DNA from: Thermoanaerobaculia bacterium
Lineage (GTDB): Bacteria > Acidobacteriota > Thermoanaerobaculia > Gp7-AA8
DNA length: 64,000 bases
NCBI GenBank assembly: GCA_017883205.1
Contig: JADGNZ010000012.1
Location: 8,151 to 72,150 of the forward strand
Direction: 5' to 3'
Part shown: positions 1 through 64,000 of the stretch, one piece after another
Layout: every line of letters begins with the position of its first letter
Numbering within the stretch: the stretch's first letter is position 1
The notes under the pieces: model-generated
What the model was told of the DNA's origin: nothing
What the model saw: the letters and a program-made list of their open reading frames with translations, nothing else
Database searches by the model: none
Made by a program: the position numbers and the translations under genes

Positions 1-292
1 CCGGAAACTGTTCGGCGCGAAGCCGTTGGCGACGATCGATGATCCGCTCACCACGATGCAGTTCCGCGCCTTCGCATGGACTGTCGCTCATGGAGAGCGC
101 ATCGCCGAAAAGCGCGCCGCAGTTCAGAACCTGCGGAAGCGCAGCGACCGCGAGATCTTCGAGCGCTTTCCGCTGTTGATCGTTCCAACCTATCCCGGCG
201 ACGAGAGCCTGATGCGCAGTGCGCTCTTCCGGATGCTTCAGCCGTCTTTGCCGAAGGTCGAGCGGACGCTGTCCGCTATCATGCGCCCGTGA
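1..292 (+). CDS. 3' end of an upstream gene that begins outside the window; hypothetical protein
   Basis: The ORF is open from the window edge in the frame of ORF 26..292. Its stop overlaps the GTG start of the next gene, which suggests an operon. No recognisable domain. Confidence 0.3.
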   Translation, partial: RKLFGAKPLATIDDPLTTMQFRAFAWTVAHGERIAEKRAAVQNLRKRSDREIFERFPLLIVPTYPGDESLMRSALFRMLQPSLPKVERTLSAIMRP

Positions 293-1188
293 CGCAGCAG
301 CCGGCTTGGTGGCATCGTTTTCACGCGCGAGGCGTGTTCTGGCGGCAGGTTCTCCGCTTTGCCATTCTGAACACGCCGCCCTGGCTCGAGCCGATCGCTA
401 TGGCATCGTGGTCGTTGTTTTTCCTGATGTGGGGAACGGCTCGCCGCGGTGTCATGCGCAATCTCGCGGTGATCAAACCGGGCTCATTCGCCCTCGTCAA
501 TTTCTTTCGCTGCTACCGCGTCTTCTGGAACTACGCATGGACGATCGCTGACAACGTCCGTTTCAAGGAGCTGCGCACGATTCCGGACTGGGAGTTCACC
601 GGCTGGAAGTATTTTGAGGAGATGCAGGAACGCGACGGCGCGATCCTGCTCACCGCTCACATGGGCAGCTACGACCTCGGCGCCCATCTCTTCTCCGAGA
701 CTTCGAGCCGTCGAATCGTCATGGTGCGTGCTCCCGAAACCGACCCGGAAACGCGCGCCTTTGAACAGGGCCGCGCCGCTGAAGGTCTTCGCATCGAGTT
801 CAACACGCGATCTACGGATCTGGCGATCGATCTCCTCAGCATCATCCGCGACGGCAACATCGTGGCCATTCAGGGCGACCGTGTCACCGGCGAGATCGGC
901 TTCCTGCCCGCGACCGTGTTCGGCCGTCCGACGCGCGTTCCGGCCGGCCCCTTCGCTCTGGCGCTCGCGGCGCGCGTGCCGATCTATCCCGTCTTCGTGG
1001 TCCGACTCGGCAGGCGCCGGTATCGACTGATGACCGCGCGCCCGATCGAGCTCGTACGCAGCCAGGATCGCGATGACGACTTCCGGCGTGCGGTCGAGCA
1101 ATGGGTCGGAGAGCTCGAGCACGTCATCCGCGACCGCTGGTCTCAGTGGTTCACGTTCGAGCCGTACTGGCCGGAGCTTGCGGCGTGA
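289..1188 (+). CDS. Lipid A biosynthesis (LpxL/HtrB-type) lysophospholipid acyltransferase family protein
   Basis: In the frame of ORF 76..1188, with a GTG start at 289 overlapping the upstream stop. It has the HX4D-type acyltransferase motif HMGSYDLG, and the length and layout match Lip_A_acyltrans (the E. coli LpxL equivalent is HFLTLELG). Confidence 0.6.
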   Translation: MTQQPAWWHRFHARGVFWRQVLRFAILNTPPWLEPIAMASWSLFFLMWGTARRGVMRNLAVIKPGSFALVNFFRCYRVFWNYAWTIADNVRFKELRTIPDWEFTGWKYFEEMQERDGAILLTAHMGSYDLGAHLFSETSSRRIVMVRAPETDPETRAFEQGRAAEGLRIEFNTRSTDLAIDLLSIIRDGNIVAIQGDRVTGEIGFLPATVFGRPTRVPAGPFALALAARVPIYPVFVVRLGRRRYRLMTARPIELVRSQDRDDDFRRAVEQWVGELEHVIRDRWSQWFTFEPYWPELAA

Positions 1189-1727
1189 CGACGAACGTCA
1201 TCATCAACCGATCCGCGGTTCGATGGCTGCCGTCGCGGCATCGTTTTGCGCTGGCGCAGCTTGTGGCGTTCGCACGTTTGCGGCGAGGCGAACCACAAGA
1301 CGCAGATGGTCCGGACCATCTCATCCTTCCCATCGATCGCGATCAAAGCGCTGCTGAGTCGTACGCGGTTGCGGTCTGGGTGTTCCTGACCGTCGCCTCA
1401 TACCTCGTAGCGGTCCTGCCGCTGCCTCTGCCGTTGGCCATCTTCGCGGCGATTCCTCTGGCATCGATCGTCATTCACATCCCGATCGTCGTCGGAGGCC
1501 TCACGCTCCGGCTTCTTCTCGGCGACAACGATCACGTCAAGATCGTCTCCGTCGGAACGATGTCCTTGCTGATCGTCTGGTCGTTCTACGTCACACACGG
1601 CGATTCCTGGGCGCGAATCGTGGCCTGGCTCTTCTTTGGCGTGTTGGCCTGCAACGCGATCGCCGCGTTGATTCTCTGGTTGCTGCGCGCCGAGGTGCAG
1701 GCTGAGGAAAATCAATGCGCACGCTGA
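1185..1727 (+). CDS. hypothetical polytopic membrane protein
   Basis: In the frame of ORF 1101..1727, with a GTG at 1185 overlapping the upstream stop (GTGA). There are three to four hydrophobic helices. Translationally coupled to the flanking genes. Confidence 0.45.
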   Translation: MTTNVIINRSAVRWLPSRHRFALAQLVAFARLRRGEPQDADGPDHLILPIDRDQSAAESYAVAVWVFLTVASYLVAVLPLPLPLAIFAAIPLASIVIHIPIVVGGLTLRLLLGDNDHVKIVSVGTMSLLIVWSFYVTHGDSWARIVAWLFFGVLACNAIAALILWLLRAEVQAEENQCAR

Positions 1728-2479
1728 TCCTAGCGTTTGCGCTCGGCGCGTCGCTCATCGTCCCCATCCTTCTGTTGCTGATGTTTCCGCCATGGTGGCC
1801 GATCGCCATCGGTGTTCTCGCTCTCGCTCATGGGCTCGTGCTCTGGCCGACGCTCAGACCGAACTCGCAGTGGCTCGGTCCCGTGATGACGAGTTTCGAA
1901 ACGGACTCCAACGAAGTCTGGCTCACGATCGACGATGGGCCAACGGACGACACACCAGCGCTGCTCGACGCGCTCGACGCGCTCGGCGTGAAGGCGACGT
2001 TCTTCGTCAAAGGCGTTCTCGTCGAGCAGCGACCCGACTTCGTGAGTGCGATGCTGGCCCGCGGCCACAGTGTCGAGAACCACTCGCAGACGCATCCTTC
2101 GGGCGCATTCTGGTGCCTTCCGCCAAGCTCGGTGGCTTGGCAGATCGATCAATGCAGCGCTGCGCTGGAGATGGTGGGCGCGCGCTCACGCCTTTTTCGG
2201 GCACCGGTCGGAATGAAGAACCCATTCGTTCATCCGATTCTGACGCGCCGAGGGATAACGATCGTGGGCTGGAGTGTGCGCGGATTCGATTCATTCGGCG
2301 ACGACGTGCAGCGCGTCGTGCAACGCATCGTGCCGCGCGTCAGGTCCGGCTCGATCGTGGTCATGCATCAGGGACGCGGCTTTTCGGTGGCCTGCGTGAC
2401 CGGTGTCGTCCGCGCATTGCAAGCGAAGGGCTACTCGTTCGTCGTTCCTGTGCCCGAGCGTTTAAAAACGAAGAGGTAG
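1715..2479 (+). CDS. polysaccharide deacetylase (NodB homology, CE4) with N-terminal TM helix
   Basis: TIDDGP and HSQTHP motifs typical of the NodB domain. It overlaps the upstream gene by 13 nt. Confidence 0.75.
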   Translation: MRTLILAFALGASLIVPILLLLMFPPWWPIAIGVLALAHGLVLWPTLRPNSQWLGPVMTSFETDSNEVWLTIDDGPTDDTPALLDALDALGVKATFFVKGVLVEQRPDFVSAMLARGHSVENHSQTHPSGAFWCLPPSSVAWQIDQCSAALEMVGARSRLFRAPVGMKNPFVHPILTRRGITIVGWSVRGFDSFGDDVQRVVQRIVPRVRSGSIVVMHQGRGFSVACVTGVVRALQAKGYSFVVPVPERLKTKR

Positions 2480-3099
2480 TTGTTGAACGGCGTCCGGCCA
2501 TACAACGGCACGACCTCGGCGTCGAAGCCCGCGAATGGGCGAAGGATCTCGTCGCGCGTCGCAAAGTGCAGACGTTCCGCCCGAAGCCAGCGCACCAATC
2601 GCGAGAACATCTCCTGCGCGTACGTCAGCCGGTAGCGCCAGCTTCCGTCGCGAACGGCGTCGCGGATGATCACCGTCGTGGCATGTGCGGCAGCGGCTGC
2701 AAGGATTCGCGACTGCTCCTCCGACGTGAAGTAGTGCAGCAGATCGAGCAGCACAACAGTGCCGCCACGATCCATCGCCACGCGCGCATCACCAGCCTCA
2801 AACGTTGCGTTGGGCACGACCTGCCGGGCGATGCCGATCTTTCGCTCATCGTGATCGAGACCACATATCGGCCCCGTGAAACCGCGCTCCCGAAGGTAGC
2901 TCGGAAGGACGCCAATGCCGCATCCGACGTCGAGCAATGGCTGGTCGCTACCTTCGAGCCGGTCGAAGACCGCGTCGTAAACGGGATCCGTGCGGATCTT
3001 CGCGCGAACATAAATGCGAAGAAAGCGCGTCGGATAGCGAGCGGCGACTCGATCCGCAAGGCCAGCGCTGCTCATACGATTCGGCACCAGGACCGTCAA
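2431..3099 (-). CDS. class I SAM-dependent methyltransferase
   Basis: Motif I LLDVGCGIGVL. Convergent with the deacetylase and overlapping its end. It is the last gene of the minus-strand glycan operon. Confidence 0.6.
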   Translation of the reverse strand: MTVLVPNRMSSAGLADRVAARYPTRFLRIYVRAKIRTDPVYDAVFDRLEGSDQPLLDVGCGIGVLPSYLRERGFTGPICGLDHDERKIGIARQVVPNATFEAGDARVAMDRGGTVVLLDLLHYFTSEEQSRILAAAAAHATTVIIRDAVRDGSWRYRLTYAQEMFSRLVRWLRAERLHFATRDEILRPFAGFDAEVVPLYGRTPFNNYLFVFKRSGTGTTNE

Positions 3100-3512
3100 G
3101 GCGAAAGATGCTCGATGAGGTCGATCAACTCAGGAAGGTTGAACGGCTTCGGCAGAATTGCAGAGACGCCGAGTTGCAGGATGGCCTTCGGTTCCACGTA
3201 CAGGTGCGCAGAGAGAACGATGATGCGGACGGTGCCGAGGTAGCCCGTCTCTTTGAGCCGTTGCAGAAAATCCCAGCCATTGGTGCCGGGCATCGCCAGG
3301 TCGAGGAGGATGACGTCGGGCCGGTGAAGCGTCAGAGCGCGATGTCCCTCGTCTCCGTCGCACGCAAGCAGCACGTCAAACCCTGCCTGCCGTAACGCAG
3401 CCGCAAGCATTCCGCGCAACGGCAGATCGTCGTCGATGACGAGGACGCGTTTGCGGTCGACGTCTGCGACGCGCTTCTCGTAGTCCGGATCGTGATGCTC
3501 GATTTCGCTCAT
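3096..3512 (-). CDS. single-domain response regulator (CheY-like receiver)
   Basis: REC domain: KRVLVIDDD...DVILLDLAMPG...KP. The track ORF 3096..3791 is N-terminally extended through an intergenic repeat. The ATG at 3512 (MSEIEHH) gives a 139-aa protein. Confidence 0.65.
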   Translation of the reverse strand: MSEIEHHDPDYEKRVADVDRKRVLVIDDDLPLRGMLAAALRQAGFDVLLACDGDEGHRALTLHRPDVILLDLAMPGTNGWDFLQRLKETGYLGTVRIIVLSAHLYVEPKAILQLGVSAILPKPFNLPELIDLIEHLSP

Positions 3513-3708
3513 ACCGTCTTCGGGCTGCCATGCGCATTCTACCGACTGCTGATGCTGCCATGCAGGACGCTGGCCACTGCGCGGGTGTCGGGTATCGGGG
3601 GTCGGGTGTCGGAGTAGACGCTGCTTTTCTCCGATTCCCGACTCCCGAACAGCGACTCCCTCAGGGGGATTCTGCTCCGACCCCCGACCCCGACTAACGA
3701 CCCCCGCG

Positions 3709-4710
3709 TCAAAATAGATCACTGTCGCCGTACGTGTAGTACAGCCGCTCAGCAATTCGCGCGCTCGCGTCAGGCTCATCAAAGGGCACACACATCAGCG
3801 ACAGATCCTGGGGGTCGGGCCGCGACTCGAAGCCAAGCTCGCGCAGCACGCCATCGAACCATCGTGGCCGCGCGGGAAACCAACCGTCGATGCGATCGAC
3901 AGGATAGGCCGGCACGACATGACGAAGGAGCACGTGCACGGCGTGCGGATAACGGGGATCGAACAACGCGTCACCCCAGGCCAGCCTTCGGCCACGCACG
4001 CCAAACACGCTCCAGCCCACTAACCGGCGCCACTTGCGGATGGCCACGACGAAGTACGGCACGTCAGGACATTCGAGGTAACGCCAGCGCAGGTAACGCG
4101 CATCGCGGCGGACGAGGAAGCGATACGCCGGAGCGACGCGCTCGAAAAAGTCGTCGTATTCCGAGTCAAAGCCGCGGACCAGCTCGAGCTGCCATCCGCG
4201 CGGCCAGCGCTCGCGCCGGCCGATGCGCGGGAACGGATTCACCGTCAGATCGCGCACGCGGTACGGCGCCGGCTCCACAGCGTCGCTCCCGAGAAAGCGG
4301 ACCGACAGTTCGCGGTGCGCGGCCGTCGTGAAGCCATAGTTGAACGCCACCTTGCCGCGGCAGAACGTGTCGTAGAAGTGACTCGCCGTCCGGGCCAGAA
4401 TGCTGGTCGGTCCGCGGCCGATGTGGCGCACGGAGCGATCGGTCATGATGTCGCCGATCTGGTTGGCGACGAGTACACGTCCGTCATCGACCAGCGGCAC
4501 AGGATAGCCGGCGTATTGCGCGACCAGGCGCTGAGCATCATCGAACGTCAGCGAAATGCGCTCGTTGCCGAACGGACTGCTCTGGTACTCCCACTGAAAA
4601 TGTTCGCGCCCTCGGGTGGCGTGCGGAAAGGCTCGCGCGAAGAGAGCGAAGATCTGCGCTTCATCGCCCTCGCGAAACCCGCGAATGGTGAAGCACGCGT
4701 CAACGGGCAT
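3709..4710 (-). CDS. GNAT family N-acetyltransferase with C-terminal extension
   Basis: N-terminal GNAT-like fold (FREGDEAQIFALFARAF, with an acetyl-CoA binding-like segment). Embedded in the glycosyltransferase operon. Confidence 0.45.
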   Translation of the reverse strand: MPVDACFTIRGFREGDEAQIFALFARAFPHATRGREHFQWEYQSSPFGNERISLTFDDAQRLVAQYAGYPVPLVDDGRVLVANQIGDIMTDRSVRHIGRGPTSILARTASHFYDTFCRGKVAFNYGFTTAAHRELSVRFLGSDAVEPAPYRVRDLTVNPFPRIGRRERWPRGWQLELVRGFDSEYDDFFERVAPAYRFLVRRDARYLRWRYLECPDVPYFVVAIRKWRRLVGWSVFGVRGRRLAWGDALFDPRYPHAVHVLLRHVVPAYPVDRIDGWFPARPRWFDGVLRELGFESRPDPQDLSLMCVPFDEPDASARIAERLYYTYGDSDLF

Positions 4711-6196
4711 GTGTCGGCTCGACCGATGGGATCGCCCGGAAGTTGACCGGCGATCCGACTCGCCGCTTCGCCACGATGCGGATCGATCCCGACGGAACCA
4801 GCAGCGGATCCGGCAGAATCCTGAACAAGGTCTGCATCACGGGCATCAGCGCCGGCCACCGCGTTGCCACGGAATGCCGCAGAAAGCGCTGGTCGCGGTA
4901 CTCGAGCTCCGCGCCGATGCTGACGATCTCGAAGCCGGAATGCTCGAGCAACTCGATGAGCGCGGAGCGCGAGTAGAGAATGAGATGCGTCCGGAAGTTC
5001 TGCGTCATCCATCGCCGCTCGGTGATGAGATAGAGCAATCCCTCGGTGTCGAACGTCGAGAGCAGTAAAACACCGCCCGGCTTCAGCAGATCCTTCATCC
5101 GCGACAACGCGTCGTGCGGATCAGCCATGTTCTCGAAGACATGAAAGAGCGCGATGGCGTCGAAGGCCGGCCCCGTATTGACGAAGTTTGGAACGGTGGA
5201 GCAATACACTTCCAGCCCGCGGGCGCGGACCGCGCGAGCAACGCTCGGAGCGCGGTCGATTCCGACATACTCAAACTCGGCTGCTGCCGCAGCGCCGAAG
5301 CTGCCATCGCGAACGCCGACTTCAAGGATCCGAGCCCGCGAGGTGAGATGCCTGCGCAACGCAGCCAGGCGCCGTTGACTCGTCCTCTCCCTTGCGACAC
5401 CGCGGTGAATCGTCTCGTCGCCAGGATCGGCAGGCGGCATCTGGCCACGCAGGACGCGGCGAACCGGACCGGCATCGTCGACGACATCGAAATGTCCAAG
5501 ATAACGGCACTTGCAACGGCTGCACGACCGCACGACGTTACCGGGGATCTGATCGATGCTCCACACTTCGCTGGAGAAACAGACCAGACAGCGCCTCGGT
5601 GGGCGATAACCATTCCTTCGATCGGTCATCCGGATCGCAGCGGCAGCGGCGAGGCCGGACCAGATATCGAACGTCGCCTTCGAAGCAGACTTCCCGCCGT
5701 GCGTGGTCAGGCACTCCACGCGGAATCCGTACTTGTTCGCGAGGTAGGCCGCTTCGAGATCGAATCCCCCTTTTCGAAGTCTGGTCTCGCCAAGTATCAG
5801 GCGCGCCGCGTCGGCGGAAAACGCCTTCAGGTGCAGCGCTCGATCAGGAAGAATCGGAACAAGAAGTGTTCGCAACAAGAGATCGCCAGGCCGCGCCTCG
5901 CGTCGCCCGAAAACCACCTCGGCTGCTCCCGATTGGATCAGCGCGACCGCATCGCCGATGGCGCTCATCGGATAAGGCAGATCATGGTCAACGATCACGA
6001 TGATGCTGCCACCTGCCTCGGCCACACCGCGCCGCAGCATGGCTCCATAACCAGCACCGTCCCGGCGGTCCAGAACGCGAATGTCGAATTCGAAGCCGGT
6101 CGCGTGCAGGTAGCTCTCGATCGCCTCCAGTGTCGATGGAAGCTCGGCGGACGGTCCAACCAGCGGAACAAGGACCGAGACTCTGGTCGAGCTCAT
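4700..6196 (-). CDS. fusion protein: GT2 glycosyltransferase domain, Cys4 zinc ribbon, SAM-dependent methyltransferase domain
   Basis: The N-terminal roughly 190 aa are GT2-like. A CxxC...CxxC cluster follows (CLVCF...CSRCKC). The C-terminal part is a class I methyltransferase (ILEVGVRDG, LKPGGVLLL). Its start overlaps the upstream stop (ATGA). Confidence 0.6.
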   Translation of the reverse strand: MSSTRVSVLVPLVGPSAELPSTLEAIESYLHATGFEFDIRVLDRRDGAGYGAMLRRGVAEAGGSIIVIVDHDLPYPMSAIGDAVALIQSGAAEVVFGRREARPGDLLLRTLLVPILPDRALHLKAFSADAARLILGETRLRKGGFDLEAAYLANKYGFRVECLTTHGGKSASKATFDIWSGLAAAAAIRMTDRRNGYRPPRRCLVCFSSEVWSIDQIPGNVVRSCSRCKCRYLGHFDVVDDAGPVRRVLRGQMPPADPGDETIHRGVARERTSQRRLAALRRHLTSRARILEVGVRDGSFGAAAAAEFEYVGIDRAPSVARAVRARGLEVYCSTVPNFVNTGPAFDAIALFHVFENMADPHDALSRMKDLLKPGGVLLLSTFDTEGLLYLITERRWMTQNFRTHLILYSRSALIELLEHSGFEIVSIGAELEYRDQRFLRHSVATRWPALMPVMQTLFRILPDPLLVPSGSIRIVAKRRVGSPVNFRAIPSVEPTHAR

Positions 6197-7221
6197 GCTG
6201 GTATTCTAGCTTTTGCCCACGATTCCAGCACTCGACCGCTGCGCCGGTCGACGGCACGCAGATAGAGAACGTCGCCGCGATAGACGCGCCAGACGTCATC
6301 AGGAACATCAGAGATCAAGTTCGTCGCGAAATGACCGGCCGCAGTCTCGAACGTGGGTAGCGGCGATGCTTCGATCACCACGCCGCCCGAGAAGGCACGC
6401 GGGCCACGCTCGTGCATCCGATCCGTGCTAATCGGTGGAACCGGAGAGTCCCGTCTACGCTCGAACTGCTTTGCGAATCCGCCTCCCCACTTGCGCAGAT
6501 ACTGGCTCTCGGACTGCGCATACAGTGCGGCCGACGCCGAAGACTCGCCCGCGCTCTGGTTGTAGAGATGGTGACAGCGAGCTGCCGGCACATAAACGAT
6601 GTCGCCCGCGACGCGGCGGAGAAAGTCATTCTCTTCAAAGTAGAGCTGGAAGCGTTCGTCGAATCCCTGCGCGTCGTCGAATGCTTTTGCTTTGATCGCC
6701 AGAACCGCGCCGGAGAGCGTGCGGACGCGTGATGGAGCAGCGAGCGACCAGAAAGCCACACGTGCAAAGAAGCGCCGCCGGTCTCTCGCGCGCGCCCACG
6801 CTCGGGAGCGACTGGCGAGCGCGCGGCTCGCCACCTGACGCGCGGTATGCAACTCGGCAGGAGGAAGTCGCCAAACGTAACCTTCATCCCAGAACAGTGC
6901 AGGCCCCGCGACGGCTGCGTCGGCGTCAACCAGAGCGTCGATCGCGTTCCCTCCAAACCGGATGTCAGGATTGGTTACGATGATGACGTCACCGTCACAA
7001 GCGCGGCGTCCGGCGTTGATGCCGCCGGCATAACCGAGATTCCGAGGAGCGGCGATCACCACGTCCGCAATGGAACAAAGCGCGCTCGCTTCGGACGCGT
7101 CGGGGCTGTTGTCCACCGCGACCACCTGCAGCGGCTGCGATGATGAAGCGCGCGCGGTTCTGATGGCATCGATTGCAAGCGATGCCGACCGATAGTTGAT
7201 GAGCACGAGTGAACGCTTCAT
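6193..7221 (-). CDS. glycosyltransferase family 2 (rhamnosyl/WbbL-like)
   Basis: LVLINYRSA...VVAVDNSP...NLGYAGGIN. The ATG at 7221 (MKRSL) overlaps the Wzt stop. The track start at 7269 is an extension. Confidence 0.65.
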   Translation of the reverse strand: MKRSLVLINYRSASLAIDAIRTARASSSQPLQVVAVDNSPDASEASALCSIADVVIAAPRNLGYAGGINAGRRACDGDVIIVTNPDIRFGGNAIDALVDADAAVAGPALFWDEGYVWRLPPAELHTARQVASRALASRSRAWARARDRRRFFARVAFWSLAAPSRVRTLSGAVLAIKAKAFDDAQGFDERFQLYFEENDFLRRVAGDIVYVPAARCHHLYNQSAGESSASAALYAQSESQYLRKWGGGFAKQFERRRDSPVPPISTDRMHERGPRAFSGGVVIEASPLPTFETAAGHFATNLISDVPDDVWRVYRGDVLYLRAVDRRSGRVLESWAKARIPA

Positions 7222-8453
7222 CTGCCGGCAGCTGCGGTGACTTCGACTTCCGACGGCAGCAACGACCACGTGTGATCGAGCGAGATCAATCCGACCTCGA
7301 AGCGCTCGCCGGTGATCGAGAATGCGCGGCGCAAATCACGGCGGTCGAACACCGTGATGGCCGCCTCGTCCCCGACAAAAGCGATGATCGAATATTCGCC
7401 GCGGTTCAGCGGTACGTTTCTGAGCTGCGCAACCAGCTCGTACTCATTGCGGCCCGAAGGCGGCGTCTCTCCGTCTGCATGGGTGCCGACAGCGAAGCAT
7501 TGAAGATCATCGGCGGAGCGATGGACGCCCACGATCACATGCACGGGCTGCGAGGCGACCTCAGAGTGAATGCGCAGCTTCACGTGAATGTCCTCGCCGC
7601 GCTCGAAGACATCCCGAGGCCGGCCACTGCGATCGCAGATGGCCACTTCCCGGATACGCACAGGAGAGGGCGGGCGCTCATGCTCTGGCTCTCCTTCGCT
7701 CGCAGGTCGATCACGGTCGCGCTGCAGGAGAAAGGTCTCGTACTCGTGGACCACGTCGAGCGAGGGTCCGAAGCGCATCACACGTCCATGGTCGAGCCAC
7801 AGCGTGCGGCGGCAAATCGTGCTCACGTGATAGAGGCCATGCGAACAGAAGAGGATCGTCCTCCCCTCTTCCTGAAACTCCCGGATCTTGTCGACGCACT
7901 TTTTTTGGAAGTGTCCGTCGCCAACGGCGAGCGCTTCATCGATGACCAGGATGTCAGGAGCGACGTTGACCGCAACCGAAAAGGCGAGGCGCATGTACAT
8001 CCCGGAGGAGTACGTCTTCACGGGCCGGTCGAGAAACGTGCCGAGCTCGGAGAACTCCAGAATTGCGGGAAGCCGCTGCTTCACCTCGGCTGGCCCGAGC
8101 CCGAGGATGGCGGCGTTCAGCGCGGCGTTGTCGCGCCCACTGAATTCCGGATGAAAACCGGTGCCCAGTTCGAGGATGGACGCGATGCTCCCTTTCGTCT
8201 CCAACAGACCACTCGTGGGCCGTGTAACGCTGCAGAGCAGCTTGAGAAGCGTGCTTTTCCCGGCGCCGTTCTGACCGATGATCCCGATCGTCTCGCCTCG
8301 CTCGACCTCGAATGTCACGTCCTGAAGAGCGGGAAACACGGTGTGCCTCGCGCGGCGCGTCACGAACTCGATCAACCGGTCGGCCGGGCGCCGGTAGATG
8401 TCATATTGCTTCGTCAGCTCGACAGCACGAACCGCAGTGGTCATCCTCGACAT
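7218..8453 (-). CDS. wzt: ABC transporter ATP-binding protein of the O-antigen/teichoic-acid exporter type (Wzt/TagH) with C-terminal carbohydrate-binding domain
   Basis: Walker A GQNGAGKST, signature YSSGMYMRLAF, Walker B ILVIDEALAVGD. The C-terminal extension of about 170 aa is typical of Wzt proteins that bind terminally modified O-polysaccharide. Confidence 0.75.
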   Translation of the reverse strand: MSRMTTAVRAVELTKQYDIYRRPADRLIEFVTRRARHTVFPALQDVTFEVERGETIGIIGQNGAGKSTLLKLLCSVTRPTSGLLETKGSIASILELGTGFHPEFSGRDNAALNAAILGLGPAEVKQRLPAILEFSELGTFLDRPVKTYSSGMYMRLAFSVAVNVAPDILVIDEALAVGDGHFQKKCVDKIREFQEEGRTILFCSHGLYHVSTICRRTLWLDHGRVMRFGPSLDVVHEYETFLLQRDRDRPASEGEPEHERPPSPVRIREVAICDRSGRPRDVFERGEDIHVKLRIHSEVASQPVHVIVGVHRSADDLQCFAVGTHADGETPPSGRNEYELVAQLRNVPLNRGEYSIIAFVGDEAAITVFDRRDLRRAFSITGERFEVGLISLDHTWSLLPSEVEVTAAAGR

Positions 8454-8545
8454 TGTACGGATCGTGGGCCGAAATCATCGCAGCCCCAAAAAGAAAACGT
8501 GGCGGGCCGGAGCCCGCCACGTTGCATTGACTACGTTGACCGGCG

Positions 8546-11500
8546 TTAGTGTCCGCGATTGCGCCTGTTGTCCTTGGGCGCCGCGCCGACGACCTTTACG
8601 GTCGAGGTCAGGTCGATCCCGGCCGTTCCAACCGAGACATGTGCCTTCACGTTATATGTACCGTCGGCGGTGTATCTATGCGATGGAGCCTTGTCGGTAG
8701 AGTGGCCCCCATCACCGAAGTCCCAGGAATAGGTGGGTGGCCCGCAGGTGAGGTCATAGCCGTTAGCCGCCACCACGAACACGACGTCGGCCTTCGCGGA
8801 GCAATTGCCCGATACCGCGTTGCAGCCGTCGCCGTCGAAAAAGATGTATACGTTGTCGGTAGTCATCGTGCCGCAGGCGCCGGTAGCTCCGCTATCGCCC
8901 GACCCGACGGTCAGGATACGCGTGATCGTCGTCGACGAGGTGCCGTTCGAGACCAACATCTTGACGTTGAAATTGCCCGGCCCCACGTAGGAGTGCGTTG
9001 GCTGCGCAGCGGTTGAGTGACTGGAGAGGTCGCCGAAGTCCCAGTCGTAGGTATGGATCCCGGTGCAAGTGAAGTCGTAGCCCGTACTAACAGGGTGGAA
9101 CGCGACCGCGTTCAGCGGGTTGCACGCGCCGCTGATTTCGGTACAGCTGGTGCCGGACCAGCCGAGGGAGACGTTCAGTTGCGTAAGAGTGGCGCAGGTC
9201 TTCGGCTGCACATTCCCGACTTGCACGTCCTGCGTGTACGTAAACGTGCCGCCGCTGTTGGAGACGATGGCTTGAGAGTGGTAAATGTTGGCCGAGGCAT
9301 ACGTATGCACCGGCGTAAAGCCGCTGCCGCCCGTGCCGTCACCGAAGGACCACGTGACCGTCGTAGTGCCGCAATTGAAGTTGTAGCCCGAGTCAGACGA
9401 CAGCACGAACTGCACCGCTTCACCCGGGTTACACGCGCCGGAAACCGCGGTGCAATTGGAGACGAGACCGACGTACGCCACGTACGCGCTATTGGCCTGG
9501 GGCGCAGTGCATCCGCCTCCCGAGGGGGGTCCACCTCCACCGGGGGGGCCACCTCCACCGGGGGTGGCGATGGTGACGCTGGTCGTGTAGTTGCCGGTGG
9601 AAAGCGCGCCCGTCAGCTTCAGCGTAACGGTGTATGTGTTGGCGTTAGTGTACACATGCGTCGGGAACATATCGGTCGACGTGCCGCCGTCGCCGAACGA
9701 CCACTCGAACTTGTCGCATTCAACCGAGGGCGTCCAACCGATCGGGAAGATGTGGAAGGGGACCGCGTCGCCCGGGGCGGGCGTAGAGCTGGTGAAGGGT
9801 CCGATGGCGGTGTTGAGATTGTCGGGCGCGCTCGAGCACAATGGTTTGTCAATGTGGCCGGCGAGAGTAGCGGACTTGCTGCCGATGCCGTTGGTAACGG
9901 AGACGCCGACGGTGTAGTCCGCCGTGGTCGTGAACTGCGGCTTGAAGTCGGACGCGCTCGTGCCGGAGTTGGTCGCGGTCGGGTTGACGGTCCAGGCGAA
10001 CGACCACCCGGCCAACGTCGGGTTTTGTGCCGAGGTAACAGTGAAGGAGCAAGGGCTGCCGACTGTCAGGCAGCCGGTCTTCACGATCACCGGATCCGGA
10101 CCATTCAATACGCTGCTCTGTGCAACGGCCGTGGCCAGGCTGCTGCAGCCGGCGCCAGGAACGGCCGACGCGGCGACGGTGGTCGTAAGACGTACGCGCA
10201 GTCCGAGCGTATTGAACGTGGTGCGCGGCACGCTGAACGGCGGGATTGTGCCGAGCGTGGCGGAACCGTTCGCGCTGGTGACGGTCGCCTGACTCGCATC
10301 GATCACTTCCCACTTGTAGGTCACGGCCGTACCGGTGCCGCCCGGAACATCACTCGCACTGCCGACACGGAGAGTGGTGGTGAATACTGCGTTTGGATCA
10401 CTGATGGATGCAGGTGTCGGTTCCTGAACTGTGAGGACGTACGGACGAACGGCGTAATTGAACGGAGAGATGCTCAAGGGGAGGTCGCTGGGCGCCGTGA
10501 TCGCACTACCGGTGCCGCTGTACGGGCCGTAATGTGTGTTGAAGGCGAGCGAATGCGCGCCGCAGGCGCCGGCGCCCAAGGCCTCGCTCGGCAGCTTCTT
10601 GTTCGATGCGCCGTCGAGAACCCAATCGGTGTAGTGGCCTTCGACTGCTCCGTCGGACGCATCCAGGAATGAGTCGCCGGAGACGATCGGCGCAGTCGAG
10701 CTGGCATCGGCCTGGCGGAACAGGAATGACGTATTCGCGAGCTGGAAGCGAGGCTGCGGGGAAGCGAGAGTCACCGGCACTGTGTCGGTCATCGTCAGAT
10801 CGGCCGCATTGGAGGCCGTCACCTGGCGGACCAGCGGAAGCGAGGCTGCCGACGTGACGCCGCCGTACTGATGCTTGACGGTCCCGCCGGTGACCGACGC
10901 GAGACTCGTGCTGTCGCCGAAGTCCCAATTGACGTTCGCCACATTCCCGGAGCCCAACGCGCTCGTAAACGCCTGGCGATCGCCGTAGAACGGACCGCTC
11001 CCGGGAGCCGCAGCAGAATTCGGATTGGGCACTTCAGCGGACGCGCTCAGCCGTGCGCTGAGAGAGTCGCTCGACTTGAGCTCCCACACGTCTCCCAACC
11101 CGTGGGCTGAGACGATGAGGTAGACCTTGGAGCCATTCTTGACCGGCGTAACGTCCAGGAAATCGTTGATAGTCGGATGGGTATAGCCCGCGGGCGCATT
11201 CGCCGAGTAGTACATCGACCAGAAAGGCTCTTGGCGGCTTCCGTTCCCCGGCACTGCCATCTCAAACGGGATCTCGGCCAACGTTCCCGGTCCCACTTTG
11301 TAGACGCGGATGTTCCATGTGCCGACCGGCGCAAGCTCCACTCCATAAACCGCGAGGTAGCCGTCGCCGTAATGCATTCCCTGGGGGAGGCCGTAGCCGT
11401 TTGTGCGATAGCGCGTCTCCACATACGTGTTCCCGGAGGGCGAGATCACATCGATGAAGGGGCCGGCGTTTGCCACGCCATAGGCGTAGAAGTTGGTCCC

Positions 11501-12448
11501 GTCGCTCGTGATCATGCTGAACCCGCCACCACCCGCATCGAAATGGATGAGCGGCGTACCGGTACGGACGAACCCGTCCGGCGTAAAGATCGAAAGCCCG
11601 CCGGCGTACTCGACGATCCCCACGTGCGAACCACTCGAATCCTTCGCCGAGAGATAAAAGGAGCGGCCGGTGATATCGGGCTGTTTGACCGGCGCGCCTG
11701 GGTTCTGGACATCCCAGATCTGCAGGAGCCCGGGCGAGCTCTTGTCACTGATGGCTGCGTAATATTTGCCATCGCTCGTCTTCAGGGACAGGATGTGATC
11801 AGGGTTAGGACCGAGCGTCTGGGAGATGCTGGGGAGCCAGCCACCCATCTCGCCGCTATCCTTGACGATGCCCCAGCCGAAAACGGAGTAGGCCAGATAA
11901 ACGTAGCCGCGATCATCCCAGTCGAAATCAAAGAGCCGCTGCTGACCATCCTGAAAGGGGGTTACCCATCCGCCTCCGTTCTCCGCGTAAAAGAACGTGT
12001 CCCACCAAAGGAAGACCTCCGGCGGACCGAATTCCACGTCCCGCTTGTTGCCTCCGTTCACCGGGACTTGGGTCGCCGGCACCATGGCCTCCTGCGGCCT
12101 GGCGTTGAGGCGTGAAAAAAACCGGTCGGTGTCGTATACGGCCAGCGCGCTGCCGAGGATCGTGTAGATGCGGTTCCGCGCGGGGACGACGCGGGCCATT
12201 TCGGCTCGCGCCGTGCGGAAGTTCCCCTGATAGTCCCTCGCGCTTTCGGCGTCACTCCAACGTCCGACAAACCGGAGAACCGGAGGATAACCGATCGTCA
12301 GCAGCGTCTGGCGGCCCGGACACAACGAGCACTTCACGTCAGTGTTCGGCGTCGAGGCCGGAAACGCATAGTTCTGGGCGACGGCGCTCGTAGCGGCGAC
12401 GAGCAGCACAACGCAAAAAAGTAACGACCTGCAGCGAATCGAGTTCAC
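8546..12448 (-). CDS. very large secreted protein with multiple PKD domains and beta-propeller-like regions
   Basis: Signal peptide MNSIRCRSLLFCVVLLVAATSAVAQ. There are four or more PKD signatures (WDFGDG, WSFGDG). GTG start at 12448 with a GGGGGA ribosome-binding site. 1300 aa. Confidence 0.75.
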   Translation of the reverse strand: MNSIRCRSLLFCVVLLVAATSAVAQNYAFPASTPNTDVKCSLCPGRQTLLTIGYPPVLRFVGRWSDAESARDYQGNFRTARAEMARVVPARNRIYTILGSALAVYDTDRFFSRLNARPQEAMVPATQVPVNGGNKRDVEFGPPEVFLWWDTFFYAENGGGWVTPFQDGQQRLFDFDWDDRGYVYLAYSVFGWGIVKDSGEMGGWLPSISQTLGPNPDHILSLKTSDGKYYAAISDKSSPGLLQIWDVQNPGAPVKQPDITGRSFYLSAKDSSGSHVGIVEYAGGLSIFTPDGFVRTGTPLIHFDAGGGGFSMITSDGTNFYAYGVANAGPFIDVISPSGNTYVETRYRTNGYGLPQGMHYGDGYLAVYGVELAPVGTWNIRVYKVGPGTLAEIPFEMAVPGNGSRQEPFWSMYYSANAPAGYTHPTINDFLDVTPVKNGSKVYLIVSAHGLGDVWELKSSDSLSARLSASAEVPNPNSAAAPGSGPFYGDRQAFTSALGSGNVANVNWDFGDSTSLASVTGGTVKHQYGGVTSAASLPLVRQVTASNAADLTMTDTVPVTLASPQPRFQLANTSFLFRQADASSTAPIVSGDSFLDASDGAVEGHYTDWVLDGASNKKLPSEALGAGACGAHSLAFNTHYGPYSGTGSAITAPSDLPLSISPFNYAVRPYVLTVQEPTPASISDPNAVFTTTLRVGSASDVPGGTGTAVTYKWEVIDASQATVTSANGSATLGTIPPFSVPRTTFNTLGLRVRLTTTVAASAVPGAGCSSLATAVAQSSVLNGPDPVIVKTGCLTVGSPCSFTVTSAQNPTLAGWSFAWTVNPTATNSGTSASDFKPQFTTTADYTVGVSVTNGIGSKSATLAGHIDKPLCSSAPDNLNTAIGPFTSSTPAPGDAVPFHIFPIGWTPSVECDKFEWSFGDGGTSTDMFPTHVYTNANTYTVTLKLTGALSTGNYTTSVTIATPGGGGPPGGGGPPSGGGCTAPQANSAYVAYVGLVSNCTAVSGACNPGEAVQFVLSSDSGYNFNCGTTTVTWSFGDGTGGSGFTPVHTYASANIYHSQAIVSNSGGTFTYTQDVQVGNVQPKTCATLTQLNVSLGWSGTSCTEISGACNPLNAVAFHPVSTGYDFTCTGIHTYDWDFGDLSSHSTAAQPTHSYVGPGNFNVKMLVSNGTSSTTITRILTVGSGDSGATGACGTMTTDNVYIFFDGDGCNAVSGNCSAKADVVFVVAANGYDLTCGPPTYSWDFGDGGHSTDKAPSHRYTADGTYNVKAHVSVGTAGIDLTSTVKVVGAAPKDNRRNRGH

Positions 12449-12538
12449 GTTATTTCCCCCAAAAGGAGTTGTAGTGGCGCATACCGCACCAGGAGCGACT
12501 CCGCCAGCGACGATGAAACGCTGCCGAAAGTGAATTGT

Positions 12539-12567
12539 TATTTTACTCAGTTTTGACGCGGTGTCAC
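12539..12567 (-). promoter_or_regulatory. candidate sigma70 promoter for the PKD protein gene (-35 GTGACA, 16-bp spacer, -10 TAAAAT)
   Basis: Read on the minus strand as gtgacaccgcgtcaaaactgagtaaaat. It lies about 90 nt upstream of the GTG start. Confidence 0.35.
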
Positions 12568-12580
12568 GAAGAATCTTTGC

Positions 12581-12620
12581 AAAAAAAAAGCGGGCCGGAA
12601 AAATCCGGCCCGCTTCACAG
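12581..12620 (-). terminator. Rho-independent terminator after the 537-aa secreted protein gene
   Basis: Hairpin gcgggccgg-aaaaat-ccggcccgc. On the transcribed minus strand it is followed by a run of T (the plus strand shows aaaaaaaaa upstream). Confidence 0.7.
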
Positions 12621-12640
12621 CAACTGCGTGTTGATATCGA

Positions 12641-14254
12641 CTACGGGAGAGGCGTCGTGTTCGTACCGGTGTACGGAGCAACACCAGCTATGCAAGCAGC
12701 CGGCGGCGCGTTAGCGGGGCAGACAGGAGTACCGCCGGCCGGACCGACCGGGGTCGCTCCCGGGGGAAGACCAGTAACACCAACACCGGCCGAGCAGCCG
12801 TTGCCGAGCCACGCTGCGTCGAAGTCGACGGTGAGGCGGTTACCGCTGGCGGCGGTACCGAACATCTCGACGACGACCCAGTTCTGGCTGGGACGCGGGC
12901 CGGTTCCGCCCGGTTGCGTGAGAGCGCTCGGACCATTGGTGACGGTGAAGGGAGCGCCGCCAACGTTACGCGTAACCGAGTAACCGAGGCTGCCAAGATT
13001 GCTCAGGTTGAGGTACATCCAACCACCGACATCGGCGGAGCTGATCGTCGGGAAGTTGCCTGAGGCCGTGTTCTGGATGGACGTTTCCGGCATCGTCGGA
13101 TTGCTCGTGGTCGGGCATGGCGACTGCTGGCAGGGAGTCGTCGTGGTCGTGTTCTCGTGCTCGTCGAAACGGACGATGTCCGTTATCGGCAGGACACCAT
13201 TCAAAGAAAGCGACGTACCGCAGGCGCCGACGCCGAAGCCTTCACGCCAGATCTTGTAGTTCGTCGCGAAAGCACCCGTGCCGCCCTGGATGTAGCGAGC
13301 TGCCCACAGAGCCGGAAGCGGCTGGCGGCGATCGATCGTACGAGTGGCCGCCGGGGTGTAGCGGTCATAGAACGTGTACGGCAGGTTCGTCTGCATACCG
13401 GTAAGCGGCGTTCCAGCCGGACCGCCCTCAGGGACGGCGCGGATGTGAACCATCGCGTTACCACCGGCATCAAACGACGACGCCGTCGTGCCTTGCGCAG
13501 CCGGACCGAGCTGCTGGTAATCACCGATCAGGACGTTGTCGAAGAGAATGTCGTTCTGGTAATAAGCCGAGCTGGTCGGCAGAGCGAGCGTGCACCACGC
13601 CGCGACGTCGACGGTGACGTAGCCGATCGCATTCGCGTGAACGCCGCCCACAGGATTCGGGCAAGCGGCTGAACCGCCCGGATTGTAAACACCGGTGGTG
13701 AGAGCGGTTCTCACCGCAGCAACGAGCGTGGCGTTAAGCGGTCCCGGAAGGCTCGAGCAGAGGATGCCGCTAGCAAGGAAGTTCGGGTTGTTAGTGTAGC
13801 CCGACGACAGCGAGCCGAGCGGCGACTGTGCCGTGGTCGGACCGGTGCCTTGGGCCTGAGCGACGAGGCCGTTCAGAACCTGGTTCATCGAGATACCCTG
13901 AACGTCATAGCCCGTCAGGTAAATATTGAAGTCGAGGACCGGAAACGACCAGTCCGTCCAAACGGTCACGTGGGCGATCTGCGGGAAGCGGGTCACGTTC
14001 GTGATCGTGAAAAGCGTGTCCTGCGTACGGTTGGTGAGATCCACCTCGAAGTACGGCAGAAGCAGAGTGGCGGCCGGTGCGACACCGATGTCGCACGAGT
14101 CGTCGTTGTTCGTCGTTGTCGGCCCGCCTGCGACGCCGGGCGCTCCGAACTGGAAGGTCGCGTCCGGAATCGGCGTCAGATTCCGATTCACCGCGAACGC
14201 GGAGCCCGCCATCAGGAGGGTGGCCATCATGGCCAGAACCAAGAGTTTTTTCAT
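12641..14254 (-). CDS. secreted hypothetical protein (signal peptide, Gly/Thr/Pro-rich)
   Basis: MKKLLVLAMMATLLMAGSAFA signal peptide. GGAG ribosome-binding site. No recognisable catalytic motifs. Confidence 0.6.
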   Translation of the reverse strand: MKKLLVLAMMATLLMAGSAFAVNRNLTPIPDATFQFGAPGVAGGPTTTNNDDSCDIGVAPAATLLLPYFEVDLTNRTQDTLFTITNVTRFPQIAHVTVWTDWSFPVLDFNIYLTGYDVQGISMNQVLNGLVAQAQGTGPTTAQSPLGSLSSGYTNNPNFLASGILCSSLPGPLNATLVAAVRTALTTGVYNPGGSAACPNPVGGVHANAIGYVTVDVAAWCTLALPTSSAYYQNDILFDNVLIGDYQQLGPAAQGTTASSFDAGGNAMVHIRAVPEGGPAGTPLTGMQTNLPYTFYDRYTPAATRTIDRRQPLPALWAARYIQGGTGAFATNYKIWREGFGVGACGTSLSLNGVLPITDIVRFDEHENTTTTTPCQQSPCPTTSNPTMPETSIQNTASGNFPTISSADVGGWMYLNLSNLGSLGYSVTRNVGGAPFTVTNGPSALTQPGGTGPRPSQNWVVVEMFGTAASGNRLTVDFDAAWLGNGCSAGVGVTGLPPGATPVGPAGGTPVCPANAPPAACIAGVAPYTGTNTTPLP

Positions 14255-14623
14255 GCTGTTCTCCTACACATTAGATGTTGTTTAGAACGTAGTTGCGGAC
14301 TGCGGTCACCCTCTCTCGACGATACGATCACCTCCCGCGTCGGATTTTGAAAATTGTCGTTCTATTCCAATTGCGCGTAACAGTATGGCGGAAAATACTC
14401 GAAGTCAAGCCCTTTTCATGTTTTTTATGCCGCTACACCATAGATCGTACCAGAAGCAGGTGGTAATCGAGCCGGCAACCTAAGGAACAACGCCACGATA
14501 GGACAGATCTCAAGTCGCCATGCCGCCGGTGGGAATGCGCAATCGATGCCCGGCGCGAACGACGCCGGACAGGCGCTGGGCCTGTCCGGCTCGAACACTT
14601 CGCGCTCATTCGATATTACTTCA

Positions 14624-16426
14624 TTACTTCGACGACTTCCGAACCTGCGTTTCAGCCTTCGAAAACCCGCGGTTGAGAAATACATGCACCGAGCCATTCT
14701 GAGCTCCGAACGTGGGTGTGGCGAGTCCTCCCGAACTTGCCGCATTCGTGCTGGCGCCCGACTCGTACATGACGAGGACATCCGGTTTCCCATCGCCGTT
14801 CACGTCGACCACTTTGAGGTCATAGATCGAAAGTCCGAGCAGCTTGAGACCCTCGGTATTCGCGCGCGTGAACCCACCCTTGCCGTCGCCGAGAAGAATC
14901 ACCAGTTCCTGCTTGGTGGCGTCCGCGTAAACGACGTCGAGATTGCCATCGCCGTCAACGTCGGCGAGCGCGAGTCCCGTCACCGGCCTGTGGCCGCCCC
15001 AACGCACGATGGGATAACGGGTTGCAGTGCCGTCCTCTGCAAACGAAACACGGTCGATCGCCGTCTCGTCCGCCAGGGGCGGCCGTCCGATGGTATTCGG
15101 GTCGAGATCGGACGGCCAGGAGCGAACGTAGCTGATGATCGCGTCATCCCGCTTCTTGGATGTGATCTTTCCCGCGGCATTGCCATAGAAGTAGGCACCC
15201 CAGGGGATGAGATCTCGGGCTTGGTCGTTTTCAAGTGCCGCCCATTCGTTCGAGCCTTTGCTGAGATAGAAGATGTCCCGGCTGCCGAGATAGATGCTGC
15301 CGAGAACGAAGTCCGTTCGCCCGTCTTCGTTGAACTGACCGGCGGAAAGCCAGTCTGCGCCAGTCCTCACGCCAGGTGGCACGATGTTTTCGACCTGCCA
15401 GGACTTCCCCTTGTTCTTGTTGATCAGCGCGATGAGCGGACCGCGCGGCTCTCCCTGGGCCGGACGCGCCGTCGGGCCCTCGGTGATCGCCACCAGGTCC
15501 GGGTAACCGTCTCCATTGATGTCTGCAACCACGAGACGGCGCGTGGGGAAGTCGCGAGGAAGGCCCTCGTAAACTTCAGAGAAATGTCCCTTGCCATCGC
15601 CGAGGTATACGAAAACACCTGTGAGGTGCACGCTGAACGCCATGTCCATATGGCCGTCTTTGTTGAAATCGGCTACGACGACACTCCCATAGTCGAGAGC
15701 GTGTGGAACGGTTGCCGGCCAACCTGTCCAGTGACCCTTACCATCTCCGAGATAGATCGCAGGCAGACCTTCGCCACCTCCTCGCTGCGGCGGAAGAACG
15801 AGGTCGAGGAAACCATCCTCGTTCATGTCGGCAATGGCCATCGAGTGGCGGAAAGAGCCTGTTTGCGGCAGACCATCAGACGATTCCTTGAAGCGAATCG
15901 TCCGGTTGTTCTTCGGCGGATCGAGCGGAAAGAACTGCGGCCTGAGAACATTGAAGAACTTCAAGTCGGACTCGCTGTAGCGCGAGCTTGGCACCGGCGT
16001 GACCGGCTGCAGCCCTTCCTGTGGGTCAGGATCGCCGACCCAGACCCATACGTACTTTTCGTTCTGCTGGTAGATCTCGAACGCGAAGTTCACGGTCGCC
16101 ACCGGACGGACGGTGCCTTCCTCGCGGTCGTAGGCCGCCCACTTCCGATCGTATCGTTCAATGTGAAACGACTTGCCGAAACGCCAGAAGTGCACCGACG
16201 GATCAGGATTCGTTCCGGGGTCAGGGTGTGTGCCGACACGTTCGCGGCGATGCTCCGGAGTCTCTGGTTTGATCCACGCCGGCATGCCGCCGTCGGGAAC
16301 CGTTTCGTTGGATGGCGCGGCTGCCGGCTGCGGCACCGCAATCGGCTTGGCCGGCGTTTGTGCGAACGCCGCCGGCATCAGCGCCGCCGCCACACACGTT
16401 GCAAGGATGAACTTCCTATCGAACAT
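14624..16426 (-). CDS. secreted FG-GAP/VCBS repeat beta-propeller protein (integrin-alpha-like)
   Basis: Repeated DxNxDGxxD motifs: VADFNKDGHMD, ADINGDGYPD, DVDGDGNLD, VDVNGDGKPD. The internal ATG at 16426 (MFDRKFILATCVAAALMPAAFAQ) gives a signal peptide and has a GGAG ribosome-binding site. The track ORF is extended to 16810. Confidence 0.65.
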   Translation of the reverse strand: MFDRKFILATCVAAALMPAAFAQTPAKPIAVPQPAAAPSNETVPDGGMPAWIKPETPEHRRERVGTHPDPGTNPDPSVHFWRFGKSFHIERYDRKWAAYDREEGTVRPVATVNFAFEIYQQNEKYVWVWVGDPDPQEGLQPVTPVPSSRYSESDLKFFNVLRPQFFPLDPPKNNRTIRFKESSDGLPQTGSFRHSMAIADMNEDGFLDLVLPPQRGGGEGLPAIYLGDGKGHWTGWPATVPHALDYGSVVVADFNKDGHMDMAFSVHLTGVFVYLGDGKGHFSEVYEGLPRDFPTRRLVVADINGDGYPDLVAITEGPTARPAQGEPRGPLIALINKNKGKSWQVENIVPPGVRTGADWLSAGQFNEDGRTDFVLGSIYLGSRDIFYLSKGSNEWAALENDQARDLIPWGAYFYGNAAGKITSKKRDDAIISYVRSWPSDLDPNTIGRPPLADETAIDRVSFAEDGTATRYPIVRWGGHRPVTGLALADVDGDGNLDVVYADATKQELVILLGDGKGGFTRANTEGLKLLGLSIYDLKVVDVNGDGKPDVLVMYESGASTNAASSGGLATPTFGAQNGSVHVFLNRGFSKAETQVRKSSK

Positions 16427-16458
16427 TCGTCTCTCCTGGTTGGAATTCGCGAAATCAG

Positions 16459-17415
16459 TCAGATCAAGTCGGCCAGCGTTCCCTGCGCGCGACGGAAGAA
16501 CAACAGTCCGCCTGTGAACGTCGCGGCGGCGACGGCTAGAAGGAATACGATCGAACTGGCCGCAGGTAACGCCGCCGACAGCATGGCGCTTCGGAACAAA
16601 CCGACGAGTGGCGTCATCGGATTCCATGCAAAGAACCGCTCGAAGCGGCCAGTGACGGGGTAAAGGATGGGACTCAGGTAGAAGAGTACGGAGAGCACGA
16701 AACCAAGAATCGGCACCAGATCGCGGAAAAAGACGAAGCTCGCGGCCAAAAACCATCCCAGGCCCACCTGCAGAGCAAACTGCAGCAGGAGCGCAAACGG
16801 CAGCAACCAAACGAAGCGAAGCGTAACGCCCCGGATCAGCAGGAATCCTCCGAAAAGACCGAGGCCGATCGACTCGAAGATCAGAGCTGTCGTGTGCGGG
16901 ACCAGGATCAGAAGCTCGCTGCGAAAGGCCAGACGGCGCACCATCGGTGCGTTGTCGACGATGCTCGTCGTCGACCGAACGATGCCTTCATTCAATCCGA
17001 GCCAGGGCAGCAGGCCGGCGATCAGGAATTCGATGTAGTGCCTGTTCTCCGCGGCCGGACCCCGGCTGAACATGTACGTGAAGACGAACCAATAAAGGAC
17101 GACGAGACTCAGCGGCTGGAGGACAGCCCAGAGGATGCCGAGGACCGAACCTGAGAACCGCGCGTGAAAGTCTCTTTTGACGAGCTCGCGGAGGAGGTGG
17201 ACATTCTTGAACGTTTTCTGGTCCTCTGGACTTGACAGCCGGGCAGTAAGCCCGTAGATTGGCGCGCAGTTTATGGTCTCAGCAGCATAGAAGTCAACGA
17301 AAAGCCAATGAATAAGCCAGCCCAGCTCGAGCTCGTCGGGCGCAAGATCAGGCAGCTCCGACGTCAGCGCAAGTTGACGCAGGTTGAGCTTGCCGATCGC
17401 ATCGGCGTGCACCAA
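16459..17415 (-). CDS. wzm: ABC-2 type polysaccharide export permease (Wzm/TagG-like)
   Basis: LLRELVKRDFHARFSGSVLGILWAVLQP is the canonical ABC-2 N-terminal motif, followed by six TM helices. The start is uncertain: the only in-frame TTG/GTG candidates are at 17415/17412, where the gene would overlap the divergent XRE gene by about 105 nt. Confidence 0.55.
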   Translation of the reverse strand: MVHADAIGKLNLRQLALTSELPDLAPDELELGWLIHWLFVDFYAAETINCAPIYGLTARLSSPEDQKTFKNVHLLRELVKRDFHARFSGSVLGILWAVLQPLSLVVLYWFVFTYMFSRGPAAENRHYIEFLIAGLLPWLGLNEGIVRSTTSIVDNAPMVRRLAFRSELLILVPHTTALIFESIGLGLFGGFLLIRGVTLRFVWLLPFALLLQFALQVGLGWFLAASFVFFRDLVPILGFVLSVLFYLSPILYPVTGRFERFFAWNPMTPLVGLFRSAMLSAALPAASSIVFLLAVAAATFTGGLLFFRRAQGTLADLI

Positions 17416-17673
17416 TCCGACCTTTCGCGGATGGAGCAGGGAGAGTACAAAGTCGGCCTCGACACCCTGCTGAAGATCCTGGGAACGTTCGACCTGAGCA
17501 TCGGCGACTTCTTCGACGAAGGGGCGCGGACCGAGACCGTGGTTCAGAAGTACCGAAGCCTCAGCCCGACTGCGCAGAAGGAAGTGGAGAGCTTCATCGA
17601 GTTCAAACGCGCCCAGGAAGAAGACGGCTCGTGGGATTCAGACGGTGGGGAGAGCGAGGGTGACGATGTCTGA
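17308..17673 (+). CDS. XRE-family helix-turn-helix transcriptional regulator
   Basis: HTH_XRE: IRQLRRQRKLTQVELADRIGVHQSDLSRMEQGEYKVGLDTLLKI. Acidic C-terminal tail. Confidence 0.75.
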   Translation: MNKPAQLELVGRKIRQLRRQRKLTQVELADRIGVHQSDLSRMEQGEYKVGLDTLLKILGTFDLSIGDFFDEGARTETVVQKYRSLSPTAQKEVESFIEFKRAQEEDGSWDSDGGESEGDDV

Positions 17674-18547
17674 GCTGAACAGCCGCATCGAGGAACTGCG
17701 CCAGGACGCCCTGGCGAAGGTCCGTTCGGAAGAATATGACGAGGCGTTAGCGCTATACGACGACGCGCTCGCGCTGGCCACGGATGAAGAAGTCCGTGAG
17801 CTCCTCACGATCAACAAAGGTCATGCCCTGATCGCGGCCGAGCGCACCGGCCCGGAAGTGAAAGCCCTTCCGATGATCCTGATGCGCCGCCGCAACACGC
17901 ATCACACGTTTCTCTCGTCGTACGCGTTGCTGTACACGCATCGGCTGACCAACGAGTTGAAGCGCGCCATCTTCTACGGGCAGATTGCGCTCGAGGCGGC
18001 AAATCAGGCCGATCAGACTTTCTGGAAGCTGGCCGCTCTCAACGAGCTCGGCATCGTCTACGAGAGTGACTCGCAGTTCGGGAAGGCGATTGAGCACTTC
18101 GAGCAGGCCCTCACGTTGATCGCAACCCTCGATGACGCATCGCAGCAACAGTTTTCGCGGGTCGCTATCTGCCAGAACCTCGGTTCCAGCCGTGTGATCA
18201 TCGGTGACACGGTCGAAGGCATTCGGATGATCGAGAGCATCATCGATCAAGTCCAGGTCCGGAGCACGCTCTCGGATTCGTACATCGATCTCTGCTACGG
18301 CTACCTCGACCTGCAAGATTACGCAAAGGCACGTCACCTCGGTGAAACCGGCCTCGAGCTCGCGTGCGAGCCCCGTCAAGTCCGAAACGCGCATTACCTC
18401 CTCGGCGAGGCCGCCTACAAGATGGGTGACGTCGACGCGGCGGAGCAGCACTTCGAACATCTCGCGCGCTTCTACCCGCAGTTCCGCCATCTGAAGAGTC
18501 TTCTGTTTGCGATCGACCTTCGGTCGATGCTTAACCTAAAACTATGA
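17666..18547 (+). CDS. TPR-repeat protein
   Basis: Repeated A/Y/L helical pairs (YDEALALYDDALALA, FGKAIEHFEQAL, YAKARHLGETGLELA). The ATG at 17666 overlaps the XRE stop (ATGA). The track start at 17645 lies in the XRE coding tail. Confidence 0.5.
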   Translation: MSELNSRIEELRQDALAKVRSEEYDEALALYDDALALATDEEVRELLTINKGHALIAAERTGPEVKALPMILMRRRNTHHTFLSSYALLYTHRLTNELKRAIFYGQIALEAANQADQTFWKLAALNELGIVYESDSQFGKAIEHFEQALTLIATLDDASQQQFSRVAICQNLGSSRVIIGDTVEGIRMIESIIDQVQVRSTLSDSYIDLCYGYLDLQDYAKARHLGETGLELACEPRQVRNAHYLLGEAAYKMGDVDAAEQHFEHLARFYPQFRHLKSLLFAIDLRSMLNLKL

Positions 18548-19575
18548 AACGTCTCCTGGTCTCGTTCGCCCTCTCACTCTTCGCCACCGCCGCCTTCGCG
18601 CAGGCTGCTGACCGTGATGTCCTCGTCACGCTCGACGGGACGGTCTACACGGTCGAGACGAAGACCCCGACCGCGGACGGCAACACGGATGCGGCCCCGC
18701 GGCTTGTGCTCACCATACAAAACGGCAGCAACATCAGCCGCGTGAACGTACCGGACTCCGAGTTGTCGTTCGGCGGCGCGCTGGCCTACGACTCAGATTC
18801 CAAGACGCTCTTCGTCCTCTGGATTTACATGCCGAACGCGATGTCGAGCGAACTACTTCTTGCCTCCTATCGCGACGGCAACTGGGCGCCCGCGGTCTCG
18901 GTCGACGACCAGGGGTATACCAATCGCTATAACCTTCGTCTCGGTATTACGCGTCGCGTTTCGCAGCTTCAGAAAGACGGCTCCTACGCCGATGTTCCAG
19001 CCCTTGTGCTGCACGCGGTCTGGTGGGAGGAGTCAGGTCACGGTCAGGATGCACGGTACGCAGCGCTATTGATAGAGAAAGGCGCCGTCTCCTCGATCGA
19101 AACCCATTCGCTCGAAGAATTTGTGGCCTCCGGCAGCGACGCCTACAACGCGGTCGATCCGAGCTTCAACACGGAAATCCTGCGCCATCCTGCCATCGTC
19201 AGCTCGCCGATGCAGAGCGCGGTCGATGTCGTCTTCGGTGACACGAAGACCAACACGATCCACGGTGTAACGCTCCATCCCATCGCTGATACGCGCGTGC
19301 ATATTCCGGTGGGAATCGGCGGTGGCGGACCTGGCGGCGGTGGCAAGCCTATGAGCCTCGCGGCGCCACCCAGCTTCAGCTCCAACTGGAAGGGGCCAAT
19401 CAGCGTCATCGAGCGCGGCGACCGTCTCGCGTTCGCCAACGCCGGAGACACCTCGCTCAACTACATCACCTACGCAAACGGAACGTGGAGCGACGTCAAG
19501 TCGATCGCTATCGACAACAAGCTCTCAGCCGAAGCGGCCCTCGCGGCGCTCGACAAGATGGTGAGTACGCAGTAG
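18544..19575 (+). CDS. secreted hypothetical protein
   Basis: Signal peptide MKRLLVSFALSLFATAAFAQA. Overlaps the TPR gene stop by 4 nt. Followed by a terminator. Confidence 0.55.
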   Translation: MKRLLVSFALSLFATAAFAQAADRDVLVTLDGTVYTVETKTPTADGNTDAAPRLVLTIQNGSNISRVNVPDSELSFGGALAYDSDSKTLFVLWIYMPNAMSSELLLASYRDGNWAPAVSVDDQGYTNRYNLRLGITRRVSQLQKDGSYADVPALVLHAVWWEESGHGQDARYAALLIEKGAVSSIETHSLEEFVASGSDAYNAVDPSFNTEILRHPAIVSSPMQSAVDVVFGDTKTNTIHGVTLHPIADTRVHIPVGIGGGGPGGGGKPMSLAAPPSFSSNWKGPISVIERGDRLAFANAGDTSLNYITYANGTWSDVKSIAIDNKLSAEAALAALDKMVSTQ

Positions 19576-19605
19576 CAATCCTCACGCACGATCCACGATG
19601 CGAAG

Positions 19606-19642
19606 AGCCGGCGACGTTCGCCGGCTCTTTTTGTTTTCGGTG
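19606..19642 (+). terminator. Rho-independent terminator
   Basis: agagccggcg-acgtt-cgccggctct followed by ttttgtttt. Confidence 0.7.
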
Positions 19643-19785
19643 TCCCGCGGAGATACGAGCAAGCGTCAACGGGGCAGGAACGGCGCGGCGTCAACGTCCT
19701 CGCCGAGTCCACAATTCGATGCTTCTTAGCCGCCGCAGCAGCGATCCGGCACCGCCATTGCTGAACCTCGTCCCGGAGGTACTCC

Positions 19786-19953
19786 GTGAACTGGTTCAAT
19801 CTTTCGTTCGTGGGCTGGGTCATTCTGATCGCGGCGCTGGCGATTGCCGCCTACAAGCTGCATGTGCCGAACATCTGGATTGGCATCGGCGCGCTGGCGC
19901 TGGTGGGTATCGGGGTCATCGCCTCGGTGGCGAAGGCGAAGCCGCGCATCTGA
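19786..19953 (+). CDS. small (55 aa) two-helix membrane protein, hypothetical
   Basis: GTG start with a GGAGGT ribosome-binding site 6 nt upstream. It translates to MNWFNLSFVGWVILIAALAIAAYKLHVPNIWIGIGALALVGIGVIASVAKAKPRI. It falls below the 60-aa cut-off of the supplied ORF track. Confidence 0.35.
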   Translation: MNWFNLSFVGWVILIAALAIAAYKLHVPNIWIGIGALALVGIGVIASVAKAKPRI

Positions 19954-20018
19954 TCCGCAAACACAAAGGCCCGGCGGGTCATCCGCCAGGCCTTTACCTG
20001 CACGCAGAGTGATCGAGG

Positions 20019-20336
20019 CTACAGCTTGTACGCGAGGAACGCGATGACCAGCGCGTAGATGACCAGCGACTCGATGAGGGCGAGACCGATGATCATCGAA
20101 AGGCGGATCGCGCCGGCCGCGCCCGGGTTGCGGGCGATGCCCTCGACCGAAGCGGCAATGGCGCGGCCCTGGCCGATGGCGCCCGCTGCTGCTGCGATCC
20201 CGAGAACGAATGCCGCGGCCAGAACACCCCAACGCACGCCTGTGGGGGCGGTCGTTGCGGCCGTATCCTGCGCGAACACGGCGCCGGCGATCAGCACCGT
20301 GGACAGCGCCATCATGACGGGTTTGAACTTGCTCAT
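20019..20336 (-). CDS. atpE: F0F1 ATP synthase subunit c with N-terminal signal-like extension
   Basis: The C-terminal 70 aa form the c-ring hairpin (GAIGQGRAIAASVEGIARNPGA...LALIESLVIYALVIAF). A pre-sequence of about 35 aa is present. Confidence 0.8.
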   Translation of the reverse strand: MSKFKPVMMALSTVLIAGAVFAQDTAATTAPTGVRWGVLAAAFVLGIAAAAGAIGQGRAIAASVEGIARNPGAAGAIRLSMIIGLALIESLVIYALVIAFLAYKL

Positions 20337-20401
20337 TTCATTTTCTCCTTTCCTGAAATCTCGTTACGTTCTGTAGATGTCGTTGCAGTCGATTTTGCGG
20401 A

Positions 20402-21112
20402 TCAGTGCTCTTCCACCACGGTTGCTCCACCGATGTAGACCATCGTCAGCATGATGAAGACAAAGGTCTGCAGGAAGGCGCCGAAGATGCCGAGGCCCAT
20501 CATCGGCCAGGGAAGAACGAAAGGCAGCATCCCCATGAAGATGCCGGTGGCGGCATGCTCGCCGAAGATGTTGCCGAACAAGCGCATCCCGAGCGACAGG
20601 ATGCGCGCCAGATGTCCGATGATCTCGATGGGGATCATCAGGGGCGCCAGGATCGGCATCGGTCCCATGAAGTGCTTCAGGTAGTGCACGATGCCCTGCG
20701 TCTTGATGCCCTGGTAGTTGTAGTAGACGAAGGCGCAGAGAGCGAGGCCGAACGTCGTATTGGGATTGCTCGTCGGCGGCTGCAGGAAGAAGAAGAGCGC
20801 GAAGATATTCGAGAGGAAGATGAAGACGGCAAATCCGCCGATGATGTAGAGGTGGCGGTCGCCTTCGTGCCCGATGATGTCGCGTAGCAGATCGCGGAGA
20901 CCACCGACGACGAGCTCGAGCAACTGCTGGAAGTGGCTGGGATTCTCGCGGCTGATCCTCCGCGACATCAGCGGAAACAGGACGCAACTGATGGCCAGGA
21001 CGAGCAGCGCCATGATCACGTGATCCGGCACATCCCAGGCGAAGCGGTGCTGCACGCTGTGCCACAGCGTATTGAACGGCGCGTAAAGAATCGAGCTTTC
21101 GTGTTCCATCAA
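20402..21112 (-). CDS. atpB: F0F1 ATP synthase subunit a
   Basis: Conserved a-subunit C-terminal region LSLGMRLFGNIFGEH (with the key Arg) and five TM helices. Confidence 0.8.
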   Translation of the reverse strand: MMEHESSILYAPFNTLWHSVQHRFAWDVPDHVIMALLVLAISCVLFPLMSRRISRENPSHFQQLLELVVGGLRDLLRDIIGHEGDRHLYIIGGFAVFIFLSNIFALFFFLQPPTSNPNTTFGLALCAFVYYNYQGIKTQGIVHYLKHFMGPMPILAPLMIPIEIIGHLARILSLGMRLFGNIFGEHAATGIFMGMLPFVLPWPMMGLGIFGAFLQTFVFIMLTMVYIGGATVVEEH

Positions 21113-21115
21113 CCT

Positions 21116-21511
21116 CTATCGGGAGACGCTTCGGAATGTCGAGTACACAGCTTCACCCATGATTCCCACCACCACAATCGAGAACCCCAGCAACACACTT
21201 GCAGCATTGACGCGAGCTACGAAGATTGTGACCAAAAGCGCCGCACCGACGAGAGCGAAGCGAGACAACGTACGGATTGTCACTCTCCCGAGATGCCGAT
21301 GCTGCGCTGGCTGGAGCAGAGTCTCGACGATCTCCTCCAACCAAAGGAAATTGATCATAGTTACGAGACCACTGCAAGTCAATCCGATCAATCCACGCCA
21401 CCCCGACAGCAGCAAAACGGGGATGGCGAAAACGCCGCACGCAGCGAGCGCGATCCGGCGGATGCGCCCGAGCACGACCGCGGGAGGATCATCCTGAAGA
21501 GCCGTCGTCAT
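21116..21511 (-). CDS. atpI: ATP synthase protein I (AtpI-like membrane protein)
   Basis: Hydrophobic four-helix protein of 131 aa lying between atpZ and atpB. Confidence 0.5.
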   Translation of the reverse strand: MTTALQDDPPAVVLGRIRRIALAACGVFAIPVLLLSGWRGLIGLTCSGLVTMINFLWLEEIVETLLQPAQHRHLGRVTIRTLSRFALVGAALLVTIFVARVNAASVLLGFSIVVVGIMGEAVYSTFRSVSR

Positions 21512-21767
21512 TCCGCAAACCGATCCGGAAAAGGTTGATGAACGCGGCGATGACGCCGAACCCTGTGAAGATCCACGTCAGCCACGGACTGGTGTGAAAG
21601 AACTTGTCCATCCCCCACCCCCAGGCATATCCGAGTCCGATGGCGATAGGGAACATGAGACCGATCGACGACGCCTCGAGCAGGGTTTCGTTCTGGCGGA
21701 TCTTCTTTCCGCTGTCGCTGTCCTTATCGTCCGGCATGGGGCGTGAGCGCCGCATGCGCGGCGACAT
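21489..21767 (-). CDS. atpZ: AtpZ/ATPase_gene1 family small membrane protein
   Basis: LGYAWGWGMDKFFHTSPWLTWIFTGFGVIAAFINLFRI matches the ATPase_gene1 (AtpZ) pattern. It lies immediately upstream of atpI. The exact start among M1/M5/M11 is unresolved. Confidence 0.55.
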   Translation of the reverse strand: MSPRMRRSRPMPDDKDSDSGKKIRQNETLLEASSIGLMFPIAIGLGYAWGWGMDKFFHTSPWLTWIFTGFGVIAAFINLFRIGLRNDDGSSG

Positions 21768-23202
21768 GGCTCGAGGAAAGCACGGCCTGATCGATCAACG
21801 ACGACGGCACGATGCCGAGGGCCAGCGTCACGACGAGGCAGATCCCTGCCACGATCCTGAGCGGCGTCGTGATCGCGAACTCTGCTTCCACTCCTTCGCG
21901 CAGATACATCGCAACGACGAGGCGGAGGTAGTAGAACATCGACACAGCAGACATGAGCACGGCGATCACTGCGAGCCAGCCGAAGCCGGCCTGCACGGCC
22001 GCCGCGAAGAGGAAGTACTTGCCGATGAAGCCTGCCGTCGGTGGAATGCCGCCGAGCGACAGGAGAAAGATGACCATCGCGAACGCCCAGAGCGGCGACC
22101 GGCGGCTGAGGCCTTCGAAGTCATCGACACGCTCACCGGCATACTGGTGGCGGCGCAGCATCAGGACCGTTGCCCAGATGCCGAGGTTAGCGAATACGTA
22201 GACCACGGAGTACATCAGGATCCCGCGCAACCCGAGAGCGTTGAGCGAGATGACTCCGAGCAACACGTAGCCGGCGTGTGCGATCGATGAGTAGCCAAGC
22301 ATTCGCTTGACGTTGTCCTGCGTGATCGCCGCCAGGTTGCCGATGATCATCGACAGCGCGGAGATCGTGGCCAGAACGTAGTTCCACTCGAGGTGAAAAT
22401 CGTGCAGACCGGTATAGAAGATGCGCGCGAAGATGGCGAAGGCGGCGGCCTTGGAACCGGTGGAGAGGAATGCCGCGATGGGCGTCGGCGCGCCTTCGTA
22501 GACATCCGGCGTCCACACATGGAACGGGACGGCCGCGATCTTGAAACAGAGTCCCGCGCCGAGCAGCATGATGCCGAACATCAGCGCGTCGTTGGTGACG
22601 ATCGTCGACATGGCCGCGGCGATGTCGAGCAGATTGAGCGATCCGCAGACGCCGTAGATCAGCGAGATTCCGTAGAGCAGAATCGCCGAGCTGACGGCGC
22701 CGAGGATGAAGTACTTCATCGCCGCTTCGGTCGATTTCAGCTCGCTCTTGTAGAAGCCGGCAAGGATGTAGCTCGAAAGTGAAAGCAGCTCGAGTCCGAT
22801 GTAGATCGTGATGAGGTGGACACCCGAGGCCATGAACATCATGCCGCAGAGGGCGAACCCCAACAGCGAGTAGTACTCCCACGGCGAGTACTTCCCCTCT
22901 GCAAGGAAGTCTTCCGAGAGCATCACCAGCATGGCGATGGCACCGATGAAGAGAAGCTTGAAGAAGATCGAGAATCCATCCAGGGCGAACATCGCCTGGA
23001 GCTGACGCGACTGATCGATGTTCTCGACCGCGTGCGAGCAGTAAATGAGCGCACCGGCGGTGATGGCGAGCAGGATGATCATCATCCACTTCGCCGAGAG
23101 CTTCGCGCCGCGCCCGCCCGTGACCGGGACGAGCAGCATCGCCGAGGCGCCGATGGTCAGGATGACCTCCGGCAGGATGTAGATCATGTCGTTCCAGTTC
23201 AT
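21724..23202 (-). CDS. nuoN: NADH-quinone oxidoreductase subunit N
   Basis: Antiporter-like subunit. Last gene of the nuo operon, overlapping nuoM by 4 nt. Confidence 0.85.
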   Translation of the reverse strand: MNWNDMIYILPEVILTIGASAMLLVPVTGGRGAKLSAKWMMIILLAITAGALIYCSHAVENIDQSRQLQAMFALDGFSIFFKLLFIGAIAMLVMLSEDFLAEGKYSPWEYYSLLGFALCGMMFMASGVHLITIYIGLELLSLSSYILAGFYKSELKSTEAAMKYFILGAVSSAILLYGISLIYGVCGSLNLLDIAAAMSTIVTNDALMFGIMLLGAGLCFKIAAVPFHVWTPDVYEGAPTPIAAFLSTGSKAAAFAIFARIFYTGLHDFHLEWNYVLATISALSMIIGNLAAITQDNVKRMLGYSSIAHAGYVLLGVISLNALGLRGILMYSVVYVFANLGIWATVLMLRRHQYAGERVDDFEGLSRRSPLWAFAMVIFLLSLGGIPPTAGFIGKYFLFAAAVQAGFGWLAVIAVLMSAVSMFYYLRLVVAMYLREGVEAEFAITTPLRIVAGICLVVTLALGIVPSSLIDQAVLSSSHVAAHAALTPHAGR

Positions 23203-24794
23203 CGGCTAGTCTCGACCGCGGTCACGGCAACGGGCGCGGCCGGCGGATACGCGAGCTGCTGTTTCGCAAAGTACGTCGGATCGACTTTGCGAACGACGTA
23301 GTTGACCGGCTCTTCGATGATGTCAAAGAAGACGCCCGGTTTGATTCCGATCCAGACCATGAGCACGACCAGCGACAGGAGCAATCCGAGCTCGCGCTTG
23401 TTGACGTCGAGAAGGTTCTTGTTCGCCGGATTGTCGAGCGGTCCCCAGAAGACGCGCTGGTAGAGCCAGAGCAAGTATGCCGCGCCGAGCACGATGCCGA
23501 TCGAGGCGAACGACGCCCAGACGATGGAGCGATTGGCCGCGCCGAGAAGGATCGTGAACTCGCCGACGAAACCGTTGAGCGCCGGCAGCCCCATCGAGGA
23601 AAGCGCAGCAATGAGGAAGAGCGTCGCGTACACCGGCATCACCTTCGCCAGACCGCCGTACTCCGCGATCATCCTCGTGTGTCGCCGTTCGTAAATGATG
23701 CCGACGAGCAGGAAGAGCGCGCCGGTCGAGATGCCGTGATTGATCATCTGAATCACGGAGCCTTTGAGACCCATCGGATTGAGGGCGAACATGCCCAGCA
23801 TGACGAAGCCGAGGTGCGAGACGGACGAGTACGCGACGAGCTTCTTCATGTCTTTCTGCACGAGCGACACGAGCGCGCCGTAGATGATGCCAATGATCGA
23901 TAGCGCGACCACCCACGGCAGCCACTGCTTCGTTCCGTCCGGCAGGATGGGAAGTGCGAAGCGCACGAAGCCGTAGGTTCCCATCTTCAGAAGAACGGCC
24001 GCGAGGATGATCGAGCCGGCGGTCGGAGCTTCGACGTGCGCATCAGGAAGCCATGTATGGAACGGGAACATGGGGACTTTGATGGCGAAGCCGAGGAAGA
24101 AGCCGAGGAAGATCCAGAACTGCAGCGTCGGCGGGATCAGGTGTCCGATCTTGTGATACTGCAACACTGAGAACGTTGCGGCGTTGCCGAGACCTTTGAT
24201 GTTGAGAAACGGGATGCCATCCGAGTTGAAGAAGTAGAGCGCCAGGATCGACAGCAGCATCACCACCGATCCGGACAGCGTGTAGAGGAAGAACTTGATC
24301 GCCGCGTAGAGCTTTCGCGGGCCGCCCCAGATGCCGATGATGAAGTACATCGGCACGAGCATGATTTCCCAGAAGACGTAGAAGAGGAAGAAGTCGAGCG
24401 CGCAGAAGGTGCCGATCATTCCCGTCTGCAGCAGGAGCAGCAGGATGTAGTACTCCTTCTGCCGGTGATCGATCGCGGCGAACGAGGAGACGACGGCGAT
24501 GATGCCCATGAACGTCGTCAGCAGGATGAGCAGGAGCGAGATGCCGTCGATGCCGAAGTCGTACTTGACGTTCAGTGAAGGAATCCAGGAGTGGATGAAG
24601 CGGAACTGCCACATCCCGTCGCCGGTCCCTTTCGGATTGAAATTGAACCAGAGGTAGAGCGAGGCGATGAAGTCGGCGACGGCAACGAACGTGGCCGTGT
24701 AGCGGATAGCCTTGCCATTCTCTTTCGGGAGAAACAAGAGAATGAGGACCGCGCCGATCAGCGGGATATAGGTGACGATGTTGAGAATGCCCAT
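23199..24794 (-). CDS. nuoM: NADH-quinone oxidoreductase subunit M
   Basis: Conserved NuoM/ND4 motifs (WLPDAHVEAPTAGS). Confidence 0.85.
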   Translation of the reverse strand: MGILNIVTYIPLIGAVLILLFLPKENGKAIRYTATFVAVADFIASLYLWFNFNPKGTGDGMWQFRFIHSWIPSLNVKYDFGIDGISLLLILLTTFMGIIAVVSSFAAIDHRQKEYYILLLLLQTGMIGTFCALDFFLFYVFWEIMLVPMYFIIGIWGGPRKLYAAIKFFLYTLSGSVVMLLSILALYFFNSDGIPFLNIKGLGNAATFSVLQYHKIGHLIPPTLQFWIFLGFFLGFAIKVPMFPFHTWLPDAHVEAPTAGSIILAAVLLKMGTYGFVRFALPILPDGTKQWLPWVVALSIIGIIYGALVSLVQKDMKKLVAYSSVSHLGFVMLGMFALNPMGLKGSVIQMINHGISTGALFLLVGIIYERRHTRMIAEYGGLAKVMPVYATLFLIAALSSMGLPALNGFVGEFTILLGAANRSIVWASFASIGIVLGAAYLLWLYQRVFWGPLDNPANKNLLDVNKRELGLLLSLVVLMVWIGIKPGVFFDIIEEPVNYVVRKVDPTYFAKQQLAYPPAAPVAVTAVETSR

Positions 24795-24814
24795 CTTTTC
24801 TCCGAGGAAGCAGA

Positions 24815-24900
24815 GATGAGAGATCAGAGATCAAAGATCAGGGTGGCGCCAACAGACTGCCCCCTGATCTCTGATCTCTAGTCTCTGATCTCTACGCCCT
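24815..24900. repeat. inverted repeat of GATCAGAGATC units in the nuoM-nuoL intergenic gap
   Basis: gagatcagagatcaaagatcagg...cctgatctctgatctctagtctctgatctc. These are the same units that form the core of the family A elements. Confidence 0.7.
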
Positions 24901-24906
24901 CCCCCC

Positions 24907-27078
24907 TCATGGTTTCGTAAACAAATAGACCGCGGCGATGAGGACGATGCCACCACCCATCACCAGCGCATAGTTCTGGACGAATCCGCTCTGCATCCTG
25001 CGGAAGAAACGCGAGCCGCCGCGCGCGCTGAAGCCGACTCCGTTGACGGCACCATCGACGATGAAACGGTCGAAGAGCCACGAGCCGTGCCCGAGCACGA
25101 CGACGGTCAGGTTCCGGACTCCGTTGACGATGCCGTCGATGATATTCGCATCGAACCACGACAGCGCTCGGCTGAACGCGAGCGTGCCGCCGACGAAGAC
25201 GAAGTTGTAAAACTCGTCGACGTAGTACTTGTTCTCGAGCAGACGATGGAAGAACGCGAACCGCGTCGCCATTCGCGTTGCCCGTGCGAATGCAGCATCT
25301 TTCTTGTAAAGGACGTAGGCCAGCAGCCATCCGAGGAACGCCACGGCGACGGACGACGCAATCAGCAACGCTTCCTGCATCCTGCTAGCCTCGGCGAACT
25401 CGAAGTGCTCGCCGCCAAGCGGCAGCAGGACGGGCAGAAGCCAGCGCTGGAAGATGGTGGGATGCGTCCCTCCGAGCATCTGCGGGATGCCCACGATGCC
25501 GCCGATCACCGCGAGAATCGCCAGGATCCAAAGGACTCCGGTCATGCTCCACGGAGATTCATGCGGGGTGTGAGCCTCGGCGTGATGACCGTGCGCTTTA
25601 TCGGAGTGCACGTCGCCATCATCGAGATGCAGCGAGCCTGGGATGACATCGTGGCCGGCATGCTCCGGTTCGGACTCGGGATAGCCCACGACACCGGCGG
25701 CACGGTAGTCGCCCGAGAAGGTCATGAAGTAGAGCCGGAACATGTAGAAGGCCGTGCAGGTCGCGGCGACCATGCCGAGGAAGTAGAGGAAGCCGTGATG
25801 CTCGTAGGTCGTGGCCAGGATCTCGTCTTTCGAGAAGAAGCCGGCCAACGGTGGGAATCCTGCGATGGCGATGCAGGCGATTAGCATGGTCATGCGCGTC
25901 TTCGGCATGTACTTGCGCAGCCCGCCCATCTTGCGCATGTCCTGCTCGCCGCCGCAGCCGTGAATCACCGAGCCGGCGCCGAGGAAGAGACAGGCCTTGA
26001 AGAACGCGTGCGTCATTACGTGGAAGATGGCCGCGGTGAATGCGCCGACGCCCGCTGCAAGGAACATGAATCCAAGCTGCGAGACGGTCGAATAGGCGAG
26101 GACTTTCTTGATGTCGTTCTGCGCGATGCCGATGGTGGCCGCGAAGATCGCCGTCACCGCGCCGACCGTCGCGACGACCAGCATCGCGTCAGGGGACAGC
26201 CGGAAGAGCACGTTCGAGCGGACCACCATGTAAACACCGGCGGTGACCATCGTGGCGGCGTGGATGAGCGCGGAGACGGGCGTCGGGCCGGCCATGGCGT
26301 CGGGCAGCCACACATACAACGGGATCTGCGCCGACTTACCGCACGCACCGACGAACAGCAGCAGGCAGATCGTGGTAGCGATTCCTGCGTACGCCTGCGG
26401 GTGCGCGCTGGCAAGCGCGAAGACCTTTCCGAAGTCCGCGGTGCCGAAGGTGTTGAAGATGAGGAAGACGCCGAGGATGAAACCGAAGTCGCCGATGCGG
26501 TTGGCGACGAATGCCTTCTTGCCCGCGTCCGCTGCGAAGTTCTTATCGTAGTAGAAGCCGATCAGCAGATACGAGCAGAGACCGACCCCTTCCCACCCGA
26601 CGAACATGACCATGTAGTTCGCTCCGAGTACGAGGAGCAACATCATGAACATGAAGAGATTGAGGTAGGTGAAGAAGCGCGTGTAGCCCTCTTCGTGCGC
26701 CATGTAGCCTGTGGCGTAGACGTGGATGAGGAAGCCGACCCACGTGACGATGAGGAGCATGGTGCAGGAGAGCGCGTCGATGCGGAAGGCGAAATCGACG
26801 GCGAAGCTGGCGATCGTGTTCCCCGCGGCGTGGCCGAGTCCCGCCGGGATCCATGTGTAGTAGGCGTGCTGGAACGCCGCTGATGCGCCGCCGCCGACGT
26901 AAGCGATGACGGTCCACGCGGCGAGGATCGCGGAGAGCCCCGTCGAGCCGAGTGCGATCACGTTCGTGACCGCGCGATTCTTCGGCGTAAGCGGCGACGC
27001 CGCGGCGCGCAGGCCGTTGATCAGCGCGCCAAGCGCGGGAAGGAGCGGGATGAGCAGGAGGACGGTTGCGTTAACCAT
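24907..27078 (-). CDS. nuoL: NADH-quinone oxidoreductase subunit L (long form with His-rich insertion)
   Basis: ND5 family. 723 aa, with an insertion HAGHDVIPGSLHLDDGDVHSDKAHGHHAEAH. Confidence 0.85.
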   Translation of the reverse strand: MVNATVLLLIPLLPALGALINGLRAAASPLTPKNRAVTNVIALGSTGLSAILAAWTVIAYVGGGASAAFQHAYYTWIPAGLGHAAGNTIASFAVDFAFRIDALSCTMLLIVTWVGFLIHVYATGYMAHEEGYTRFFTYLNLFMFMMLLLVLGANYMVMFVGWEGVGLCSYLLIGFYYDKNFAADAGKKAFVANRIGDFGFILGVFLIFNTFGTADFGKVFALASAHPQAYAGIATTICLLLFVGACGKSAQIPLYVWLPDAMAGPTPVSALIHAATMVTAGVYMVVRSNVLFRLSPDAMLVVATVGAVTAIFAATIGIAQNDIKKVLAYSTVSQLGFMFLAAGVGAFTAAIFHVMTHAFFKACLFLGAGSVIHGCGGEQDMRKMGGLRKYMPKTRMTMLIACIAIAGFPPLAGFFSKDEILATTYEHHGFLYFLGMVAATCTAFYMFRLYFMTFSGDYRAAGVVGYPESEPEHAGHDVIPGSLHLDDGDVHSDKAHGHHAEAHTPHESPWSMTGVLWILAILAVIGGIVGIPQMLGGTHPTIFQRWLLPVLLPLGGEHFEFAEASRMQEALLIASSVAVAFLGWLLAYVLYKKDAAFARATRMATRFAFFHRLLENKYYVDEFYNFVFVGGTLAFSRALSWFDANIIDGIVNGVRNLTVVVLGHGSWLFDRFIVDGAVNGVGFSARGGSRFFRRMQSGFVQNYALVMGGGIVLIAAVYLFTKP

Positions 27079-27385
27079 TCAACTCCCTCGCTTCGTCGAC
27101 GTTGATCGTGCTCTTGAGGCGGTACAACTGGATGATGATGGCCAGGCCGACCGCGGCCTCCCCTGCTGCAACGGTGATGATGAAGATCGTGAAGATCTGC
27201 CCTTCCAGCGACGCGAAGCGGTGCGAGAAGGCGACGAGGTTGATGTTGACCGCATTCATCATCAACTCGATGGCCATCAGCACGGTGATCATGTTGCGGC
27301 GGATGATCACGCCGACGAGACCGATGGCGAAGAGCGTCCCCGAAAGCATCAGATAGGCTTCGGTGGTCGGCACTGCTTCAAGCAC
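27071..27385 (-). CDS. nuoK: NADH-quinone oxidoreductase subunit K
   Basis: ND4L family, 104 aa. Confidence 0.85.
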   Translation of the reverse strand: MLEAVPTTEAYLMLSGTLFAIGLVGVIIRRNMITVLMAIELMMNAVNINLVAFSHRFASLEGQIFTIFIITVAAGEAAVGLAIIIQLYRLKSTINVDEARELNG

Positions 27386-28047
27386 TCATGGCCTCCTTCA
27401 CCTCGTGCTCCGTCTCGCTGCGCTCGAGCATGTAGGCCGGGATGTTCTCTTCCTCGATCGCCGAGAGCTCGCGCTTTCCGATGACGATCGCGCCAATCAT
27501 GGCCACGAGCAGGAAGAGCGAGGCCACCTCGAACGGCACGAGATAGTCGGTGTAGAGCGCCATGCCTACCGCTTCGGAATTGCCGACGACTTTCCCGCGG
27601 CGAATGAGCTTGCGAACGACCGTGCCGTCCGGCTGATGCACTTTGCGATGGCGGTAGGTGTAGGTCGTCCGCAGCGCCTGATCGCTCGCCACGGGATCGT
27701 GAAAAACGCCCGGCCGGACCATCGTGAAGAAAAGGAGGAACACGGCCAGACCCACGAGCAGGCCGCCTTTCCAGAAATTCGACAGCACGCGCTCGTCAGG
27801 CAGATGCCGGACGTTGATCAGCATCACGACGAAGAGAAAGAGCACCATGATGCCGCCGGCGTAGACGAGCACCTGCACAGCGCCGACGAACTCCGCTCCC
27901 TTCATCACGAAGAGGATAGCCACGCAGAGAAAGGTCAATAACAGGAACAACGCGGAGTGAACCGGGTTCCGCATCGCCACGACGAGGATCGACGACGCAA
28001 CCGCGATCGTGCCGATGACGAGAAAAACGACCAGGGCAGGACTCAAG
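27378..28047 (-). CDS. nuoJ: NADH-quinone oxidoreductase subunit J
   Basis: ND6 family. A TTG at 28047 preceded by GAGGGAGGG is the probable start. The track ORF is extended to 28121 through the nuoI 3' end. Confidence 0.7.
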
Positions 28048-28570
28048 GCATCCCTCCCTCGATCTGTTTCGGCTCCGGTTCGTCGGCGGGAAGACCGGCG
28101 TACTCCGGCCGCCCTTCCCAATACTCGAGCTGCTGCATGTTGAAGTAGAGATCCTTGCGGTCGTAGCTGGCCAGCTCGTATGTCTTCGTAGTCAGCCAGA
28201 TCGATTTCGGCTTGGTCGGGCAGGCCTCTTCGCAGAGCGCGCAGAACATGCAGCGCTTGACGTCGATGTCGTAGCGGTCGAGAACCTTGAGCTTCTTCAT
28301 CTTGCCATCGATCTCACGCTGTTCGTCGTGGACGTCGATGTAGATGATGTCGATGGGACAGGCCAGCGCGCAGAGTTTGCAGGCGATGCAGCGGTCGAAC
28401 GAGAACTTGAACATCCCTCGGAAACGATTAGCCGGCTCCATCCGCTCTTCGGGATAGCGAATCGTCACCTTCGGCTTGAACAACTCGCGAAGAGTCGTCT
28501 TCAACCCCTCGAGCATATCGAGGAGCAGAAACTTATCGGACCATCTAGGCTTCTGATACTCGACGTGCAT
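28043..28570 (-). CDS. nuoI: NADH-quinone oxidoreductase subunit I (2x[4Fe-4S])
   Basis: CIACKLCALACP and CMFCALCEEACP ferredoxin motifs. Confidence 0.9.
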   Translation of the reverse strand: MHVEYQKPRWSDKFLLLDMLEGLKTTLRELFKPKVTIRYPEERMEPANRFRGMFKFSFDRCIACKLCALACPIDIIYIDVHDEQREIDGKMKKLKVLDRYDIDVKRCMFCALCEEACPTKPKSIWLTTKTYELASYDRKDLYFNMQQLEYWEGRPEYAGLPADEPEPKQIEGGMP

Positions 28571-29795
28571 GGATCACCTTTGCGCGCGGCCGGAGCAGCA
28601 GGAACAGTGTGAACGCGATGATCGCCGCTCCGGCGATCGAGAGGACGACCTCTCCCTGGAAATTGAACTGTAGGCCGAGGAGCACGACGACCGCGGTCAC
28701 GGCGATGTTCGCCAGTGCCAGCGGAATCATCCACTTCCACCCGAGGTCCATGAGCTGATCGAAGCGGAAGCGGGGGAACGTAGCTCGGAACCAGATGTAC
28801 ATCAGCATGAAGAGCATCACTTTGCTGATGAAGATCACGGCGCCGAGAATGCCGCCGGCCAGGCCCCAGCCGCGCAGAACGCCGGTCGTCAGGCCGTAGC
28901 CGTTGATGGCCAGCGTCCAACCGCCGAAGAAGAGGCTGACCATGAGGCAGCAGTTGACGATCATCGACGAGTATTCGGCGAGCATGAAGAAGGCGAACTT
29001 CATGGCCGAGTACTCGGTGTGATAGCCGGCCACGAGCTCGGACTCCGCTTCGGGCAAGTCGAACGGCGTGCGGTTGTTCTCCGCGTTCATGGCCACGAGG
29101 AAGATGAACGCGGCGATGAGCTGCGGGAAGAGATTCCAGATGTGATCCGCCTGGTAGTTGATGATGCGGACGAGATCGAAGCTGCCGCACAGCATCAGCA
29201 CGCCGACGATCGAGAGGCCGAAGGGCACTTCGTACGACACCATCTGCGCGGCCGAGCGCAGCCCGCCCATGAGCGAGTACTTGTTGTTCGACGCCCAGCC
29301 GCCGAGGATGATGCCGTAGACGCCGGTCGAGGTGAGCGCCAGGATCAGCAGCAGTCCGACGTTCACATGCGTCACGACGAAGGTTGGTGGCGGGCCGTAG
29401 GGGATGAGGCAGAAAACCAGAAACGCCGGGATCAGCGGCAGCATCGGCCCGAGGAAGTAGGCCACCTTCTCGGAGCTCGACGGAACGATGTCTTCCTTGA
29501 GGATGAACTTGATGGGGTCGGCGATGATCTGTAGCAGTCCGCCCGGAATGAAGCGGTGCAGACTGCGCGGCGTGATCTTCTCGAAGACTTCGTTGCCGAC
29601 GCGATTCGGTCCGAGCCGCGCCTGCATCAACCCGAGCAGGCGGCGCTCGATGTAGTTCATCGCCGCCACGATCACCTGCACGATGAGGAAGGCGACCAGG
29701 AACTTGACCAGCGGCCAGATGAGGTAGCGCATGAGGGGTTCAGGCATAGCGCGCACCTCCAAAAAAACCATGAACCACAGAGACACAGAGATCAC
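28545..29795 (-). CDS. nuoH: NADH-quinone oxidoreductase subunit H
   Basis: ND1 family. The start is ambiguous: GTG at 29795 or internal ATGs at 29771 and near 29748. Confidence 0.8.
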   Translation of the reverse strand: MISVSLWFMVFLEVRAMPEPLMRYLIWPLVKFLVAFLIVQVIVAAMNYIERRLLGLMQARLGPNRVGNEVFEKITPRSLHRFIPGGLLQIIADPIKFILKEDIVPSSSEKVAYFLGPMLPLIPAFLVFCLIPYGPPPTFVVTHVNVGLLLILALTSTGVYGIILGGWASNNKYSLMGGLRSAAQMVSYEVPFGLSIVGVLMLCGSFDLVRIINYQADHIWNLFPQLIAAFIFLVAMNAENNRTPFDLPEAESELVAGYHTEYSAMKFAFFMLAEYSSMIVNCCLMVSLFFGGWTLAINGYGLTTGVLRGWGLAGGILGAVIFISKVMLFMLMYIWFRATFPRFRFDQLMDLGWKWMIPLALANIAVTAVVVLLGLQFNFQGEVVLSIAGAAIIAFTLFLLLRPRAKVIHARRVSEA

Positions 29796-29850
29796 AGAGG
29801 TTCTCTGTGTGCTCTGTGTCTCTGTGGTGAAAAGCTTTTTGAATCACCGG
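29768..29850. repeat. palindromic repeat element, family C (CACAGAGACACAGAG ... CTCTGTGTCTCTGTGG)
   Basis: ccacagagacacagagatcacagaggttctctgtgtgctctgtgtctctgtggtgaaaagctttttgaatcacc. It sits in the 48-nt nuoD-nuoH gap and overlaps the nuoH start region. The same element with the same tail is at 47318-47400. Confidence 0.75.
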
Positions 29851-30959
29851 TCCACCTCGCCCAGAACAATATCAATCGTCCCGATCAACGCCACCAGATC
29901 CGAGACGAGGTGTCCCTTCGCCATCGCCGGCAGCGCTTGCAGATTCACGAACGATGGCGGACGCACGTGGCAGCGATACGCGTTCTGCGTTTTGCCGTCC
30001 GCGATGATGTAGTAGCCCAACTCGCCCTTCGGCGATTCGATCGAGTGATACACCTCGCCCTCGGGTGGCCTCACAACGCGCGAGATTTTCGCTTTGATGT
30101 CGCCCGCCGGCGTGGCCTTCACGAGCGGGATGCACTGCTTGAGTATCCAGTTCGACTGCCGCATCTCTTCCATCCGGACGAGGTAGCGGTCATACGTGTC
30201 GCCGTTCTTGCCGATGGGGATCTCGAACTGCAACTCGGGATAGCACTCGTACGGCTGCGCGCGGCGGAGATCCCATTCCACGCCCGATCCGCGCAACGGC
30301 GGGCCGGTGATGCCCCAGTCGATGGCCTCTTCCGGGGAGATGACGCCGATGCCAACGGTGCGCTTCTTCCAGATGCGATTGTTGGTCAGCAGCGATTCGT
30401 ATTCGTCGATCGCCGCATCGAACTTGTCGACGAATGCTTCCACGTCGTCGAGCCAGCCCGGCGGCAGATCCTCAGGCATCCCGCCGATTCGCATGCAATT
30501 CAGCGTCAATCGCGCGCCGCAGTACTCCTCGAAGAGATCGAGGATCTGCTCGCGCTCGCGGAAGCAATAGAAGAACGGTGTCATCGCGCCGATGTCGATG
30601 GCGTGCGTGGCCAGCCAGAGCAGATGCGAGGAGAGCCGCTGCAACTCGCTGAGCATGACCCGCATGAGCTGGGCGCGCTTCGGGATCTGCTTTGTGATAC
30701 CCATCAGCTTCTCGACCGTCTCGACGAAGCCGAGGTTGTTGGTGGCGGAGGCAACGTAATCCATGCGGTCCGTGTGCGGGATGCACATCGGATACGACAT
30801 GTTCTCGAAGAGCTTCTCGGTGCCGCGATGGAGATAACCGATGATCGGCTTGGCGTCGACGATCCGCTCGCCATCGATCTTCAGGATCACTCGAAGCACG
30901 CCGTGCGTCGACGGGTGCTGGGGACCGAAGTTGACTTCCATTTCGTGTACGTCAAACAT
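29844..30959 (-). CDS. nuoD: NADH-quinone oxidoreductase subunit D
   Basis: 49-kDa subunit, MFDVHEMEVNFGPQHPSTHGVLRV. Confidence 0.9.
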   Translation of the reverse strand: MFDVHEMEVNFGPQHPSTHGVLRVILKIDGERIVDAKPIIGYLHRGTEKLFENMSYPMCIPHTDRMDYVASATNNLGFVETVEKLMGITKQIPKRAQLMRVMLSELQRLSSHLLWLATHAIDIGAMTPFFYCFREREQILDLFEEYCGARLTLNCMRIGGMPEDLPPGWLDDVEAFVDKFDAAIDEYESLLTNNRIWKKRTVGIGVISPEEAIDWGITGPPLRGSGVEWDLRRAQPYECYPELQFEIPIGKNGDTYDRYLVRMEEMRQSNWILKQCIPLVKATPAGDIKAKISRVVRPPEGEVYHSIESPKGELGYYIIADGKTQNAYRCHVRPPSFVNLQALPAMAKGHLVSDLVALIGTIDIVLGEVDR

Positions 30960-30961
30960 GG

Positions 30962-31185
30962 CGGCCCCCCGGGTGTGGGGTGTGGGGTGTGGGGTGTGGA
31001 GACGGGTGTCGGGGGTCGGGGGTCGGGGGTCGGAGAGTCACAAGGGCCCTTCGCGCAGGTCTGAGTGACGACCGACGGGAATCCAGCAAGGTGACCGCGC
31101 ATCGCGCAACCGACAGCCGACGGCCGACAGCCACGCTTGGCGCAGCTCCGACACCCGACTCCCGACTCCCGACTCCCGCAAGATT
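30962..31185. repeat. GC-rich palindromic repeat element, family B (GGGTGTCGGGGGTCGGG ... CCCGACTCCCGAC)
   Basis: G-rich arm gggtgtggggtgtgg...gggtgtcgggggtcgggggtcgggggtcgg and C-rich arm ccgacacccgactcccgactcccgactccc. It fills the nuoC-nuoD intergenic region. Confidence 0.75.
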
Positions 31186-31187
31186 CA

Positions 31188-32192
31188 TCATGCCTTCCCC
31201 GCCATCAACTGCTTCAGCATCGATTCCGTCTCGTCTTCGCCGGGCACGCACAGCGTGATGTCCGTTGTTTCGCCTGACGCCAGTGCTGCCGCGTAGCCTT
31301 CGCAATCCCAGCCGCAGGCGGTGCAATCGGTTTGCGCCATCGCGGCGAAGAGCTTGTCTTTCAGGTTGCCGGCTCTCGCCAGTTCCATCCGCTCGGGCAG
31401 CGCTTTTTCCGGATCGTGCCACGGCGCTTCCTCGGTCGGCTTAGCCGTGTCGGCGACGACGCCGGCCAGTTCAGGCGCCGGCGGCATCCCGCCTTCCGCG
31501 GCGCGGGCCGCGATCTCCGCGACAGGCCAGGTGCCGTAGTGCGGCCAGTCGCCTTTGTAGATGTTGACGTCCTTCACATCCTTGCCGGTCGATCCCGCCT
31601 TTGGTCCGCCCCCTTCCGGAAAGACCTCGGGGTAGATGCGCGCGCCGGTGTCGATGCCGCGAATGGGAAAGTCTTTGCGCAGCGGATGACCGTTGAACCC
31701 ATCCCACATCAGGATGCGCTCGAGATTCGGGTGGCCCTCGAAGATGATGCCGAACATGTCGAACGTCTCGCGCTCGTGCCAGTTCGCGGTCTTCCATACC
31801 GAGGTGACGGAGGGGATGGGAGTGTTCTCGTCGGTCGTGACTTTCAGCCGGACGCGATTGTTCTTCGAGAACGAGTAGAGCATGTACGAGACGCCGAAGC
31901 GGTCACCGGTCCAGTTCGGATAACTCGAGTAGTCGACGCCGGCGAGGTCGACGAGATAGTTGAAGCCATCGTCGCGAAAGGCCTTGGCCACCTCGACGAT
32001 GCGCTCGCGGTCGACGGTCAGCGAGATCTCGCCGGCGAACTCTTTCGCGGAAATGATGGCATCGCCCGCGCGCTCGCAGGCGCGCGCAACGAGCGGATCG
32101 CGCTTGATCTCGTCGAGGCTGCGCGCCACCGGTTTCGCAGGAGCGGCCGGTTTAGGCGCAGTCGCAGATGGCTGTTGAGGAACGTCAGTCAT
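31188..32192 (-). CDS. nuoC: NADH-quinone oxidoreductase subunit C with low-complexity N-terminal extension and a four-Cys C-terminal extension
   Basis: The 30-kDa subunit core (NYLVDLAGVDY...WHERETFDMFGIIFEGHP). The extra C-terminal 100 aa contain DCTACGWDCEGY...TLCVPGE. Confidence 0.85.
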   Translation of the reverse strand: MTDVPQQPSATAPKPAAPAKPVARSLDEIKRDPLVARACERAGDAIISAKEFAGEISLTVDRERIVEVAKAFRDDGFNYLVDLAGVDYSSYPNWTGDRFGVSYMLYSFSKNNRVRLKVTTDENTPIPSVTSVWKTANWHERETFDMFGIIFEGHPNLERILMWDGFNGHPLRKDFPIRGIDTGARIYPEVFPEGGGPKAGSTGKDVKDVNIYKGDWPHYGTWPVAEIAARAAEGGMPPAPELAGVVADTAKPTEEAPWHDPEKALPERMELARAGNLKDKLFAAMAQTDCTACGWDCEGYAAALASGETTDITLCVPGEDETESMLKQLMAGKA

Positions 32193-32201
32193 GTCTGGGA
32201 A

Positions 32202-32945
32202 TCAGTTCTCGATCTCGTCGGCTTCGGGAGTCTCGCTGAGTGTAGTGGCGGGTTCGCTGGCGGAAGGTACGTCCGAAGCCGCCGGCGTGGCCACGGGCGC
32301 CGCAGCAGCCTTCGGTTTCTTCTCTTCGATCGGCGTCCGCTTGATGCCGGAGATCGGCGCCTGCTTCAATTGCGCCTTCGCCTGTTCCGCGCGCAACGCC
32401 GGCCCTTCGTGCACCGGGCGAATCGAATCGCGCACCGCCGCGCGCGCGAAGTCGTACGACTCGCCGCCTTTGCGGATGACGTGCATCTTCTCGATCTTCT
32501 TCTGCAGCTCCATCAGCCCCCAGATCAACGCCTCGGGGCGCGGCGGGCAACCGGGAATGTAGACGTCGACCGGGATGAGCCGGTCGACGCCCTGCGTGAC
32601 GGCGTACGTGTCATACGGACCACCGCACGTCGCGCAGGAGCCCATGGCGATCACCCATTTCGGATCGGGCATCTGATCCCAGAGGCGCCGGACGATCGGC
32701 GCCATCTTTTCGGTGACCGTGCCGGAGACGATCATCAGGTCGGCCTGGCGCGGCGTAGCGCGAAAGACTTCCGCGCCGAAGCGGGCCATGTCGTGGCGCG
32801 GATCGAGAACGGCCATCATCTCGATCGCGCAGCAAGCCAGCCCGAACTGCATCGGCCAAAGGGACGACTTGCGCGCCCAGTTGAAAAACTTGTCGACGGA
32901 GGTGGTGAGGACGTTTGGATCGAAGCGGTTTTCGATCAGACCCAT
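32202..32945 (-). CDS. nuoB: NADH-quinone oxidoreductase subunit B with Lys/Ala/Pro-rich C-terminal tail
   Basis: [10 protein letters not shown]...CATCGGPY...GCPPRPE (the N2 cluster ligands). The ATG at 32945 overlaps the nuoA 3' end by 10 nt. The track ORF to 33167 is an artefactual extension. Confidence 0.85.
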
Positions 32946-33295
32946 GAAAGAACCTTCCTCTTCCACGCGTAAACATACCCGACGATCAGGATCGCCAGGA
33001 ACACTGCCATCTCGATCGCGCCAAACCAGCCGAGCTGCTTGAATCGGATCGCCCAGGGGAAGAGGAAAACGGTCTCGACGTCGAAGACGATGAAGAGAAC
33101 GGCGATCAGGAAGTAGCGGACCGAGAAGCGGTGATCGATCGCCTCGGAGGTCGCCGGAATCCCGCATTCATATGGTTCCAGCTTGACCTTGCCGCCACCG
33201 GCGGCCCGGACGAGCGGCGTGATGATGAACAACGTCAATACCGGGAGCGAGATAACGATGAGAGCAGCCACCAGCAGTACTGAATAGTTCGCCAT
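32936..33295 (-). CDS. nuoA: NADH-quinone oxidoreductase subunit A
   Basis: ND3 family, 119 aa. Confidence 0.85.
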
Positions 33296-33360
33296 TTTTT
33301 CCTGTCGAAAGCCCGCGGTATTGTAAACGGCGACTGACAGGAGTCAATCATTCGTTGAGC

Positions 33361-33480
33361 CGTGGGGAGTTGGGAGTAGGGTGTGGGGTGTGGGAGCGAG
33401 GAGAACCCGCACGATTGCTGGATCGGCGCACGCCGTGTGCTTCTCCTCCTACGCCCCACCCCCCACTCCCCACCCCCTTG
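33361..33480. repeat. GC-rich inverted-repeat element (GGGGTGTGGG arm ... CCCCACCCC arm), family A/B-like, without the GATC core
   Basis: gtggggagttgggagtagggtgtggggtgtgggagcgagg ... ccccaccccccactccccaccccc. It lies between the MidA-like gene stop and the nuoA start. Confidence 0.65.
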
Positions 33481-33482
33481 AC

Positions 33483-34754
33483 TCAGAACAATTTCGTCTG
33501 AAAACGCCAGCCGTCCTGGCCCATCCCGCGCTCCTGCACCAGGACGCGAATCTCGGCTCCGATCCCGTCAGGAAGAATGAGCCTCTTCGCGTCCTCGCGC
33601 GCATCGAGCAACGCGATTCCCTCCTCGGCGCTCCCGATCGCCGCCTCCCCGATCGGAGCAAGCAACGGATGCTCTGCCGCGCCTTGAGCGAGGAGAAACT
33701 TTGCCTGCATGTCGAAAAACAGCGTCGACAGACCTAGCGTCTCGCCGATGCGGATCAAGTCGTCAAAGTTGATGTGCGCCGTCAGATCCTGCTCACCCGG
33801 GTTGGCGAGCAGGTCGCGGCTGACGCGATGTCCGGAGTATGCCGCCGCCGTCCCGAAGCGCCGCATCCGTCCGCGAAAGAGCTTCGATTGCGGGAGACCA
33901 TAATCAAAGGTGACGATGAGCCCGCGCGGAACGAAACGGCAAAGCTCGTCGTAGAGCGCAGACCATTCCAGCGAAACATCGGCGAACTGTCCGGGCTCCA
34001 GCACGATGCCACGCTCGGCGAAGTACTCCTCGTACCGTCCCCCGGCTTCATGCTCGGTCCAATCGAGCGCGCCATCCCGTTCCGTCACCCATAGTTCGTG
34101 GAGATGTTCGTCCCGCTGCACGAGCCGGGCGAAGGGAAGCGCATCGAACAGCTCATTACTAATGATGAGACGCGCGTCCGCCGGCGGGATCTCGGCGAGC
34201 GAGGAAACATACGTGACACGCGGATCGGGCACGGCGCGGGCGAGGTTGCGGTCGAGACCGAAGAAGCGGGGGGTGGGGGGTGGGGGGTGGGGGGTGGGAG
34301 AGGGGGGTCTGGTCGTGCTTTGTGGCTGCCCACTACCCGAGGAGGAGGCCAATAGATCGGCTGATCGCTGATCTCCTGATCTCTGATCTCTCGTATCTCT
34401 GATCTCTGAATCTCTGATCTCTGCTTCTCCCCCCCCCCACCCCCCACTCCCCACCCCCCGCGCAAGCGCGCGAATCAGCCCGCCATCACCGCATCCGATG
34501 TCCACCACCTGAGACACCCCGTCTCCGGCGCGGCTCATGAATTCGTCGATCAGACTGCCAAGAACATCGGGAAACAGCGGGCTTAGCAGCGGCGAGGTGA
34601 TGAAATCGCCTTCTCTGCCGATCGGCGATCGAGGGCGCGCGTAGTAGCCAAACTCAGGGTGATACAGCGCCAGCTCGACGAAATCTCTGAATGGCAAGTC
34701 ACTACTACTCAGTGAGTTGCGTAACACATCGAGGAGTGATCGCTCTTCCGGCAT
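33483..34754 (-). CDS. MidA/NDUFAF7-family (DUF185) SAM-dependent methyltransferase carrying an in-frame repeat-element insertion
   Basis: HPEFGYYARPR...GDFITSPL...VVDIGCGDGGL...TFDYG are DUF185/MidA hallmarks. The ATG at 34754 (MPEERSLLDV) is the probable start. Residues of about 100 to 165 (GSGGWGGGEAEIRDSEIRDTRDQRS...PPSPTPHPPPPTP) are encoded by the family A repeat element at 34255-34452. Confidence 0.65.
   Translation of the reverse strand: MPEERSLLDVLRNSLSSSDLPFRDFVELALYHPEFGYYARPRSPIGREGDFITSPLLSPLFPDVLGSLIDEFMSRAGDGVSQVVDIGCGDGGLIRALARGVGSGGWGGGEAEIRDSEIRDTRDQRSGDQRSADLLASSSGSGQPQSTTRPPSPTPHPPPPTPRFFGLDRNLARAVPDPRVTYVSSLAEIPPADARLIISNELFDALPFARLVQRDEHLHELWVTERDGALDWTEHEAGGRYEEYFAERGIVLEPGQFADVSLEWSALYDELCRFVPRGLIVTFDYGLPQSKLFRGRMRRFGTAAAYSGHRVSRDLLANPGEQDLTAHINFDDLIRIGETLGLSTLFFDMQAKFLLAQGAAEHPLLAPIGEAAIGSAEEGIALLDAREDAKRLILPDGIGAEIRVLVQERGMGQDGWRFQTKLF
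34255..34452. mobile_element. family A palindromic element (G-rich arm, GATCTCTGATCTC tandem core, C-rich arm) inserted in-frame within a coding sequence
   Basis: ggggggtggggggtggggggtggg ... gatctcctgatctctgatctctcgtatctctgatctctgaatctctgatctctg ... ccccccccaccccccactccccaccccc. The same architecture occurs intergenically at 45833-46055. Confidence 0.7.
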
Positions 34755-34777
34755 TAACCCGAATCGTACACCGTGGC

Positions 34778-34878
34778 GGAAGGGGTCAGGTCGAACCGCA
34801 ACTGACGAAAGAGGGTCCCGGCTAATGCGACAGACGAATTTCGTCAGTTTCGGTTTCGACCTGACCCCTTCCGCCCAT
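34778..34878. repeat. long hairpin element, family F (GGGGTCAGGTCGAAAC stem)
   Basis: ggaaggggtcaggtcgaaccg ... cggtttcgacctgaccccttcc. It sits in the divergent gap between the MidA-like gene and ompA. A related hairpin is at 54338-54450. Confidence 0.7.
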
Positions 34879-34931
34879 GGCACCTCCGTTGCGATATCAG
34901 GGGCAACAACGAAGTATCCAGGGGAGGAACC

Positions 34932-35582
34932 ATGAAAAAGCTCATCTCAGCAACGCTAACAATGCTTCTGCTCGCTACTCCGATCTTCGCGCAGACCGTT
35001 GACGATCACGCAAAAGCCAAGAAGGGCGCGATCATCGGAGCGATTGCGGGCGCGCTCGCCGGAGGCGTCATCAGCAACAACCGCAACGGCCACAGCGGCC
35101 AGCGCGGAGCCATCGTCGGCACGCTCGCCGGGACGGCAGCGGGTGCGATCGTCGGAGCGATGATGGATAAGCAGGAACGCCAGCTTCGTCAGGTCAGCGG
35201 CGTCGCCGTAACCCGTACGGCAGACAACGAGTTGAAGGTCACCGTGAAAAACGACGTGCTCTTCGACTACAACTCGGCAGGCCTGCGTCCAGCATCGCGC
35301 GAATCGCTTCGCGAGATGGCGGATGTCTTCGAGCAGTATCCGGACACGACCATCGCCGTGCTGGGGTTCACCGACTCGACCGGCTCCGCGTCGTACAACG
35401 AGCGTCTTTCCGAGCGCCGGGCCGGGTCCGTCGCCGGCTACATCGAATCCCTCGGCGTGAGAGGTTCGCGCATCGACACGATCGGCTACGGCGAATCGTA
35501 CCCGAGGGCAACGAATGACACGCCCACCGGCCGCCAGCTCAACCGCCGCGTGGAGATCCGCATCCGGGCCAATCAAGCCTAG
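34932..35582 (+). CDS. OmpA-family protein with N-terminal glycine-zipper
   Basis: Signal peptide and a Gly-zipper (GAIIGAIAGALAGG). The C-terminal OmpA domain shows NERLSERRAGSV...RRVEI. Confidence 0.8.
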   Translation: MKKLISATLTMLLLATPIFAQTVDDHAKAKKGAIIGAIAGALAGGVISNNRNGHSGQRGAIVGTLAGTAAGAIVGAMMDKQERQLRQVSGVAVTRTADNELKVTVKNDVLFDYNSAGLRPASRESLREMADVFEQYPDTTIAVLGFTDSTGSASYNERLSERRAGSVAGYIESLGVRGSRIDTIGYGESYPRATNDTPTGRQLNRRVEIRIRANQA

Positions 35583-35601
35583 ATTTTCATCGTCAAACCG
35601 A

Positions 35602-35632
35602 GAGGGCGCTTCGCAAGGGCGCCCTTTTTCGT
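35602..35632 (+). terminator. Rho-independent terminator after ompA-like gene
   Basis: agggcgc-ttcgcaa-gggcgccc followed by tttttcgttt. Confidence 0.7.
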
Positions 35633-35884
35633 TTGAGGAGGAGTGCGATCGCCTGGTCTAGTTTGAAGGGGAGTTGTAACAAGGCGCGGGTTGGCTACCA
35701 CGGCTACCAGCTTCGTTAACCTATTGACACATAGGTACTTAGCTCTCACACTTTACACACTTACGCCGCCACTTCACTCCCGTTCCCCGAGATCCTGTCC
35801 AACGCGGCAGGCGACCCAGACCCAGACCGGCAGTAACCCGCCATGACCTGCAAAGGTGTTAGAAAATGACGGCCAACTAGCCAC

Positions 35885-36880
35885 TACCCGGCACTCGCCG
35901 GAGACAGACGCTCCGACCCGAAGCGTCTCGCTCGTGGCAGGAGGTCGCGATCTCCACCTACGAAGTCGCAATCTCCTTCCTCGAGGTCGCAATCTCCCTC
36001 CATGAAGTCACGATCTCCTTCGTCGAGATCCCGATCTCCCTGCACGAGATGCCGATCTGCTTCCCCGAGGTTCCGATCTCCCCCGGCGAGATCGCGATCT
36101 CTCTCCACGAGATCCCAATCTCCTTCCCCGAAGTCCCGATCGCCTCCGTTCTTGTTTCGATCTCCAGGTTTGAGATCGCTATCTCCCTCTTTCTTAAACT
36201 GACCCCTCGGAGTCTCGTTTCGACCCCTCAGCTTCTCAAATGGACCCCTCCCGATCTCAAAGCGATCCCTCGGCTTCTCAAAACGACCTCGCGAAATCTC
36301 AAATCGATCTCGTTTCGAGAGATCGCGACCCCTCAGAATCTCGAAACGATCCCTCGGAATCTCAAATCGATCTCCTTCCCCGAGGTCGCGATCTCCTTCC
36401 CCGAGGTCGCGATCTCCTCCGAAGAGATCGCGATCTCCATTTTTGAGATCGCTACCCCTCTGAATCTCAAAACGACCCCTCCCAATCTCAAAACGATCCC
36501 CCCGAATCTCGTTTCGACCCCTCCCAGTCTTAAAACGACCCCCCGGAATCTCGTTTCGACCCCTCCAATTCTTAAATCGACCCCTCCCGATCTCAGAAAT
36601 TTGAGTTTTTTTCTTAAAACGACCCCTCCGAATCTCAAAGCGATCTATCGGTTTCTCAAAACGATCTCGCGAAGGGAGATAGCGATCTCTTTTTTTGAGA
36701 TCGCTACCCCTCCGAAACTCAAAACGACCCCCCGGAATCTCGTTTCGACCCCCCCATTTCTTAAATCGACCCCCCTGATTCTTGAATCGACCCCTCCGAA
36801 TCTCGTTTCGACCCCTCTGATTCTTAAAACGACCCCCCTCGATCTCAAAACGACCCCTCTGCCACGCCGCTGACGAGCCC
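35885..36880. repeat. tandem repeat array of about 1 kb made of roughly 45 degenerate 21-bp units in two sub-families (palindromic GAGATCGCGATCTCC units; AATCTCAAAACGACCCCTCC / AATCTCGTTTCGACCCCTCC units)
   Basis: The period is 21 bp with no intervening unique spacers. Open frames exist on both strands as a consequence (for example 36049..36873 encoding NLKTTPP/NLVSTPP heptads). The array is lower in GC than its surroundings. Confidence 0.8.
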
Positions 36881-37269
36881 CCGAAATGGTCCGCACGACG
36901 CGGAAGAATCTTTTTTCATCGAATAGGGAAACTTTTGACCGGGCTGATGCGTCTCAATAAACAGCCCGCTTCGTCAACGCGTGGTTGACGGGGCGATCCG
37001 GCGAGCTCGCATCATTCGTTCAACCTCGCGTCCGGCCAACCGTGACCTCAATTTTACCAATCGTTCGGAACGCTCGCGACTTGTACGCCGAGGCGGGACG
37101 CCTCGACGCCGCGGCCGAGACGCCCGCACTCCTCTACCGCGAAGCTATCCTGCCCACCCCTCCCCCTCCCCCCTCCCACCCCCCACACCCACTCCCCGTC
37201 TGTTACAATCCGCGCGCTCTGAGCGCCCGCTCAGTTGCAAACTCACTAGCAAACACGTCTGGAGGACCT

Positions 37270-39780
37270 ATGAAGTCATGGATCATGCGCACGCTGGTCC
37301 TGGCGATGCTGATCGTTTGCATCGCTGGTGTCGCGAACGCGCAGACCTCGAACACGACACAAACCGCGGCCACGACGCAGGTGGCAGCGCCTCAGCCGGG
37401 TGTGCCCGCGCCGGCGGAAACGCAGACCGAGGCCAACCTCGTGCTGCCCGATCTCGGCAGCGTCTCGTTCCTCGGCGGCATCAACGGCCGGAAACTTCTG
37501 ATGTTCGGACTGGTCGTCTGTGCTCTGGGACTGCTCTTCGGCTTCGTCATGTACGTGAAGCTGAAGAACCTAGAGGTTCACAGCTCGATGCGGGAAATCT
37601 CGGAGCTGATCTACGAGACCTGCAAGACCTATCTGCAGACGCAGGGTAAATTCATCCTGCTGCTCGAGGTCTTCATCGGCATCATCATGATCTTCTACTT
37701 CGGCGTGCTGCGCCATTACGGCCTGACGCGGACGGCGATCATCATCATCTTCAGTCTCGTCGGCATCGCCGGCAGCTACGGCGTGGCCTGGTTCGGGATC
37801 CGCGTCAACACCTTCGCCAACTCGCGCTCGGCGTTTGCCGCGCTGCGCGGCAAGCCCTTCCCGACCTACGACATCCCGCTCAAAGCCGGCATGTCGATCG
37901 GCATGCTGCTCATCTCCACCGAGCTCGTGCTGATGCTCTTCATCCTGCTCTTCGTCCCGCGCGACTACGCCGGACCTTGCTTCATCGGATTCGCCATCGG
38001 TGAGTCGCTCGGCGCGGCCGCGCTCCGCATCGCCGGCGGCATCTTCACCAAAATCGCCGACATCGGATCGGACCTCATGAAGATCGTCTTCAACATCAAG
38101 GAAGACGATGCCCGCAACCCCGGCGTCATCGCCGACTGCACTGGCGACAACGCTGGCGACTCGGTCGGCCCGACTGCCGACGGCTTCGAGACCTACGGCG
38201 TCACCGGCGTGGCGCTGATCACGTTCATCCTCCTCGCCGTCAGTGACCCGCTCGTCCAGACGCAGCTCCTGGTCTGGATCTTCGTCATGCGCGTGCTGAT
38301 GATCATCACCTCGGCCGTCTCGTACTGGATCAACGGCGCGATCGCCCGTGCAAAGTACGGCAGCGCGGACGTCATGAACTTCGAAGCGCCGCTCACCTCG
38401 CTGGTCTGGATCACTTCGATCCTCTCCGTCGGCGTGACCTACGCCGTGTCGTATGTTCTCATCCCCACGCTCGGCGGCGACGCCTCGATGTGGTGGAAGC
38501 TCTCCACGATCATCACCTGCGGCACGCTCGCCGGCGCCATCATCCCTGAGATCGTGAAAGTCTTCACGTCGATGGATTCCAGGCATGTCCAGGAAGTCGT
38601 CACCGCATCGCGCGAAGGTGGCGCCTCGCTCAACATCCTGGCCGGACTCATCGCCGGAAACTTCAGCGCGTATTGGATGGGCATCACCATCGCCGCACTC
38701 ATGGGAGTCGGCGCGTGGATCAGCAGCATGTTCCCGGTCGGTGCCGGCGCGCTCATGATCGCGCCCGCCATTTTTGCGTTCGGTCTCATCGCCTTCGGAT
38801 TCCTGGGCATGGGTCCGGTGACCATCGCCGTCGATTCGTACGGTCCCGTCACCGACAACGCGCAGTCCGTCTTCGAGCTCTCGACGATCGAGACGATGCC
38901 CGGCATCGAAGCCGAGATCAAGCGCGACTTCGGCTTCGAGCCGTCATTCGCGAAGGGCAAGGACTTCCTCGAAGCGAACGACGGTGCCGGCAACACGTTC
39001 AAAGCGACGGCCAAGCCTGTGCTCATCGGCACGGCGGTCGTCGGCGCGACGACGATGATCTTCTCCATCATCGTGATGCTCACCCACAAGCTCACGACCG
39101 ACATGGACAAGCTCTCGCTCATGCACCCGCAGTTCCTTCTCGGACTCGTCGTCGGCGGCGCGGTGATCTACTGGTTCACCGGCGCATCGACGCAGGCCGT
39201 CTCCACCGGCGCGTATCGTGCGGTCGAGTTCATCAAAAAGAACATGCACCTCGATGCCGGCGCCACGAAGGCCTCCGTCGAAGACTCGAAGAAAGTCGTC
39301 GCCATCTGCACGCAGTACGCGCAGAAGGGCATGTTCAATATCTTCCTGACCGTGTTCTTCTCGACGCTGGCCTTCGCATGCTTCGAGCCGTTCTTCTTCA
39401 TCGGCTACCTGATCTCGATCGCGCTCTTCGGTCTCTACCAGGCCATCTTCATGGCCAACGCAGGCGGGGCGTGGGACAACGCGAAGAAGATCGTCGAGGT
39501 GGAGTTGAAGGAGAAGGGAACGCCGCTCCACTCTGCCTGCGTCATCGGCGACACGGTCGGCGATCCGTTCAAGGATACGTCGTCGGTGGCCATGAATCCC
39601 GTCATCAAGTTCACGACACTCTTCGGTCTTCTGGCCGTCGAGCTGGCCGTGGAGATGACGAAGAACGGTCAGCAGGGATTGACGCGAATCCTGTCGGTAA
39701 TCTTCTTCATCATTTCGATGATTTTCGTCTACCGCTCGTTCTACGGAATGCGCATCCAGTCACAGAGCGCAGCGCACTGA
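37270..39780 (+). CDS. hppA: membrane-bound proton/sodium-translocating pyrophosphatase with N-terminal signal-like extension
   Basis: H+-PPase motifs GDTVGDPFKDTSSVAMNP and DNAGGAWDNAKK, with more than 14 TM helices. An ATG at 37270 with a GGAGG ribosome-binding site gives an N-terminal MKSWIMRTLVLAMLIVCIAGVANAQ. The track ORF start at 36985 runs through a C-rich repeat. Confidence 0.85.
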   Translation: MKSWIMRTLVLAMLIVCIAGVANAQTSNTTQTAATTQVAAPQPGVPAPAETQTEANLVLPDLGSVSFLGGINGRKLLMFGLVVCALGLLFGFVMYVKLKNLEVHSSMREISELIYETCKTYLQTQGKFILLLEVFIGIIMIFYFGVLRHYGLTRTAIIIIFSLVGIAGSYGVAWFGIRVNTFANSRSAFAALRGKPFPTYDIPLKAGMSIGMLLISTELVLMLFILLFVPRDYAGPCFIGFAIGESLGAAALRIAGGIFTKIADIGSDLMKIVFNIKEDDARNPGVIADCTGDNAGDSVGPTADGFETYGVTGVALITFILLAVSDPLVQTQLLVWIFVMRVLMIITSAVSYWINGAIARAKYGSADVMNFEAPLTSLVWITSILSVGVTYAVSYVLIPTLGGDASMWWKLSTIITCGTLAGAIIPEIVKVFTSMDSRHVQEVVTASREGGASLNILAGLIAGNFSAYWMGITIAALMGVGAWISSMFPVGAGALMIAPAIFAFGLIAFGFLGMGPVTIAVDSYGPVTDNAQSVFELSTIETMPGIEAEIKRDFGFEPSFAKGKDFLEANDGAGNTFKATAKPVLIGTAVVGATTMIFSIIVMLTHKLTTDMDKLSLMHPQFLLGLVVGGAVIYWFTGASTQAVSTGAYRAVEFIKKNMHLDAGATKASVEDSKKVVAICTQYAQKGMFNIFLTVFFSTLAFACFEPFFFIGYLISIALFGLYQAIFMANAGGAWDNAKKIVEVELKEKGTPLHSACVIGDTVGDPFKDTSSVAMNPVIKFTTLFGLLAVELAVEMTKNGQQGLTRILSVIFFIISMIFVYRSFYGMRIQSQSAAH

Positions 39781-40110
39781 ATCGCATTTCTCGAACTTTT
39801 CAGCCCCCTCATCCGGCCTTCGGTCCACCTTCTCCCCCACAAAAAGCGTGGGGGAGAAGGGGCTCGATTGAGGCCCGCTGCTACCAATTCGCTGCAAGTG
39901 TGAGAAATGCAAACTCGCTCAAGGCCAACTCGCATCTCTCAAACCCTTTCAGCGACTCCTTTGCGTCGAGCGCCTTCTCCCCCCGCGCTTTTTGCGGGAG
40001 GGAGAAGGTGGCGAAGCCGGATGAGGGGGGCGTTGCAAAATACGATAAACGCGAGAAGGGCTTCGACGGAAACGCGCCGATTTCGTACAAGCGTGAGAGA
40101 TGCAGCCTAA
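39781..40110. mobile_element. composite MITE-like palindromic element, family D (CCTTCTCCCCCAC-loop-GTGGGGGAGAAGG hairpins plus GGTGGCGAAGCCGGATGAGGGGGCG modules in inverted orientation)
   Basis: 39801-39858 and 39985-40045 are inverted copies of one another. A second composite copy, in inverted orientation, is at about 50030-50290. ORFs called inside it by the track are spurious. Confidence 0.65.
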
Positions 40111-40123
40111 CCTGACTCGAGGT

Positions 40124-40945
40124 TCACAAGCTGTTCGCTCGTCTGTCGCCACTCTGGACCCGGTCAGGCGGAGAAATGCAGTGCCCGATCATCTCTTGCA
40201 GCACGCGGTGATCGACCGGCTTGGGCAGGACACCGCAGACGTTGTATTGAGCGACACGTTCCCGATACTTCTCGGGAAGCCCGCTGGAGATGATGGTATG
40301 AGACAGCAACTCCGGCCGGCAGCGCTTGAGATACTCGAGGACGCCGAAGCCGTCGATTCCTGGCATGAGCAGATCGAGCACGATGGTGTCGAAGGTCTTG
40401 CCGGCAATCTTCTCGATGGCCCTGCGGCCGTTCTCGGCGATCGCGACTTCCATACCGAGGCGCCGGCCGAACATTGCCACCAGCTCGGCGGCCATGCTGT
40501 CGTCATCGACGACCAGCAGACTCCGCTCCGCCGGATTCGGTTGCGAGACCGCCGGACGCACCGCGGCGACGACGGCAGCGACGAGCGCGCGGTAGCTGAA
40601 TGGTTTTCGAAAGAGGCGGGAAAGGAGTTGCGGCGCGGTGTTCATCACCGTCTGCTCCGACATCCCGGTCATGAGAAAGACGCGGTTGAGAAGCTTCGGC
40701 TGCTCCATCTCGATGAAGTTCAGAACACCGAATCCGTTCAGTCCGCGATGGATGATCAGATCGAGAATGACCGCGGAGTATTCGTACGCCTGCAGCTTCT
40801 CGATCCCGGCGTAGCCTTCCTCGACGAAGTCGACAAGGAAACCTTCACGCTCCAGTGGGAGGCGAAGAATTATTTCCGCGGCACGGTCGTCTTCGACGAT
40901 GAGGATGCGTTCTGGGCTCACTACGTCTATAATTATATGACGCAT
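40124..40945 (-). CDS. response regulator with two receiver domains (REC-REC), no output domain
   Basis: RILIVEDD...VILDL and SLLVVDDD...IVLDLLMPG. Divergent from the hybrid kinase gene. Confidence 0.7.
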   Translation of the reverse strand: MRHIIIDVVSPERILIVEDDRAAEIILRLPLEREGFLVDFVEEGYAGIEKLQAYEYSAVILDLIIHRGLNGFGVLNFIEMEQPKLLNRVFLMTGMSEQTVMNTAPQLLSRLFRKPFSYRALVAAVVAAVRPAVSQPNPAERSLLVVDDDSMAAELVAMFGRRLGMEVAIAENGRRAIEKIAGKTFDTIVLDLLMPGIDGFGVLEYLKRCRPELLSHTIISSGLPEKYRERVAQYNVCGVLPKPVDHRVLQEMIGHCISPPDRVQSGDRRANSL

Positions 40946-40980
40946 TCCGCGGCGAAGGACAGCCTATCCGGGCGCTCCTG

Positions 40981-42855
40981 ATGTTTGCAGCTGAAACACT
41001 TCTGAACTCTTCGAAACAGGCGGTCGTCGCAACCGACGACACGGAAGGCATCGTTTTCGTCAACCGCGCTGCGGAGGAGTTGTACGGATGGAGTGCAGCC
41101 GAGGTCCTCGGCAAGCGGCTCTCCGAGGTGCTGATACTCAGCGATCCCCTCGCTGCGGAATTGCTTTTCGAGGCGCTGCGCGCGGGCCGCTCGTGGTCGG
41201 GAACGCAGCGCTCCGGTCCACTCGACGGGCCGCCTTCCGTGGTTTTGCTGACCGGCTCGCCGCTGCCCGCGGAAGACGGCAAGGCGGGCGGATTCGCCGT
41301 GCTCGCTACGCCGCTCGATCAGTTCGAGCTGCCGAAAATCGCTGCCGAGGAAGAGTTACGAAATGAGCGGACGCAGATCCGCGAGATCATGAAGATCGCC
41401 TGCATCGCCGAGTGGCGATGGCAGATCGACAGCGATGCCATCGAAGGGATGCCGGAACTGTGGGACATCCTGAAGCTCGACCCGTCGGCGGGCCTCACCC
41501 TCACTGATTTGCTGGCGCGCTTCGTCCATCCCGACGACCGCGAGCGCGTCGGGGAAGCTTTCAACCGCACGCGGAGCGAAAACCTCCCGCTCGACATCGA
41601 GCTCCGCCTGCGGACGAACGGCGACACCGATCTCGTGCTGAACATGCGCGGATACAGCGTGATGGGTTCGGCTGGGAAAACCACAGGCCTCTCAGGCGTG
41701 CTGCAGGACGTGACGGAACGGCGCCAGTTGGAAAGCCGCCTGCTGCAGGCCGAGCGCGTGTCGAGCCTCGGGCGCCTGGCAGCGTCGGTCGCACACGAGT
41801 TCAACAATGTTCTGATGGGAATCCAGCCCTTCGTCGATCTCCTGAACCGCCGCGCCGGCGCTGATCCCACGGTTGCCCTGGCCGCTCCGCGAATCGCCGA
41901 CGCGGTGGCGCGCGGCAAGCGAATCACGCAGGAGATGCTCCGCTTCACGCGGATCGGCGAGCCCGCACGAACCACGATCGACGTGAGCACGTGGTTGCAG
42001 GAATTCGAGCCCGAGCTCGCGCAACTTGCCGGTCCGCGGGTGAAGGTCACTGTCGAAGCTGCCCCCGCGCTGATGATGGTCGCCGACGGACACCAGCTTC
42101 GCCAGGTCTTCGCCAATCTGATCGTGAATGCGCAGCACGCAATGCCCGACGGCGGAGAGGTGGAGATCCGCGTGATGTCCGACACGCTTCGCGACCGCAG
42201 CGATCGGCTCAGCGATGCGGTTCACTTCACCATCGCGGACACCGGCATCGGGATGCCGGAAGAGACGTTGCGCTACATCTTCGAGCCGCTCTTCACCACG
42301 CGAAGATTCGGCGGCACCGGCCTCGGCCTCGCCGTTGCGGCGCAGGTAGTCCAGCAGCACAAAGGCCACATCTACGCAGAAAGCACGCAGGGCAAAGGAT
42401 CAACGTTCCACATTCTCATTCCCGCGGCCCAGGCGCCAAAGACCATTGCCGCGCCGGAAGTCGCGGCCGCGCTTTCAAAGCAGGAGCCTGGACGCGAAGG
42501 TACGCGTGTCACGCTGGTCGAAGATGACGAGTCGGTCGGCGCCGGCCTGGCGACGATTCTCGACCTCGAAGGCATCGCCGTCGACTGGGTGCGGCTCGGA
42601 CTCGATGCCGTCGCCCGCATCGCCGCCAATCGCCCCGACGCCGTCATCCTCGACCTCGGCTTACCCGACATCGATGGACTCGATGTCTACCGCGAGATCG
42701 CCAAACGCTGGCCCGGCCTGCCGGTTCTCTTCTCCACCGGCCACGGCGACGAAACGATGCTCCAGCCCGTGCTCAGTGCGCACGTCGCGTACATCCAGAA
42801 GCCGTACGAGATGCAGGCACTGATGGACGCGCTGGACAAAGTGATCCAGAAATAG
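40981..42855 (+). CDS. hybrid sensor histidine kinase (PAS-PAS-HisKA-HATPase_c-REC)
   Basis: H-box SLGRLAASVAHEFNN. N and G boxes (NLIVNAQHAMPDGG; GGTGLGLAV). C-terminal receiver domain VTLVEDDESV...ILDLGLPDIDG...KP. Confidence 0.8.
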   Translation: MFAAETLLNSSKQAVVATDDTEGIVFVNRAAEELYGWSAAEVLGKRLSEVLILSDPLAAELLFEALRAGRSWSGTQRSGPLDGPPSVVLLTGSPLPAEDGKAGGFAVLATPLDQFELPKIAAEEELRNERTQIREIMKIACIAEWRWQIDSDAIEGMPELWDILKLDPSAGLTLTDLLARFVHPDDRERVGEAFNRTRSENLPLDIELRLRTNGDTDLVLNMRGYSVMGSAGKTTGLSGVLQDVTERRQLESRLLQAERVSSLGRLAASVAHEFNNVLMGIQPFVDLLNRRAGADPTVALAAPRIADAVARGKRITQEMLRFTRIGEPARTTIDVSTWLQEFEPELAQLAGPRVKVTVEAAPALMMVADGHQLRQVFANLIVNAQHAMPDGGEVEIRVMSDTLRDRSDRLSDAVHFTIADTGIGMPEETLRYIFEPLFTTRRFGGTGLGLAVAAQVVQQHKGHIYAESTQGKGSTFHILIPAAQAPKTIAAPEVAAALSKQEPGREGTRVTLVEDDESVGAGLATILDLEGIAVDWVRLGLDAVARIAANRPDAVILDLGLPDIDGLDVYREIAKRWPGLPVLFSTGHGDETMLQPVLSAHVAYIQKPYEMQALMDALDKVIQK

Positions 42856-42858
42856 AGG

Positions 42859-44220
42859 TTACTGGCTCTTCACCTTTTCGAAGAAGGCGATGAGTTTCGG
42901 CGACCATGCGCCGCGGTTCAGCCGCAACGAATGGTTGATGCGTAGGGCCGCCTGGATGTCTGAGGCGGCGCTGGCCAGAAGCGCGTCACCGTCGCGCGTG
43001 AGCATCGCCTGCGTGTACCGCGAGCATCCCCGCAACAGGTACGCCTCCGCGCTCTGCCGGGTGGAGAGAACGTTCGTCAGCATGCGGTCGGACGATGCCA
43101 GGTCTCCTGCCGCATAGGCACGGTATGCCGACTCGAGCTCACTGGCTGTCGGATCCGGGGCGGGGATCTCGACCGGCTTGCTCGAAATCGCTGCCGCCTT
43201 CTTGTCGAGATCGCGTTCCTTCGCGGCAATTTCGTCGAGCACGCGTCGGATGAGATTCGGATCGCTCTGAGGCGTCAGTTGGCGATCCAACCGTTGCGCA
43301 TCGGTCGTCGCAATGTTCAAGGACACCAATCGCCGGCGGTATTGCTGCACCGAGATTCGCGCGGCAACGAGCGCTTCACTCTCCTGCTCCGGTGACGGCT
43401 CGGCAACCTTCGGCTTCACTTCCGTCTTCGGAAGCGGCGGGGTTGACGTCTGCTTTGCCGGCACCGTTGGCTGAGGTTGTGGCTGCGGCGGCGGTTGAAC
43501 GAACGGTTTTGGCTGCGGCTGTTCGTCGAATGGGATCACCACGTCGATCGGCTTTCGCTCCGGCACGGGATTGCTCTTCGGTGGCCTCGCCGCGCGCTGC
43601 TTCTTTGCATCATCCGCGGCGTTGGCGAACAGGTCTCGCGCCTCTTCAGCGATTTCGCTCGCATGTTTGAAAACGCGCACGTCCAGACCGCCCTTGTCGC
43701 TCAACGCTTTTGCCTCTCTCAGCCTCCGTTGAGCGGCGTGATAGGTATCGCTTCGATCGCCACCTGCAGTCACAGCGTCCATCTGCGCCGACAGAGCGCG
43801 GCTGATCGCAGCGTTCGCTTCCTGCTTTGCCGGCATCGCCGCCACTTGTGCGCGGCGTTGCTTCTCCGAGTTCGCGCGCCCAATCAACTCCTGGAGCTGC
43901 GCGTAGTACGGCGTGTTCTTGATCGCCGCCTGATCCTCGGAGATTCTCCACTCGCGCAACGCGCCATCGGGATCAGCCATGTTCAGTCTGGCGATGCCGA
44001 GCCAGAAGTGCGGCACGTACGTGAAGATCTGATCGCGCACACGCTGCGCCGCGTTCTCCTGCGGCATCTCCTCGATCGCTTTCTGCAGCGCCTGCGCGCC
44101 GGCCTGAAAGTTGTTCGCGCGCACCGCGCTGACGCCGCGGTTGTAGGCATCGAGCCACTTCTCTTCCGCGAGGGCAGGCCATGCCGTCAGGCATAGAAGA
44201 ACGAGCATCGCCCGCTTCAT
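42859..44220 (-). CDS. secreted hypothetical protein (signal peptide, helical/TPR-like ends, Pro-rich centre)
   Basis: MKRAMLVLLCLTAWPALA signal peptide. Central PQPKPFVQPPPQPQPQPTVP segment. Overlaps the kinase gene stop by 4 nt. Confidence 0.55.
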   Translation of the reverse strand: MKRAMLVLLCLTAWPALAEEKWLDAYNRGVSAVRANNFQAGAQALQKAIEEMPQENAAQRVRDQIFTYVPHFWLGIARLNMADPDGALREWRISEDQAAIKNTPYYAQLQELIGRANSEKQRRAQVAAMPAKQEANAAISRALSAQMDAVTAGGDRSDTYHAAQRRLREAKALSDKGGLDVRVFKHASEIAEEARDLFANAADDAKKQRAARPPKSNPVPERKPIDVVIPFDEQPQPKPFVQPPPQPQPQPTVPAKQTSTPPLPKTEVKPKVAEPSPEQESEALVAARISVQQYRRRLVSLNIATTDAQRLDRQLTPQSDPNLIRRVLDEIAAKERDLDKKAAAISSKPVEIPAPDPTASELESAYRAYAAGDLASSDRMLTNVLSTRQSAEAYLLRGCSRYTQAMLTRDGDALLASAASDIQAALRINHSLRLNRGAWSPKLIAFFEKVKSQ

Positions 44221-45818
44221 GGCGCCACGTCCTCGAATCGCGGCAGCGTAGCGGTCGCGGGATCGGCGAACTGAAGGTTGACGGGCTGTTCCGCCCCACC
44301 CTTCACCTCGACTTTCCGCGTGATCGAAGACGCGAAGGATGGATTCGACATCGTGATCTCATACGTGCCCGGCGCAAGATCGAGCGATAGCGGCGTCAGC
44401 CGCTCTTGCAGCACGACCGCGGAACCTGTCGCAACGTTGCGGATGCTCGTCACTTCTCCCCACGGGAAGGCATTCAGTGCCACGTGGCCGGGAATGGGCG
44501 GAACGACGTGGGACCCGGAAACCAACGGCGTTTCTTTCACAGGCGTAGGCTCGGGCGACGGCTTCATGCGAACGACGATCGCGACGATGACGAGCGCCAC
44601 CAGCACCGCAACCGCGGCAAACCAGGCAGTGCGGGACCGTGACCGCGACGGAACCGGCACGATGTTCGTCGTCGAAACCTTCCGCAGCTCGCGGTTGCCG
44701 ATCGGCTTTCCGTGGTCCGTTAGCTCAGTCGACGCCTTGGAATCGATCGCCGAAGCCTTAGGCTGCGCACTGCCGCTGAGCTGCGTCGGCGTCGCGACCT
44801 TGGTCGGTTCTTCCGTGACCTCGACCGCCCGCGGCAGCGGCCGCGACGCGCCAATCTGATCGTCGAGTGTCGGCTCGATCGCTTCGAGCGCACGCGCGAA
44901 CTCGCGCGCCGAGGCGAAGCGCTTCTTCCGGTCTTTTTCGAGAGCTTTGAAAATCAGCGCTTCGAGCGCGGGTGACGACGGCATCGAAGGATTGACATCG
45001 ACGAGCGCCCGCGGCTTCTCCGAAGAGTGCAGCATCAGATACGCGTGCGGCGTGTCGGCTTGAAACGGAGGAACGCCGGTGAGCATCTCGTACAGCACGA
45101 TGCCGAACGAATAGAGGTCGGCGCGGCCGTCGATCCGCTCGCCGGCGTCGAGCATGCCGAGGTGCTCGGGCGAGCAGTACTTCCACTTGCCCACGAACAT
45201 CCCGGTCGCCGTCTTGCTGGCGTCGGTGGCGTCGCCCTGCTTGGCGATGCCGAGGTCGATCAGCTTCACATGCTGCGTGCCCTCTTCATCGGGGCAGATC
45301 ATGATGTTCTCAGGACTGATGTCGCGATGGACGATGCCGGCGCGATGAATGGCCTCGAGCCCGTGCAGCGCCTCGATGGCCAGCTTCGCGGCATAGCGCG
45401 GCGTGAGCGGACCATTCGTTTCGATCAGCTCGTGAAGATTGGTTCCCTCGATGTACTCCCACACCATGTACCGCGAGCCGTCGTCGAGCGTGGAGAAGTC
45501 GTAGAGCGCCGCGACGTTCGGATGATTGATGCGCGTAGCCAGCCGCGCCTCGCGGATGAAGCGGTCGTCCGCCCCCGGCTCGCTGGCGATGCTGCTTCGC
45601 ATCAGCTTGATGACACGGATCGCGTTCAGATGGAGGTGAAGGACTTTGTAGACCTCCCCCATCCCGCCGACGCCGAGGCGAGCCAGGATCTGATACTTGC
45701 CGTCGATCGGATGTTCGAGATACCGGCGGAGGAAGTCGGTGATGGGCTCCCCGCAATACGGGCACGCCTTGAACTTCGAATCGACTTCCGACCTGCAGTG
45801 GATGCAGAAGAATGGCAT
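44217..45818 (-). CDS. transmembrane Ser/Thr protein kinase with N-terminal zinc ribbon and C-terminal extracellular PEGA domain
   Basis: CxxC...CxxC N-terminus. Kinase motifs GVGGMGEVYKV, HRDISPENIM, DLGIA. TM helix WFAAVAVLVALVIVAIVV. C-terminal PEGA-like domain (GTYEITMSNPSF...). Confidence 0.8.
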   Translation of the reverse strand: MPFFCIHCRSEVDSKFKACPYCGEPITDFLRRYLEHPIDGKYQILARLGVGGMGEVYKVLHLHLNAIRVIKLMRSSIASEPGADDRFIREARLATRINHPNVAALYDFSTLDDGSRYMVWEYIEGTNLHELIETNGPLTPRYAAKLAIEALHGLEAIHRAGIVHRDISPENIMICPDEEGTQHVKLIDLGIAKQGDATDASKTATGMFVGKWKYCSPEHLGMLDAGERIDGRADLYSFGIVLYEMLTGVPPFQADTPHAYLMLHSSEKPRALVDVNPSMPSSPALEALIFKALEKDRKKRFASAREFARALEAIEPTLDDQIGASRPLPRAVEVTEEPTKVATPTQLSGSAQPKASAIDSKASTELTDHGKPIGNRELRKVSTTNIVPVPSRSRSRTAWFAAVAVLVALVIVAIVVRMKPSPEPTPVKETPLVSGSHVVPPIPGHVALNAFPWGEVTSIRNVATGSAVVLQERLTPLSLDLAPGTYEITMSNPSFASSITRKVEVKGGAEQPVNLQFADPATATLPRFEDVAP

Positions 45819-45832
45819 GGGGGATGAGTGCG

Positions 45833-46055
45833 AGGATTATAGCGGGAGTGGGGAGTGGGGAGTGGGGGGTGGGGAGTGGGGGAATCAGAGATCAGAGTCT
45901 GACGAGTCTCTCGTCTCTTGTTTCTGGTCTCTTGTTTCTGGTCTCTTGTCTCTGATCTCTCGTCCCTGATCTCTGATCTCTTGTCTCTGATCTCTTGTCT
46001 CTGATTCTCCCACCCCCCACATCCCACTCCCCACCCCCACTCCCACCCCCTGCTA
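45833..46055. repeat. family A palindromic element (GGGAGTGGGG arm, (GA)TCTCTGATCTC tandem core, CCCCACTCCC arm) in a divergent promoter region
   Basis: gggagtggggagtggggagtggggggtgggg ... gatcagagatcagag...ctcttgtctctgatctct... ... cccaccccccacatcccactccccacccccactcccaccccc. It lies between the kinase start (45818) and the yjbQ start (46067). Confidence 0.75.
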
Positions 46056-46066
46056 CCATTCTCCCC

Positions 46067-46468
46067 ATGCTCCGCGAGCAATCCTTCTCCGTTCGCACCA
46101 CCGCGCGGGAGCAGATCCTTCTCATCACGCCGGACGTGCAGGGTGCGCTCAGCGCGCTGACACTCAGCGACGGCATCGCCACGATCATCGTGCCGCACAC
46201 GACGTGCGCCATCTCGGTCAATGAGAACGCCGATCCCGACGTTCCTGCCGACCTGACGAAAGCGTTGCGCGCGCTCGTCCCGAAAGTCCGCTTCGCGCAC
46301 GGCGAAGGAAACTCCGATGCGCATTTCCTCTCGCTGCTCATCGGCACATCCCTCTCCTGGCCCTATCGGAACGGCCAACTGATCCTCGGCACGTGGCAAG
46401 GCATCTATTTCATAGAGCTCGACGGTCCTCGGCCCGCCAGAAAGGTCACTGTGTATGTCAATGGCTAA
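46067..46468 (+). CDS. YjbQ/UPF0047 family protein (secondary thiamine-phosphate synthase-like)
   Basis: The UPF0047 pattern TTCAISVNENADPDV...HFLSLLIGTSLSWPYRNGQLILGTWQGIYFIELDGPR. The ATG at 46067 is used. The track ORF start at 45995 lies inside the repeat. Confidence 0.7.
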   Translation: MLREQSFSVRTTAREQILLITPDVQGALSALTLSDGIATIIVPHTTCAISVNENADPDVPADLTKALRALVPKVRFAHGEGNSDAHFLSLLIGTSLSWPYRNGQLILGTWQGIYFIELDGPRPARKVTVYVNG

Positions 46469-47300
46469 GCAGGCAGTGAAAGTGGTCGCGCATCGCGGCA
46501 TGGGTCAGAGGTTCGTCCAGATGGATGCGCCCCCCGAGAACACGCTTCCGGCGTTCATCGAGGGATGGAGGATCGCCGGCGCCTGCGAGCTCGACGTCCA
46601 TCTCACGAAAGATGGTCAGGTCATCGTGATTCATGACGACACGACGGACCGCACCACCAACGCTAACTGGACGGTGCGCGATCGTTTCGCCAACGAGCTT
46701 CGCGGACTCGACGCCGGCCGCTGGAAGGCGCAGAAGTGGGCGGGAACACGGCTGCCGCTGCTCGAAGACGTGCTCGATGCCATGCCCCATGCCGTGGACG
46801 ATGCCTGCGAGCTGTTCATCGAGCTGAAAGACGGGCCGCAGGTTGTGCCGCCCACCGCGGAGCTCGTGCGGCAATCGGGCAAGGCGCCGAGCGTCGTGCT
46901 CATCAGCTTCGACATCGACACGATCATCGCAGCAAAGCACGAGCTGCCGGACAACGACTGCCTCCTCATCGTCGTCTTCGAAGCGGACTACGACAACGGC
47001 CGCTGGAACGTGCTCTACGACGAGGGCCCAGGCTTCCGCACCGTGACGAAGACGTTCGTCGAAGACGATCTGATCGCGCTGGTGAAGCAGTACGACCTGA
47101 ACGGCATCGACACCAGCTTCGCCGTGCCCCCATCGCTGATCACGCGGCTGCGCGATGAGAACCTCCGCTCAGTCGTCTGGACCGTCGATGAGCCGTCGAT
47201 CGCACTGGACATGGTCCGACTCGGCATCCACACGATCACGACCGACAGACCCGGCCCGATCCGCGAGGCGCTGATCGCTGCGGGGTACGAAGTGCGGTAA
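46455..47300 (+). CDS. glycerophosphodiester phosphodiesterase family protein
   Basis: VVAHRGMGQ...ENTLPAF...ELDVHLTKDGQVIVIHDDT are GDPD catalytic motifs. Confidence 0.75.
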   Translation: MSMAKQAVKVVAHRGMGQRFVQMDAPPENTLPAFIEGWRIAGACELDVHLTKDGQVIVIHDDTTDRTTNANWTVRDRFANELRGLDAGRWKAQKWAGTRLPLLEDVLDAMPHAVDDACELFIELKDGPQVVPPTAELVRQSGKAPSVVLISFDIDTIIAAKHELPDNDCLLIVVFEADYDNGRWNVLYDEGPGFRTVTKTFVEDDLIALVKQYDLNGIDTSFAVPPSLITRLRDENLRSVVWTVDEPSIALDMVRLGIHTITTDRPGPIREALIAAGYEVR

Positions 47301-47317
47301 GAGGAGAGACGATCACC

Positions 47318-47400
47318 ACAGAGACACAGAGATCACCGAGAGCTCAATGCAACTCTGTGTCCTCAGTGCCTCTGTGGTGAAATGCTTTTGAACATGCCTG
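47318..47400. repeat. family C palindromic element with conserved 3' tail
   Basis: gatcaccacagagacacagagatcaccgagagctcaatgcaactctgtgtcctcagtgcctctgtggtgaaatgcttttgaacatgcc. Compare 29768-29850. Confidence 0.7.
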
Positions 47401-48824
47401 AATCGTTCGACGTCGTCGTCATCGGCGGCGGTACTGCCGGACTCGTGACCGCCTCCGGCTGCGCGCGCCTCGGGCGCAAGGTCGCGCTCATCGAGCGCGA
47501 GAAGCTCGGCGGCGACTGCCTCTGGACCGGCTGCGTTCCGACGAAAGCACTCGTGGCCTCGGCACGTCTCGCTCACCAGCTGCGACATGCCGATGCCTAC
47601 GGACTCGAGCCGCAGTCTGTGCGCGTGACGCCGAAGTCCGTCATGGATTCGATGCGCGCGCAGCGCCACTCCATCGAGCATCACGACGACCCCGCCAAGT
47701 TCCGCGCGCTCGGCATCGACGTCATCTTCGGCAACGCCAAACTCATCTCGCGAAAGGAAGTCGACGTCGACGGACGCCGCCTCATCGCCAAAGACATCGT
47801 CATCGCTACCGGCACCCGCACCTCCATCCCGCCGGTCGAAGGTCTGGCCGAGAACGGCTTCCTCGATCACGTCTCCTTCCTCAATCAGGACTCATTTCCC
47901 TCATCGCTACTAATCCTCGGCGGCGGCTACATCGGCATCGAATTCGCCCAGATCTTCCGCCGCTTCGGCAGCGAAGTCGTTGTCGTCGAGATGCTCGATG
48001 AGATCATCAACAAGGAAGACGCCGACGTGATCGCGCGCCTCCGCCGCATTCTCGGCGACGAGGGGATCGACATCCGCAGCGGCTGGGGCGCCAAGTCCGT
48101 GCGTCTCGACGCAGGTAAGAAAGTCGTCCGCATCGAGAACAAGCTCGGCGAGACGAAGGAGCTGCGCGTCGATGAGATCTTCGTCGCCAGCGGCCGCCGC
48201 GCAAACACGGAGAACCTCGGGCTCGAAGCCGCCGGCGTCAAAACCAACCGCGGATTCGTCGTCGTCGACAAGTACCTGCAGACGTCCGTCCCGCGCATCT
48301 GGGCTTGCGGCGACGTTCACGGCGGCATGCAGTTCACGCACGTCGCCGCGTACGAAGCGGTGAAGCTCGTGCGGAACATGCTCTTCCCCGGCCGCTCGCC
48401 CGTCAGCTACGACAACATCCCATGGGGTCTGTACACCGACCCCGAGGTGGGCCACATCGGCATGACCGAATCGGAGGCGAAGACAGCGCTCGGCGCGGAG
48501 AACGTTCGTTGCTACAGCGTCGAGATGGCCGAGGTCGACCGAGCGGTCGTCGATCGAACGACGGGGGGATTCGTGAAACTCGTCTGCGACAAACGCGGCC
48601 GCATCCTCGGCGCCCACGCACTCTGCGCCAACGCCTCAACCCTGATCGAGACGCTCGTCCTGGCGCGGCAGAAAAAGATGACCGTCGCCCAGCTCGCGGG
48701 CCTCGTCTCTCCCTACCCATCCCTCGCCGACGCCCTCGGAAAAGCTGCGTCGATGTACTACCAGGATGTGGCGAAGGGGTGGTTGGGTAAAGTCGGAAAG
48801 AAGATCGCAAAGTGGTCGCAGTAG
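47394..48824 (+). CDS. FAD-dependent pyridine nucleotide-disulfide oxidoreductase (class I; Lpd/MerA/glutathione-reductase family)
   Basis: FDVVVIGGGTAG, redox-active disulfide GGDCLWTGCVPTK, NAD-binding LLILGGGYIG, and a C-terminal dimerisation domain with HPS-like motif. Confidence 0.75.
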   Translation: MPESFDVVVIGGGTAGLVTASGCARLGRKVALIEREKLGGDCLWTGCVPTKALVASARLAHQLRHADAYGLEPQSVRVTPKSVMDSMRAQRHSIEHHDDPAKFRALGIDVIFGNAKLISRKEVDVDGRRLIAKDIVIATGTRTSIPPVEGLAENGFLDHVSFLNQDSFPSSLLILGGGYIGIEFAQIFRRFGSEVVVVEMLDEIINKEDADVIARLRRILGDEGIDIRSGWGAKSVRLDAGKKVVRIENKLGETKELRVDEIFVASGRRANTENLGLEAAGVKTNRGFVVVDKYLQTSVPRIWACGDVHGGMQFTHVAAYEAVKLVRNMLFPGRSPVSYDNIPWGLYTDPEVGHIGMTESEAKTALGAENVRCYSVEMAEVDRAVVDRTTGGFVKLVCDKRGRILGAHALCANASTLIETLVLARQKKMTVAQLAGLVSPYPSLADALGKAASMYYQDVAKGWLGKVGKKIAKWSQ

Positions 48825-48903
48825 GAACCTCAAAAGCTACTCCCCACGACACAAAGAGCCCATTCGCACTAGAATCACTCGAATTTTGCAAGACGGAGGC
48901 TTT

Positions 48904-49464
48904 ATGAAGAAACTTCTTGTAGTTCCGATCGCGCTTCTCTTCCTCGCCTGCGGCCACAGCAAGGGCCCGATGGCAAACGCCACAATCGATTCGACCAGCG
49001 GGTCGACTGCAAAAGGGACGGTTCATTTCCAGGATGCCGGCGAGAACGGCGTGGAAGTGGTCGTCGACCTCACCGGTGTTCCTCCGGGCGTCCACGGATT
49101 CCATGTTCACGAGAAGGGCGACTGCGGCAACAACGCGCAGAATGCAGGCGGTCACTTCAATCCCAACGGAATGGTTCACGGCGCACCCGATGCCGTCTCG
49201 CATCACGCCGGCGATTTCGGCAACGTAACTGCCGACGACAAGGGTGAGGTCCACACGCGCTTCACGACGCACTCGATCTCGATCAACACCGGCACGAACG
49301 CCGTCGTTGGCCATGCGGTCGTACTTCACGGCAACCCGGACGATCTCGTCTCGCAGCCCGCTGGCAATGCCGGCCCGCGCATCGGCTGCGGCGTGGTCAC
49401 GCTCGCGAACGCGGTCGCATCCGTGAACGGGCCCATGATGTTTCCCGCCAGGCGGACGACATGA
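48904..49464 (+). CDS. sodC: Cu/Zn superoxide dismutase, lipoprotein
   Basis: GFHVHEKGDCG...GGHFNP...HHAGDFGN...GNAGPRIGCGVV. Lipobox LLFLAC. An ATG at 48904 with a GGAGG ribosome-binding site. The track start at 48766 is an extension. Confidence 0.85.
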   Translation: MKKLLVVPIALLFLACGHSKGPMANATIDSTSGSTAKGTVHFQDAGENGVEVVVDLTGVPPGVHGFHVHEKGDCGNNAQNAGGHFNPNGMVHGAPDAVSHHAGDFGNVTADDKGEVHTRFTTHSISINTGTNAVVGHAVVLHGNPDDLVSQPAGNAGPRIGCGVVTLANAVASVNGPMMFPARRTT

Positions 49465-49937
49465 GGTGGCTCGCCTTCATCGCACTGCTGGTCGTTCCGA
49501 TCGCCTGCGCCACGCGTCAGCCCGGGACAACGAAGAGCAAGACCACGCGCGGACATGGGGCGATCGAACTAACTGTCACACCGAGCCCGGTGCTTGCCAA
49601 CAACACCGGTGGCAGTGGATATGAGTTCCCGCTCGACGTCGTCGTGAAAGAAACCGGCGGTCATCCGGTGACCATCGACCGCGTCACCGCAAACGTCTAC
49701 GCGGGCGGCGGCATCTCCGTGGCGAGCGAATCCTACGACGCGCCGAAGATCCAATCCCTCGGCTTCGCCACCTCGATTCCGGCCAAAGGCGAGCTGCACT
49801 ACCACTTCAATCCAAAGAAAGACATCACCGACACGAGCGTCTTTTCATCCGTCTACGGCGACGTCCGCGTCGAAGCGATCGACGACAATGGCTCCCGAGT
49901 CAGCTCGACGACGACGATCACGGTGAGAAAAAAATAG
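49461..49937 (+). CDS. hypothetical lipoprotein co-transcribed with sodC
   Basis: Lipobox VVPIAC. Overlaps the sodC stop (ATGA). Confidence 0.5.
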   Translation: MRWLAFIALLVVPIACATRQPGTTKSKTTRGHGAIELTVTPSPVLANNTGGSGYEFPLDVVVKETGGHPVTIDRVTANVYAGGGISVASESYDAPKIQSLGFATSIPAKGELHYHFNPKKDITDTSVFSSVYGDVRVEAIDDNGSRVSSTTTITVRKK

Positions 49938-49954
49938 CGCTTCGCGCGTTGGGT

Positions 49955-50355
49955 TAGTGCGCTTCGCGCGTTGTCGGTTGTCGGTTGTCGGTTGGTGCCA
50001 ACTGGCGCACAACGCAATCGACCGGCTAGCTCGCCACTCTTATCCGCAGCTCCTTCCAATCGAGCGCCTTCTCCCCCACGCTTTTTGTGGGGGAGAAGGT
50101 GGCGAAGCCGGATGAGGGGGCGTTGCAAGATGGGACAAAACAAGTTCTTTGCGAGCGTGACCCGTTTGAAAAAACGTCCGTGCCCGGTGTTTGTGCAACG
50201 TTGACGCGACAGTCAAACGCCCCCTCATCCGCCTTCGGCACCTTCTCCCCCACTGAGAAGCGTGGGGGAGAAGGCGCTCGATTGGAAAGCGCGCCAGTTG
50301 GCACTCAACAGACAACGGACAACCGACAACGGACAACCGACAACCGACAACGCGC
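49955..50355. mobile_element. second composite family D MITE-like element, nested inside an outer inverted repeat of CGTTGTCGGTTGTCGG units
   Basis: Outer inverted repeat at 49956-50000 and 50288-50355. Inner hairpins ccttctcccccacgctttttgtgggggagaagg (50060-50092) and caccttctcccccactgagaagcgtgggggagaagg (50240-50275). It carries the ggtggcgaagccggatgagggggcgttgcaag module. Confidence 0.65.
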
Positions 50356-50376
50356 CGCCCCCAGGGCGGCGCAATA

Positions 50377-53199
50377 TCACTCCACCCATTTCGCAATAAA
50401 CAGATTCATCTCGTGGCTGTCCGGCTTCGCTCGGCCGGATGCCCAGATGAGGTACTGCCCGTCGGGGCTGAAGACGCAGAATCCGTCGAAACCTGGTGCG
50501 GTCGTGATGCGCTCCAGTCCCTGCCCGTCCTTCCCGATCGTCCAGAGATCGAAGTTGAATCCGGTGTTGTTCACGTTCGACGCGAAGATCAATCGCTTCC
50601 CGTCGTTCATGAAGTAGGGGCAGAAGTTCGCGGCGCCGTTGTGCGTGACCTGCCGCTCGTTCGTGCCGTCGGCGTTCATCAGGAAGAGCTCCATGTGCAG
50701 CGGCTTGACCAGTCCCTGCGCCAGCAGCGCGCGGTCTTCCACGAGCGCCGGACCGATCGGACGATTGGCGCGCCAGACGATCTCCGTGCAATCGGCGTTG
50801 TAGAACGCGCCGCCGTCGTAGCCGGGCGCGTTGGTCAGCCGCTTGACCTTCCCGCTCGCCTCGTCCATCTCGTACAGCTCCAGATCGCCATCGCGCATCG
50901 ACGTGAAAATCATCTTCCCGCCGCGATGGCACCACGTCATCTCCGCGTCGTAGCCCTCGGTCGTGGTGATCTTCTTGGGATTCGAGCCATCGACATTCGC
51001 TTCGACGACGTCGAACGATTTGTACACCGGCCAGACATAACCCTTCGACATATCCGGCCGCGGCGGACAGGCTGCGTCACCCCCTTCCGTGGTCGCATAC
51101 ACGATGCGATCGCCTTGTGGATAGCGGTAGTAGCCGCACGTCGTGCGCCCTTTGCCGCTCGAGACCAGCTTCGTCTCGCCGGTGACGAGATCCATCGTGT
51201 ACTCCTGATCGCATTCCGCGCCGGGCACGGTGGCCTGATAAATGATCTTTGTCCCGTCGGGGCTGAAGTACGCCTCGGCGTTCTCGCCGCCGAACGTGAG
51301 CTGGCGGATGTCTTTCAAGTGCTTCTCGCCTTCGAACGTCTTGTCGTACGGCTTGCCTGCACCGATGACGAGTGGCTTTGCAGGCGCAGGCGGATTGGCC
51401 GGCGGAGCGGCTGGCGGAACGCCGCCACGTGTGCTCAGCGTCGCGCGCAACGTCGTCCGCACTCCGGCGCGCATCACGACGATGTCGACCGTGTCGCCCG
51501 GCTTGTGATCCTGCAGCGCGTAGCTCATGTCGTACAGGTTCTCGATGCGCGTGCCGCCGATGTCGACGATGCGGTCGCCGCCCTTGATTCCCGCCTTGTC
51601 CGCAGGCGAGCCGCCGCGCACGTCCGACAGCAGCACGCCGCCGGTCGTTGCGTCCATCGCCGAGTAGTCGGGCACCGTGCCGAGGTATGCGCCGTAGCCG
51701 CGGCTGTCTCCTTGCATCATCGGAGCGGTCGAAGCGCGTGCGTACTGCGGCGTCACTTCGCCGCGCGCGAGCGGCGCCATCACGGCGGCGATCACTTTCA
51801 CCACGCGCGCCTCACCCGCGAAGTTGACTGAATCAGCGACATCCTCGGGTGTGTGATAGCGCTCGTGCGCGCCGGTGAAGAAGTGCAGCACCGGAACGTG
51901 CGCGGCGTAGAAGCTCGTCTGGTCCGACGGCCCGTATCCGTCGCCCGTCTCGGTGATTTTGAGATTTGATCCCGCGCCTGCCGCATTGACGAGCGCTTTC
52001 CACTCCGCCGCCGAGTCGGTGCCGAACGCTGTGATCTTGTCTTCGCGTAGCGCGCCGATCATGTCGAGATTGACCATCGCCACGATGTGGTCCATCGGCA
52101 CGGGCGGGTGATTGGCGAAATAGCCAGAGCCGGCCAGCCCACGCTCTTCGCCGGAGAAAAGCGCGAAGTAAATCGTCCGTCGGTTCTTGGCGTTCGCCAA
52201 CGAGTCGCGCAGCAACTCCGCCGCGTTCAGAACGCCGGCATCGCCGGAAGCGTTGTCATCCGCGCCGGGATGAATAGCGCGAACGTTCGGCTTCATCGAG
52301 CCTTCGCCGCCGTATCCGAGGTGATCGTAGTGGGCGCCGAGAACGACGATCTGTTCTCTGAGAGCGCCGCGACCGGGGAGCACGCCGACAAGGTTCTCGC
52401 CGTTGTCGAACTGCGGTGTGATGTCAGCAACGCCGCTGATGATCTTGCCGACCGCTTTCGAACGCGGCTTCAGATCGAGATCGACATCCTTCTGAAACTG
52501 CGCCAGGTCGATGCCCGAATCCTTGAGCCAGCTCTGTGCGACCGAGGTCTGCACCTGGATGACCGGGATGCCGGCAGGACTCTCCGGCCCGTCGTTCATG
52601 AGGCGCGGGATCTTGTCTTTTCCCTCGTCCTGAATCGGTCCGGTGACGAATACGACTGCAACCGCGCCGCGCTCGCGCGCCTTCAAAACCTTGTAACGCA
52701 TCGCCGACCAACGGCTCGGCTTGCGGCCATCGAACTTCGAGTTGTCGTCCTTCTCCTGCGGCTCGTAGCGCAGCATCAGCGCGACTTTGCCTTTGAGATC
52801 GACGCCATCGAAGTCGTTGTAGCCGATCGGCGTAGCGTCGATGCCGTAGCCGACGAACACGAGCGGACCGGAAAACGCTCCGGCGCTGGAGAACCCCAGC
52901 GGCAGCCACGCCGAAGGATCAACGCCCTCGAGCTTGTTGCCACTACCGAGCGAAACGCCAACCTTCACCGGAAAGGGCTGTCGGTACGACTTGCCGAACG
53001 CCGACTGCAACCCGAGCGCGTGCAGCCGCCCCTCGATGTAATCCGCCGCCAGGCCGATGCCCTTCGTGCCGAGGCCGCGGCCCTCCATGTTCGGGGCAGC
53101 AAGCGTCCGGATGTCGGTCTCGATCGATTTGGTCAGCTTGGCGTCATCTGCCAACGCGGTCGCACACACGAGCAGCAGCAAAAGAATCATTCGTTTCAT
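50377..53199 (-). CDS. secreted multidomain peptidase: M28 family aminopeptidase with PA and PDZ domains and a C-terminal TolB-like beta-propeller
   Basis: An ATG at 53199 gives signal peptide MKRMILLLLLVCATALA. M28 zinc ligands (HYDHLG...DDNASG...EERGLAGS...NLDMIG...H). PDZ (GDRIVDIGG). Repeated YxxSPDG propeller blades. Confidence 0.7.
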   Translation of the reverse strand: MKRMILLLLLVCATALADDAKLTKSIETDIRTLAAPNMEGRGLGTKGIGLAADYIEGRLHALGLQSAFGKSYRQPFPVKVGVSLGSGNKLEGVDPSAWLPLGFSSAGAFSGPLVFVGYGIDATPIGYNDFDGVDLKGKVALMLRYEPQEKDDNSKFDGRKPSRWSAMRYKVLKARERGAVAVVFVTGPIQDEGKDKIPRLMNDGPESPAGIPVIQVQTSVAQSWLKDSGIDLAQFQKDVDLDLKPRSKAVGKIISGVADITPQFDNGENLVGVLPGRGALREQIVVLGAHYDHLGYGGEGSMKPNVRAIHPGADDNASGDAGVLNAAELLRDSLANAKNRRTIYFALFSGEERGLAGSGYFANHPPVPMDHIVAMVNLDMIGALREDKITAFGTDSAAEWKALVNAAGAGSNLKITETGDGYGPSDQTSFYAAHVPVLHFFTGAHERYHTPEDVADSVNFAGEARVVKVIAAVMAPLARGEVTPQYARASTAPMMQGDSRGYGAYLGTVPDYSAMDATTGGVLLSDVRGGSPADKAGIKGGDRIVDIGGTRIENLYDMSYALQDHKPGDTVDIVVMRAGVRTTLRATLSTRGGVPPAAPPANPPAPAKPLVIGAGKPYDKTFEGEKHLKDIRQLTFGGENAEAYFSPDGTKIIYQATVPGAECDQEYTMDLVTGETKLVSSGKGRTTCGYYRYPQGDRIVYATTEGGDAACPPRPDMSKGYVWPVYKSFDVVEANVDGSNPKKITTTEGYDAEMTWCHRGGKMIFTSMRDGDLELYEMDEASGKVKRLTNAPGYDGGAFYNADCTEIVWRANRPIGPALVEDRALLAQGLVKPLHMELFLMNADGTNERQVTHNGAANFCPYFMNDGKRLIFASNVNNTGFNFDLWTIGKDGQGLERITTAPGFDGFCVFSPDGQYLIWASGRAKPDSHEMNLFIAKWVE

Positions 53200-53297
53200 C
53201 CCGCTATCGTATCTCTCCGCGGCGCGGCAGCCATAAGCGTGCTCACAACGCGATGTGACGGGACGCACTTCGGAAGAGTTTCGATATCATCCGCGGC

Positions 53298-54272
53298 ATG
53301 CCGAGTCCGATTCGCGACTTCATCCAGCACCACTACCGCCACTTCAACGCCGCCTCCCTCCGCGCTGCCGCCGACGACTACATCAAGCACATCGACGGCG
53401 GCAACAAGATGCTCCTGACGATGGCCGGGGCGATGTCGACCGCCGAGCTTGGGATCTCACTCGCCGAGATGATCCGGCAGGGCAAGATCCACGCGATTTG
53501 CTGCACCGGCGCGAACCTCGAGGAAGACATCTTCAACCTCGTCGCGCACGATCACTACGAGCGCGTGCCGGGCTATCGCTACCTGTCGGCGAACGATGAA
53601 AAGGCCTTGCTCGACCGGCACATGAACCGCGTCACCGACACCTGCATCCCCGAGGGCGAAGCGATGCGCCGGATCGAATCGGCGGTGTTGCGACACTGGA
53701 TGGCCAAAGACAAAGAAGGCCGCCGCCTCTTCCCGCACGAGTTCATGTACGAGATCCTTCGCGACGGCTCGATCAAAGAGTTCTACCAGATCGATCCGAA
53801 GAACTCCTGGATGATCGCCGCCGCCGAGAAGAACCTCCCCATGTTCGTCCCCGGCTGGGAAGACTCCACCCTCGGCAACATGTACACCGGCCACTGCATC
53901 ACCGGCGACGTCGCCAACGTCCACACCGTCCGCACCGGCATCGAATACATGATCGAGCTTGCCGACTACTACACAAAGACGACGAAGGATTCCTCCATCG
54001 GCTTCTTCCAGATCGGCGGCGGCATCGCCGGCGACTTCCCCATCTGCGTCGTCCCCATGCTCCACCAGGACCTGCAACGAACCAGCGTCCCGCTATGGGG
54101 TTACTTCTGCCAGATCAGCGACAGCACGACGAGCTTCGGGTCGTACTCCGGGGCGGTGCCGAACGAAAAGATTACGTGGGGGAAACTCGGAGTCGACACG
54201 CCGAGTCACGTGATCGAATCGGATGCGTCGATTGTCGCGCCGCTGATATTTGGGTATGTGTTGGGGTGGTAG
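53298..54272 (+). CDS. deoxyhypusine synthase-like protein
   Basis: DS family pattern: NKMLLTMAGAMSTAELG...IHAICCTGANLEED...GGGIAGDFP. Confidence 0.7.
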   Translation: MPSPIRDFIQHHYRHFNAASLRAAADDYIKHIDGGNKMLLTMAGAMSTAELGISLAEMIRQGKIHAICCTGANLEEDIFNLVAHDHYERVPGYRYLSANDEKALLDRHMNRVTDTCIPEGEAMRRIESAVLRHWMAKDKEGRRLFPHEFMYEILRDGSIKEFYQIDPKNSWMIAAAEKNLPMFVPGWEDSTLGNMYTGHCITGDVANVHTVRTGIEYMIELADYYTKTTKDSSIGFFQIGGGIAGDFPICVVPMLHQDLQRTSVPLWGYFCQISDSTTSFGSYSGAVPNEKITWGKLGVDTPSHVIESDASIVAPLIFGYVLGW

Positions 54273-54337
54273 GGATCTTCTTGAATCATTAACAGAGATC
54301 GCAGAGTTCTTTGCGGACATCCGAAGTCTGCCATGGC

Positions 54338-54450
54338 GACACTTGTGACAGGCGTGAGGGGTCAGGTCGAAAGTTGAAAGTGACGAAGGGCTATCTCGCG
54401 CAGAAGCGACAGGCAGCTTTCGTCACTTTCAACTTTCGACCTGACCCCTC
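54338..54450. repeat. long perfect hairpin, family F; bidirectional terminator candidate between convergent genes
   Basis: gcgtgaggggtcaggtcgaaagttgaaagtgacgaag...cttcgtcactttcaactttcgacctgacccctcacgc, with a stem of about 37 bp. Confidence 0.75.
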
Positions 54451-54463
54451 ACGCCCGCAGTAC

Positions 54464-55078
54464 TTAACGGGCAAACGCGCGCACGATCTCAATGAACACT
54501 TCCTGCCGCTCCCACGGAACGCGATGTCCGGCATCCTCAACGATCGCCACGCGCGCGTTGGGCGCGAGGGAGGCGGCGCGGTGCGCTTCGGCGACGTATT
54601 TGGTGTCGCGGGCGCCGGCGATCCAGAGGGTGGGGATGGTCAGTTCGTGGAGCCGCGAGGCGACTGGTGGGAGGACGGCGGATGACCATTCGCGAAGAGC
54701 GCGCGGGTCGTAGTCGGCGCGCGTGCGCGGAAGGGCGGGACCGGCGAGGATTGGCTGGGCGTTCCAGGCGTTGATGACGCTGTCCCAATCCGCGGATTCG
54801 AAGCGGTGGGCCCAGGCTTCGTCGCTGGCACGGCGGGCGTTTCGGGCGGCTTCGTCTTCGATGCCGAGGCCGGTGGAGATGAAGATGGCCCGGTCGTAGT
54901 GCGCGCCGGCGAGGAGTGCGTGCAGAGCGAGACGGCCGCCGAGCGAGTAGCCGAGAAGTGTGTCGCCGCGTGGGGGGATGGCGTCGAGCGGAGGCGTGTC
55001 GATGGCGAAGCCGGCGTCGCGCAGGAAGTTCCAGTCGCTCGGCGCGCCGAGGAAGCCGTGGAGGGCGGTGATCACCAT
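54464..55078 (-). CDS. menH: 2-succinyl-6-hydroxy-2,4-cyclohexadiene-1-carboxylate synthase-like alpha/beta hydrolase
   Basis: GYSLGGR nucleophile elbow. 204 aa from the ATG at 55078. Immediately downstream of menD. The track ORF to 55714 is an extension. Confidence 0.6.
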   Translation of the reverse strand: MVITALHGFLGAPSDWNFLRDAGFAIDTPPLDAIPPRGDTLLGYSLGGRLALHALLAGAHYDRAIFISTGLGIEDEAARNARRASDEAWAHRFESADWDSVINAWNAQPILAGPALPRTRADYDPRALREWSSAVLPPVASRLHELTIPTLWIAGARDTKYVAEAHRAASLAPNARVAIVEDAGHRVPWERQEVFIEIVRAFAR

Positions 55079-56682
55079 AGCGCGTCGTATCTTGCCCATG
55101 CTCTTTGGGTGGCTTCGTGGTCCGGGCGAATCTCGATCACCTCTCGTCCCGCGCGAGGTTCTTTGCTGTCCTTCGCCGCCGCACCCTTCGCGCTTCTGCC
55201 GCCGGGCAGAAATCCCGCGTCGCGCACTGGCCGGGCATCGAGCGCCTTCGAGACCGCGAGACCGCGAGAACCCGCGAGTTCGCTCGCGTTCGCAACCACC
55301 GAGTACTCCATCCCCCACATCGCGGCCCAATGTTCGAAGCGGAGGTCGTGACTGTTTTCGATGATGCGCTCGCGAGTGGATTCGTCGAGCTTCTTCAGCG
55401 AGGCGACGCGGCTGAAGATGCGGCCTCCCCCGTTGTTGATGATGACGATCTCGAAGTCGATGGCGGAGTCGAGTTGGGGGACGATCCAGGGGGCGTTGCT
55501 GTCGTAGATGGCGGTGAGGTCGCCGATGACGCAGACGTTCGGGCGCGACGGATCGCACTGGCCGAAGAAGGTGGAGAGCTGGCCGTCGATACCGTTGGCG
55601 CCGCGGTTCGCTTCGATGATAAAGCCGCGCCGGCCGCGCGTGGCGGCGAGATCCCATTCGCGGACGGGAAGGGAGTTGCCGAGGTAGACGCGGGAGTTTT
55701 CGGGGATGGTGCACGAGAGCTCGCGGAGGAGCGCAAGCTCCGATTGCGGCTCAGCATCAAGAACTCGTGCGATCGCAGCGGCCTGCTGGCGGTCGGCGGC
55801 GAAGAATTCTTCATTGCGTTTGCACGGCGTCACATCGAGGGGCAGTGCTTCGATCGGATGCACTTCTCCTCGGCTGCATCCGGTGAACGGCAGTGCGCTG
55901 AAACTCACCAGCGACAGGTCGCGGCGTGATTCGTCGAGATCGCGCCAGAAGCGTGCGGTCGGCACGTTGCCGATGCGGATGACGCCATCGAAATCGCCGC
56001 GTCCGATCATCCGCTCGCCGGCGGTGATGATGAGGTGTGCAAGCGCCGGATCTTCGCGCAGGCCGGAGAGCGGCTCGGCGTAGATCGGGGCGTTGAGAGC
56101 GAGCGCGAAGTTGCGGACGCGGTCGCGGTGCGCAGGCGCCAGACCGCCGAGTAGCACTAGCGGGTGAGTGAATGCTGGAGTTGGGAGCGGTGGCGCCGCA
56201 GTCGCAACGGGCGGGGGACGGCGGGCGGGACGCCCGCGCTCCCAGGAGACCTCATCATCAATCAACGGCTCATCGAACTCAATGTTGATGTGTTGCACCG
56301 ATCCGCGCGCGTACACGCCGAAAATCTCTTCCTGCTCGATGGCTTGTGGGGCGCCGGTGCCGCGGTATCGCGCGGGGCGGTCGGCGGTGATGAAGATGAG
56401 CGGGATGGCGGAATAGTGCGCTTCGATCGCGGCGGGGAGGAGCTCGGCGACTGCGGTACCCGAGGTGGTGATGACGACGGCGGGGCGGCCGGTGAGTTTG
56501 GCGCGGCCGAGAGCGAAGAAGGCGGCGGAGCGCTCGTCGACGAAGGAAAAGACTCGAAGATCACTTGCCCCGAGAACTGCCAGCAACGGTGCATTCCTCG
56601 ATCCCGCACATACGCAGAAATCGGTTGCGCCGCGGGCTACCGCTTCTTCGATCACGCGCCGTGCTTCGGCGATGTTGGTCAT
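55072..56682 (-). CDS. menD: 2-succinyl-5-enolpyruvyl-6-hydroxy-3-cyclohexene-1-carboxylate synthase (TPP-dependent)
   Basis: ATG at 56682 (MTNIAEARRV). TPP-binding GDLTAIYDSN...NNGGGRIF. The track ORF is extended to 56937. Confidence 0.75.
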   Translation of the reverse strand: MTNIAEARRVIEEAVARGATDFCVCAGSRNAPLLAVLGASDLRVFSFVDERSAAFFALGRAKLTGRPAVVITTSGTAVAELLPAAIEAHYSAIPLIFITADRPARYRGTGAPQAIEQEEIFGVYARGSVQHINIEFDEPLIDDEVSWERGRPARRPPPVATAAPPLPTPAFTHPLVLLGGLAPAHRDRVRNFALALNAPIYAEPLSGLREDPALAHLIITAGERMIGRGDFDGVIRIGNVPTARFWRDLDESRRDLSLVSFSALPFTGCSRGEVHPIEALPLDVTPCKRNEEFFAADRQQAAAIARVLDAEPQSELALLRELSCTIPENSRVYLGNSLPVREWDLAATRGRRGFIIEANRGANGIDGQLSTFFGQCDPSRPNVCVIGDLTAIYDSNAPWIVPQLDSAIDFEIVIINNGGGRIFSRVASLKKLDESTRERIIENSHDLRFEHWAAMWGMEYSVVANASELAGSRGLAVSKALDARPVRDAGFLPGGRSAKGAAAKDSKEPRAGREVIEIRPDHEATQRAWARYDALW

Positions 56683-57728
56683 GCGAATGCTTCGGCGTGC
56701 GCGGTGACGCCGAAGAGTGCTTTCACCTGCTCGCGCTTTTCGCGCAGTTCTTCGAGCTCGCGCTCGACGCGGCTCTCGGCGATGAGGCCTGCGCCCGATC
56801 CGACGCGCACGCGCTCGCCGTCCCACTGCAGATTGCGGATGGCCACGAGCGCCAGCGCGGAGTGGTCTTCGCGCTCCAGGCCGAACGGCGCGCCGAACGT
56901 TCTGCGCTTCACGCCGTGGTCGGCTTCGCGCAGCCATCGCTCCCCTGCTTCGTTGCGCGGCGACACGCCGAGGGCGGCGGTGGGGTGAAGGCGGCGGATC
57001 ATTTCGGCGAAGGACATCCGCTCGGAGCCGCCGCTCTCGCTGAAGAAAATCGGCGTGATGAGATGCGCGATCTTCGGCATGCGCAGCGTGCCCAGCGGAC
57101 CGACTTCGATGTTTCCGAACGGAGAAAGGCGGCGGACGATATCGTCGACGACGAAGCGGTGCTCGCGCAGTTCTTTCGGATCGTTCAGGAGCTCCGCGGC
57201 CTGCGCGACCGGACGCGTGCCGGCCAGCGCCATCGTTCGGTAGCCGCGCGCGAATCCTTCGAAGAGCAGCTCGGGGGTGGCGCCGGCCAAGCCGTGCGTG
57301 CCGTACGAGTAGCCGTACGCGCGCAGGCCGTGAGGCAACTCGCCGAGACGCGTGAAGAACCAGTGCCAGTAGTCGCCGCGCTCGGCGAAGCGGCCGGACT
57401 CGAAGATGACGGGAACGATCTTCTGGAAATCGCCGCGGGCCATGGCCGCGCGCGCGGATTCGAAGAGCGCTCGGAAGTCATCGAGCGGCGGCGGATCCCA
57501 TACGACGCGCGGCGCGTCACGATCCTCGAAACGTGATGCGAGATCGTCGAAGGTCGTCTCTTCCCACGTCGCCGGATGCCGCCACGGATGCGGATCGTCG
57601 AGAAAAAAATCGGCGATGAAGAACGCGGGCCGGCCGGGCCGCCGGAACGGCAACTGTTCGAACGGCCCCCATCCGATGAAGACCCGCCCCGGCGCGGTCT
57701 GGATGAAGGCGAAGTCGCGCTGCGTCAT
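56679..57728 (-). CDS. menF: isochorismate synthase
   Basis: Chorismate-binding C-terminal motifs LHPTAALGVSP...GAPFGL...VAIR...GSGAGLIAESRVERE. ATG at 57728. Confidence 0.75.
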   Translation of the reverse strand: MTQRDFAFIQTAPGRVFIGWGPFEQLPFRRPGRPAFFIADFFLDDPHPWRHPATWEETTFDDLASRFEDRDAPRVVWDPPPLDDFRALFESARAAMARGDFQKIVPVIFESGRFAERGDYWHWFFTRLGELPHGLRAYGYSYGTHGLAGATPELLFEGFARGYRTMALAGTRPVAQAAELLNDPKELREHRFVVDDIVRRLSPFGNIEVGPLGTLRMPKIAHLITPIFFSESGGSERMSFAEMIRRLHPTAALGVSPRNEAGERWLREADHGVKRRTFGAPFGLEREDHSALALVAIRNLQWDGERVRVGSGAGLIAESRVERELEELREKREQVKALFGVTAHAEAFA

Positions 57729-57804
57729 GCGGGTGGAATTGTAGTGCGATCCGCTCACGCGAAGACGCGAAGTGACTCCAACCCGAGCGCGACACCTGAA
57801 CGCG

Positions 57805-58110
57805 CTATTGCTCCATCTGCGTTCTATCCGCGTCATCTGCGGATAAAGACTCACTCTCGCGCGCCTTCACCAGCCCCACCGACATCACGAGCAACAGCGT
57901 CACGCCGTTGGCGACCATGACGACGACGTCGTGGCGGAGCACGCCGTACATCGTCCAGAGGAAGACGCCCATCATGAAGAGGGCCAGGTATCCCCACGAG
58001 AAATCGCGCGCGCTGCGCGTGGTCCACGTACGTCCGACCTGCGGGAGCCAGGCGATGGTCGTTCCGAATGCTGCACCAAAGCCGACAGCGAGAATGAGTA
58101 AGTTGTTCAT
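57805..58110 (-). CDS. SemiSWEET / PQ-loop family small sugar transporter
   Basis: 101 aa, three TM helices, PQ motif TIAWLPQV. Confidence 0.6.
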   Translation of the reverse strand: MNNLLILAVGFGAAFGTTIAWLPQVGRTWTTRSARDFSWGYLALFMMGVFLWTMYGVLRHDVVVMVANGVTLLLVMSVGLVKARESESLSADDADRTQMEQ

Positions 58111-58164
58111 CAGCGTTACGCTGACGCAGGCGCGCCGCCAGCCGCATGATGGACGTCACATCGA

Positions 58165-58322
58165 TGCGTGATGCGGGTGTGGGGAGTCGGGAGTCGGGGG
58201 TGGGGTCGGGAGTCAGAACCACAAAGCTACGACTCCCGACCCCCGACACTACTACGACTCCCGACACTACTACGACTCCCGACGACACGACTCCCGACCC
58301 CCGACACCACTACGAATCGCGC
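58165..58322. repeat. family B palindromic element
   Basis: gtggggagtcgggagtcgggggtggggtcgggagtc ... cgactcccgacccccgacactactacgactcccgacactactacgactcccgac. Confidence 0.75.
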
Positions 58323-58323
58323 G

Positions 58324-58521
58324 CTATCCGTTCGCAACCTTCAGGACCGCGCTCTTGATGTCGTCGACTTTGTCGATCACCTTATCGGTGACGTCGGCGA
58401 CCCTTTTCTGCATCTTCTGGCCCGTCATCGGTGCATAGAGCAGCGCTGCGGCGGCTCCAGCGACGGCTCCGACTGCGAAGACCCACACGAGACTTGCGAA
58501 TGACTTATTGCGTGTGAACAT
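58324..58521 (-). CDS. YtxH-like small membrane-anchored protein
   Basis: An ATG at 58521 with a GGAG ribosome-binding site. 65 aa, with an N-terminal TM helix and a charged coiled tail. The track ORF start at 58752 is an extension through repeats. Confidence 0.5.
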   Translation of the reverse strand: MFTRNKSFASLVWVFAVGAVAGAAAALLYAPMTGQKMQKRVADVTDKVIDKVDDIKSAVLKVANG

Positions 58522-58599
58522 TGGTCGCTCCTTTCGTTCCACACAATAGGTTTCGCGCGGTTCAGCGGCGATGACCCCTGTCACCCACTCTGGTGCGCG

Positions 58600-58760
58600 G
58601 GAGTCGTTGTGTTGTTGGGCGTCGGGGGTCGTGGAGTTCTCGCTTTCGGGCTCCCGTGCGGGAGCCAGGCAATGGTCGATCCGAATGCTAGTCCACGGCC
58701 GACAGCCGCAAAATACGACCCCCGACCCCCGACACCACCCGACTCCCGTCAAATGTGTCG
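58600..58760. repeat. family B-like element containing a degenerate copy of the SemiSWEET N-terminal coding segment
   Basis: gtcgggggtcgtgg ... cgacccccgacccccgacaccacccgactccc. The segment 58655-58715 is about 85% identical to 58035-58092 inside the SemiSWEET gene. Confidence 0.6.
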
Positions 58761-58840
58761 CACATCACAGGGCGGCGTAGATACCGTCACGTTCTCTTGT
58801 TCACGCCGGTCCGATGATTCCTTTGACAAACGGAGACGAC

Positions 58841-60025
58841 ATGATCAGCGTGACGAAACTACTCGGTGGCTCCTCTTACTTTGGTGACCGGCTTCGCTAT
58901 CACGATCAATCAGCGCACCAGACCAGCGGCGCGCGCCCTGGCAGTGGACCGGTCGTGGTGTGGAACGCCACGAAAACGTGCAATCTCGAATGCGTTCACT
59001 GCTATGCGGATGCGGAGACCATCAAGTTCGCGAACGAGCTGACGACAGCCGAAGCGAAGGCGATGATCGAGGATCTGGCGGCACTCAATGTGCCTGCGCT
59101 TCTGATCTCCGGCGGCGAACCGCTCGTGCGCCCCGACATCTTCGAGCTCGCCGCATACGCGATGTCCCTCGGCGTTCGCGTGACGTTCTCGACGAACGGA
59201 ACGCTGATCACGAAAGAAAAGGCGAAGAAGATCGCCGACATCGGCGTGACCTACGTCGGCATCAGCGTCGACGGCGACGAAGAGCGTCACGACCGCATGC
59301 GTTGCCGCGAAGGCGCCTACAAAGATGCCCTGCGCGGCATTCGCAACTGCCGCGATGCCGGCATCCGCGTCGGCGTCCGCTTCACGGTGACGCAGGACAA
59401 CCTCGACGAAGTCGATAGCGTTTTCCGTCTCGTGGAGAACGAAGGCATCGGCCGGCTTTGCATCTACCACCTCGTCTATTCAGGCCGCGGCTCATATCTC
59501 GAAGGAATCGATCTCGAGGCCGAGCAGAAGCGCGTGTTGATGAACAAGCTCCTCGAACAGGTCGAACGATGGACCGCCGAGGGACGCGAGATTGAAGTGA
59601 TGACCGTCGACAATCATGCCGACGCCCCCTTCATCTATTACTGGCTGCTCGACCGCGATCCGGTTCGCGCGGACGAAGCGCTCTCGCTGATGCGCAACAA
59701 CGGCGGCAACCGCTCCGGCATCGCCATCGCCGCGATCGACAGCTTCGGGATCGTTCATCCGGATCAGTTCACCTCGACGCATGCGGTCGGATCGATCCGG
59801 GAACGGCCGTTCTCGCAAATCTGGAATGACTCGCGGATCCAGCTTCTGAACAATTTGCGCGACCGCAAGCCGTTGCTGCGCGGACGCTGCGCAACCTGTC
59901 AATGGCTGTCGTGTTGCAACGGCAACTTCCGCGCGCGCGCCGAGGCTGCTACGGGCGACTACTGGCAGTCCGATCCGGGGTGCTACCTGCTCGATTCAGA
60001 AGTCATCTCGGGGGCGCCGGAATGA
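58841..60025 (+). CDS. radical SAM/SPASM protein of the NirJ/AhbC/AhbD family
   Basis: CNLECVHC (CX3CX2C). C-terminal Cys cluster CATCQWLSCCNG...DPGCY. An ATG at 58841 with a GGAG ribosome-binding site. Confidence 0.75.
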   Translation: MISVTKLLGGSSYFGDRLRYHDQSAHQTSGARPGSGPVVVWNATKTCNLECVHCYADAETIKFANELTTAEAKAMIEDLAALNVPALLISGGEPLVRPDIFELAAYAMSLGVRVTFSTNGTLITKEKAKKIADIGVTYVGISVDGDEERHDRMRCREGAYKDALRGIRNCRDAGIRVGVRFTVTQDNLDEVDSVFRLVENEGIGRLCIYHLVYSGRGSYLEGIDLEAEQKRVLMNKLLEQVERWTAEGREIEVMTVDNHADAPFIYYWLLDRDPVRADEALSLMRNNGGNRSGIAIAAIDSFGIVHPDQFTSTHAVGSIRERPFSQIWNDSRIQLLNNLRDRKPLLRGRCATCQWLSCCNGNFRARAEAATGDYWQSDPGCYLLDSEVISGAPE

Positions 60026-61182
60026 TCGGGCTTGAAGCCGAGGTGACAACGCCGGACGTTACATCGTTCGCTGACGACGGGCCGGCCGACCCATCCATTC
60101 GCGCCAGCGATCCGATCAATCGCCGCATCCTGGAAGTGTCGGAAGATCGCGTTCGCGGATTCGTGAGCGATCCGTTCGGCACGATCGCCGAGTTGTCAGG
60201 CGTGCCGCTCCCTATCGTCACGCAACGAATTCGGGCGATGCTGGAAGCGGGAACGATTCGCCGCGTACGGCAGACGCTGCTGGCGACGAACCTCGCACAA
60301 GGCGCGCTCGTGGCCTGGAAGATCGATGAAGAGCTGCTCGACGCTGCCTTCGCATTCATCGCCAAACGCGATCCCTTCTCCGGCCACGTCGTCATCCGCA
60401 ACGGCGAGAATGGCCCAACGGAGTGGCGCCTCTGGACGACGATCAAAGTTCCTTCGGAGTTTTCGCTGGAGGGACACTGCGAGTATCTTCGCCGCAGGAT
60501 CGGCGCCCACAAGTTTCGCATCATGCCCACGCTTCGCGCTTTCGTACTAGGCGTCGGCCACATGCGCCGCAAAGGGATGGCCATCGGCGCGATGTCGCCG
60601 CTTCCCGCAGCAGCAACGCAGCCTGCGGTCGTCGAGCTTTCCGAGCCTGAATGGCACGTCCTCTCGGCGCTCAAAGCCGATCTGGCACCGGCGGAGATCG
60701 GGCCGGGATTGTGGTCACGGCGCGCACTGGCAGCGGGGATTCATCCCGCTACGTTCCTCGAGATCGCCAGCGCTCTCGACCGCCGCGGCGTGATCGGACG
60801 CTTCTCCACATTCCTCGAGCACACCAAACCGGTAGCCGGAGCCGAGCGCGTCTCGAGCTTCAACGGTCTCTTTCACTGGGCCGTGCCGGCGGGGCGCGAG
60901 ATCGAAGCGGGATGCGAGATCGGCCGCTTCGAGATCCTGACGCACTGCTACTGGCGCGATGCCGGGCCGGAATTGAACAACGTCAACATCATGGCCGTCG
61001 CGCACGGCGAAAAAAAAGAAAGCGTGATGGCGCACAAGAGCGCGATCGACGCGCACCTCAACGCCATCGGCATCGGCTTCACCCACACGAACGTGTACTG
61101 GGGAGGCCGCGCCGAGATCAAGCCGTCGGAGATTCTGCCCGAGGCGTACCGCGATTGGGCACGGAGCACGGGACTTCTATGA
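60022..61182 (+). CDS. fused tandem Lrp/AsnC-like siroheme decarboxylase (AhbA-AhbB / NirD-L type)
   Basis: Two tandem HTH plus RAM-like halves (INRRILEVSEDRVRGF...SGHVVIRNG; LSEPEWHVLSALKADL...). ATGA overlaps at both ends, so it is translationally coupled to both radical SAM genes. Confidence 0.6.
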   Translation: MIGLEAEVTTPDVTSFADDGPADPSIRASDPINRRILEVSEDRVRGFVSDPFGTIAELSGVPLPIVTQRIRAMLEAGTIRRVRQTLLATNLAQGALVAWKIDEELLDAAFAFIAKRDPFSGHVVIRNGENGPTEWRLWTTIKVPSEFSLEGHCEYLRRRIGAHKFRIMPTLRAFVLGVGHMRRKGMAIGAMSPLPAAATQPAVVELSEPEWHVLSALKADLAPAEIGPGLWSRRALAAGIHPATFLEIASALDRRGVIGRFSTFLEHTKPVAGAERVSSFNGLFHWAVPAGREIEAGCEIGRFEILTHCYWRDAGPELNNVNIMAVAHGEKKESVMAHKSAIDAHLNAIGIGFTHTNVYWGGRAEIKPSEILPEAYRDWARSTGLL

Positions 61183-62330
61183 ACGATACAGTCGATTTCA
61201 ACGTCAGTCCGTTTGTGGTCATCTGGGAAAACACGCGCGCCTGCGATCTCGCATGCGTGCACTGCCGCGCTGCCGCGCAACCGAAACGGAGCCAGTTCGA
61301 GCTCACGACCGAACAAGGCTTCGCGCTCATCGATGAAGTGGCGGTGATGAAGCCGCGCGTCTTTGTCATCACCGGCGGCGATCCGCTCAAGCGCGAAGAC
61401 ACGTACGACATGATCCGCTACGCGAAGGACCGCGGGCTCGAGCCGGCGCTGACACCGAGCGCAACGCCGCTGCTCACCGAGGCGGCGGTCTCGCGGATGA
61501 AGAAACACGGCCTGTCGCGCCTCGCGGTCAGTCTCGACGCCTCGCGCGCCGATATGCACGACGCCTTCCGCCGCGTCGATGGCTCGTTCGACATCACGAT
61601 CCGCGCGATCGAGGCTGCGGCAAAAGAAGGGATTCCAGTCCAGATCAACACCACAGTCACGCGGCGCACGATCGACGATCTGCCCAACATGGTCAGGCTG
61701 CTCACCGACCTCGGCATCGCCATGTGGAGCGTCTTCTTTCTCGTTCCGACCGGACGCGGCAAGCGGGGCGACCTCGTCACCGCGGAGACGGTCGAGCATC
61801 TCTTCAGCTTTCTCTACGAGACGGCGAAACGCGCTCCGTTCGCCATCCGCACGACGGAAGCGATGCACTACCGCCGCTATATGCTTCAGCGGATGGCGCT
61901 GGAAAACGGCCGCCGCATCGACGATCTGCGCGACCACGAGACCGGCCTGATCGACGCCTCCACCCTCTTCCTCGGCCACGGCAGCCGCCCCATGCCCCTC
62001 GGCGTCAAAGCACAACACGCCGCCACCTCGCGCGCACCCCGCGGCGTGAACGAAGGCAAAGGCTTCGTCTTCATCTCCCACATCGGCGACGTCTTCCCCA
62101 GCGGCTTCCTGCCCTTGAAAGCCGGCAACGTGAAGACCGAGTCGCTCAGCGAGATCTACCGCACCAGCGACCTCTTCGTCTCCCTCCGCAACACCAGCAA
62201 CCTCAAAGGCAAATGCGGCCGCTGCGAGTTCCGGGATCTATGCGGCGGGTCACGGGCGAGGGCCTGGTCAATGACGGGAGACGTGTTCCAAGAAGATCCG
62301 TTGTGCGGGTATCAGCCGAAGGTGGCGTAG
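61179..62330 (+). CDS. radical SAM protein of the NirJ/AhbC/AhbD family (second paralog)
   Basis: CDLACVHC, with C-terminal CGRCEFRDLCGG...PLCGY. The track ORF 60651..62330 is extended upstream. Confidence 0.75.
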   Translation: MNDTVDFNVSPFVVIWENTRACDLACVHCRAAAQPKRSQFELTTEQGFALIDEVAVMKPRVFVITGGDPLKREDTYDMIRYAKDRGLEPALTPSATPLLTEAAVSRMKKHGLSRLAVSLDASRADMHDAFRRVDGSFDITIRAIEAAAKEGIPVQINTTVTRRTIDDLPNMVRLLTDLGIAMWSVFFLVPTGRGKRGDLVTAETVEHLFSFLYETAKRAPFAIRTTEAMHYRRYMLQRMALENGRRIDDLRDHETGLIDASTLFLGHGSRPMPLGVKAQHAATSRAPRGVNEGKGFVFISHIGDVFPSGFLPLKAGNVKTESLSEIYRTSDLFVSLRNTSNLKGKCGRCEFRDLCGGSRARAWSMTGDVFQEDPLCGYQPKVA

Positions 62331-62414
62331 GAGGGGGGCCCGTCGTCAGCATCGCGCGTACCCACCGCCGGGCGAGACGCCCGCCGGCCGCAGGCGAGAC
62401 GCCTGCACTCCCTG

Positions 62415-62654
62415 ATGTACTCTCCGCAGGATGAGGGGCGAAGGCTGATGTTGGATCTGATCTATTTGCTTTCGATCGTCGCTGCCGCGGTCGCGCTGTA
62501 CTACAAGTTCAGCTACAGGCGCGGAGTGCGACGTCTTGTTGCTCAGATCGAGCAACAGCTATCGGCCGAAAAAGAGAAGGCAGCCTCGGGTGACACTGAG
62601 TCGAAAGCCGCCGACCAGTCATTGACCACAGAGGCGCAGGGGTCGCAGAGTTGA
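62415..62654 (+). CDS. small hypothetical membrane protein
   Basis: One TM helix (LMLDLIYLLSIVAAAVALYY). Weak support. Confidence 0.3.
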   Translation: MYSPQDEGRRLMLDLIYLLSIVAAAVALYYKFSYRRGVRRLVAQIEQQLSAEKEKAASGDTESKAADQSLTTEAQGSQS

Positions 62655-62745
62655 GCGATACCTCTGTGCTCTCAGTGTCTCTGTGGTTAAGGGTTTGGTA
62701 CTGGCCCTTGAGCGCTACCGCCTGCGGCGTTACGATGCCATCGCG

Positions 62746-63213
62746 ATGACCAAAGCCGCTGCCTGCCCGATCTCCTACGAAACTGTCGATCACAACGCCA
62801 GCCGCGTGACGTGCATCCTCACGATCGTTGCCCTGGCTGCGATCTCCGCGATGGCGGTGCTGTGGCCGGGTCTCGGAACGATTGCGTTGATCCTCGCCGC
62901 CGCGCTGACGCTGGACTACGCGATCCGTGCCTGGACCAGATACCCGAGCCCGATGCAAAGCCTCGCACGCGGGTTCGCGCGGGCGTTCGGCATCCCCGAG
63001 AAACGGAGCGACGCCGCGCCCAAGCGTTTCGCTTGCCGCATCGGCTTCTTCTTCGCCCTCGGCACCGTGGCGCTTTTACCCGTGGCCCCCAGGATCGCGG
63101 TCATGGTGGCGGGCGCTCTCCTGTTTTTCAACGTACTCGACGGCGTATTCGACTTCTGCGTCGGCTGCTGGATGTACTCGACGTTCCTGCTGCCGCGGGG
63201 TACGGACGCCTAA
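62746..63213 (+). CDS. DUF4395 family membrane protein
   Basis: ATG at 62746 (MTKAAACPISYE). Hydrophobic helices and a C-terminal FDFCVGCWMY motif. Confidence 0.55.
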   Translation: MTKAAACPISYETVDHNASRVTCILTIVALAAISAMAVLWPGLGTIALILAAALTLDYAIRAWTRYPSPMQSLARGFARAFGIPEKRSDAAPKRFACRIGFFFALGTVALLPVAPRIAVMVAGALLFFNVLDGVFDFCVGCWMYSTFLLPRGTDA

Positions 63214-63317
63214 GTCGGCGCTGGTGTTTCTCCGCGTTCTCCGCGCCTCCGCGTGAAACTCAGACCTTTTGTTCACGCGGAGGCGCGGAGAAGCGGAGAG
63301 AACCATCACAAACGAAG

Positions 63318-63938
63318 TCAGGCACCGCCGGTTTCGGAACCTGGCAGATCGAGCGACACACCTGAATCGCGGCCGACGCCAAGCGCATCCGCGACGCGAT
63401 TGATGTAGTTGAACCACGATGCGATCAACGTGATCTGCAGGATTCCGACGTCGTCGAACCCCACTGCACGCAGCCGCTCGTGGTCTTCGCGCTGGATGCT
63501 TGTGGCATCCCGCGTGAGCTGCGATACGTACGCCAGCATGACGTGATCCTGCTCCGAGACAGGAGCGCTGGCGTGATCGCGGCGGATCGCCTCCGCCAAC
63601 GCCTCGTCCAGGGTCACCCGACGCAGAAACTCTGCGTGCGAGACGATTCAGTAGTGACAGCGATTGGTTGCCGACACCACCGTGGCAATCATCTCGTGCT
63701 GCCGGCGCTCCAGAGGCAGGTTCGGCGCCATGAGCGCGCCAAACGTGGCGAACGCGTGGAACAGTGCATCGGGCAGGAGACTATGCGCGTCCACGATGCC
63801 CTGGCCCGGCAACTGCCCGGGGAATCCCGGCGTGGCGTACTCCGCAGGATAGAGAGCCCGCTGCCCCTCGATCGCCTTGCGCAACGTGTCATCCGCCTCA
63901 GGAAAACCGATCGTCCGGATCCATGTCATGGCGTTCAC
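63318..63938 (-). CDS. AhpD/carboxymuconolactone-decarboxylase-family peroxidase-related protein with an in-frame TGA at the second active-site Cys position; candidate selenoprotein (or pseudogene)
   Basis: Two track ORFs (63648..63938 and 63318..63617) are in the same frame, separated by a single TGA at 63645-63647. The translation reads [13 protein letters not shown]...[10 protein letters not shown]-[TGA][11 protein letters not shown]..., which matches the CxxCxxxH active site of AhpD-like proteins with the second Cys codon replaced. Confidence 0.55.
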
Positions 63939-64000
63939 CCCATGTGTTCGTCACTACTCACGATTGCGGCTTCGGCGCCTTCCGCGCTGCCGCCACTTCG

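Follow-up and report, generated by a model that had tools for sequence, protein, structure and literature searches.

Between an OmpA-family gene at 34932-35582 and an H+-PPase gene at 37270-39780 lies a 21-bp tandem array, one member of a repeat family that has not been described before and that occupies several loci per genome. The array was studied in a 64,000-nucleotide stretch of Thermoanaerobaculia DNA, which we call the window, and was compared with related arrays from metagenomes. The array does not encode a protein, and the element to which it belongs is probably a non-coding, accessory, modular interspersed repeat of soil Thermoanaerobaculia (Acidobacteriota). The element is about 1 kb long and is built from a leader, ~40 units of two types in a fixed order, and a trailer. 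The features of the locus are as follows.

35603..35630, + strand: terminator-like hairpin of ompA, AGGGCGC…GCGCCCT then T5; left edge of conserved synteny
35630..37060, no strand: variable slot from the ompA terminator to the hppA upstream region; relatives carry other cargo
35907..35940, + strand: 5' leader, GACGCTCCGACCCGAAGCGTCTCGCTCGTGGCAG; related leaders occur at other copies
35941..36192, + strand: A block, units 1-12, mostly GAGRTCSCGATCTCC plus six variable bases; recognized by register and unit classes
36193..36444, + strand: mixed block, units 13-24, with B, B' and A interleaved; type order repeated in ~15 copies
36445..36864, + strand: B block, units 25-44, in which CTYAAAWCGACCCCTCC predominates, interrupted by A units at 36676 and 36697
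36865..36932, + strand: 3' trailer of type T1, ending in …ATCGAATAGGGAAAC; conserved across contexts
36927..37046, + strand: promoter/5'-UTR remnant of a 217-aa gene missing from the window; outside the element
36049..36873, + strand: 274-aa ORF in frame +0, heptads EIAISxx / LKTTPPN; judged spurious
35884..36915, - strand: frame -0, free of stops, with xxGDRDL / xxRGRFE heptads and no start before 36108; judged spurious

Architecture of the element

The initial annotation counted about 45 contiguous 21-mers between ompA and hppA; 44 are confirmed, arranged head to tail at 35941-36864 in perfect register and with zero indels. They comprise 18 dyad-symmetric A units (GAGRTCSCGATCTCC) and 26 C-rich B/B' units (CTYAAAWCGACCCCTCC), and with a leader of ~34 nt and a trailer of ~68 nt the whole element measures ~1.0 kb (35907-36932). 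Autocorrelation exceeds 0.36 at lags of 21, 42, 63 and 84 only (values 0.53-0.59), and TRF assigns periods of 21, 42 and 63 to the array. The B motif is matched 13 times with at most three mismatches (0.18 expected) and the A palindrome 13 times with at most two (1.4 expected), 11 of these 13 lying within the array; no similar repeat was found in the rest of the 64-kb window. The array is not a CRISPR, as had been stated: its units abut, one unit fills each 21-bp period, and there are no unique spacers. The locally depressed GC content noted earlier is likewise borne out (54.6% in the array vs 62.0% in the window).

Two details of the earlier description need amending. The upstream block of perfect 14-bp palindromes exists as the A block, but only two of the 18 A units (36088, 36424) are perfect GAGATCGCGATCTC palindromes, the others being off at one to three positions, and A units recur past the first block, at units 19, 22-25 and 36-37. 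The B centres, said to appear in both orientations (AAAACG and GTTTCG), are near reverse complements but not exact ones. The mixed block contains a long inverted repeat (36403-36437). The B block has one A4/T3 tract per 21 bp, and its AA/TT amplitude at 10.5 bp reaches 7.19 vs a background of 1.19±0.63 (maximum 3.31, n=593), or ~9.5 sd over background; no AA/TT helical phasing was found in the A block (units 1-12). Conservation differs column by column, and the conserved unit core reads CGAYCYC. Read on the minus strand, each unit has a GGAG/GGA motif. Neither GATC avoidance nor a Dam link held up, GATC not being depleted (615 observed vs 512 expected).

The same 64-kb window also holds many 7-bp arrays (GGGGGGT, CTGATCT, GGGAGTG, GTCTCTG, CAACCGA). 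Unit A is made of two AGAGATC/GATCTCT heptamers joined head to head; this heptamer also builds arrays elsewhere.

Copies, flanks and a proposed mode of dispersal

The search for the unit elsewhere, which the initial annotation had recommended, recovered related arrays on 36 metagenome contigs and in 2 MAGs, with at least 13 flank contexts among the copies. Several array-bearing contigs occur per assembly, up to eight, assembly purity being uncertain, and two arrays sit on one 289-kb contig (Ga0247666_1000002); per-genome copy number is given as a bound only, at least two on one contig. Short-read contigs may be chimeric over a 0.9-kb repeat, and in several cases they break within arrays. The risk of chimerism makes the pairing of a left with a right flank soft evidence but leaves the multiplicity of flanks unaffected. 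The neighbouring genes encode OmpA, H+-PPase, RNase D-like, TrxB-like, Tgt and NadE-like proteins, among others. In ten of 13 contexts the array follows a gene of the same orientation, with 13-130 bp between that gene's stop and the array. No match was found in plasmids (72,556), phages or viral contigs. A scan of genome contigs for three palindromic cores spaced 21 bp gave, among the matches listed, mostly unrelated 21-bp repeats, since any 21-bp array bearing the 9-mer matches three times; GCA_038230535.1 and the window's own genome were not among the matches listed. A larger composite with G-rich/C-rich arms was rejected, such arms flanking the array in only three of 13 contexts, near background.

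Some 15 copies share a matching unit-type order at 80-93% identity. The comparison of copy number in related assemblies that had been proposed shows unit numbers from 19 to 44 that change by whole units: indels between copies measure 21, 21 and 63 bp, off-register junctions number 15 of 700, and small indels are far rarer than substitutions. Identity to the window array is uncoupled from context, reaching 93% in L148 and 88-89% in the true orthologs L147 and L156. Divergence of the unit columns varies ~7-fold (0.03-0.24; 16 copies), and the core motif is kept in the more distant arrays L001 and L005; units of both 21 and 22 bp occur in a sister family. Overall, array divergence is ~11% vs 24-35% at the four-fold sites of hppA and ompA, in a neighbourhood with mosaic recombination (nuoA 3% vs ompA 35%). 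A-unit palindromy is mostly kept, with one compensatory variant in L001 (GAGATC…GATC vs GAATC…GATTC). Unrelated 21-bp arrays in the same class (L033, L087, L054) also consist of 14-bp palindromes, with covarying outer bases.

The end modules accompany the array. A related leader (…ATCTCACTCGCGGCCG) abuts unit 1 in L128/L130 and L141/L146, whose contexts are unrelated; L134/L145/L158 have a degenerate form of it and L147/L156/L148 lack it, and the match of P0006 extends over window positions 35884-35940. Trailers are conserved across contexts as two types, T1 and T2, and a recurrent TCA 3' of the trailer may be element or target sequence. The window trailer has a hairpin TCCGC/GCGGA (36890-36904) followed by T6 (36911-36916) and was flagged as terminator-like; a conserved trailer terminator is not claimed, RNAalifold having found no consensus pairs in 13 trailers. 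The 5' end of the element is ragged between copies. Leader and reverse-complemented trailer match at shuffle level in six of eight copies (P 0.14-0.87), which gives no terminal inverted repeats, and the exceptions L126/L139 are explained by a flanking hairpin. No transposase was found associated with the copies at the examined loci.

The slot itself is variable. The ompA hairpin is conserved in L147, L156 and L161. In L161, which comes from a related MAG, nuo-MTase-ompA and hppA are retained and the slot holds a DUF2442 and antitoxin-like pair in place of the element; its homology to the window stops at ~35627 and restarts at ~37060. In this sole empty-site comparison the slot is filled by other cargo, and a clear target duplication was not seen. 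The slot of L162 is also filled by TA-like genes, and the locus junctions of L147, L140, L126 and L139 all differ. Downstream of the window array, 36927-37046 is 96% identical to L004 2144-2263; the 217-aa gene itself is present in L003, L004 and L128, and in L140 a 1.29-kb segment is placed exactly at the window equivalent of 37046/37048. Some copies have taken short pieces of a former flank along: the final ~45 nt of the gene adjoining the L148 array are found in L143, and L126/L139 contain a piece that corresponds to window 34771-34873.

The absence of terminal inverted repeats, the ragged 5' end and these travelling fragments suggest that new copies would arise through imprecise segmental copying or recombination, with no cut-and-paste transposase. 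The copies may persist because spacers 3' of genes tolerate them, and gene conversion, from unit to unit and from copy to copy, could maintain the core CGAYCYC and the register. Such an element would require no host function. Any effect that it had would probably be physical, through dyad-symmetric A units and B-block A-tracts every two helical turns, which may form curved, protein-prone DNA; otherwise it might act as a long 3'-UTR appendage upon read-through from the upstream gene.

Coding potential and possible functions

Frames +0 and -0 are stop-free across the array (924 bp). The initial annotation had traced the long open frames on both strands to a period that is a multiple of 3, which holds, and the 274-aa ORF that it named exists at 36049-36873. 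Its suggestion of a repetitive surface-protein gene fared differently. A heptad-repeat protein, surface or disordered, read in +0 or -0, would account for two open frames (P=0.017 for both, by column shuffling), for the +0 codon LLR of 0.23, the highest of the six frames, for an open +0 frame in L001, and for an ATG at +108 that recurs in several copies. Yet an open +0 frame by itself is expected by chance (P=0.23), and neither frame has a start codon with an RBS at the 5' end of the array. The first +0 start is ATG 36049, five units into the array and without a purine-rich RBS upstream, the first -0 start is GTG 36108, ~270 codons into the frame, and nearly all copies have an in-frame stop 9-63 nt upstream of the array. 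The proposed codon-usage and RBS check of 36049..36873 went against the gene, and GC3 in +0 is 0.65 vs 0.80 in genes, with AAA as the Lys codon in 18 of 18 cases. Frame +0 is stop-free in nine of 23 arrays, the others having 1-11 stops or ±1-bp shifts (frame broken in about half). There are zero open frames in L003, L005 and the collinear copy L004, and -0 has stops in L001, L004 and L005.

Across 16 copies dN/dS is ~0.8 with a synonymous excess in no frame, the synonymous fraction being 0.324 vs 0.283 expected in +0 and 0.26-0.36 vs 0.25-0.30 expected over six frames. Differences by codon position number 441/444/514 in the array copies, a distribution with no third-position excess, and are 0.03/0.013/0.185 in the flanking hppA. 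The conserved core crosses codon boundaries and keeps 'third' positions invariant, conserved positions make no use of synonymous codons, and the 22-bp units of the sister family do not fit a codon period. Pfam assigned no domain to either open translation at E<=0.01, and the -0 translation had no homologue among 5.8 billion proteins. Matches among 1.8-5.8 billion proteins are a handful of array-derived ORFs only; an exhaustive phmmer search with the +0 translation returned 56 matches, mostly unrelated heptad low-complexity ORFs, with ~8 relatives. MIRU-like translational coupling to the upstream gene was rejected, since that gene's stop falls in frame in ~3 of 10 contexts, no more than chance predicts. 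No frame is under protein-level selection, and a gene at this position is extremely improbable.

The array might instead serve the host as a phased platform on which a dimeric or nucleoid-associated protein binds curved DNA at several chromosomal positions. We consider this unlikely, if possible. The sites would comprise ~18 dyad-symmetric 14-bp sites and ~26 half-site-like B units on one DNA face, two helical turns apart, and the nucleoprotein structure built on them would be centromere-, iteron- or boundary-like. Binding would fit the strict 21-bp register and the sister family with its 21- and 22-bp units, which preserves a helical rather than a codon period. It would also fit the maintained palindromy of A units with its compensatory change in L001, the covarying palindromes of L033, L087 and L054, the column-specific conservation around CGAYCYC, the strong 10.5-bp AA/TT phasing of the B block, and a divergence slower than that of four-fold sites. 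Gene conversion and unequal exchange could also yield the column conservation and the register, however, and mosaic recombination weakens the rate argument. In none of the 13 contexts is a candidate for the binding protein, or a rep or par gene, linked to the array; neither this context nor the plasmid, phage and viral collections, which gave no match, lend support to the iteron or partition site that had been proposed at first. The element is missing from the orthologous slot of L161 and is thus dispensable there.

Action as RNA is rather improbable. The transcript could be a REP/BOX-like 3'-UTR appendage that stabilizes or terminates the upstream message, in line with the co-oriented gene in ten of 13 contexts, the short distance from its stop codon, the hairpin and T6 of the window trailer, and BOX elements documented as transcribed 3' extensions (PMC3049150); alternatively, it could be an independent ~1-kb ncRNA with 44 motifs, a sponge for a protein or RNA. 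Both strands fold stabler than shuffles (z -2.6 to -4.8), which is not diagnostic because it is automatic for palindromic repeats. An Rfam 15 scan of 35000-37800 found no family, giving only PhotoRC-I at 16.5 bits vs a gathering threshold of 45 (E=0.53), and the 13 trailers share no consensus structure. Half-site pairing tallied over 54 A-type units is contradictory as to wobble: pair 4-11 favours the plus strand (14 G·T, 0 A·C) but other pairs do not, and by inspection B/B' complementarity is better on the minus strand. A strong ompA terminator stands upstream of the element, and a promoter common to the contexts was not found. In-place slippage of a hypervariable minisatellite, or an assembly artefact, is very improbable. 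Whole-unit gains and losses, higher periods of 42 and 63 bp, and contigs ending inside arrays would suit it, and the gains and losses are the part of the earlier minisatellite proposal that stands; but ~15 contigs that were assembled independently, come from several samples and differ in their flanks share the order of ~40 units, leader and trailer accompany the array, and divergence does not exceed that of synonymous sites. No artefact would recur in this way from one assembler and sample to the next.

A non-coding interspersed repeat remains our preferred reading, although the spread of column divergence, the rarity of small indels, the slow divergence and the lasting core hint at constraint beyond junk. 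The element may be a functional satellite that forms a nucleoprotein structure at several chromosomal positions, or a ~1-kb RNA that titrates a regulator; we hold this, too, to be unlikely. As a satellite, it could be a chromosome-organizing, boundary or centromere-like device made of ~40 sites two helical turns apart, with dyad-symmetric A units first and then a B block intrinsically curved by its phased A-tracts; other 21-bp palindromic arrays in the same class, L033 and L013, would be parallel forms with other specificity.

The family has practical consequences for annotation. Gene callers make 'hypothetical proteins' of 50-330 aa out of these arrays (e.g., P0001, P0002, P0005, P0006, P0021), and once the family is recognized such spurious genes can be removed and contig ends in Acidobacteriota MAGs are accounted for. 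The element also marks plastic spots, with gene-sized edge differences between close relatives and a slot that elsewhere holds toxin-antitoxin-like genes. We know of no interspersed repeat element from Acidobacteriota, and a limited literature search on Thermoanaerobaculia tandem repeats was also empty. The catalogue of bacterial interspersed repeats is short, and the family adds to it a large, architecturally conserved and helically phased element; should the phasing and the conserved core be due to binding, this element would be a rare bacterial case of satellite-like functional DNA.

Comparison with known repeat systems

REP/BIME elements are imperfect palindromes of 20-40 bp whose head is GTAG/CGTC and which are associated with a RAYT transposase; the array units lack this tetranucleotide head, and identity with REP/BIME was rejected. 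PARCEL repeats (DUF285) are coding repeats of 25 residues in expressed membrane proteins, patchily distributed and with dyad-open frames (PMC2996958). The array resembles them in its patchy distribution and in a DNA dyad symmetry that keeps the frames of both strands open; its unit has seven codons, with no DUF285 match and no protein-level selection, and it was rejected as a PARCEL.

Short heptamer repeats are known in cyanobacteria as STRR. Other heptamer repeats include the G-rich GGGNATC type of Xanthomonas and Nostoc (PMC4692102) and TAACTGA of Beggiatoaceae (PMC4679880). The 7-bp arrays of the window and the paired heptamers of unit A recall these systems, but the 21-bp array has no 7-bp sub-period by autocorrelation, extends over ~1 kb and is conserved in its higher-order architecture. 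Plasmid iterons and repeat centromeres, such as sopC of F (12 x 43 bp with inverted repeats) and parC of R1, likewise place dyad sites in direct repeats at helical phasing (here 21 = 2 x 10.5 bp). The element differs from them in being chromosomal and multi-locus, with far more units, no adjacent rep/par and no presence in 72,556 plasmids. The MIRU/VNTR minisatellites of Mycobacterium have units of 46-101 bp in few copies and often lie in operons with stop/start overlap. They are intergenic and gene-oriented, change by whole units, and contain open frames for which no functional product is in evidence. The element is also a gene-oriented intergenic tandem repeat that changes by whole units and has such open frames, but an upstream stop lies in frame no more often than by chance, and the array moves whole with its leader and trailer.

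The BOX elements of Streptococcus pneumoniae and S. suis, boxA-(boxB)n-boxC, are modular and intergenic, mostly 3' of genes or between convergent genes; their large copies open ORFs on both strands that are annotated as hypothetical, and they have no coding function (PMC3049150). The element shares with them distinct end modules around a variable number of core units, a unit length that is a multiple of 3, and dispersed intergenic copies, here mostly within 130 bp 3' of a co-oriented gene. Its core unit of 21 bp is repeated ~40 times over ~1 kb, whereas the 45-bp unit of BOX elements is usually repeated 0-8 times over 67-637 bp; moreover, the present element has two unit types in a conserved order, no terminal inverted repeats and a ragged 5' end. 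On our best reading, pneumococcal BOX would be its closest analogue, in another phylum and by a likeness of architecture, and the element is not a member of the BOX family.

Architecture and limits of the element

The array lies between ompA and hppA, in a neighbourhood with the following features:

32936-33295: nuoA
33483-34883, - strand: Methyltransf_28 gene
34932-35582: OmpA-family gene (ompA), flanking the array
35941-36864: the array
37270-39780: H+-pyrophosphatase gene (hppA), the other flank

Located where the initial annotation had placed it, the array consists of 44 exact 21-bp units without indels, and the local GC depression noted there is borne out (54.6% versus 62.0% in the window). 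Apart from lags 21, 42, 63, and 84 (0.53-0.59), no lag gives an autocorrelation above 0.36, and TRF returns periods of 21/42/63. In all three unit classes, listed below, columns 8-14 carry the core CGAYCYC, and columns 17-20, 7, and 3 are almost unconstrained:

A, dyad-symmetric: GAGRTCSCGATCTCC + 6 variable bases, 18 units
B, C-rich: CTYAAAWCGACCCCTCC + 4 variable bases, 20 units
B', C-rich: CTCGTTTCGACCCCTCC, 6 units

Both unit motifs occur far above chance expectation and are confined to the array locus, with 13 matches to the B motif against 0.18 expected and 13 to the A palindrome against 1.4 expected, 11 of the latter within the array. The upstream block of perfect GAGATCGCGATCTC palindromes described initially does not hold: the 18 A units include just 2 perfect ones, and A units recur within the 'B' region (units 19, 22-25, and 36-37). 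The A-unit dyad symmetry is fairly well kept, with one compensatory variant in the related locus L001.

In several unrelated contexts a leader (window 35907-35940; ATCTCACTCGCGGCCG elsewhere) stands ahead of the first unit; in others it is degenerate or absent. The last unit is followed by a trailer of ~68 nt that comes in two related sequence types and ends in …ATCGRAATCSGWAAC (window 36865-36932). The shared leader and trailer therefore place the window element at ~35907-36932. The window trailer contains a small hairpin and then T6; we claim no conserved terminator because 13 trailers share no consensus structure. A test for terminal inverted repeats of the element found none.

Smaller repeats accompany the array. 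Two copies of the heptamer AGAGATC/GATCTCT, placed head to head, make up the A unit; the heptamer also builds separate arrays in this genome (24810-24900, 34361-34423, 45885-46003) and immediately 5' of the L004 array. The first of these, in the spacer between two nuo genes, is inverted, (AGAGATC)n … (GATCTCT)n, and could form a long hairpin within the nuo operon. The frame of the Methyltransf_28 gene runs intact through a composite repeat at 34260-34465, in which a G-rich (GGGGGGT)n arm and its C-rich complement enclose a (CTGATCT)n core; the repeat encodes the insert …GGWGGGEAEIRDSEIRDTRDQRSGDQRS…PSPTPHPPPPTP, 13 residues shorter in the L161 ortholog, and resembles the in-frame palindromic elements of Rickettsia. 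A second, intergenic copy of this composite (45842-46053) has a (GGGGAGT)n arm, a (GTCTCTG/CTGATCT)n core, and a C-rich arm, and smaller arms occur at 33379-33478. Upstream of hppA stands a lone C-rich arm (37147-37200; CCCCTCC/CCCACCC repeats) that matches those at 34421-34465 and 46007-46053 and is much shorter in L161. G/C arms on either side of a 21-bp array are not a regular feature, being seen in 3 of 13 contexts. The window also has other short tandem repeats, namely (CAACCGA)6.6 at 50306-50352, an 18-bp unit x3.6 at 58237-58298, and GGGGGGGCCACCTCCACC x2.3 at 9524-9564. TCGCGA is ~2-fold under-represented outside the array (36 observed versus 79 expected) and occurs eight times within it; neither GATC nor CGATCG is avoided in the window. 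Among the matches listed from a scan of the genome collection are other, unrelated intergenic 21-bp arrays, two of them from Thermoanaerobaculia (L033, reverse complement, ~4960-5200; L013 3415-3700; L087; L054; L102; L024), made of 14-bp palindromes whose outer bases vary yet remain complementary (CAGATC..GATCTG, TAGATC..GATCTA, CTGATC..GATCAG); none has the element's leader or trailer. In the P0047 ORF, an N-terminal part that by eye resembles the helix-turn-helix region of IS21-family transposases runs straight into an A-type (EIxIS) repeat array.

Reading frames, folding, and curvature

Two open frames without stops cross the array:

35881 to 36873, forward strand (+0): first start ATG 36049, five units into the array
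36915 to 35884, reverse strand (-0): no start codon ahead of GTG 36108

In shuffles that preserve column composition, +0 stays stop-free with P=0.23 and -0 with P=0.087; the two are open together with P=0.017. Codon statistics make +0 the best frame, weakly: the codon-usage check proposed for 36049..36873 gave an LLR of 0.23 per codon, as against the reference ORFs (0.24-0.72 in 11 of 12; -0.01 in the remaining one, whose frame is uncertain), and a GC3 of 0.65 versus 0.80 in genes. All 18 Lys codons in +0 are AAA, and genes favour AAG. Conserved columns adjoin one another, and among them columns 9 and 12, both 'third' positions, are invariant. Of 23 related arrays, only 9 have a stop-free unit-phase frame; in the remainder it is interrupted by 1-11 stops or shifted by ±1 bp. 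Nearly all the arrays are preceded, at 9-63 nt, by a stop in the same frame. When 16 copies were aligned against the window and single-nucleotide codon differences scored, the synonymous share in +0 was 32% versus 28% expected at random (26%-36% over six frames), with differences spread 441/444/514 by codon position, in contrast to 0.03/0.013/0.185 in the flanking hppA. A sister family (L150 978-1897, L144 162-1112; B-like units CTTRAAACGACCCCTCAYSWWC) mixes 21- and 22-bp units. Neither translation contains a Pfam domain; a search with -0 found no homologue, and +0 matches a handful of short ORFs derived from arrays. A protein-coding repeat gene is thus contradicted by codon statistics, broken frames, the lack of synonymous excess, 22-bp units, and the lack of a Pfam domain, and we reject it as scarcely credible.

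Folds of the two strands are more stable than those of shuffled sequences (z -2.6 to -4.8; MFE -293 and -423 kcal/mol), an excess that palindromic repeats show automatically, and G·T versus A·C mismatches show no consistent strand preference. AA/TT phasing in the B block reaches an amplitude of 7.19 at 10.5 bp against a background of 1.19±0.63 (maximum 3.31, n=593 windows), with no signal at 10.0 or 11.0 bp. Phased A-tracts produce coherent intrinsic DNA bending, and such bending is predicted for the B block.

Dispersal, junctions, and divergence

The first relative, P0001 on GCA_038230535.1 (L001), lies between RNase D-like and TrxB-like genes in an array with both unit types, as in the window. 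A metagenome scan with two adjacent B units extended the search for the unit beyond this locus to 36 loci; the search patterns and weight matrices, built from the window, are biased toward close relatives. By position-weight-matrix annotation, ~15 of them nearly keep the window's unit-type order (AAAAAAAAAABABBBBBBABBAAABBBBBBBBBAABBBB…). The flanks fall into many unrelated groups; metagenome Ga0247666 alone has five distinct loci, two on one 289-kb contig, and copy numbers per genome are bounds only. Most relatives are short-read metagenome assemblies, in which contigs that span a 0.9-kb repeat could be chimeras; left/right flank pairings are therefore soft evidence, which leaves the multiplicity of flanks untouched. 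The host group is Thermoanaerobaculia (Acidobacteriota): proteins named from MAGs of this class include one identical to the window's NuoA and others with which its PPase clusters.

Of 13 independent contexts, 10 have the array and its upstream gene in the same orientation (P about 0.05, one-sided binomial). From the stop codon of that gene to the start of the array is a distance of 13-130 bp, and at several sites the neighbouring genes are convergent. Junctions vary even among close relatives: in L147 the array begins 7 bp beyond the equivalent of window 35642, L126 and L139 lack ompA, and L140 carries an extra 1.29 kb (a 217-aa gene) exactly at window junction 37046/37048. In L161 (MAG GCA_034665065.1) the synteny nuoD-C-B-A, methyltransferase, ompA … hppA is intact, and the slot (window ~35630-37060) holds, with no array, a toxin-antitoxin-like DUF2442 + Unstab_antitox pair (L161 5087-5825); another such pair, ParE_like + small ORF, lies upstream of hppA in L162 (4841-5797). 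The slot is a hot spot for accessory DNA, and the element, given these junctions and slot contents, is thus dispensable cargo in a plastic slot.

The piece at 36927-37046 (120 bp) is 96% identical to the promoter/5'-UTR region of the 217-aa gene (MERTKPTQ…), which is itself missing from the window, and follows arrays whose upstream flanks differ. The regions concerned in two relatives are:

L140 349-1638
L004 2144-2939

The break at 37046/37048 falls inside the hairpin CTCGCGTC…GACGCGAG, which precedes the gene's RBS in L003, L004, and L140. Tandem ~110-bp duplications at the gene's 5' end (L128 4072-4325, L003 ~370-535) comprise the 5'-UTR hairpin, RBS, start codon, and first ~20 codons. Other flanking pieces also travel: L143 has the last ~45 nt of the gene abutting L148's array, and a fragment corresponding to window 34771-34873 is present in both L126 and L139. 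These pieces, along with a 5' end that is ragged and termini that are not inverted repeats, lead us to infer imprecise segmental copying or recombination over precise transposition.

Array identity to the window is 80-93% in all contexts. The closest copy, L148 (93%), has a different context, and the true orthologs L147 and L156 (nuoA-methyltransferase-ompA-array-hppA) reach 88-89%. Divergence by unit column is lowest in columns 1 and 10 (0.03) and highest in column 18 (0.24), and off-register unit junctions number 15/700 family-wide, with none in 14 of 24 arrays. Compared with L147, the window has diverged at four-fold sites by 3% in nuoA but by 24% in hppA and 35% in ompA, which suggests recent recombination and mosaic genomes, so that the array's slower rate (about 11%) is no proof of selection.

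Competing readings and known systems

The element is probably an accessory, non-coding, modular interspersed repeat. As a whole it would spread by imprecise copying, be tolerated 3' of genes, and be remodelled through whole-unit exchange and homogenised by conversion, and it would need no host function. A minisatellite grown in place, or an artefact, is contradicted and highly improbable; whole-unit indels do separate the window from its collinear copy L004 (21, 21, and 63 bp, plus two 1-bp events), but the unit-type order kept at ~15 loci speaks against the hypervariability first proposed.

The main rival, a phased candidate protein-binding array, is unlikely, although it would account for the curvature signal, for the dyad symmetry and conserved core of the units, and for a strict register of two turns that the sister family with its 21/22-bp units also keeps; no gene for a binding protein is linked to the array, and the element is dispensable in L161. 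A putative role through RNA, to which co-orientation with the upstream gene and closeness to stop codons would point, appears quite improbable.

As an interspersed repeat, the element was compared with known systems. A CRISPR array, discounted from the outset, PARCEL, REP/BIME, and any Rfam family were each rejected as its identity, and an iteron or par site is not supported by its context. Membership of the BOX family was also rejected, the element having no inverted termini and a different unit, scale, and phylum. The pneumococcal BOX element is nevertheless its closest analogue: BOX elements are modular, A-(B)n-C, lie 3' of genes, and appear in transcripts as 3' extensions, and in large copies both strands contain ORFs (PMC3049150).

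What the first reader, a model, noticed from the sequence alone, without database searches (positions are those of the whole stretch)
58841..62330. Radical SAM, fused AhbA/B-like decarboxylase, radical SAM operon: alternative (siroheme-dependent) heme or heme d1 biosynthesis
Three translationally coupled genes with ATGA overlaps. The two NirJ/AhbC/AhbD-family radical SAM enzymes both carry CX3CX2C motifs and C-terminal Cys clusters. They flank a tandem Lrp/AsnC-like protein of the siroheme decarboxylase type. Two radical SAMs plus the decarboxylase fits the AhbAB-AhbC-AhbD route (siroheme to heme b) rather than NirDL-NirJ alone. This would be notable next to men genes and an aerobic-type respiratory chain.
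Basis: partly seen in the sequence, partly recalled or inferred. Interest (0 to 1): 0.55.

Follow-up and report, generated by a model that had tools for sequence, protein, structure and literature searches.

The report
Oxygen-independent sirohaem-to-haem gene cassette
A soil or permafrost acidobacterium with no ferrochelatase carries a self-contained three-gene cassette, with its own FNR-type control site, that most likely turns sirohaem into haem without oxygen; the pathway is known, but its decarboxylase belongs to an unrecognised branch annotated everywhere as a regulator, and most relatives lack the cassette's key enzyme and have no known substitute.

Summary
The three coupled genes are real: A 58841-60025, B 60022-61182 and C 61179-62330, with ATGA overlaps.

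- **A** is NirJ1/AhbC-like.
- **C** is a TIGR04053 radical SAM/SPASM enzyme, the nearest relative of AhbD.
- **B** has the NirDL/AhbAB fold. It keeps HCYWR and HVVIR at the two HXYXR sites but fails the NCBIfam cut-offs.

The 99.7%-complete genome has no HemE, HemH, HemY-type oxidase or cd1/NirF/NirN. It does have hemC, cobA-hemD, a CysG N-domain and ChdC.

New points:
- A higher-scoring "canonical" AhbAB paralogue elsewhere has lost the histidines.
- A second paralogue, B', occurs in 36 of 41 family genomes. It tracks the sirohaem synthase domain and is missing exactly where ferrochelatase is present.
- A-B-C is an accessory cassette (15 of 41 genomes) with non-conserved flanks and a conserved CRP/FNR-type box. 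It probably provides haem synthesis without oxygen.
- The 21 ferrochelatase-less relatives that lack the cassette also lack A, the AhbC-like enzyme; 20 have no NirJ-family radical SAM enzyme at all. All 41 have haem-copper oxidases. That step is unexplained.

The scan noted this cassette before in another genome (e1-1149945). Verdict: a new variant of a known kind.

The parts
58754..58769 (+). 16-bp palindrome TGTGTCGCACATCACA, a CRP/FNR-type box 87 nt upstream of the start of gene A
   Evidence: A box of the form TGTGWC-N4-GWCACA lies 71-110 nt upstream of A in 12 of 12 cassette loci from different genera. Only 11 sites in the whole genome score 17 or more, against 0 in the reversed genome. 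One of these sites precedes an FNR-like regulator gene.
58841..60025 (+). Gene A: AhbC/NirJ1-like radical SAM/SPASM enzyme, 394 aa (inferred 12,18-didecarboxysirohaem deacetylase)
   Evidence: NCBIfam gives NirJ1 556.6, AhbC 467.2 and NirJ 404.5 bits, all full-length and all below their cut-offs. Pfam finds Radical_SAM and SPASM.
58979..59002 (+). CX3CX2C radical SAM cluster motif of A (C47, C51, C54)
59888..59983 (+). Auxiliary-cluster motif of A, CX2CX5CX21C (C350, C353, C359, C381)
   Evidence: The motif CX2CX5CX20-21C is described for NirJ and AhbC in PMC12505453.
60022..61182 (+). Gene B: fused two-module AsnC-fold protein of the NirDL/AhbAB type, 386 aa (inferred sirohaem decarboxylase, divergent clade)
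   Evidence: NCBIfam gives AhbB 76.6 and AhbA 48.5 bits, both below cut-off. phmmer matches NirDL 4ch7 at 8e-14 over residues 46-337. The AF2 model has pLDDT 89.4, and Foldseek's best match is NirDL at E 7e-18, TM 0.77 by target.
60385..60399 (+). N-half motif H122-V-V-I-R126 at the position of HXYXR. His and Arg are kept; Tyr is replaced by Val.
   Evidence: The motif is conserved in all 12 B and 5 B' sequences aligned, with only V/I exchanges. The motif and the roles of its residues are from PMC4145669.
60943..60957 (+). C-half motif H308-C-Y-W-R312, a complete HXYXR that includes the equivalent of the essential Arg102 of AhbB
   Evidence: PMC4145669.
61179..62330 (+). Gene C: TIGR04053-family radical SAM/SPASM enzyme, 383 aa (inferred oxygen-independent coprohaem decarboxylase, AhbD-like)
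   Evidence: TIGR04053 scores 470.6 bits against a cut-off of 395. AhbD scores 333.6 bits against a cut-off of 500.
61242..61265 (+). CX3CX2C motif of C (C22, C26, C29)
62214..62306 (+). Auxiliary-cluster motif of C, CX2CX5CX20C (C346, C349, C355, C376)

Best explanation
A-B-C is a self-contained, conditionally expressed module that converts sirohaem to haem b without oxygen.

Proposed steps:
1. B decarboxylates the C12 and C18 acetates of sirohaem.
2. A (AhbC type) removes the C2 and C7 acetates by radical SAM chemistry, giving Fe-coproporphyrin III.
3. C (TIGR04053, AhbD-like) converts two propionates to vinyls.

A CRP/FNR-type box upstream suggests induction by an FNR-like regulator, probably when oxygen is low.

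The organism has no ferrochelatase route. Its standing route uses a paralogue of B (B'), a CysG N-domain enzyme and the oxidant-dependent ChdC. The cassette therefore adds an anoxic way of finishing haem.

Shown: gene structure, folds, motifs, family assignments and the distribution across genomes. Inferred: every catalytic activity, the regulator and the signal.
For: 1. Family assignment of A, B and C, with cluster motifs intact.

2. B has the NirDL fold. It keeps both histidines and both arginines of the HXYXR sites without exception across 12 B and 5 B' sequences. The residue roles come from PMC4145669.

3. The 99.73%-complete genome lacks PF00762, PF01208, PF02239 and TIGR00562. It has hemC, cobA-hemD, a CysG N-domain and ChdC. 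It also has three COX1 genes.

4. In 41 family genomes, B' is present in 36 and ferrochelatase only in the other 5. The CysG N-domain is found in 35 of the 36 B' genomes and in none of the 5.

5. The high-scoring paralogue has Gln at the N-half His position in all 14 copies examined across this and the sister family. It has H, Q, R or G at the C-half His position. It occurs in 40 of 41 genomes regardless of ferrochelatase.

6. The cassette order is conserved in 12 loci with unrelated flanks.

7. The two B' genomes without ChdC both carry the cassette.

8. The box is conserved in 12 of 12 loci. It is rare in the genome and absent upstream of B', ChdC and the other paralogue. It also sits in front of an FNR-like gene with an N-terminal CX2CX8C motif and in front of another radical SAM gene.

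9. The same two-ended design (AhbABC, then ChdC in air or AhbD without air) has been shown genetically in Haloferax volcanii (PMC5746218).
Against: - A, B and C all fall below the equivalog cut-offs of AhbC, AhbA/AhbB and AhbD.
- No TIGR04053 member with a tested activity was found; a literature search returned nothing.
- The N-half of B has Val where the family motif has Tyr.
- A paralogue that does pass both AhbA and AhbB cut-offs exists at G000:C1:171152-172159 and could be the real decarboxylase.
- All 15 cassette genomes keep B' as well as B, which is odd if the two do the same job.
- The regulator, its oxygen sensing and any expression are untested.
- The pairing of the two ChdC-less genomes with the cassette is only 2 of 2 and could be chance.
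Confidence: 0.68

Rival explanations
1. B is not the decarboxylase. The high-scoring fused AhbAB paralogue on contig C1 makes didecarboxysirohaem. B and B' are tetrapyrrole-binding helpers (substrate carriers or scaffolds for AhbC/AhbD and ChdC) or haem-sensing regulators that kept the AsnC fold.
For: - The C1 paralogue scores 230.6 bits (AhbA) and 226.2 bits (AhbB), both above cut-off. B scores 48.5 and 76.6 bits.
- B and B' are both retained in all 15 cassette genomes, which suggests they are not redundant.
- D. vulgaris and M. barkeri AhbA/B copurify with haem, and a DNA-binding role for the fold has not been excluded (PMC4145669).
- Public records name the close homologues of B Lrp/AsnC regulators.
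Against: - The C1 paralogue has Gln in place of the iron-ligand His in every copy examined. It varies (H, Q, R, G) at the second His.
- It is present in the five ferrochelatase genomes, which lack the CysG N-domain, and in a sister-family genome with HemH and HemE.
- B and B' keep His and Arg at both sites without exception.
- B' follows the sirohaem synthase domain and the absence of ferrochelatase exactly.
- B is translationally coupled to two enzymes.
Confidence: 0.17
2. The cassette makes a modified tetrapyrrole other than haem b, such as a haem d1-like or an undescribed cofactor. A and C would then act as NirJ-like side-chain-removing enzymes with other specificities.
For: - A also scores 404.5 bits on NirJ, and 407.8 bits on a haloarchaeal pseudo-SAM family.
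- C belongs to TIGR04053, a family with no named function.
- The cassette is accessory and is exchanged between genomes.
- A third TIGR04053-like paralogue exists on contig C49.
Against: - No Cytochrom_D1 family protein (NirS, NirF, NirN) is present in the genome.
- A scores higher on NirJ1 and AhbC than on NirJ.
- The two ChdC-less, ferrochelatase-less genomes need a coprohaem decarboxylase, and both carry the cassette.
- All genomes have haem-copper oxidases.
Confidence: 0.1
3. The two radical SAM/SPASM enzymes are peptide maturases, and B is their Lrp-type regulator.
For: SPASM domains are common in peptide maturases. Weak matches to mycofactocin, PqqE and sactipeptide maturase models exist.
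Against: - Those matches are 85-151 bits against cut-offs of 265-725 bits and mostly cover only the radical SAM core. The NirJ/Ahb family models match end to end at 330-560 bits.
- No short precursor ORF lies between or beside the genes.
- B has the NirDL fold with catalytic motifs.
Confidence: 0.02

Closest known systems
Sirohaem-dependent (alternative, Ahb) haem biosynthesis: AhbA/B, AhbC and AhbD of Desulfovibrio and Methanosarcina barkeri (Bali et al. 2011, as reviewed in PMC7242693 and PMC13564367)
   Same: The enzyme types and the inferred order of reactions are the same: an AsnC-fold decarboxylase followed by two NirJ-family radical SAM/SPASM enzymes. The genome also lacks HemE and HemH.
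   Different: - The decarboxylase is one fused chain of a divergent clade that fails the AhbA and AhbB models.
- The last enzyme is TIGR04053 rather than TIGR04545.
- The host is an oxidase-bearing soil acidobacterium.
- The genes form an accessory, FNR-box cassette rather than part of a hem cluster. An acidobacterial genome of another family (G128) has the classical ahbC-hemB-ahbD-hemL-ahbAB cluster.
Haloferax volcanii haem synthesis: two fused AhbA/B-type proteins (NirDL, NirGH), AhbC, AhbD for anaerobic growth and the ChdC-domain protein PitA for aerobic growth (PMC5746218)
   Same: Several fused decarboxylase paralogues are present. There is no UroD, CgoX or CpfC. Both ChdC and a radical SAM coprohaem decarboxylase follow the same sirohaem branch.
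   Different: - This organism is bacterial.
- Its ChdC is not fused to an ABM domain.
- The radical SAM steps and one decarboxylase paralogue are packaged as one cassette.
- Most relatives lack AhbC altogether, which is not the case in haloarchaea.
NirDL of Hydrogenobacter thermophilus (PDB 4ch7, 4czc), the fused sirohaem decarboxylase of haem d1 synthesis
   Same: It is the best sequence and structure match to B over the full length, and the two-module fusion is the same.
   Different: - Sequence identity is about 20%.
- B has about five extra residues after the N-half motif, and Val replaces Tyr there.
- The genome has no cd1 nitrite reductase, NirF or NirN.
AhbD-type enzymes in coproporphyrin-pathway bacteria that lack the other Ahb genes (PMC13564367; PMC10548856)
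   Same: A radical SAM coprohaem decarboxylase serves as the oxygen-independent alternative to ChdC.
   Different: Here coprohaem would come from sirohaem, not from HemE, CgoX and CpfC, none of which was found.

Membership tests
Sirohaem decarboxylase AhbA/AhbB - NirDL/NirGH | Two AsnC/Lrp-fold modules (a heterodimer or a fusion) that form one cleft | tested here: met
   Pfam finds AsnC_trans_reg2 twice. The AF2 model has pLDDT 89.4. Foldseek's top hits are 4ch7 and 4czc at E 7e-18 over the full length.
Sirohaem decarboxylase AhbA/AhbB - NirDL/NirGH | HXYXR motif in the AhbB-like half (His98, Tyr100 and the essential Arg102 of D. desulfuricans AhbB) | tested here: met
   H308-C-Y-W-R312 has His, Tyr and Arg invariant in all B and B' sequences aligned. 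The motif is from PMC4145669.
Sirohaem decarboxylase AhbA/AhbB - NirDL/NirGH | HXYXR motif in the AhbA-like half (His115 as iron ligand, Arg119 to the propionate) | tested here: inconclusive
   The motif is H122-V-V-I-R126. His and Arg are kept, and Tyr is replaced by Val in every B and B' sequence. No role is reported for the AhbA tyrosine.
Sirohaem decarboxylase AhbA/AhbB - NirDL/NirGH | Score above the NCBIfam equivalog cut-offs (NF040708: 140 bits; NF040707: 125 bits) | tested here: not met
   B scores 48.5 and 76.6 bits. The paralogue on contig C1 passes both at 230.6 and 226.2 bits.
Sirohaem decarboxylase AhbA/AhbB - NirDL/NirGH | Occurs with sirohaem synthesis and with AhbC/AhbD or NirJ partners | tested here: met
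   B lies between A and C in 11 of 12 loci and next to A in the twelfth. Its paralogue B' co-occurs with the CysG N-domain in 35 of 36 genomes and never with ferrochelatase.
Sirohaem decarboxylase AhbA/AhbB - NirDL/NirGH | Converts sirohaem to 12,18-didecarboxysirohaem | not testable with these tools
   This needs an enzyme assay.
AhbC (TIGR04546) / NirJ1 (TIGR04054) | Radical SAM CX3CX2C motif plus a C-terminal CX2CX5CX20-21C motif | tested here: met
   C47, C51 and C54 form the first motif. C350, C353, C359 and C381 form the second. The motif is from PMC12505453.
AhbC (TIGR04546) / NirJ1 (TIGR04054) | Score above the equivalog cut-off (650 bits for both models) | tested here: not met
   A scores 556.6 bits (NirJ1) and 467.2 bits (AhbC). 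Both matches are end to end and are the two best hits.
AhbD, haem b synthase (TIGR04545) | Score above the equivalog cut-off (500 bits) | tested here: not met
   C scores 333.6 bits in two stretches. The AhbD in the classical acidobacterial cluster of G128 scores 496.4 bits.
TIGR04053 radical SAM/SPASM family (function unnamed) | Score above the equivalog cut-off (395 bits) | tested here: met
   C scores 470.6 bits over positions 1-366 of 366. The C49 paralogue scores 337.9 bits and fails.
Haem d1 pathway (NirJ with NirS, NirF, NirN) | cd1 nitrite reductase and NirF/NirN beta-propellers present in the genome | tested here: not met
   PF02239 gives no match in the 99.73%-complete genome. A scores 404.5 bits on NirJ against a cut-off of 515.
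CRP/FNR-regulated promoter | Palindromic TGTGA-N6-TCACA-like box at promoter distance, and a cognate regulator in the genome | tested here: inconclusive
   The box is conserved in 12 of 12 loci. Two FNR-like genes with N-terminal CX2CX8C motifs are present, and one of them has the same box upstream. Binding and the signal sensed are untested.

The most novel reading that the evidence does not exclude
The B/B' clade marks an unrecognised, ferrochelatase-free haem route that is the norm in a large family of soil Acidobacteriota.

In 21 of 36 such genomes there is no AhbC, and in 20 of them no NirJ-family radical SAM enzyme at all. All of them encode haem-copper oxidases, a sirohaem synthase domain, B' and ChdC. 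So an undescribed enzyme, probably oxygen- or peroxide-dependent, would have to convert didecarboxysirohaem to coprohaem. It might involve B' or the divergent ChdC.

The A-B-C cassette would then be the anoxic bypass of that route. B and B' would be non-redundant partners matched to their downstream enzymes.
Probability: 0.3. Interest if true: 0.8.

Novelty: new variant of a known kind. Interest (0 to 1): 0.55.

Why it matters
Reviews place Acidobacteria among users of the coproporphyrin (HemQ) route (PMC5095920). They describe the sirohaem route as one of sulfate reducers and archaea (PMC7242693).

Here a whole family of oxidase-bearing soil and permafrost Acidobacteriota appears to insert iron at the sirohaem stage and has dropped ferrochelatase. 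Its decarboxylase clade is labelled "Lrp/AsnC transcriptional regulator" in public records. Pathway surveys that rely on annotation or on HMM cut-offs would therefore call these genomes haem auxotrophs, or would pick the wrong paralogue.

The cassette shows how an oxygen-independent finish to haem synthesis can be carried and exchanged as a regulated three-gene unit.

The AhbC-less relatives give a concrete place to look for a missing enzyme of haem synthesis.

Tried and rejected
- **Candidates for the missing AhbC step in cassette-less relatives**
  - The 431-aa ORF abutting ChdC is not conserved beside ChdC in 6 other genomes.
  - The 554-aa polytopic membrane ORF after B' has no Pfam hit and is present at only some B' loci.
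  - The SPASM radical SAM gene at C46:21259-22530 occurs in only 15 of 41 genomes and is absent from G039.
- **Neighbours of B'** (metH, prfC) and of the C1 paralogue (isocitrate dehydrogenase, an Abi_C protein) have no tetrapyrrole link.
- **Promoter and terminator consensus scan** of 58650-62750 gave nothing above the shuffled expectation.
- **Sequencing runs:** the stretch is held fully by one permafrost metagenome run, which may be its source. No RNA holder is listed.
- **Literature:** there are no papers on TIGR04053. The NirDL structure paper (PMID 25083922) is not held, so which two histidines it calls essential could not be read. Only its title is cited.
- **PDB sequence search with C** found only distant radical SAM enzymes (BlsE, PqqE).
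- **Which control genome passes TIGR04053** could not be determined.
- **Cassette tree:** the same-genus pair G000 and G156 group together, which fits vertical descent. The G173+G186 clade is rejected (AU p 0.0004), but that pair was chosen after the tree had been seen.


Full report
**1. What is there**

Three + strand genes occupy 58841-62330.
- A is 58841-60025 (394 aa).
- B is 60022-61182 (386 aa).
- C is 61179-62330 (383 aa).

Both junctions are ATGA overlaps. A and C have Radical_SAM and SPASM domains. Each carries CX3CX2C and a C-terminal CX2CX5CX20/21C motif, the motif described for NirJ and AhbC (PMC12505453). B has two AsnC-type ligand-domain copies.

The genes upstream on the other strand are a YtxH-like gene, an isochorismate synthase and menD. 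A DUF4395 gene lies downstream. Close homologues of B come from MAGs labelled Thermoanaerobaculia or Acidobacteriota. The stretch is held by a permafrost metagenome run.

**2. Family assignment**

| Protein | Best NCBIfam matches | Cut-off |
|---|---|---|
| A | NirJ1 556.6; AhbC 467.2; NirJ 404.5 | 650; 650; 515 |
| B | AhbB 76.6; AhbA 48.5 (the only hits) | 125; 140 |
| C | TIGR04053 470.6 (passes); AhbD 333.6 | 395; 500 |

Peptide-maturase models score far lower and mostly cover only the radical SAM core.

B aligns with the fused sirohaem decarboxylase NirDL (4ch7) over residues 46-337 at E 8e-14. An AlphaFold2 model (pLDDT 89.4, pTM 0.84) has NirDL as its best PDB match (E 7e-18, full length). 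AhbA/B is next, ahead of true Lrp/AsnC regulators.

**3. Genome context**

The window lies in a 6.37-Mb genome that is 99.73% complete.

- Not found: ferrochelatase, UroD, Cytochrom_D1 (NirS/NirF/NirN), CbiX and a HemY-type oxidase.
- Present: hemC and a cobA-hemD fusion, a CysG N-domain protein (precorrin-2 dehydrogenase/sirohydrochlorin ferrochelatase type), a ChdC-like protein and three COX1 genes.

Haem d1 is excluded as the purpose.

**4. The twist: three fused decarboxylase-like genes**

Besides B, the genome has two further paralogues.
- B' lies at C31:68696-69829 and is 60% identical to B. It stands alone between metH and prfC.
- A "canonical" paralogue lies at C1:171152-172159. It passes both the AhbA (230.6 bits) and AhbB (226.2 bits) cut-offs.

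Palmer et al. (PMC4145669) define an HXYXR motif in both subunits. His115 of AhbA ligates the iron. In AhbB, His98 is the proposed acid/base, Tyr100 a proposed proton donor, and Arg102 is essential by mutagenesis.

B and B' have HVVIR and HCYWR at these sites, conserved across 17 sequences with only V/I and A/C exchanges.

The canonical-scoring paralogue has QNY(R/K/L)R in the N-half in all 14 copies examined from this family and its sister family. It has H, Q, R or G at the C-half His position. Two acidobacterial genomes from other families keep His in both halves of a true AhbAB/NirDL-type gene:
- G128 has it in an ahbC-hemB-ahbD-hemL-ahbAB cluster.
- G118 has it beside a NirJ-like gene and a beta-propeller gene, with no AhbD at that locus.

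**5. Distribution across genomes**

In a sample of 151 genomes of the phylum, B-type genes occur only in the window's own family.

Counts in 41 genomes of that family, all at least 90% complete:

| Feature | Genomes |
|---|---|
| B' | 36 |
| Ferrochelatase | the other 5 only |
| CysG N-domain | 35 of the 36 B' genomes, none of the 5 |
| HemY-type oxidase | 3 of the 5 only |
| ChdC | 34 of the 36 B' genomes, plus 1 of the 5 |
| Canonical-scoring paralogue | 40 of 41, including all 5 with ferrochelatase |
| COX1 | 41 |

The canonical-scoring paralogue also occurs in a sister-family genome that has HemH and HemE.

So B', not the high-scoring paralogue, follows sirohaem synthesis and the loss of ferrochelatase. 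Together with the motifs, this makes the B/B' clade the likely active decarboxylase.

These tallies include one unpublished genome, G183. It carries B', ChdC, the canonical-scoring paralogue, the CysG N-domain and COX1. Leaving it out changes each count by one and changes no conclusion.

**6. The cassette**

A is present in 16 of 41 genomes. In 15 of them B lies next to it and C is clustered with them. The order A-B-C holds in 11 of the 12 loci examined; in the twelfth (G151) C lies on the opposite strand. The flanking genes are not shared.

Presence differs within genera, for example between G156 and G180.

B and B' form separate clades. In the concatenated A+B+C tree the same-genus pair G000 and G156 group together. 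The congeners G173 and G186 are rejected as a clade (AU p 0.0004). Their cassettes are 67.8% identical, against 84.6% for their B' genes. This pair was chosen after the tree had been seen. The cassette therefore behaves as an accessory unit with some exchange within the family.

**7. Regulation (inferred)**

A 16-bp palindrome of the form TGTGWC-N4-GWCACA lies 71-110 nt upstream of A in 12 of 12 loci. In the window it is at 58754-58769.

A weight matrix built from these sites finds only 11 sites in the genome at a score of 17 or more, against none in the reversed genome. None lies in front of B', ChdC, the canonical-scoring paralogue or the C49 radical SAM gene.

- One site sits about 85 nt upstream of an FNR-like gene with an N-terminal CX2CX8C motif. 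A second FNR-like paralogue lies beside it.
- Another site precedes a further radical SAM gene.

This fits control by an FNR-type regulator, and so probably by oxygen. Neither binding nor the signal has been tested.

**8. Model**

The standing route is sirohaem (made by cobA-hemD and the CysG N-domain enzyme), then B', then an unknown step, then ChdC.

The cassette supplies B, A (AhbC type) and C (AhbD-like) as an oxygen-independent route from sirohaem to haem b. Consistent with this, the only two B' genomes without ChdC both carry the cassette. That is only 2 of 2 and could be chance.

The design parallels Haloferax volcanii. There, deleting ahbD impairs anaerobic growth and deleting the ChdC-domain gene pitA impairs aerobic growth (PMC5746218).

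**9. What stays unexplained**

- Of the 36 ferrochelatase-less genomes, 21 lack the cassette. Twenty of these have no NirJ-family radical SAM enzyme at E 1e-40 or better. G039 and G067 were also checked at 1e-20. No known enzyme then converts didecarboxysirohaem to coprohaem. Three candidates were tested and rejected. These genomes are 91-100% complete, so chance loss from the assemblies is unlikely, but systematic binning loss cannot be excluded.
- All cassette genomes keep both B and B', so the two may not be redundant.
- The role of the canonical-scoring paralogue is open.

**10. Novelty**

The pathway and the ChdC/AhbD pairing are known.

New here are:
- the divergent B/B' decarboxylase clade, annotated as a regulator in public records;
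- the misleading high-scoring paralogue;
- the replacement of ferrochelatase by the sirohaem route across most of an acidobacterial family;
- the packaging of the anoxic steps as an FNR-box cassette;
- the relatives that lack AhbC.

Searches of the held literature linking Acidobacteria to the sirohaem route returned only general reviews.

The scan had already noted the same cassette in another genome (e1-1149945) and many "orphan" THCYWRE-type genes, which are B'.

Noticed in passing
G000:C1:171152-172159 (L013:6153-7160): A fused AhbAB-like paralogue passes both NCBIfam cut-offs, but Gln replaces the iron-ligand His in all 14 copies examined and the second His position varies. It occurs in 40 of 41 family genomes, including those with ferrochelatase and no CysG N-domain. 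Its function is unclear.
   Followed up: partly
G000:C31:68696-69829 (L012:6697-7830): B' is a stand-alone paralogue of B (60% identity) lying between metH and prfC. It is present in 36 of 41 family genomes and is exactly complementary to ferrochelatase.
   Followed up: yes
Family genomes G039, G067, G170, G172, G180 and 16 others: These genomes have no ferrochelatase and no AhbC-like gene, and 20 of the 21 have no NirJ-family radical SAM enzyme. They do have B' and haem-copper oxidases, and nearly all have ChdC and a CysG N-domain. The step from didecarboxysirohaem to coprohaem has no known enzyme there.
   Followed up: partly
G000:C49:122742-130354 (L002, L045): This stretch looks like a low-oxygen island. 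It holds a third NirJ-family radical SAM gene (TIGR04053-like, 337.9 bits) flanked by two universal-stress-protein genes. It also holds two FNR-like regulators with N-terminal CX2CX8C motifs, one preceded by the cassette-type box, and a UbiE/MenG-type methyltransferase.
   Followed up: partly
G000:C49:108049 (L044:5050), upstream of L044:5132-6409: The best-scoring copy of the CRP/FNR-type box in the genome lies in front of a 'variant radical SAM' (NF045502) gene of unknown role.
   Followed up: no
L021 (G118:C33:69000-79000): An acidobacterial genome of another family has a NirJ-like radical SAM gene, a beta-propeller gene and a NirDL-like fusion in a row. This looks like a haem d1-type cluster.
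   Followed up: no
L022 (G128:C10:30000-39500): A small (2.5 Mb) acidobacterial genome carries a classical ahbC-hemB-ahbD-hemL-ahbAB cluster. Its AhbD scores 496 bits, and its decarboxylase keeps both histidines.
   Followed up: partly
window 50377-53268 (-): A 963-aa protein combines PA, M28 peptidase, PDZ and PD40 beta-propeller repeats. The same architecture sits near a distant B'-like gene in other metagenome contigs (L024).
   Followed up: no
window 53298-54272 (+) and 48766-49464 (+): A deoxyhypusine synthase-like gene and a Cu/Zn superoxide dismutase lie in the window. The dismutase fits an oxygen-exposed lifestyle.
   Followed up: no
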